DNA of 24,516 nt. Source: Myxococcales bacterium (GTDB taxonomy: Bacteria; Myxococcota_A; UBA9042). Made by a program: the position numbers and the translations under genes. Below are positions 1-24,516 of the stretch, piece after piece. Within the stretch, counting starts at the first letter, position 1. Each line of letters starts with the position of its first letter. A model generated the notes under the pieces. The model saw only the letters and a list, made by a program, of their open reading frames with translations. It was not told the origin of the DNA and searched no databases. The DNA lies in assembly GCA_037441385.1 (NCBI GenBank), contig JBBISH010000097.1:1-24516 (forward strand), read 5' to 3'.

Positions 1-389
1 CCAAAGCCGCCGCCACCGCTGCGCTCGCCGCCGAAGCCACCACGGCCGCCGCCGCCGAAGCCACCGCGCCCACCGCCACCCCCACCGTAACCGCCACCGC
101 CGCTGCGCTCACCGCCGCCGCCGAAGCCGCCGCTGCGGGGCGGACGCTCCTGGGCTTCGCTGACCTTGACCGTGCGGCCGTCGATGGCCTTGCCATCCAT
201 CTGCGCCACGGCTTCTTTGGCCGCGTCGTCATCGGCCATCGTCACAAAGCCGAAACCGCGCGAGCGATTCGTTTCGCGATCCTTGATCACCTTCGCGTCC
301 GTCACCGCGCCAAACTGCTCAAAGGCAGCGCGCAGCGAGGCATCTTCCGTGTTCCAACTCAAACCGCCGACAAAAAGCTTCTTCCCCAT
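1..389 (-). CDS. RRM-domain RNA-binding protein with Gly-rich (GGF/RGG) C-terminal tail; partial, runs off the window start
   Basis: Manual translation from ATG at 389: MGKKLFVGGLSWNTEDASLRAAFEQFGAVTDAKVIKDRETNRSRGFGFVTM... RNP2 (LFVGGL) and RNP1 (RGFGFVTM) are present, followed by GGFGGGGERSGGGGYGGGGGGRGGFGG. GAGG SD upstream. Not in the ORF track. Confidence 0.93.
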   Translation of the reverse strand, partial: MGKKLFVGGLSWNTEDASLRAAFEQFGAVTDAKVIKDRETNRSRGFGFVTMADDDAAKEAVAQMDGKAIDGRTVKVSEAQERPPRSGGFGGGGERSGGGGYGGGGGGRGGFGGGGRGGFGGERSGGGGF

Positions 390-501
390 GTCCTCAATCT
401 CACTCATTTCCCAGGCTTGCGCGTGGCACCAGACGCCACGACCGCGTCGCCTGTCTGACTGCTTGACCCGCGTACAAAACGGCTTGTGCGAAGGCCAGCT
501 G

Positions 502-510
502 AGTATAGCA
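502..510 (-). promoter_or_regulatory. Extended -10 element (TGcTATACT) probably driving the RRM gene
   Basis: Plus-strand agtatagca is the reverse complement of TGCTATACT, about 110 nt upstream of the RRM start. No good -35. Confidence 0.45.
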
Positions 511-631
511 AGCCCCGAACGCCAAGGGAAGGCGGTATTTTGCGAATTCAGTGCGCCCACACGCGGTTTTTTGCCCTTGCGTCCCTGGGCAAGACCGGCT
601 CGGCTGCGGGCGCGATGACCGCGCGGTCGCG

Positions 632-1402
632 CTACTTGGGCGGCAGGCGGATGGCGCCATCCAGGCGGATGGTCTCGCCGTTCAGCATGCGGTTCGTGAT
701 GATGTGCTCGGCGAGCTGCGCGTACTCGTCGGGGTCGCCCAGGCGCGACGGGAACGGAACCTGCTTGGCGAGTTCGTTTTGCACCTGGTCGGGCAGCGAG
801 GCCAGCATGGGCGTCTTGAACAGGCCGGGCGCGATCGTGCAGACACGCATGCCGTAGCTGGCGAGATCGCGAGCGATCGGCAGGGTCATGCCCACGATGG
901 CGCCCTTGCTGGCCGAGTAGGCGGCCTGGCCGATCTGACCGTCGTACGCGGCCACGCTGGCGGTGTTGATGAAGACGCCGCGCTCGCCGTCCGGGCCGGG
1001 CTCGGTGTCGGCCAGGCGGGCGGCGATGAGGCGGATCACGTTGAACGAGCCGCCGACGTTGACCATCAAGGTCTTGCTGAACGAGGCGAAGTCGTGGGCG
1101 CCGGCCTTGCTGACCGTCTTGCGCGCGATGGCGATGCCGGCGCAGTTGATGCCGACGTTGACGTGGGTGCCAAACTGGACCTCGGCATCCTGAATGGCCT
1201 TGAGGACATCGGCCTCGGCGGTGACGTCGGTGGGGCAGAACAGGGCGTTCTTGCCGATCTCGGCGGCGACGCTGGCCCCGTGGCTGGCAGGCAGATCACA
1301 GATCACCACTCGGGCACCTTTGTTGGCCAAGCGCACGGCGGTGGCGCGACCCAGGCCCGAGGCCGATCCCGTAACGAGTGCAACGACTTTGCTCATCTCC
1401 AT
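632..1402 (-). CDS. SDR family 3-hydroxyacyl-CoA dehydrogenase type II (HSD17B10 / 2-methyl-3-hydroxybutyryl-CoA dehydrogenase-like)
   Basis: TGSASGLG Rossmann motif, [28 protein letters not shown] (YxxxK), [29 protein letters not shown]. Start trimmed to ATG 1402 (GAGG SD upstream). Confidence 0.93.
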
Positions 1403-1654
1403 GGTGTACCTCGCTGTGCCCAGATGGACGTGAATGTTCCTGAGTGGTCTCGAACGTGCCGGAGTGGTCTTCAATCGGGCCAGAATTTGGCCTGGACCGT
1501 GGCCGCTGGGGCGTGATGCATGCCGCCGTGTCGGGTCGGCGCCGGGGTTTTCGCACCAATTGAGAATTCTGGCAATCGGTTGGGCCGCCCGCATGATGCG
1601 GCCGTGGCGCGCAACTCTGGAACCGTGGGCGCCTCCGTGCTAGAAGCCGGCCCC

Positions 1655-3262
<1,608 letters not shown>

Positions 3263-3277
3263 GGCAGGGGGATCGCG

Positions 3278-4048
3278 ATGATCGTTGTCCAGGTCAACCA
3301 TGGCGTCGGGCACATCCGTCTGGAGCGGGCCGAAAAGAAGAATGCCTTTGATGGCCAGATGTTGGCTGATATCCAATCGGCCGTTCACCGGCTGAGCGAC
3401 GATCCGACCTGCCGCGTGATCGTGCTGGAGTCGGCCGGCGAAACCTTCTGTGCCGGCGCGGATTTGGCGTGGATGGCCGATCAGGCCAAGGGGGGCCACG
3501 CGGCCAATGTGCAGGGTGCCAAGGATTTGGGGCACACCTTCCACGCGATCGCCAAGTCCAAGAAGCCGGTGATCGGTCGGATTCAAGGGGCGGCCCGCGG
3601 TGGCGGTGTGGGGCTGGCGGCGGCCGTGGACATCGCGGTCGCGTCCGAGCGGGCATCGTTCGCGCTGACTGAAGTGCGGCTGGGCCTCATTCCCGCGGTG
3701 ATTTCACCCTTTGTGGTCGAGCGGTTGGGGCCAAGTCGCGCGCGAGCGCTGTTCTTGACAGGCGAGGCCATCGACGCGGCCGAGGCCTGGCGGGTCGGAC
3801 TGGTCCACCACTGCGTCCCGCACGACCTGTTGGACGCAAAGGTCCAGCAAGTAGCAGATCTGCTTGCCCAAGGCGGTCCCGAGGCGCTGCTGGGCTGCAA
3901 GAATCTGGTCGATCTGGTGGCGTTCCAACCCGCCGAAGCGGTGTTTGAGCGGACGGCCCAGGCCATCGCCGAGCGGCGGGCGTCGGCCGAGGCGCAAGAG
4001 GGCATGGCGGCGTTCTTGCAGAAGCGCCCCGCCAACTGGATTCCGTGA
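3278..4048 (+). CDS. liuC: Enoyl-CoA hydratase/crotonase family, probable methylglutaconyl-CoA hydratase
   Basis: KKNAFD, FCAGADL, GGGVGL, EVRLGLIPAVISPFV, EAQEGMAAFLQKRPANW; lies between the MCC subunit genes. Confidence 0.88.
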   Translation: MIVVQVNHGVGHIRLERAEKKNAFDGQMLADIQSAVHRLSDDPTCRVIVLESAGETFCAGADLAWMADQAKGGHAANVQGAKDLGHTFHAIAKSKKPVIGRIQGAARGGGVGLAAAVDIAVASERASFALTEVRLGLIPAVISPFVVERLGPSRARALFLTGEAIDAAEAWRVGLVHHCVPHDLLDAKVQQVADLLAQGGPEALLGCKNLVDLVAFQPAEAVFERTAQAIAERRASAEAQEGMAAFLQKRPANWIP

Positions 4049-4054
4049 GGTAGC

Positions 4055-5578
4055 GTGAAGAAGGTCCTGATTGCCAACCGCGGCGAGATTGCCGTACGCA
4101 TTGCCCGGGGTTGCCGCGTGCTGGGGCTGCAGAGCGTGGCGGTATTCTCGGACGCCGATCGCCTGGCGCGGCACGTGCGGATTGCCGACGAGGCGGTGCG
4201 GGTCGGTCCGGCCGAGAGTGCCCAGTCCTACCTGAACATCCAGGCGATTTTGGACGCGGCGCGCCTGACCGGCGCGGATGCGGTTCATCCCGGATACGGA
4301 TTCCTTAGCGAAAACTGCGACTTTGCTGATGCGGTCGAGGCTGCGGGCCTGACATGGATTGGTCCGCCGGCCAAGGTCATCGAGCCGATCCAGAGCAAGA
4401 CCGCGGCCAAAGCGGTGGCCCAGGCTGCGGGCGTGCCCACGGCGCCGGCGGCGGTGGTCGACGATTTTGAGCCGGCCACCCTGCGGAAGTTGGCGCAGGA
4501 CATCGGCTTTCCCTTGCTGGTCAAACCACAGGACGGCGGCGGCGGCAAGGGCATGCAACGGGTGGACCGGGCCGAGGATTTGCTGCCGGCCCTGCAGACC
4601 GCGCGGCGCATCGCCTCGGCGGCTTTCAAGAGCGACAAACTCTTTGTGGAACGCTATGTAGAAAATGCCCGGCACGTGGAAGTTCAGGTCTTGGGCGACC
4701 GCCACGGGACGGTCGTGCACGCCTTTGAGCGCGATTGCTCGGTGCAGCGCCGCCACCAAAAGGTCATCGAAGAGTCGCCGTGCCCGGTGCTCAGCGCGAG
4801 CGAGCGCGCGGCGATCTGTGAGTCGGGGCGAGCGTTTGCGGCGCAGGTTGGCTATCAGGGCGCCGGAACGGTCGAATTCCTGTTCGATCCCGTGGCCCGC
4901 AAGCACTATTTCTTGGAAATGAACACGCGCCTGCAGGTGGAGCACCCGGTCAGCGAGGCCGTGGTGGGCCTGGATCTGGTCGTGGCCCAACTGCGCATGG
5001 CGCGAGGCGAAAAGCTGGCGGACATCGCCCGCGGCGGGCTGGAGCAGCGCGGTCACGCCTTGGAAGTCCGTATCTATGCAGAGGATCCGGCGGCGGGCTA
5101 TGTGCCGCAAGCGGGCACGTTGCTCCGAGCCACTTGGCCGGACGTGCCGTTTGTGCGCGTGGACGCAGGGTTCGAAAGCGGTGACAGCGTGCCGATGCAT
5201 TACGATCCCATGCTGGCCAAGATCATCGCCTGGGGCCGCGACCGCGACGAAGCGGCCGAGCGCATGAAGGCAGCGCTGCGCGAGACCACCGTACACGGTG
5301 TGGTGACCAATATCCCGATGTTGCTTGCGCTTTTGGACAACGTCGAATTTCGCGCCAGCGCGGTGCACACGGGTTGGCTGGATGCCACATGGGGCAGCGC
5401 GGCGCCGGGGCAGGGCGAACAGCTGGACGAATCCACCCTTGCGGTTCTTGCCTTGGCCGGCGTGGGCGGGCCGCTGGCTCAGCGGAGCGCCGGTGAAGGG
5501 GCGCAAGTGACCGCAAAGGTTCCCGATCCTTGGGATGGCCTGGCGGGTTTCCGCATGGGCAGCAAGGGGGCGGCATGA
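4055..5578 (+). CDS. liuD: Biotin carboxylase part of the MCC alpha subunit (no BCCP domain)
   Basis: IANRGEIA, HPGYGFLSEN, GGGGKGM, ERDCSVQRRHQK, EMNTRLQVEHPV, YAEDP, YDPMLAK; ends just after DPWDGLAGFR. GTG start with GAGG SD. Confidence 0.88.
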   Translation: MKKVLIANRGEIAVRIARGCRVLGLQSVAVFSDADRLARHVRIADEAVRVGPAESAQSYLNIQAILDAARLTGADAVHPGYGFLSENCDFADAVEAAGLTWIGPPAKVIEPIQSKTAAKAVAQAAGVPTAPAAVVDDFEPATLRKLAQDIGFPLLVKPQDGGGGKGMQRVDRAEDLLPALQTARRIASAAFKSDKLFVERYVENARHVEVQVLGDRHGTVVHAFERDCSVQRRHQKVIEESPCPVLSASERAAICESGRAFAAQVGYQGAGTVEFLFDPVARKHYFLEMNTRLQVEHPVSEAVVGLDLVVAQLRMARGEKLADIARGGLEQRGHALEVRIYAEDPAAGYVPQAGTLLRATWPDVPFVRVDAGFESGDSVPMHYDPMLAKIIAWGRDRDEAAERMKAALRETTVHGVVTNIPMLLALLDNVEFRASAVHTGWLDATWGSAAPGQGEQLDESTLAVLALAGVGGPLAQRSAGEGAQVTAKVPDPWDGLAGFRMGSKGAA

Positions 5579-6099
5579 AGCGGAACTACCAGTCGGCGGC
5601 CACGACGGCGGACGCGCCGGCCAGCCTGGAAGTCGCGGCCATGACAGCAGGCGACCTCTTGCAAGTAACCGTCAAACAAGGCGAAACTGAGCAGAAGCTG
5701 GCGGTGACCGCCGTCCAGGCGCCCAATGGCGACTGGTTGGTCGAGCAAGGCGGGATCGTGCGGCCCGTTCGCCTCAGCCGCGATCGCGACGTCACTTGGT
5801 TGTCGACCGCCCACCCTTCGGACAAGCTCAGTGGAACCACCCGCTGGCGTCGCGTCGAGGCTCTGCGCGCCCGCCACGGCCACGGCGAGGCCCAGGTCCG
5901 CTCGCCGATGACGGGGCGTGTGGTGCAAGTGGGCGTCGCGGCTGGCGACAGCGTCGTCAAGGGTCAGGTGCTGGTGGTGGTCGAGGCCATGAAGATGGAG
6001 CACGCCTTGAAGGCACCGGCAGACGCCAAGGTGGCCAAGGTATTGGTCAAAGTCGGCCAACAGGTCGACGGCGGTCAGGAACTGGTCGAGCTGGAGTAG
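5575..6099 (+). CDS. Biotin carboxyl carrier protein with N-terminal beta-rich domain (C-terminal part of the split MCC alpha)
   Basis: SPMTGRVV...GDSVVKGQVLVVVEAMKMEH biotinylation motif; ATGA overlap with the upstream stop at 5575-5578. Confidence 0.9.
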   Translation: MKRNYQSAATTADAPASLEVAAMTAGDLLQVTVKQGETEQKLAVTAVQAPNGDWLVEQGGIVRPVRLSRDRDVTWLSTAHPSDKLSGTTRWRRVEALRARHGHGEAQVRSPMTGRVVQVGVAAGDSVVKGQVLVVVEAMKMEHALKAPADAKVAKVLVKVGQQVDGGQELVELE

Positions 6100-6144
6100 C
6101 GTCCGCCGCCGCCAGCCCTATCCTGTACGAGTCGGCGAGGACCT

Positions 6145-7083
6145 ATGCAAACCAACCCAACCAACCCAACCCCGGAAGACCGTGTGCAGATCGTCGAGGT
6201 CGGTCCCCGCGACGGCCTGCAGAACGAGCGCGTGCGGATTGCCACTCAAAACAAGTCGCGGTTCATCCAGGCCCTGGCCGACGCCGGGCTGAGTCGCATC
6301 GAGGTGACCAGCTTTGTGCATCCCCGTGCCATTCCTCAGCTTTCGGACGCCGATGAGCTGATGACGATTCTGCCGCCGCGGCCCGGTGTTCGCTACAGCG
6401 CCCTCGTGCCCAATAGCCGCGGTCTCGAGCGGGCGATCGCCGCTGGTATCCGTGAAATTGCAGTATTTACCGCGGCTTCGGACACGTTCGTTCACCACAA
6501 CATCCACGCCAGCCTGGCCGAGTCCCTGCAGCATTTCGAGGCTATCGTCAAGGAAGCCAAGGACCTGGGCATCGGCGTGCGCGGCTACATCTCGACCGTC
6601 TTTGGCTGCCCGTACGAGGGCAAGATCACGGCGCAGCAGGGCCTGAGCGTGGCCCGCGCCCTCCTGTCCATGGGCTGTGACGAGATTTCGATCGGCGACA
6701 CCATCGGCGTGGCCACCCCAGGCCACGTGGCCCGCTGGCTGGACGCGGCCCGCGCGGCGGACATCCCCTTTGATCGCATGGCGTTGCATTTCCATGACAC
6801 CCGCGGCACCGCCCTGGCGAACGTTTTGGTGGGCCTGCAGCACGGCGTGCGCATCTTCGACTCCACTGCCGGCGGCCTGGGCGGTTGCCCCTATGCGCCC
6901 GGCGCCAGTGGCAATTTGGCAACCGAAGACCTGGTCTACGCGCTGCACGGGCTGGGTTTCCAGACCGGCGTCGACCTGGATCGACTCGTGGCCGCTTCGA
7001 GCCTGATTGCCAATCAATTGGACCACTTGCTGCCCAGTCGCTACTACCAAGCCGCGCGGGTCCAGCCTTGTCTGCCCAACTGA
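6145..7083 (+). CDS. liuE: Hydroxymethylglutaryl-CoA lyase
   Basis: EVGPRDGLQNE, TSFVHP, FGCPYEG, GDTIG, HFHDT, GGLGGCPYAPGASGNLATED; GAGG SD. Confidence 0.95.
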   Translation: MQTNPTNPTPEDRVQIVEVGPRDGLQNERVRIATQNKSRFIQALADAGLSRIEVTSFVHPRAIPQLSDADELMTILPPRPGVRYSALVPNSRGLERAIAAGIREIAVFTAASDTFVHHNIHASLAESLQHFEAIVKEAKDLGIGVRGYISTVFGCPYEGKITAQQGLSVARALLSMGCDEISIGDTIGVATPGHVARWLDAARAADIPFDRMALHFHDTRGTALANVLVGLQHGVRIFDSTAGGLGGCPYAPGASGNLATEDLVYALHGLGFQTGVDLDRLVAASSLIANQLDHLLPSRYYQAARVQPCLPN

Positions 7084-7140
7084 ACGCACCTTCGCAGCCC
7101 GCCGACCCCGCCGCACAGCCGCAACCTTCCAAGGAATTCC

Positions 7141-7854
7141 ATGGACAAGAAGTTCAAACTCTCCGTCGTCATGCCCTGCTACAACGAGAAGAAGACGATT
7201 CGCGACATCGTCGCGCAGGTGCTGGCTCAGCCCTACGACATCGAGCTGCTCATCGTAGACGATGGCTCCAAGGACGGGACCCGCGACATCCTAGAGGATT
7301 TGGCCAAGCAATACCCGCAGATCCGCGTGTTGCTCCAGCCGCAGAACCGTGGCAAGGGGGCGGCGCTGCGGCGCGGCTTTGCCGAAGCTACGGGCGACTA
7401 CGTGGTCATTCAAGACGCGGACCTCGAGTACGATCCCGGCGAATACGGCCACCTGCTGGCGCCCGTGTTGGCGGGCAAGGCCGACGTGGTCTACGGTTCG
7501 CGGTTCGCTGGCAATAGTCATCGGGTGCTGTATTTCTGGCATTCGGTCGGCAACCGCGCGCTCACCTTGGCCTCGAACATGGCCACCGACCTGAACCTGA
7601 CGGACATGGAGACCTGCTACAAGCTGTTCAAGCGCGAGGTCATCCAATCGCTGAATCTGCAAGAGGATCGCTTTGGCTTCGAGCCCGAAGTGACGGCCAA
7701 ACTGGCCGCGCGGCGCGACCTGCGCATCTACGAGGTGCCGATCTCGTACGACGGCCGTACCTACGCGGACGGCAAGAAGATTGGCCTGAAAGACGCCTTC
7801 CGCGCCGTCTACGTGATCAGCAAGTATGCGGCGATTACGCGGCTGCAGAAATAA
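7141..7854 (+). CDS. GT2 family glycosyltransferase (DPM/polyprenol-phosphate glycosyltransferase-like)
   Basis: [34 protein letters not shown] (DxD), VYGSRF, DMETCYK, FGFEPE, GKKI. Confidence 0.93.
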
Positions 7855-7914
7855 TACCAGTTCCGTCCGAATCGGGTCGAAAACACGGGCAATCTTTCGG
7901 GCCCGAACCGGGGT

Positions 7915-7980
7915 CCCCGCCTGATTCTCGCCAGTTGCAGAACGGGTCAGAAAAGCCGTACAGGCGCGAATCAGGTGGGG
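7915..7980. terminator. Long inverted repeat between convergent genes (possible bidirectional terminator or REP-like hairpin)
   Basis: ccccgcctgattc-t-cgcc (7915-7932) pairs with ggcg-c-gaatcaggtgggg (7963-7980): 18-bp stem with one mismatch and one G-U. No U-tract. Confidence 0.5.
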
Positions 7981-7991
7981 TGCGCATAAGG

Positions 7992-8828
7992 CTACTGCTT
8001 GAGCTTTTCCGCCTGTTCCACGCCAGCCGCACAGCGAAAGCCAAAGTGATGGAAGGGCTCGTTGTCGGGGTGGTGCGGTCGCCGCCACACGGCGGTGGCG
8101 TACTTGGCCGGCCAGTACCAACTGCCGCCGCGGACCAGTTTCTCGGGGTGGCCTGGGCACTTGTCGGCGCCGCCGCAGGGGCCCTTGGGGTCCACGCCGT
8201 CGCAATCCTTGCCGCACTTGACGTAGCTGGGGCTATACCAGTCGCTGACCCACTCCCAAGAATTGCCTGACATATCATAGAGTCCATACACGCCCGGAGC
8301 GCGAAGGCCCACTTCCATCACGCGGCCCTTTTCAGGTTGCGAGTGGAGCTTCTTGACGCCGCAGCTCCGGCCGCTTTCGTCCATGATGATGGCGCGTTTG
8401 CAGGTGACTGGGTCGTTGCCCCAGGGGAACAGCGCGCCGTCGGTGCCGCGGGCGGCCTTTTCCCACTCCGCCTCAGTCGGCAGGCGTTTGCCCTGGGCTT
8501 TGCAGTACGCGACCGCGTCGAACCAGTTGACGCCGGTGATGGCCTGCTTGGGCCGCGAGAAGTCGCTGTATTTCGGGCCTGCGTGCGGGCACTTGCCTTT
8601 TTTCTCACACGCTTTGTACTCGGCGACCGTGACCTCGTACAGGTCCATGAAGAACGTCTGAACCCAAATGGTTGCCTTGGGTTGCGCGTTCTTGGGCTCG
8701 CCGTCCGTGCCACGGATGAACGGGCCACCCGGCACACAGGCCATGCGGGCCGGCACTCGCGCGCAGGGCTGGGCGGCCGGGACGCTGGCGGCGGCGGTGG
8801 CGGCCAAGGCCAAGACCAAAAAACTCAT
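7992..8828 (-). CDS. Exported formylglycine-generating-enzyme (FGE/SUMF1/PvdO) family domain protein
   Basis: Signal peptide; VPGGPFIRG, MDLYEVT, VNWFDAVAYC, RLPTEAEWEKAARG, FPWG, GLYDMSGNSWEWVSD, RGGSW, FGFRCA. Confidence 0.9.
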   Translation of the reverse strand: MSFLVLALAATAAASVPAAQPCARVPARMACVPGGPFIRGTDGEPKNAQPKATIWVQTFFMDLYEVTVAEYKACEKKGKCPHAGPKYSDFSRPKQAITGVNWFDAVAYCKAQGKRLPTEAEWEKAARGTDGALFPWGNDPVTCKRAIIMDESGRSCGVKKLHSQPEKGRVMEVGLRAPGVYGLYDMSGNSWEWVSDWYSPSYVKCGKDCDGVDPKGPCGGADKCPGHPEKLVRGGSWYWPAKYATAVWRRPHHPDNEPFHHFGFRCAAGVEQAEKLKQ

Positions 8829-8829
8829 G

Positions 8830-9837
8830 CTATTTCTTGCCCTTTGCCGGCGGCGGGCCGCCCAAGCTGAACAGTCCCTGCGGTCCCATTGGCTTGCGCA
8901 CCCAGCAAATGGGCTTGGCGCTGCCTACGCTTTTGCGCTCGAGCCATGCCGCAAAGTCGCGCCCTTTCTGAACGTAGTAGGTGTAGTGGCCGTCGGCGAT
9001 TTCTTCCAGCTTCGCGGGCCGCCCCTGGGTGCGCAGCAGCACCGACTTCTCCGCATACGGCAGATCATGAAGATTCTTACGGGCTTGCGGCGTGTAGTTG
9101 AAATAGGCCTCGGCGTTGGTGATGTAGAACACCATCACCTCCAGCTTCTGCGACTTCAGTGCTTGGGCCAGACCGCTCATCGTGTTCTGGGCCGTCAAGT
9201 CGCCACGCCACGCCCAGATCCGCCCCGTCTGCGCAAGTTTGCGGACATGGTCGTATTGGTCGGGCTCGGACAGCAGGCTGGGAACCTTCTCTGCCTTGTA
9301 TTTCTTCTTGGTCGTCAACCACTTGTCGTAGATCTGGCTGCGGCCCAGCTTGTACGCGGCCACCCAGCGCTTCTTGGTGGCGCTGTCGGGGGCTTCCTTC
9401 TCGATCAGCGCCAGGCTGGCGGGCATCTGCTTGGGCGACCAAAAGGCTACAAAATCATCGGCCGTTGCCGCATTGCGCAGGTCCACGCCATAGACGCCGT
9501 GCAGGTCGGCCACCACCTGGTCAAAATCGACCAGCAGGACCAGCTCCGCCTTCATCCACCCGGCAAAAAGGTAGTTGGGATCGGTACCTACGCCCAGCAG
9601 TACGCCGCCAAGGCCCTGGACGGACTCGCGGTACATGTGGTGTGCACGCTCGTCCGAAATCACAAAATGTGCGTTGGCCGCTAGCTCTTTGGGCGGCGGA
9701 TCGTGCTGTACTTTGCCCAGATCAGCCTTCAAAGCATCTGGAATAGAAGTCAAATCGGCTGCAATTGCCAGGGAAGGCAGCAGCACCACCAGCCACAGGG
9801 CGCGCAGCAGCGCACGGGTTCCCCAGGTTCGTTGCAT
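8830..9837 (-). CDS. Exported hypothetical protein with a Rossmann/methyltransferase-like motif
   Basis: Long ORF with native codon usage; signal peptide (..LWLVVLLPSLAIAA); GGVLLGVGTDPNY...LVLLVDFD and YITNAEAY. Start is ATG 9837 or 9876. Confidence 0.75.
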   Translation of the reverse strand: MQRTWGTRALLRALWLVVLLPSLAIAADLTSIPDALKADLGKVQHDPPPKELAANAHFVISDERAHHMYRESVQGLGGVLLGVGTDPNYLFAGWMKAELVLLVDFDQVVADLHGVYGVDLRNAATADDFVAFWSPKQMPASLALIEKEAPDSATKKRWVAAYKLGRSQIYDKWLTTKKKYKAEKVPSLLSEPDQYDHVRKLAQTGRIWAWRGDLTAQNTMSGLAQALKSQKLEVMVFYITNAEAYFNYTPQARKNLHDLPYAEKSVLLRTQGRPAKLEEIADGHYTYYVQKGRDFAAWLERKSVGSAKPICWVRKPMGPQGLFSLGGPPPAKGKK

Positions 9838-9897
9838 GGCAGATTCCAGCCCGTCGTTGCGGGGCGCGCGGAGCATAAACGGCAGCCGCCGCCTTGG

Positions 9898-10845
9898 CTA
9901 CCAGCGCAATCCGGGGCGGCGATTGGTCACCACCACTTCGGGAACATCGCCGCGGCGGTCGGCTTTGCTGTTGACCTGGCGTGCCGCGTAAATGGTATGG
10001 ATATTCCACTGTTGGTACAGTTCGCGGGTAAAAGCGCAGTCGCTGTTCGACAGCACCCAGCGCACGCCCATCGCGTCCAGCTCGACCAGGACCTCGTTCA
10101 GCTCGCGCTGGGCGCGGGCCGAGAACCCGCCGCCGCTGTAGGCGTTGAACGAACTGGTGGCGCTGACCGGCTGGTAGGGCGGGTCCAGGTAGACAAAGTC
10201 CAGCCCGTGCTCGGCGGCCAGGCGCGGCCAGGCGCGGAAGTCGGTCTGCAGCAGCGTCGCGCTCTGCAGGGCCGCAGAGGCCGCCGCGATCCGCTCGCTT
10301 TGGGCGATGTTCGGCTGGGCATAGCGGCCGTGCGGTGCGTTGAAGTGTCCCTTGCTGTTCTCGCGCCAAAGCCCATTGAAACAGGTGCGATTCAAGAAAA
10401 GCATCCGCGCGGCCCGCTCGACGTTGGTCATCGGGGTTTCGGCCGGGTGGCGGCTGCGCATCCAGTAGAAGTAGGCCGCCCGCTCGTCGGCGTCGCCCGC
10501 CAGGTATTCCGCCTCGTAGGTGCGAAGTTGAGCGATCAGTGCCTCGGCGTGGTCGCGGACGCAGCGGTGGGTGTTGTAGACGTCGGTCGACAGGTCGGTC
10601 AGCAGGGCCGACGCCAGCCGCCCCTCGCCAGCGAGATGGAAGAACAGCGCGCCGCCCCCCAGGAAAGCCTCGCCGTAACGCAACGGCCCGCTGGGCAGGT
10701 AGGGCTCGATCTGCGGAATGAGGCGTGCCTTGCCGCCAGCCCACTTCATGAACGGCGCGGGTGCCCGGTCGGATCGCGTTGCGGCGTTGTCAAGAGAAAG
10801 CGCTGGATCGCGGACTTGGTTGCGGGTGACGGCGGCCGATTGCAT
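9898..10845 (-). CDS. dam: Dam/DpnM-family (D12 class) N6-adenine DNA methyltransferase, predicted GATC-specific, orphan
   Basis: PFMKWAGGK, EAFLGGGA (motif I), LNRTCFNGLWRENSKGHFNAPHGRY (target recognition region), DFVYLDPPY (motif IV), LSNS, EVVVTN. Start codon uncertain. Confidence 0.92.
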   Translation of the reverse strand: MQSAAVTRNQVRDPALSLDNAATRSDRAPAPFMKWAGGKARLIPQIEPYLPSGPLRYGEAFLGGGALFFHLAGEGRLASALLTDLSTDVYNTHRCVRDHAEALIAQLRTYEAEYLAGDADERAAYFYWMRSRHPAETPMTNVERAARMLFLNRTCFNGLWRENSKGHFNAPHGRYAQPNIAQSERIAAASAALQSATLLQTDFRAWPRLAAEHGLDFVYLDPPYQPVSATSSFNAYSGGGFSARAQRELNEVLVELDAMGVRWVLSNSDCAFTRELYQQWNIHTIYAARQVNSKADRRGDVPEVVVTNRRPGLRW

Positions 10846-10881
10846 GCGAGGTACTCCGGTCGGTGTTTCCGTCGGGAGTCT

Positions 10882-11058
10882 GATCTCGATGGATCCTTTG
10901 TCGAATTTTTCGCACGGACCGTGCCTCGGCCGGGATCCGCACGCTCTGCATCGACGATCGCGAATTGCGATCGAAATCGGAGGGTTGGATCTGGGGGATC
11001 GCTACCAAGATCGGCCGGATCGCCAACTCTGTCCACAGGTCTGGCAGATCGCCGGATC
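10882..11058. promoter_or_regulatory. Dense GATC cluster (11 sites) in the dam/ahpC divergent intergenic region
   Basis: GATC at 10882, 10892, 10934, 10956, 10969, 10988, 10997, 11009, 11018, 11047, 11055 (hand count). The cluster is directly visible; its function is inferred. Confidence 0.75.
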
Positions 11059-11352
11059 TGTAAGGCTATGGTTATGTGGAGGTATTTTGAGTGCGCCAGG
11101 ATTCACGCCAACGTCTTGGCGTCGAACTGGGCCGTGGAAGGCGAACTGCAACAACCTCAAGAGGTTGACCGGGCAGCCCTTGCGCTGCGCTCGCCGCACA
11201 CCTAATTGATGCGCGCCACCAGCGGTCCTGGGCAGTTCGCCCGGTCGCACAACGGTGGCGCCGCTGCCCGCATCCAAATCAGGAGCGGCGCGCTGCCGCC
11301 CAGTTGGTGTTGCCACTTCCCGCGACGCTGTCGCCGCCAGCCCAGGAGAGTC

Positions 11353-11952
11353 ATGAGCGTTCTCGTCACCAAGCCCGCCCCCGATTTCAACGCCGAAGCC
11401 GTTTTTGCCGATGGCAGCTTTGGCAAGGTGAGCCTCAGCCAGTTCAAGGGCCAGAAGTACGTGGTGGTGTTCTTCTACCCCCTCGACTTCACCTTCGTTT
11501 GCCCCACCGAGATCATCGCCTTTGATCACCGCATCAAGGAGTTCCAAGATCGCGGCGTCGAGGTGCTGGGCGTCTCGGTCGACAGCAAGTTCAGCCACTG
11601 GGCCTGGCGCAACACCAAGGTCAAGGAAGGCGGCATTGGCGAAGTCGGCTACACGCTGGTCTCGGACATCACCAAGTCGATCGCCCGCGACTACGACGTG
11701 CTCATCAACGACTCGGTCGCCCTGCGCGCCTCGTTCCTCATCGACAAGAACGGCGTGGTGCAGCATCAGGTCGTCAACAACCTGCCCCTGGGCCGCAACA
11801 TCGACGAGATGCTGCGCATGATCGACGCCCTGCAGTTCACCGAAGAGCACGGCGAGGTCTGCCCGGCCGGCTGGGAGAAGGGCAAAGCCTCAATGAAGGG
11901 CAGCAGCGACGGCGTGGCGGAGTACCTGGCCAAGAACGCCAAGAAGCTGTAG
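11353..11952 (+). CDS. ahpC: 2-Cys peroxiredoxin (AhpC/Prx1)
   Basis: FFYPLDFTFVCPTE, SVDSKFSH, GRNIDE, GEVCPAGW; AGGAG SD before ATG 11353. Confidence 0.96.
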   Translation: MSVLVTKPAPDFNAEAVFADGSFGKVSLSQFKGQKYVVVFFYPLDFTFVCPTEIIAFDHRIKEFQDRGVEVLGVSVDSKFSHWAWRNTKVKEGGIGEVGYTLVSDITKSIARDYDVLINDSVALRASFLIDKNGVVQHQVVNNLPLGRNIDEMLRMIDALQFTEEHGEVCPAGWEKGKASMKGSSDGVAEYLAKNAKKL

Positions 11953-11987
11953 CCACGCCGCTCCACACCCCGACGCGTTCCGCGTCT

Positions 11988-12028
11988 GCCCCTCTCCTCA
12001 ACGCGCTGAGGAGAGGGGCTTTTCTTTT
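11988..12028 (+). terminator. Rho-independent terminator of ahpC
   Basis: gcccctctcctca-acgcgc-tgaggagaggggc: perfect 13-bp stem followed by ttttctttt. Confidence 0.92.
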
Positions 12029-12135
12029 CGGGGCGGCTGAGAGGTCGCACGATCCTTCTTTGCCGGAGCCGGAGCCAAGGGGCCCCCACGTGCCCGAAGG
12101 GATGGGTGAGTCCAGCGGACTCGGCCAAGTGGGGA

Positions 12136-12171
12136 CCGGAGCCGGAACCCGAACCCGAACTCGAACCCGAG
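12136..12171. repeat. Degenerate hexamer tandem repeat (cccgaa-type) x6
   Basis: ccggag ccggaa cccgaa cccgaa ctcgaa cccgag. Confidence 0.7.
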
Positions 12172-12240
12172 CCAGTGCCTTCTGGTCGGGCTGCTGGTAA
12201 GGTTGGCGGGCGGCGCGGACCGCAGGCAGGGCAGGTGGCG

Positions 12241-12606
12241 ATGAGGGGCTGGACGACCGCGGCGGTACTGCTGCTCGCAGGCTGCGGCGGCAAAATCGAC
12301 TACGCGACCATTTCGGGCGAGGCGCTGTACCAGGTTCGCTGCGTGACGTGTCACGGCCTGCAGGGCAAGGGCGACGGCCCGGCGGCGGCCAACATCCAAC
12401 CCAAGCCGCGGGCGTTCAGCGAGCCGGGTTGGCAGGACAGCGTGACGGATAAGCACCTTGCCAAAGTCATTGGCGGAGGCGGTCTAGCCGTGGGGAAGTC
12501 GGGCGCCATGCCGCCCCAGTCCGACCTGGCCGAGCATCCCGAGGCCATGGCTCGCTTGATTGCCCACGTGCGCCATTTGCGATCCGCGCCGCCCTCGACC
12601 AGATAG
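12241..12606 (+). CDS. Monoheme class I cytochrome c lipoprotein
   Basis: Lipobox LLAG-C after ATG 12241; GEALY..RCVTCHG (CxxCH), GKGDGPAA, GKSGAMP (probable axial Met). Confidence 0.88.
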   Translation: MRGWTTAAVLLLAGCGGKIDYATISGEALYQVRCVTCHGLQGKGDGPAAANIQPKPRAFSEPGWQDSVTDKHLAKVIGGGGLAVGKSGAMPPQSDLAEHPEAMARLIAHVRHLRSAPPSTR

Positions 12607-12667
12607 CGTTGGGTTGGCTTGCGCGTCGCGCGTGCCGATGGTAGACCCACGGATCTGCGGGGGATGC

Positions 12668-14575
12668 ATGGGCACAGCATGGATGCGCAGGCTGCGGCTG
12701 GACCGGTGGGCTGGGGCCTTCGCGGTCCTGCTTGCATTCGGCTGCACGGCCTCGGAACCGCCCGATCCGCTGCCGGTTTTGCAGCTCCGCGGCACGCCGT
12801 ACCAGCGCGGTCAGCAGCATGGCCGGGCCATGGCCAGCCAGATTCGCTCGTTCTACACCACCATGCTCTCCACGTCGCTGCTGCCGTATCTGAATCGGCA
12901 ACAGCCCGATATTGCGGCATTTCTCAAGTCGTATGACCCGGTCTTGCACCCCGAGTATGGCGGCGGCCAGTTCAGTCTGCTGCTTCTGACGGAATCTGCG
13001 CTGGAGCTTGAGAAATCGATCCCAGCCGACTTGGTCGACGAGATGCACGGCATCGCCGACGGCGCTGGTGTGCCGTATCAACAGGTGCTTTTGCTCAACA
13101 CCTTTGTCGATTCGGTGATGGGTGCGCGCGCGATCACCCAGTATTTGCAGCAGATGCAGTCCCCCACGGCCCAGGTCTTCAGCTTGGCAGGGCAGGCATC
13201 GGCCACGGTCAGCGCGGACGGCATCGACAACGACGAGGATGGACTCACCGACGAAGCGGCCGAGGCGACGCTTCCCTACGCGCCCACGGCGACGGCCACG
13301 CTGCGCGACGTGCCCCTGGACTCGGCGTTTCGCTTTGTCCTTAAGGATACCGATGGTATCGATCCCAAGTCGGTTCGGCTGCAGCTGGTGGTCGCGGGGA
13401 AGTTGCGCACCTTTACGCAAAAGGACCCGCAGTTGGTCCTGACGCCCGCGATGCTGGGTGGCAAGCCAGACCCGACCGTGTACGAGGCGGTGCTGACGCC
13501 GACCGAGCCTTTGCCCGCGGCGTCGGTGGTCACGGTGGCCGTGCAGGGCAGCGATGCCAAGCTGGTGCTGGACCCGCCGCCCGCCAAAGCGCGGACGATG
13601 CGCATCGAGCAAGTCACGGTAACAACAGCTGGATTTGGCAAACCTCGCGCGGAGGCAGCCAACTTGGGCCTGTTTGACGGCACCACTCAGCCCACCAGCC
13701 TGGCGGTGGGGCTGCGCGGCACCGCGACCAAGAACGGCGCCCCCCTGCTGGGCGCCCACTTCACGTTGCTCGATGCCGGAACCTCGCACAAACACTGCGT
13801 CATTCAGGTGCACACCCCCGACAGCGGCCCGCCTTTCGCGTTTGTGGGCTGGGCCGGGCTGGCCTACGGATTCAACGGCATGTCCGCACGGGGCCTGGCC
13901 ATTGCCGCGACCCATAGCGACACCTTGAACAACCCGCTGGTGGCCGCGGTCAAGAAGAAGCTGCTGCTCGCCAAGCTGGTCAACACGGGTATCCCGGTGG
14001 GATTCGCTTTGCGCCATGCCCTGCAAGTGTCTAAAACAGCAAAGGAAGCCTCGGACTACCTGGCCACGACAGCGCCTTCGTTCGGCTGGAACTACGTCGT
14101 TGCCGACCAAGCCGGCGACTTGCGGGCGGTCGAGGTGGTCGGCGGCATCGATCCCGCCATGGCCCACAGTACCAGCTACGGGCCCGAGCTGCGCGACGCC
14201 CTGGGTAGATATATATCAAGTATTCGTGGCGACGACATCTTGACAACTGTCCACTTCAGGGTCTTGGCCGAGGACTCCGCAGGCAAGCTCTTGGGCTTCA
14301 GCCTGAGCCCGCAGCGGTTCTGGGATACGTATTACTACTCGTCCTTGCGCACTTTTGCCGGTCTGGCCGCCGCCGTGGACGCCGCCTACGGGCAACTGGA
14401 CGCCAAGGGGCTGCAGGCCACGCTGCGTCGGTCCGGGCTCGTCGATCCGCACGACTCGATGCAGGCGACGGTGGCCGACTTGGGCGCCCGCGTCTTGTGG
14501 GTGGCTGCCGGACAAGTGCCCGCGACCGCGGGTGAATTCGTGCGGGTGAACCTGCCGGCGTGGAGTGAGCCATGA
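12668..14575 (+). CDS. Lipoprotein homologous to C45/AAT-family Ntn hydrolases, with an inserted domain and degenerate catalytic motifs
   Basis: Lipobox-like LAFG-C; LRGTPYQRGQQHG, DEMHGIADGAGVPYQQVLLLN, GWAGLAYGFNGMSARGLAIA, GIPVGFALRHAL, GWNYVVAD. Start is 12668 or 12683. Confidence 0.75.
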   Translation: MGTAWMRRLRLDRWAGAFAVLLAFGCTASEPPDPLPVLQLRGTPYQRGQQHGRAMASQIRSFYTTMLSTSLLPYLNRQQPDIAAFLKSYDPVLHPEYGGGQFSLLLLTESALELEKSIPADLVDEMHGIADGAGVPYQQVLLLNTFVDSVMGARAITQYLQQMQSPTAQVFSLAGQASATVSADGIDNDEDGLTDEAAEATLPYAPTATATLRDVPLDSAFRFVLKDTDGIDPKSVRLQLVVAGKLRTFTQKDPQLVLTPAMLGGKPDPTVYEAVLTPTEPLPAASVVTVAVQGSDAKLVLDPPPAKARTMRIEQVTVTTAGFGKPRAEAANLGLFDGTTQPTSLAVGLRGTATKNGAPLLGAHFTLLDAGTSHKHCVIQVHTPDSGPPFAFVGWAGLAYGFNGMSARGLAIAATHSDTLNNPLVAAVKKKLLLAKLVNTGIPVGFALRHALQVSKTAKEASDYLATTAPSFGWNYVVADQAGDLRAVEVVGGIDPAMAHSTSYGPELRDALGRYISSIRGDDILTTVHFRVLAEDSAGKLLGFSLSPQRFWDTYYYSSLRTFAGLAAAVDAAYGQLDAKGLQATLRRSGLVDPHDSMQATVADLGARVLWVAAGQVPATAGEFVRVNLPAWSEP

Positions 14576-15795
14576 GCCGCGGACTCGCCACCACGCTGGC
14601 CTTTTGTTGCACGCTTGCGGTGTTTGGACCCAGCCGCAGCGCCCGCGCTGCCAACACCGTCACTTTGCCCGAAGGCACCTTCTTGGTCGACGAGAGTTGG
14701 GTCGACGCGGTCACCACCACGGCCTTCGACAACAATCGCAAGCCGCAAAGCCTGCTGTTGCCCATCGAACGCTACGAGCCGGGCGGCGGTCTGCAAGGTA
14801 CCATCACGGCGAAACCCGTGGTGCGCTACCGGTTCTTGGTCAGCCAGTTGAACTATGGCGTGACGGACGCGCTGAGTGTGGCCATTGGCGTGCCGCTGGT
14901 GACGTCGACGACCATCGACCCGCGGCTGGGTTGGGTGCCGGGCGACTACCAGTCCAGCCTGGGGCGCTCGTACAGCGAGACCGATTTCTGGCAGTGGGCC
15001 AAGTCGATGGGCCAGGACAAGCCGCAGGCTTTTGACGGCAACCACTACACGCTGGCCGACTTGGTCTTGGGGGCCCGCTATCGGCTGCCGGATTTCGCGT
15101 TCCTGGACCGCTTGGGCTTGCGCGCGGCCTTGGGCGTGCAAGTCGCGCTGCCCACCGGCAAGCCCGCGGACCCCGAGATCCTGGTGGCTTCGGGCACCGC
15201 GGTGTGGGACTTGAACAACTACGGCGATGCCGAGGCGCACCTGTTGTTCGATCGGCCCTTTGTGCACCAAGGCGTGACCCGCCTGAACCTGGGTTTGGAC
15301 GCCTACTACGCCTGGCTGCGCCCGCGCGAGATGGTTTCGCCCACGGGCAGCAAGAGCCCGCTGCTCCTGACCTATGCGCCCTACATCGGCCCCACGTACA
15401 CGCTGGATCCAGGGGATTTTGCCGGCGGTACGGTCTCGGTCGACGCCGTGCCATGGGTGGGGCCAGCCTACGCCACGTTTGTCTCGGGTCGCAGCTTGGG
15501 CAAGGCCCGCAGCTTTCCGCCGTTGCTCACGGTTTCGGCCGGCTTTACCTGGCTGCACGTGGGCCAGACCACCTTTGCCTCGGACTCGCCGATGTGGACT
15601 TGGGACCACGAAAAGGTGTTCAAGCCCGGCTTCAAGACCACCGTGCGCCTTGGCGCCGACCTCAGCCTGTTGCGGTTGGGGCTGCCGCTGCAGCTGTATG
15701 CCCGGATGACCAACCAAGAGTGGGTGCCCGGCCAGAATATTCGCGCTTCGAACACGGTTTCGCTCGGCGCCCGAGTGATCCTAAAATTTTGGTAG
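14572..15795 (+). CDS. Probable outer-membrane beta-barrel protein (MetA-pathway/SphA-like channel)
   Basis: Signal peptide ending ARA; amphipathic strands; LADLVLGARY and VQVALPTG motifs; C-terminal beta-signal-like TVSLGARVILKFW; ATGA overlap with the upstream gene. Confidence 0.65.
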   Translation: MSRGLATTLAFCCTLAVFGPSRSARAANTVTLPEGTFLVDESWVDAVTTTAFDNNRKPQSLLLPIERYEPGGGLQGTITAKPVVRYRFLVSQLNYGVTDALSVAIGVPLVTSTTIDPRLGWVPGDYQSSLGRSYSETDFWQWAKSMGQDKPQAFDGNHYTLADLVLGARYRLPDFAFLDRLGLRAALGVQVALPTGKPADPEILVASGTAVWDLNNYGDAEAHLLFDRPFVHQGVTRLNLGLDAYYAWLRPREMVSPTGSKSPLLLTYAPYIGPTYTLDPGDFAGGTVSVDAVPWVGPAYATFVSGRSLGKARSFPPLLTVSAGFTWLHVGQTTFASDSPMWTWDHEKVFKPGFKTTVRLGADLSLLRLGLPLQLYARMTNQEWVPGQNIRASNTVSLGARVILKFW

Positions 15796-15829
15796 TCTTC
15801 ACGGGCTTCCATCCCAAGGAGAGGTGCGC

Positions 15830-16447
15830 ATGGCCCCAAAGCGCCTGGAGCGCAGCTTCTTTGCCCGCCCAGCGCTGGAGGTGGCCCACGACCTGATCGG
15901 CTGCGATCTGGTGGTGCAGCGCCAGCAGTGGGCGTGCCGCGTCCGCGTCTTCCAGGCCGAGGCCTACGCCGAAAATGACCGCGCCTGCCACGCGTTTGGT
16001 GGCCGCCGCACGCCCCGCACCGAGCCGATGTTCGCCGCTGGCGGCTTGATGTATGTCTACTTCACCTACGGGATGCACCACTGCTTCAACGTGGTGACCG
16101 GGCCGGCAGGCGTGGGCGAAGCCGTGTTGGTGCGGTCGGCGCTGCCGCTGGACGGGCTCGACGCCATGGCCACCGCGCGCAACTTGGCTTCTCTCAAGCG
16201 CATTCCGCCGGTTTGCCAGTGGCTGGACGGCCCGGGCCGGCTGGCGCAAGGGCTGGGGCTCACGCGTGCGGATAGCGGCCTGCCCATCGACGGTTCGGCG
16301 GGCGTCTGGTTCCAGGTGGGCGAGACCGTGCAATCCAGCGAAATTCATCGGTTGCCGCGTGTCGGAGTCGCCTACGCTGGCGCCGATGCCGACTTGCCGT
16401 GGCGATTTGCCTGTGATCCAATGCGGCTGCGGGCCGGTCCGCCGTAG
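15830..16447 (+). CDS. mpg: DNA-3-methyladenine glycosylase (AAG/MPG family)
   Basis: FFARPALEVAHDLIG, EAY..DRACHA, RTEPMF, YVYFTYGMHHCFNVVT, AVLVRS, GPGRL, PRVGV, PWRF; AAGGAG SD. Confidence 0.93.
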   Translation: MAPKRLERSFFARPALEVAHDLIGCDLVVQRQQWACRVRVFQAEAYAENDRACHAFGGRRTPRTEPMFAAGGLMYVYFTYGMHHCFNVVTGPAGVGEAVLVRSALPLDGLDAMATARNLASLKRIPPVCQWLDGPGRLAQGLGLTRADSGLPIDGSAGVWFQVGETVQSSEIHRLPRVGVAYAGADADLPWRFACDPMRLRAGPP

Positions 16448-16469
16448 TGGCGCGCGGCCTATAGGTTCC

Positions 16470-17042
16470 ATGGACGGTTGGCAGTTGCTGGCGCAGACCA
16501 TTCCCGACGCCGCGCTCACCTGGCTCGACCCGTTGGGCGCGCTGGACACCGAGCTGTTGCGGGCGGTGGTAGCAATTCAGATTTTCTGGGTGCTTGCGCA
16601 GAGTTGCGCGCTCACGTTGTGGGCCATCGCCCGCCCCATCGGCTGGCGTCTGAGCGGGCGGCGCAAGGTGGTGCCCACGGCGTGGCGCGGGACTTGGGTC
16701 TTGGCGGCCTTGGGCATGGTGACCATCCTGACCCCGTTTGCCGGGCTGGCGCAGTTGCATCTGCTCGGCCGGTTTTCGCTGGCGTGGTCGTGGGTTTCGC
16801 TGGCTGCGGCGCTGGCCTGGATCGGGGTGCGCGCGTGGCACGTCGACTTGTTGTGGCTGGTGCCCGCCAGCCGCACCTTGGTGCTGCGGCGCCGCGATCG
16901 CGATGGCAACGTGGTCCTACAGCAGTGGCCGCTGCCGACCGTGCTAGATCAAGCCCAGCTGGTCGATGCCATTTCGCAGTATTTTGCCAGCAAGGAAGCG
17001 GCGATCCGCTACCTGGACCGGGCGCGCTCGGCCTGCCGATAG
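16470..17042 (+). CDS. Hypothetical membrane protein (about 3 TM segments)
   Basis: Fills the gap between mpg and the kinase; several hydrophobic, Trp-rich segments. Start ATG 16470 inferred. Confidence 0.6.
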   Translation: MDGWQLLAQTIPDAALTWLDPLGALDTELLRAVVAIQIFWVLAQSCALTLWAIARPIGWRLSGRRKVVPTAWRGTWVLAALGMVTILTPFAGLAQLHLLGRFSLAWSWVSLAAALAWIGVRAWHVDLLWLVPASRTLVLRRRDRDGNVVLQQWPLPTVLDQAQLVDAISQYFASKEAAIRYLDRARSACR

Positions 17043-17074
17043 CGACCGCGCTCCAGCCCGAGACACCCTTCCCA

Positions 17075-17109
17075 GTGTGGCGTGTGGCGTGTGGCGTGCG
17101 GCGTGCGGG
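17075..17109. repeat. Heptamer tandem repeat GTGYGGC x5 between convergent genes
   Basis: gtgtggc gtgtggc gtgtggc gtgcggc gtgcggg. Confidence 0.85.
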
Positions 17110-17121
17110 GGCGCCCAAGCG

Positions 17122-19173
17122 TCAGCGAATCGCCATCCAGATCGCCAGTGCTACCGCGATCGCCCCCGAGACTCCGGCGACGATCCAGAGTATTTTGATG
17201 GTCTTGCCCTGGTCGGGGCTGCTCGGTGGGGCGCTTGGCACCGGCGCAATCACGGTGGCCAGCTGGGTCGCCGCTACGTGGAGGCCGGGTTGACGCGGAT
17301 CGGGCGGCGGAACGGGTTCCACGCCAAGGCCCTGCTGCGTCGGTGAGCGATCGTCGGCGTGGGTGTGGCGGGCCGGCGGCCGCCGGGTGTGGCTGTGGGC
17401 CGGCGCATGGGCCGAAGGGGGCCGCGGCAGGCCAGCGCGGTTGGGCGGCGGCGGCACCGGGGCCACCTGTTCTGTCGCCGCCGTGGTCGAATCATGGCCG
17501 CCGCTTTCGTGCGACGCCGCGCGATCGCGGGCTGGCGCGACTTCGGGCACGGTCGGGATCTGCGAGATCGCGTGGGCCGGCGGCGGGCCGCTCGGCGGAC
17601 CACTGGTGGGTGGCGGACCGCTGGGTGGGCCACTCATCGGCGGGCCACTCATCGGCGGGGCACTTATCGGCGGGGCACTTATCGGCGGGCCGGCAGCAGC
17701 GCGCTTGGCCACCATCTCGGCCACCGCCTTGCCCACGCCCACGCCCACCAGGGTCCGGCCCTCGGCAGCATCCCCGTCGCCAAACCCGTGGTGCTTGGGC
17801 CTGTGCGCGTCTTGTGGCGGCGCCAGCGTCGACGGCAAGTCACTGGGCAGATCCCCTGGCAGATCGCCGGGCAAATCGTCCGGAATCCCGGCCGTGGCCA
17901 GTTGGCCCTCTTCGTCCAACTCGCGAACAGTCAGCCGGTGCTCGCCCATTGGCCCACGCGCCATGTCGGTCGCGACGGTCTTGTCCTCGGTGTCCGTTCC
18001 AAAGCTGTGGAACACGCGCTTGCCCAGCATCGGCGCACCCACCGGCGGGTTGTGCGCGGGCCGCGCCTCTGTGGGCGCCGTGTTCGCCTGGGCCGGGGGA
18101 ATGACTGGCAGCTGCGGCGCCGCCGCGGGTTGCGCGACCGCCGGGTGCATCCCGGCGCTGGGTGGCCGAAAATGAATGGGCGGCTTGACTGGCGCGGCCG
18201 GTTCGGGCGCGGCCGGCGCTTGCGGGGGCAACTGCGGCGGCACCTGTGGCGGCACCTGCGGCGGGTACTGTGGCTTGCTGTCGCCGTGGGCATCGCTCTC
18301 GTGGCGCAGCTCCGTGGCGATCTTGGCCAGCTCGTCGCGCACCACCGAAGCCGAGGCCGGCCGATCGGCGGCTTTCTTGGCTAGCAGGCGCGTGATCAGC
18401 AAGTCCAGGCCCGCCGGCGCCTTGATGCCCTGGGCCGCCAGTGTGGGCGCCGGCGACTTGACGTGCTTGAGCAGGATGTCGATGACGCTGGGCCCGTCGA
18501 ACGGTGGATCGCCGGTGATCAACTCGTAGAGCACGGCGCCGACCGCGTACAAATCCGCGTGCGGGCCTACCGACTTGCCCTCCACCTGTTCGGGCGCCAT
18601 GTAGTGGGGCGTGCCAAAAACCGACCCTGCGCGGGTCAGCGCCGCCGTCACCATTTCGGTCGGCAGCTTGGCGATCGAAAAGTCCAGCACCTTGACGAAA
18701 TCGCCGCCCCCATGCTCGATCAGGAACAGATTTTCCGGTTTGATATCGCGGTGAACGATGCCCTGGCTATGGGCCACCGACAGCGCCGCACAGAGCTGCT
18801 CACAGATCGTCAGCGCTCGCTCGATGCCGATCGCCCCGTCGCTTTCCAGCACGTCCGCCAGCGGCTTGCCAGTCAGGATTTCCATGACGACGTAAACGGT
18901 TCCGTTGAACTCACCCACGTCGTGCACGGTGATGATGTTGGGGTGGTGCAGGGCGGCTGCCGCTCGCGCCTCGCGAATCAGACGTTTGGCAGCGACCGGA
19001 TCGCCTGCGACGTCCCGGCGCAGCACCTTGATCGCCACCTCGCGGCCCAGGTTGCGGTCTGCGGCCTTGTACACGATCGCCATGCCGCCCTTGCCCAGGC
19101 GCGACTGCAGCAGGTAGCGGTCGGCAAAGACCGTACCCAGCAGCGGATCGTGTTCGTTCTGGTCTTGACTCAT
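17122..19173 (-). CDS. Hanks-type Ser/Thr protein kinase with long Pro-rich linker and C-terminal membrane anchor
   Basis: LGKGGMAIVY, VAIK, HHPNII, HRDIKPEN, VKVLDFSIAK, GTPHYMAPEQ, ADLYAVG; terminal TM ILWIVAGVSGAIAVALAIWMAIR. Start trimmed to ATG 19173. Confidence 0.93.
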   Translation of the reverse strand: MSQDQNEHDPLLGTVFADRYLLQSRLGKGGMAIVYKAADRNLGREVAIKVLRRDVAGDPVAAKRLIREARAAAALHHPNIITVHDVGEFNGTVYVVMEILTGKPLADVLESDGAIGIERALTICEQLCAALSVAHSQGIVHRDIKPENLFLIEHGGGDFVKVLDFSIAKLPTEMVTAALTRAGSVFGTPHYMAPEQVEGKSVGPHADLYAVGAVLYELITGDPPFDGPSVIDILLKHVKSPAPTLAAQGIKAPAGLDLLITRLLAKKAADRPASASVVRDELAKIATELRHESDAHGDSKPQYPPQVPPQVPPQLPPQAPAAPEPAAPVKPPIHFRPPSAGMHPAVAQPAAAPQLPVIPPAQANTAPTEARPAHNPPVGAPMLGKRVFHSFGTDTEDKTVATDMARGPMGEHRLTVRELDEEGQLATAGIPDDLPGDLPGDLPSDLPSTLAPPQDAHRPKHHGFGDGDAAEGRTLVGVGVGKAVAEMVAKRAAAGPPISAPPISAPPMSGPPMSGPPSGPPPTSGPPSGPPPAHAISQIPTVPEVAPARDRAASHESGGHDSTTAATEQVAPVPPPPNRAGLPRPPSAHAPAHSHTRRPPARHTHADDRSPTQQGLGVEPVPPPDPRQPGLHVAATQLATVIAPVPSAPPSSPDQGKTIKILWIVAGVSGAIAVALAIWMAIR
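17627..17689. repeat. In-frame 15-bp tandem repeat x4 in the kinase linker (PPISA/PPMSG)
   Basis: gggccactcatcggc x2 then ggggcacttatcggc x2. Confidence 0.85.
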
Positions 19174-19225
19174 GGGCTCGCCGCCAACCTGTGCGCTCGG
19201 GCTGCCGTCGCCCTGCCTGCGCCCC

Positions 19226-19263
19226 TGCCACTTAGTTGGGTAGGTGCCACCCAGTTGGGTAGG
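19226..19263. repeat. 19-bp tandem direct repeat x2 upstream of the kinase gene
   Basis: tgccacttagttgggtagg / tgccacccagttgggtagg (17 of 19 identical). Confidence 0.8.
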
Positions 19264-19513
19264 ATTCGCGCGGCGGAAACGACTCACCGCTCGCACGCGC
19301 CTTGACGGGGAATTCAGGTGCGGCCGGTGCCGAACGAAGATACGCAAAAAGCCGGCCACCTGCAAGCTTCAGTCATCGGCCATCGCAAGGCGGTTCGGGC
19401 TTTCGGCGTGGCGACCGTGTGCTGAAACGGAATCCGTCTGAATCTCGCTCGTTGCACAATCGGTCCCAGAACCATTGCCGGCGCGAATTCGGTGCGATTC
19501 GTGGAACACGCAT

Positions 19514-19543
19514 TTGACAGCGACCCGTGTCCGCACCTACACT
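19514..19543 (+). promoter_or_regulatory. Sigma70-type promoter of rpoZ
   Basis: TTGACA (19514-19519), 18-nt spacer, TACACT (19538-19543), 47 nt before the GTG start. Confidence 0.7.
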
Positions 19544-19590
19544 TCCCGGCCCGCCCCCTGCCGGTGCGGCGTTTCGTTCTGGAGGAAAGA

Positions 19591-19812
19591 GTGGCTCGCA
19601 TCACCATTGAAGACTGCCTGGACACCGTGCCGAACCGCTTTGCGTTGGTGATCATGGCCTCCAAGCGCGCTCGCCAGTTGGTCGACGGCGCGGCCCCCAG
19701 CATCGAGACCAAGAACAAGGAGTGCGTCACGTCGCTCCGCGAAGCCGCCGACGGCCGAATTCGCTTTACCAAGGCCGTGATGCCGCTCATCGAGCGCCAC
19801 CTGCGCGACTGA
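19591..19812 (+). CDS. rpoZ: DNA-directed RNA polymerase subunit omega
   Basis: MARITIEDCLDTVPNRFALVIMASKRARQL...NKECVTSLRE; GGAGG SD at 19581; GTG start. Confidence 0.95.
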   Translation: MARITIEDCLDTVPNRFALVIMASKRARQLVDGAAPSIETKNKECVTSLREAADGRIRFTKAVMPLIERHLRD

Positions 19813-19828
19813 TCCGCACCGCTGGCGC

Positions 19829-19895
19829 GCCGGGCCCTGCTTGTGTTTGCCGGGCCCGCTTGTGTGTGCCGGGCCCGCTTGTGTGTGCCGGGCCC
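19829..19895. repeat. 19-bp tandem repeat, about 3.5 copies, downstream of rpoZ
   Basis: gcttgtgt(t/g)tgccgggccc at 19839, 19858 and 19877, plus a partial gccgggccc at 19829. Confidence 0.9.
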
Positions 19896-20108
19896 TATTC
19901 CGCCCTGGCAGCACGCCCGCTCGACCGCGCGAACTAGACTAATCCATTGAATTCAGAGCGCAAGCTCCGCAAGCCGGGCAGAACCGGGCGTCGGAGCCCG
20001 TGCACCGTCCGCACGTCCGCTTCACCGATCGCTCAGCGCACGGCGTGGCGACCCGGTGCATTGCATTGGTCTTTGTGCGTTGTGGGCGCCGGGCGGCATG
20101 GTGCTGGG

Positions 20109-20915
20109 CTACTTGCCGTCGCAGCCGAAGCGCTCCAGGCGGCTGCGGGCCTCTAGGACCCGGGTCGCAAAGCCTACGTTGCCGGGAAGTTCGCCCCGCA
20201 TGCGGGCCCGACTGGTGCCGGCGGGGCCGCTGTTGTAGGCACACAAGGCGTAGAGCAGGTCGCCTTGGTAGCGGTTCATTAGCCGAATCAAATAGTTTGC
20301 AGCTGCGTCGGCTTGGCAGGCGGCGTCGATGTTGTCGGTGCAGCCCAGCGCGCGCGCCGTAGACGGTAGCATCTGCATGATGCCCACCGCGCCGGCCGGC
20401 GACTCCACGTTGGGGTTGAAGCCGGACTCGACCCACGCCAGCGCCAACAGCAGATAGGGATCCAGGCCGCGGCGGGTGGCCGCGCGCTCTAGGGGCGCCC
20501 GGTGCAGCCGGCAGCGCTGCGTCATGCGCTCGCTGATCGTCAGTGCTCGGCCCGGGCGATAGGTCTCGCCGTCGCCGCCGTGGTCGGCGTCCAGCGCCGC
20601 GTCGTCGTCGATACTAGCCAGAGCGGCTCGCTCGCCAAGGGCCAAGGGCGGTCGGCGCGGCGGATCCCAGCCTTCGCCGTCGCTGTCGACCAAGGCGCGC
20701 AAAGTGGGACCGCCGGGGCGGATCACCGCGAGCTGGGTGGCGCAGCCGGTCTGCATCGCCAGCACTAGCCCAGCGGCGACCAGCCACGCTCGCACCGTGG
20801 GCCGGGGCGGGCAGGGCAGCAATGCGCTCGGCAGCGCCAGTTGGGAGTGCGCCGTGGGTGGCGCCATGCAGACCTCGGTCGCGATACGATCGCGCAGGGG
20901 CAGACGATCTGCCAT
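20109..20915 (-). CDS. Lytic transglycosylase, SLT domain, possible lipoprotein
   Basis: ALAWVESGFNP (catalytic ES), SPAGAVGIMQMLPSTA, ALCAYNSG; hydrophobic segment ending MQTG-C. The true start may be 20868 or later. Confidence 0.88.
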   Translation of the reverse strand: MADRLPLRDRIATEVCMAPPTAHSQLALPSALLPCPPRPTVRAWLVAAGLVLAMQTGCATQLAVIRPGGPTLRALVDSDGEGWDPPRRPPLALGERAALASIDDDAALDADHGGDGETYRPGRALTISERMTQRCRLHRAPLERAATRRGLDPYLLLALAWVESGFNPNVESPAGAVGIMQMLPSTARALGCTDNIDAACQADAAANYLIRLMNRYQGDLLYALCAYNSGPAGTSRARMRGELPGNVGFATRVLEARSRLERFGCDGK

Positions 20916-20949
20916 ATAGATTCAAGCATGTCTAGCCTGAATTCACATT

Positions 20950-20958
20950 TTATCCACA
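20950..20958 (+). promoter_or_regulatory. Perfect DnaA box TTATCCACA
   Basis: Exact consensus match in an AT-rich patch of the divergent intergenic region; single copy. Confidence 0.55.
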
Positions 20959-21122
20959 GGCTGGCCGAATCCGAAAGGATCCTGGGGAGGTGGCGATCGC
21001 CCGCCCGGCACGGATTCCAGGTGGCGCGCACCACCGCGTTGGGTTACATTGTTCGCCGCTCGTCCAGGGATCCGGCGCCACACGGGCCCGCTTGCCGGCC
21101 GGGCACGAACGCAAGGAGCAGC

Positions 21123-21848
21123 ATGGGTTTGTTCGACTTTTTGGGCGGCGGCAAAGATCCGCAGAAGAACATCGACCGCATCAAGCGGCGCCTGATGGAC
21201 CAGTATCGCCAGACGCACGAGCGCTACGAGGCGATGGACGATCTGGCCAAGCTCGGCACGCCCGCAGCCTTGGAGGCCATGCTCGAGCGGTTCACGCTGC
21301 GCGTCAGCGGGCCCACGGTGGACGAAGAGGAAAAGGACTACTGCTATCAGCAGATTGCCAAGTGGGGCAAGGAAGCCGAAGTGCCGCTCCGCCACTTCAT
21401 CGCGACGCGCGACGCCGTGTATTTCCCGCTCAAGGCGCTGCGCGAGCTGGCTGGCGAGGACGCCGCGGTCGAGGCGCTGCTGCACGCCATCCAGGACTGC
21501 GATCCGGGCTACCACGAGGGTCTCGAGCGGCTGCGCGAGATCGTCAGCAACTTGCGCGATTTCCAGCACGATCGCGTCCGCGACGCCTTGGTCGGGCTGC
21601 TGAGCTCGCGTTCCAACGAAATTCGCTTCTACGCGCTGGATGGTCTGTCGACCTACCCCGGCGAGCAGGTGGCGCAGCACTTTGCCGAGCGGATGCTGGA
21701 CCCCGACGAGTCGATGCGGGTCAAGTCGCTCGCCTTCGAGCTCGCGCTCGAGCACGAACTGCCGCTGGGTCCGTGGGCCGAGCCGCTCCAAGCGGCCATT
21801 CCGCCTAACTATGTCTTGGGCGAGGACGGCAAGCTGCAGCGTTCGTAG
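21123..21848 (+). CDS. Hypothetical HEAT/ARM-repeat-like helical protein
   Basis: AAGGAG SD before ATG 21123; HEAT-like segments (RYEAMDDLAKLGTPAALEAML; VRDALVGLLSSRSNEIRFYALDGL; LDPDESMRVK). Confidence 0.75.
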   Translation: MGLFDFLGGGKDPQKNIDRIKRRLMDQYRQTHERYEAMDDLAKLGTPAALEAMLERFTLRVSGPTVDEEEKDYCYQQIAKWGKEAEVPLRHFIATRDAVYFPLKALRELAGEDAAVEALLHAIQDCDPGYHEGLERLREIVSNLRDFQHDRVRDALVGLLSSRSNEIRFYALDGLSTYPGEQVAQHFAERMLDPDESMRVKSLAFELALEHELPLGPWAEPLQAAIPPNYVLGEDGKLQRS

Positions 21849-22013
21849 CGGCTTTTCGCGCCGGCGCTCCTCGGCCAAGCTGGGAGCCGCAGCCGCGCGT
21901 CTTGGGCACAAGTCGATAGCCAAGAGGCTGCGCAAGTCGTAGTGGCTGTGGTAGCTTTGGCGTAACTTTTGGTGGCTCCCGGCCTCTAGCGGGGGCAGAG
22001 TAAGAGGAATTGC

Positions 22014-22490
22014 ATGTCGAACGGCACCCCGATCACCCCGCGCGGCTTGGCCAAGTTGCACGAGCAACTGCAGCATCTTCGCGAGGTCGAGCGTCCCAAG
22101 AACGTCCGCGACATTGAGGAAGCGCGCGCCCACGGCGACCTTCGCGAGAACGCCGAGTACCACGCGGCCAAAGAGCGCCAGGCCATGATTGCGGGCACGA
22201 TGCAGATGCTCGAGACAACCATCGCGACCGCCACCGTCATCGATCCCAAGACCCTCTCGGGCAGCCGGGTGGTGTTCGGCGCCACCGTCACCGTCACGGA
22301 TGTAGATACCGATCAGGAACTGGTCTACCAAATCGTGGGCGACTCCGAGGCCGACCTGAAACAGGGCCTCATCTCCATCAGTTCGCCCATCGCGCGCTCG
22401 CTCATCGGTCGCGAAGCGGGCGACGAAATCGTGGCCAACATGCCCGGCGGCAAGCGCTCGTTCGCCATCGAGAAGGTGGAGTTCAAGTGA
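22014..22490 (+). CDS. greA: Transcription elongation factor GreA
   Basis: PITPRG, VERP, EARAHGDLRENAEYHAAKE, VVFGATV, YQIVG..EAD, ISISSPIARSLIG. Confidence 0.96.
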   Translation: MSNGTPITPRGLAKLHEQLQHLREVERPKNVRDIEEARAHGDLRENAEYHAAKERQAMIAGTMQMLETTIATATVIDPKTLSGSRVVFGATVTVTDVDTDQELVYQIVGDSEADLKQGLISISSPIARSLIGREAGDEIVANMPGGKRSFAIEKVEFK

Positions 22491-22942
22491 AAGCGCGGAC
22501 TTTGCACCTGCCTGCCCACGTCGTCGGCGACGCGGACGCGATGGAGGCACTGGGCGCTCAACTGGCCGAGCAGGTCGGGCCCGGCGACGTGCTTGCTCTG
22601 GTGGGGCCGCTCGGTGCTGGCAAAACGACCTTGGTGCGCGGACTTGCGCGCGGCCTGCACCTAGACGCCGAGTCGGTGGCCAGCCCCACGTTTGCGCTCG
22701 CCCACACTTACCGTGGCGGCGACGTGACATTGTTGCACTTGGACTTGTATCGCATCACCCAGCCGGGCGAGGCCGAAGCGGCCGGCATCGAGGACCTGCT
22801 CTACGACGCCGAGGCCGTTGCGGTCGTCGAATGGCCCGAGCGCGCCTTGAACCTGATCCCCGACACCGCGATTTGGCTGCAGATCGACGTGGTGCCCGCG
22901 GGCCGCCGCATCGAGCAGGTTCTGCCGCCGCGAACGCCCTAA
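22487..22942 (+). CDS. tsaE: tRNA threonylcarbamoyladenosine biosynthesis ATPase TsaE
   Basis: GPLGAGKTT P-loop, VASPTF, HLDLYR, VVEWPER; GTGA overlap with greA. Confidence 0.94.
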   Translation: MKARTLHLPAHVVGDADAMEALGAQLAEQVGPGDVLALVGPLGAGKTTLVRGLARGLHLDAESVASPTFALAHTYRGGDVTLLHLDLYRITQPGEAEAAGIEDLLYDAEAVAVVEWPERALNLIPDTAIWLQIDVVPAGRRIEQVLPPRTP

Positions 22943-23112
22943 GATCGGATAAGTACACCGTCGCCAGACTGCAGACCCCAGCGCGATCGCCCCGCGGTTG
23001 CGGCCGGGCGCTGCGTTTGCGAAACTAGGAAGGTCGCGCGCCGGCCCGCCGGCTCCAGCGACTGCATTGTGTTTCTGCCGGGTCCTGGGTCCGCCAGAAA
23101 AAGGGGAGTTCG

Positions 23113-24516
23113 ATGATCAGGGGCAGTCAAGACCGCCACCCCATGCGCGGCACGGCGATAGGGCGACTCGCGACCGCGGCACTGGCAATGGTGCTCGCCG
23201 CGGCGTGCAGCGACCCCAACTCGGGCAACCAGGGCGGCGGCGCCTCGACCACCGGCAACGACGCAGATGGCAGCGGCATCAGCGGCTTTTCGGACTTGGG
23301 CCAGGTCAACAACGACAGTGCCTCGGCCGACATGACCTTTGGCGACTTCAAGACCGGGCCCGAGGATTTTGGCAAACCCTGCAACCAAGCGACAGACTGC
23401 GCCTCGGGCTGGTGCGTGCAGAACGACGTAGGCAAGGTTTGCAGCAAGAATTGCACAACCGAATGCGACCCCGGCTGGACCTGCAACCAGGTCCAAAGCG
23501 GCGTGGATACGGCCTTCATCTGCTTGCCCAAGTTCTTGCACCTGTGCGAACCTTGCGGTCAGTCTGCGGACTGCAACGAAAACAACGCTTTGGACCACAA
23601 GTGCGTGCCGTTCTCGAGCGGCAGCTTCTGCGGCGCCAAGTGCGACCCCAAGGCCAGCGACTGCCCCACCAACTACGCTTGCCAGGAAGTGCTGGACCCC
23701 GACAGCGGCAAAAACCTGTACCAGTGCATCCCCACCAGCGGCCAGTGCACGTGCTCGGCCCTCGCGATTGCCAACAAGGCATCCACGCCGTGTTCGGTCA
23801 AGAACGCCTTCGGCACCTGCACGGGGACGCGCTCGTGCAGCGTCGCCGGATTGTCGGCCTGCAACGCCAAGGTGCCCGCGATGGAGACCTGCAACGGCGT
23901 GGACGACGACTGCAACGGCAGCACCGACGACCTGGGCAGCAGCAACAAGTGCAAGACGACCAACGAGTTTGGCACCTGCGACGGCGGCCAGTACGTCTGC
24001 AAAGACGGCCAGCAAGTCTGCTCGGCGCCCGAGCCCAAGCCAGAGACGTGCAACGGCTACGACGACGACTGCGACGGCAAGACCGACGAGGGCCTGTGCG
24101 ACGACGGCAATCCCTGCACGGTCGACACGTGCAACACCGACGGATCGTGCAAGAACTTCCAGCCGCCCAACGCGGGCTGCGACGACGGCGACGCCTGTAC
24201 CAAGGAAGACAAGTGCATCGATGGCAAGTGCGTGGGCGGCGCGCTGCAGAACTGCGACGACCAGAACCCTTGCACCATCGACGTTTGCGACGTGGTCAAA
24301 GGCTGCGTCAAGACTCCCGCCGACGTGGGCAAACCCTGTCCCGACGACGGCGACCCCTGCACCAACGACGCCTGCGACGCCACCGGCAAGTGCCAGCACA
24401 CCACCCAGTCGGGCATCTGCACCATCAACGGGCAGTGCGTCGGCGCGGGCAGCATCGACCCCAGCAACCCCTGCAAGGTGTGCAACCCTCTGCAAAGCAA
24501 GACCGCGTACGTCCTG
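23113..24516 (+). CDS. Large Cys-rich extracellular lipoprotein with MopE-like metal-binding and Dictyostelium CTDC-like repeats; partial, runs off the window end
   Basis: Manual translation, open for 468 codons: AAGGGGAG SD, MIRGSQDRHPMRGTAIGRLATAALAMVLAAA-C, then FGKPCNQATDCASGWC..., ETCNGVDDDCNGSTDD, ETCNGYDDDCDGKTDE, CDDGNPCTVDTC, CDDQNPCTIDVC. Not in the ORF track. Alternative start 23143. Confidence 0.88.
   Translation, partial: MIRGSQDRHPMRGTAIGRLATAALAMVLAAACSDPNSGNQGGGASTTGNDADGSGISGFSDLGQVNNDSASADMTFGDFKTGPEDFGKPCNQATDCASGWCVQNDVGKVCSKNCTTECDPGWTCNQVQSGVDTAFICLPKFLHLCEPCGQSADCNENNALDHKCVPFSSGSFCGAKCDPKASDCPTNYACQEVLDPDSGKNLYQCIPTSGQCTCSALAIANKASTPCSVKNAFGTCTGTRSCSVAGLSACNAKVPAMETCNGVDDDCNGSTDDLGSSNKCKTTNEFGTCDGGQYVCKDGQQVCSAPEPKPETCNGYDDDCDGKTDEGLCDDGNPCTVDTCNTDGSCKNFQPPNAGCDDGDACTKEDKCIDGKCVGGALQNCDDQNPCTIDVCDVVKGCVKTPADVGKPCPDDGDPCTNDACDATGKCQHTTQSGICTINGQCVGAGSIDPSNPCKVCNPLQSKTAYVL

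Follow-up and report, generated by a model that had tools for sequence, protein, structure and literature searches.

To our knowledge, the biology of Dam has been worked out almost entirely in Gammaproteobacteria, whose readers of the methyl mark are SeqA and MutH. Transcription of ccrM is driven by CtrA, and the IS10 pIN and Tn5 transposase promoters, both from mobile elements, carry a single GATC within a core promoter element and have no upstream array. The regulation of a methyltransferase gene through methylation of its promoter is a known kind of control. The CfrBI, AhdI and LlaDII methyltransferase genes are regulated in this manner, according to the passages of PMC12707154 that treat them; the ccrM promoter is described, in the part of PMC10925313 devoted to it, as having few GANTC sites with a minor influence on ccrM expression. 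In E. coli, the excerpts of PMC2691817 and PMC5145175 that bear on SeqA state that it prefers GATCs that lie on one DNA face, and that the clusters it sequesters include oriC, with 11 GATC, and the dnaA promoter, with 6. A full-text literature search, with most subscription journals outside its scope, turned up neither an account of GATC sites arrayed upstream of a dam gene nor a methylome for the clade considered here.

The dam gene and the GATC array upstream of it

The window (the whole stretch of 24,516 nucleotides that was analysed) includes a dam gene whose product was matched to Pfam PF02086 (D12 class) with an E-value of 1.2e-49, the match covering positions 1-251 of the 253 in the profile; its closest solved relatives were DpnM (2dpm, E 3e-52) and EcoDam (2g1p, E 1e-33). 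The catalytic residues D221, P222, P223 and Y224 (DPPY) were invariant in 28 sequences, as were F61 and G63 of the AdoMet-binding FxGxG, with G64 and G65 nearly so. Residues K34, L159, R161, P171 and Y175 align with EcoDam K9, L122, R124, P134 and Y138, which we take, from the EcoDam structures, to be the contacts with GATC, and the equivalents of all five were invariant across the 28 orthologues. The first-pass annotation had claimed that the GATC-recognition residues were kept, and both the alignment to 2g1p and this invariance bear it out; judged by these residues, the dam product is a GATC-type enzyme. The gene had also been called an orphan, in agreement with its housekeeping setting (with DUF7790, FGE-sulfatase and AhpC as neighbours) and with the result of a search for a restriction partner (DpnII family 0/1 genome, MutH 0/1; this genome is 90.9% complete, and the absence is not proven). 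A dam orthologue was found in 31/37 genomes of the order, and in 24/24 of the high-quality ones.

Site listing placed 11 GATC within 177 bp (10882-11058), at positions 10882, 10892, 10934, 10956, 10969, 10988, 10997, 11009, 11018, 11047 and 11055. These are the same 11 positions counted earlier; the two sites in the 5' end of dam (10772 and 10806) were likewise recovered, and the earlier hand counts for the rest of dam (3 sites: 10288, 10534, 10708) and for ahpC (5 sites: 11511, 11524, 11548, 11679, 11820) proved right. The assembly as a whole has 35,681 GATC in 6,626,521 bp, or 1 per 186 bp, with an observed/expected ratio of 1.02 under a maximal-order Markov model, i.e., no enrichment. Within this 6.6-Mb assembly the array before dam is unique, being the densest non-microsatellite GATC cluster; the ranking by GATC density on which the first-pass annotation had staked its proposal thus came out in its favour once microsatellites were set aside. 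The sole 177-bp window ranking higher (C24:35098-35292, 14 GATC) is a (GATCAG)n microsatellite, and C207 and C104 hold clusters of this microsatellite type too; the next non-microsatellite cluster (C100:16178, 9-10 sites) lies within an ORF. When the comparison was confined to masked non-coding DNA (about 0.99 Mb, 1 GATC per 213 bp), the array had 11 sites vs 6-7 for the next non-microsatellite windows, and these runner-up windows, when inspected, either resembled coding sequence or held an 11-bp tandem repeat. No tandem repeat structure was seen in the array itself, apart from a degenerate 15-nt unit, GATC-N5-GATCGC, in 3 copies. The other three D12 methyltransferase genes of the genome have merely 3-4 GATC per 700 bp upstream, and the roughly 800 bp upstream of dnaA holds about 5. 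A search of Rfam with 10700-11400, at E up to 1, gave zero matches.

Table 1. Positions of the genes, GATC sites and predicted elements around the array (positions of the window).
Feature	Position	Strand	Basis or remark
dam, orphan Dam/DpnM-type N6-adenine DNA methyltransferase, 315 aa	9898..10845	-	Pfam, PDB, residues
Two GATC in N-terminal extension of dam (10772, 10806)	10772..10809	-	
Predicted leader stem-loop; 3' arm carries Shine-Dalgarno GGAG (10854-10857)	10853..10879	-	
Promoter-like core of dam, predicted	10877..10910	-	architecture conserved across family
-10-like CAGACT, overlapping GATC 10882-10885	10877-10882	-	in promoter-like core of dam
17-nt spacer holding GATC 10892-10895	between -35-like and -10-like	-	in promoter-like core of dam
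-35-like TTCGAC	10900-10905	-	in promoter-like core of dam
A/T tract	10904-10910	-	in promoter-like core of dam
Array core, 7 sites (10934, 10956, 10969, 10988, 10997, 11009, 11018)	10934..11021	.	
DnaA-box-like 9-mer CTGTCCACA (TGTGGAYAG on dam strand)	11029..11037	+	motif search
Distal GATC pair (11047, 11055)	11047..11058	.	specific to this genome
ahpC, 2-Cys peroxiredoxin, divergent neighbour of dam	11353..11952	+	Pfam AhpC-TSA 2e-38

In 14/17 loci the promoter-like core contained a GATC, at most 62 nt upstream of the start codon, the promoter being predicted from conservation; a scan of 10700-11400 with a strict sigma-70 consensus gave zero promoters. Two other assignments were considered. 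A sigma-54 promoter (GG-N10-GC), judged by eye, fits L004, L013 and L015 and not this genome, and the A/T tract was rejected as a -10 element because a conserved -35 is missing upstream of it. The leader hairpin was predicted in 16/17 orthologous leaders when these were folded singly (z of -2 or lower in 12/17), and RNAalifold applied to a MAFFT alignment of the 17 leaders gave no pairs and no consensus structure. The 5' arm of the hairpin begins just past the -10-like hexamer, so that it may be only partly transcribed. The lone terminator-like hairpin in 10700-11400 (10868-10893, + strand) corresponds to the dam leader read in antisense. The extension at the 5' end of dam had been described as poorly conserved, which is not simply so, for it contains a short conserved motif, (R/Q)D(P/R)xhxLD; GATC 10806 is made up of the Asp codon (GAT) plus C of this motif, and the motif Asp is encoded by GAT in 5/5 genomes vs 31% GAT among the Asp codons of the window's genes.

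Conservation, turnover and spacing of the sites

We compared the 330 bp upstream of dam among orthologous loci of the order. Enrichment for GATC at p<0.05 was seen in 19/30 loci (14/21 plus 5/9) and at p<0.01 in 12/30, p-values and counts that overstate the case since the related loci are not independent; the corresponding figure for class-level loci was 0/9. Significant enrichment was lacking at 11/30 loci, including L012 and L134, which have zero GATC in the 330-bp window, so that a dense array is not indispensable. When the 21 family loci were pooled, 133 GATC were observed vs 39.4 expected; at these loci, palindromes of equal composition were not enriched (TCGA 1.29x, CATG 1.14x, TGCA 1.0x).

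Alignment of the five closest genomes showed GATC in all of them at 6/11 sites, in three at 2 sites, and only here at 3 sites. Within the array core, 10956, 10969, 10988, 10997 and 11018 were GATC in 5/5 genomes, 11009 was GATC in 3/5, and 10934 only here. The six shared positions are fixed although the spacers between them have diverged, and invariant columns of the alignment comprised 27/44 of those in GATC vs 54/259 elsewhere. The aligned relatives hold additional GATC sites of their own, so that sites turn over between lineages, and at the place of the distal pair (11047/11055) they have an unrelated and variable inverted repeat. At the level of sequence, these comparisons establish that the array is conserved with dam and that selection acts on the GATC tetranucleotide itself; upstream clusters kept at orthologous dam genes despite diverged intervening sequence are also what the first-pass annotation had looked to as support for its proposal. 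The control set consisted of distant Dam homologues (at most 49% identity) from a contig scan that gave no close relatives, and only 3/77 of them had a comparable upstream cluster at p<1e-3. A MAG of Verrucomicrobiae, a mobile element of Desulfofundulus and a DpnII system of Bacteroidales hold unrelated Dam homologues that are likewise preceded by dense clusters, and such rare, independent clusters suggest that the design evolved more than once.

The sites of the array are helically phased. Among the adjacent GATC spacings, 43/83 were 8-13 bp and 26/83 were 19-23 bp (69/83 for the two classes together), and 1/83 was 14-18 bp; the genome-wide shares of the 8-13, 19-23 and 14-18 bp classes are 25%, 18% and 18%. 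The numbers for the same three classes in 14 divergent lineages were 26, 19 and 1 of 56 spacings. The spacings within the array core of this genome are 22, 13, 19, 9, 12 and 9 bp, and a 10.5-bp phase was obtained with a permutation p<0.05 in 8/16 loci. Both the spacing classes and the Rayleigh test support an arrangement of the clustered GATC on one face of the DNA.

A possible methylation sensor and the alternatives to it

We would give an even chance to the proposal that the array, with the GATCs of the dam promoter, acts in cis as a sensor of how far the cell's GATCs are methylated, by which dam would autoregulate. The sites would become hemi- or unmethylated after fork passage or whenever Dam is scarce, and would be fully methylated when Dam is sufficient; the promoter would read this methylation state and dam output would be corrected, most likely by negative feedback. 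Reading may be direct, by m6A within the spacer and bordering the -10 element, or it may proceed through the phased upstream sites, either by an oligomeric, methylation-sensitive protein on one face of the DNA or by a change in DNA curvature. In drawing this scheme we infer that the sites carry the methyl mark, that this mark affects transcription, that the feedback has this sign, and that a reader exists. Known readers were sought: SeqA (PF03925) was found in 0/37 genomes of the order (0/24 high-quality genomes included), and MutH, YccV and GcrA each in 0/1 genome (this assembly, 90.9% complete). Among the conserved neighbours of the locus only dam and ahpC recur, which yields no co-located candidate reader. 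A more ambitious form of the sensor proposal is distinctly unlikely in our judgement, namely that a phased GATC row, read by a protein or by methylation-dependent curvature, constitutes a SeqA-free, self-referential epigenetic circuit that sets or switches the sole GATC methyltransferase, with methylation of the genome controlled from one locus. Were a bistable version of this circuit true, the methylation state of the genome would be inherited from the dam locus.

Several other readings share parts of this evidence. A DNA-binding protein might compete with Dam for the phased sites, in the style of OxyR or Lrp, and so create a bistable, heritable ON/OFF switch; with dam itself as its target, such a switch would, via positive feedback, determine how the entire genome is methylated. 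The GATCs are whole helical turns apart, as OxyR half-sites and GATCs are in opvAB (PMC4856963), and the conserved box TGTGGATAG includes ATAG. The neighbouring ahpC is a classic OxyR target. We would nonetheless allow this switch only a small likelihood, for the resemblance to OxyR/Lrp switches is one of phasing alone and no operator was identified; moreover, the number of sites is far above the 2-4 of known switches, and dam is core (24/24 high-quality genomes), so that a population-wide OFF state would be costly. It is also unlikely that the array is a set of methylation-independent operators, i.e., GATC-containing motifs through which a sequence-specific regulator, or DnaA at TGTGGAYAG, would control dam. 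Several sites do have conserved flanks (GAWWYS-GATC-G, GGC-GATC and GATC-CAACC), an inverted repeat (GACGATCGTC / CTTGAC...GTCAAG) occurs in genus g9, and the DnaA-box-like 9-mer, the single such site in the intergenic region, is kept in 5 genomes. Most sites, however, have just the tetranucleotide in common, with flanks that vary by lineage, and density is maintained by lineage-specific gains of GATC; the 9-mer is conserved only in L001, L002, L003, L006 and L007 and absent beyond this one subgroup. The operator reading also needs a coincidence, since arrays with different flanks stand at the gene of a GATC enzyme here and at unrelated Dam homologues.

The divergent arrangement of ahpC and dam, present in 15/21 family loci, might suggest that the array mainly serves methylation-dependent control of peroxide defence, and gating of ahpC had been put forward in the first-pass annotation. 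We consider this quite improbable, and the earlier suggestion is not supported: the array abuts the predicted dam promoter and is separated from the ahpC start by about 295 bp free of GATC, and clusters remain with dam where ahpC is downstream (L013, L014, L128) or absent (L016, L018, L019). That the array is a functionless by-product, either a decayed microsatellite or the outcome of local mutational bias, is very improbable, even though other intergenic regions of the genome do carry microsatellites of (GATCAG)n and (GATCCT)n: the array is without tandem structure, its site positions are kept among genomes that share only 63-90% identity in the Dam protein, the rates at GATC columns (27/44 invariant vs 54/259) are the opposite of neutral, and the sites are helically phased. 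A replication origin, or another replication-control site, would account for a GATC number and density like those of E. coli oriC (11 GATC in the excerpt of PMC5145175) and for the one DnaA-box-like site; this we hold to be extremely improbable, since there is a single box, the lowest G+C of any 30-mer is 37% (no AT-rich stretch below this), and dnaA lies on another contig with its own upstream region of roughly 800 bp. Nor was there a GC-skew switch at dam in G018:C14 or G046:C2, where the skew is weak and the power low; G003:C1, which extends only 14 kb past dam, was uninformative.

Comparison with known systems

In this high-G+C clade an orphan Dam belongs to the core genes, and the readers SeqA (0/37) and MutH (0/1) were not found. 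The one outstanding GATC feature of the genome stands in front of dam, which provides a testable entry to roles of orphan Dam beyond the enterobacterial paradigm; a second question that the array opens is by what means a cell gauges its methylation level and keeps it stable. A reader protein, if one exists, would be analogous to SeqA in function while belonging to an unrelated family.

What is new at this locus is the helical phasing of the sites, together with the GATC within a conserved promoter-like core in most loci. The resemblance to CfrBI, AhdI and LlaDII is that the recognition site of the enzyme lies in its own promoter (a predicted one here), where methylation would report on sufficiency of the enzyme (the relevant passages of PMC12707154). 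Those systems, however, have one or few sites and a restriction partner, whereas here there are 11-13 sites, phased and mostly upstream of the core promoter, and dam is a vertically inherited orphan, core to the order. Caulobacter ccrM is likewise an orphan, conserved methyltransferase gene with its own motif (GANTC) in the promoter region, but CcrM is of a different enzyme class and has a different motif from the dam product. With the IS10 pIN and Tn5 promoters the locus shares a GATC at the -10 element or in the spacer, both predicted here, which would couple the promoter to hemimethylation after replication. The Dam/OxyR and Dam/Lrp systems of agn43, opvAB and pap also have helically phased GATCs upstream of a promoter (PMC4856963); these number 2-4, fall within defined sites for OxyR or Lrp, and serve to control surface structures, whereas the target here would be the methyltransferase gene itself. 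As in the clusters sequestered by SeqA in E. coli, a dense run of GATC precedes a key cell-cycle gene; unlike them, it occurs in an order with SeqA in 0/37 genomes, and it is a lone cluster, located at dam and not at oriC or dnaA.

GATC sites upstream of dam and their rank in the genome

The open reading frame at 9898-10845 (minus strand; dam) encodes a D12-class methyltransferase (PF02086, E 1e-49) that, among proteins of solved structure, is closest to two GATC enzymes, DpnM (E 3e-52) and EcoDam (E 1e-33). The first-pass annotation had held that the GATC-recognition residues are retained, and this was borne out: K34, L159, R161, P171 and Y175 align with EcoDam K9, L122, R124, P134 and Y138, and these five residues along with DPPY were invariant across 28 Dam orthologues. 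Both the protein repertoire and the nearest named Dam homologues would fit Myxococcota, but homologues from cyanobacteria scored just as high. The enzyme had also been described as an orphan, in agreement with our finding no DpnII-family enzyme in the genome (90.9% complete) and only housekeeping genes around dam (methylcrotonyl-CoA carboxylase subunits, HMG-CoA lyase, FGE-sulfatase, DUF7790, AhpC, cytochrome c, MPG glycosylase, GreA and TsaE). MutH, SeqA, YccV and GcrA were not found in this 90.9% complete genome, and SeqA was found in 0/37 genomes of the order (equal to the family in this genome collection). A dam orthologue was present in 31 of the 37, including 24/24 high-quality genomes, so dam is a vertically inherited core gene and not a mobile one. 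Three further D12 genes in the genome each had 3–4 GATC in the upstream 700 bp, with no cluster.

Site listing confirmed the 11 GATC at 10882-11058 and the two at 10772 and 10806 given in the first-pass annotation, as well as its hand-counted background of 3 in the remaining dam ORF and 5 in ahpC. The assembly (6.63 Mb, 221 contigs, 66.9% G+C), in which the window is contig C97, contains 35,681 GATC, or 1 per 186 bp; across the genome GATC is used about as often as expected, with an observed/expected ratio of 1.02 (maximal-order Markov expectation). Among all 177-bp windows the array was outranked only by C24:35098-35292 (contig C24), a (GATCAG)n microsatellite; GATC-dense windows on contigs C207 and C104 were likewise microsatellites, and the remaining windows with at least 7 GATC all lay inside ORFs. 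Within the ~0.99 Mb masked as non-coding, the array held 11 GATC and the next non-microsatellite windows 6–7; on inspection, these windows proved to be either coding-like or built of an 11-bp tandem repeat. Tandem structure in the array was limited to a degenerate GATC-N5-GATCGC unit with 3 occurrences.

The intergenic hexanucleotide microsatellites of this genome, (GATCAG)n and (GATCCT)n, carry one Dam site per unit (C24:35199-35292, C207:5188-5233, C104:15790-15825, C23:39138-39183 and C100:23164-23203), and some GATC-bearing microsatellites adjoin (GGGCTT)n. At C11:46995-47060, an 11-bp tandem repeat (~4 copies, one GATC each) lies upstream of a 625-aa ORF.

Conservation and phasing of the array

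We examined if relatives carry the cluster, using 30 oriented loci (21 from the same order, termed family loci, and 9 class-level). In the 700 bp upstream of the KWxGGK motif, the best 177-bp window held at least 5 GATC in 15/21 family and 0/9 class-level loci. The sharing of the cluster by orthologous dam genes, proposed as a check on the first reading, was seen when a fixed 330-bp upstream window was compared with GATC density in the remainder of the same locus: 14/21 family loci were enriched at p<0.05 and 12/21 at p<0.01, and none of the nine class-level loci was (lowest p 0.10). Nine additional family loci gave 5/9 at p<0.05 and 0/9 at p<0.01; L012 and L134, two loci of a single genus, had zero GATC in this window. 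Summed over the 21 family loci, 133 GATC were observed where 39.4 would be expected. No enrichment was seen for palindromes of equal composition (TCGA 1.29x, CATG 1.14x, TGCA 1.0x, AGCT 0.72x), and only rare A/T-rich words reached a comparable fold change.

When the five closest genomes (Dam identity 63–90%) were aligned with MAFFT, six of the 11 sites were GATC in all five (10892, 10956, 10969, 10988, 10997, 11018), sites 10882 and 11009 in 3/5, and sites 10934, 11047 and 11055 were private to the window's genome; the aligned relatives also have private sites of their own. Invariant columns made up 27/44 of GATC columns vs 54/259 of others. The tetranucleotide is thus maintained in both position and density, although, the relatives being non-independent, these figures overstate the statistical weight.

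The sites are also helically phased, a feature absent from the first-pass annotation. Adjacent spacings of up to 30 bp in the family arrays (n=83) fell mainly into two classes, 8–13 bp (43) and 19–23 bp (26), with 1 at 14–18 bp, 3 at 4–7 bp and 10 at 24–30 bp; the genome-wide shares (n=5,634) were 25% at 8–13 bp, 18% at 19–23 bp and 18% at 14–18 bp. Without L012, which is empty, and the near-duplicates L002, L003, L004, L007, L009 and L014, there remained 14 divergent lineages, whose 56 spacings were distributed as 26 (8–13 bp), 19 (19–23 bp), 1 (14–18 bp), 2 (4–7 bp) and 8 (24–30 bp). A 10.5-bp phase gave permutation p<0.05 in 8/16 loci having at least 5 sites. By both spacing classes and phase test, the GATC sites tend toward one helix face.

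At 11040-11060, beside a TGTGGAYAG box, lies an inverted repeat with the arms CAGATC/GATCTG; its counterparts in L002, L003 and L007 have other arms (GTGACG/CGTCAC, TGACA/TGTCA) with complementarity kept. In genus g9 (L019 and L129–L133) a conserved inverted repeat, CTTGACGC-GATC ... GAC-GATC-GTCAAG, encloses two GATC sites ~215–260 bp upstream of KWxGGK and is operator-like in appearance.

Upstream GATC totalled 120 vs 98 expected among distant Dam homologues (77 analysed of 80 returned, 35–49% identity), which came from cyanobacteria, Bacteroidales, Myxococcales MAGs, archaea and other groups. Enrichment was found in 3/77 at p<1e-3 and 6/77 at p<0.01, as compared with 0–1 and 0–2 loci for five control window placements. 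The three loci at p<1e-3 were a Verrucomicrobiae MAG (8 GATC in ~110 bp), a Desulfofundulus mobile element (7 GATC) and a Bacteroidales DpnII restriction-modification operon (5 GATC); a Sericytochromatia locus had 8–9 GATC upstream, but in DNA that is GATC-rich there. The distant arrays were without the phasing of the family arrays. The upstream array is therefore a rare design, yet one that appears to have arisen more than once. Independent dense clusters are located at L063:2226-2340 (Verrucomicrobiae MAG), L076:2269-2345 (Sericytochromatia MAG) and L089:2294-2410 (Desulfofundulus mobile element); the Verrucomicrobiae dam homologue is followed by a DUF6996/DUF6997/DUF7226 protein gene.

The region between dam and ahpC

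A block conserved family-wide runs, in order, from an A/T tract through a -35-like (T/C)T(C/G)GAC, a GATC 3–4 nt on, a -10-like NA(C/G)A(C/A)T at 17 nt and a GC-rich inverted repeat ending GGAG/GAGG to the start codon. We infer that this block contains the dam promoter, which scores 8/12 against consensus, and a strict scan reports no promoter. In 14/17 loci the 62 nt preceding the start codon include a GATC.

Elements of the conserved block upstream of dam
Feature	Position	Strand
A/T tract	10904-10910	minus
-35-like TTCGAC	10900-10905	minus
Spacer GATC	10892	minus
-10-like CAGACT	10877-10882	minus
GATC overlapping -10 edge	10882	minus

A short motif, (R/Q)D(P/R)xhxLD, is conserved in the N-terminal Dam extension (10750-10845, minus strand), and this motif and the architecture of the upstream block support ATG 10845 as the probable dam start. 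The first Asp of the motif is encoded by GAT followed by C in 5/5 genomes, the preferred Asp codon of the genome being GAC.

A hairpin with the Shine-Dalgarno in its 3' arm was predicted in 16/17 leaders (z of -2 or lower in 12/17, single folds), and RNAalifold found no consensus structure for the leaders. Since its 5' arm starts 1–3 nt past the -10-like hexamer, the hairpin may be only partly transcribed from the predicted promoter. The GC-rich inverted repeat (10853-10879, minus strand, and orthologous leaders L002–L020), which follows the -10-like hexamer and precedes the start codon, has an inner stem that varies by lineage with complementarity kept (e.g. CCTCGGCC/GGCCGAGG, CCTCGGT/ACCGAGG), and could represent a translational control layer on dam.

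The suggestion that the array also gates the divergent ahpC was not supported. Of the 21 family loci, 15 have ahpC divergent from dam, 2 have it downstream and 4 do not contain it; enrichment was kept in several loci without a divergent ahpC (L013, L016, L018, L019, L128), and in the window the ahpC start is ~295 bp from the array, across GATC-free DNA. Besides ahpC, no conserved neighbour of dam was found. Judged by these arrangements, the array goes with dam. Upstream of ahpC, the three closest genomes share a conserved block at 11195-11215, CACACCTAATTGATG, which is a candidate operator or promoter element for that gene. At 12106-12190, a hexanucleotide repeat encodes the PEPEPEPELEPEP stretch with which the cytochrome c ORF opens; the true start of this ORF may be downstream, because the coding repeat resembles the intergenic microsatellites of the genome.

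Possible function and comparison with known systems

That the array is a replication origin was not supported. One DnaA-box-like 9-mer, CTGTCCACA, is present at 11029-11037, but it is the only one and is conserved in a single five-genome subgroup; no stretch falls below 37% G+C, and dnaA is on another contig with its own ~800-bp upstream region holding ~5 GATC. There was also no GC-skew switch at dam in two long-contig relatives, the weak skew giving this comparison limited power. On contig C179, a ~130-bp repeat flanks dnaA and its upstream region (1-130, 2470-2600), with an inverted copy at ~8260-8390 near the contig end, and may represent a small mobile or structured element.

We give about even chances to the array being a cis-acting methylation sensor that autoregulates dam, whereby methylation of its GATC sites would alter dam transcription. 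A global SeqA-like system is less likely than a dedicated circuit, since the array is the sole one in the genome. Because the sites are phased, the reader could be an oligomeric protein that binds along a single face of the DNA, or the signal could be methylation-dependent curvature upstream of the promoter. Methylation-dependent DNA curvature at phased GATC is an idea from older work. By analogy, negative feedback is the more likely sign of such autoregulation, being the rule where promoter methylation acts at the methyltransferase genes of CfrBI, AhdI and LlaDII (PMC12707154).

In our full-text literature search, neither a GATC array preceding a dam gene nor a methylome for the clade was found. 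PMC2691817 and PMC5145175 describe SeqA as favouring GATC sites on one DNA face, the geometry to which the phasing of the array corresponds; the phasing also matches the OxyR half-site geometry at opvAB (PMC4856963). The GANTC site at the ccrM promoter is reported to have a minor effect only (PMC10925313). It is an already known principle that a methyltransferase can sense its own mark at the promoter of its gene, and what sets the array apart from known promoter-methylation autoregulation is its scale of 11–13 sites and their helical phasing, and further its order-wide conservation at an orphan, core-gene dam without SeqA.
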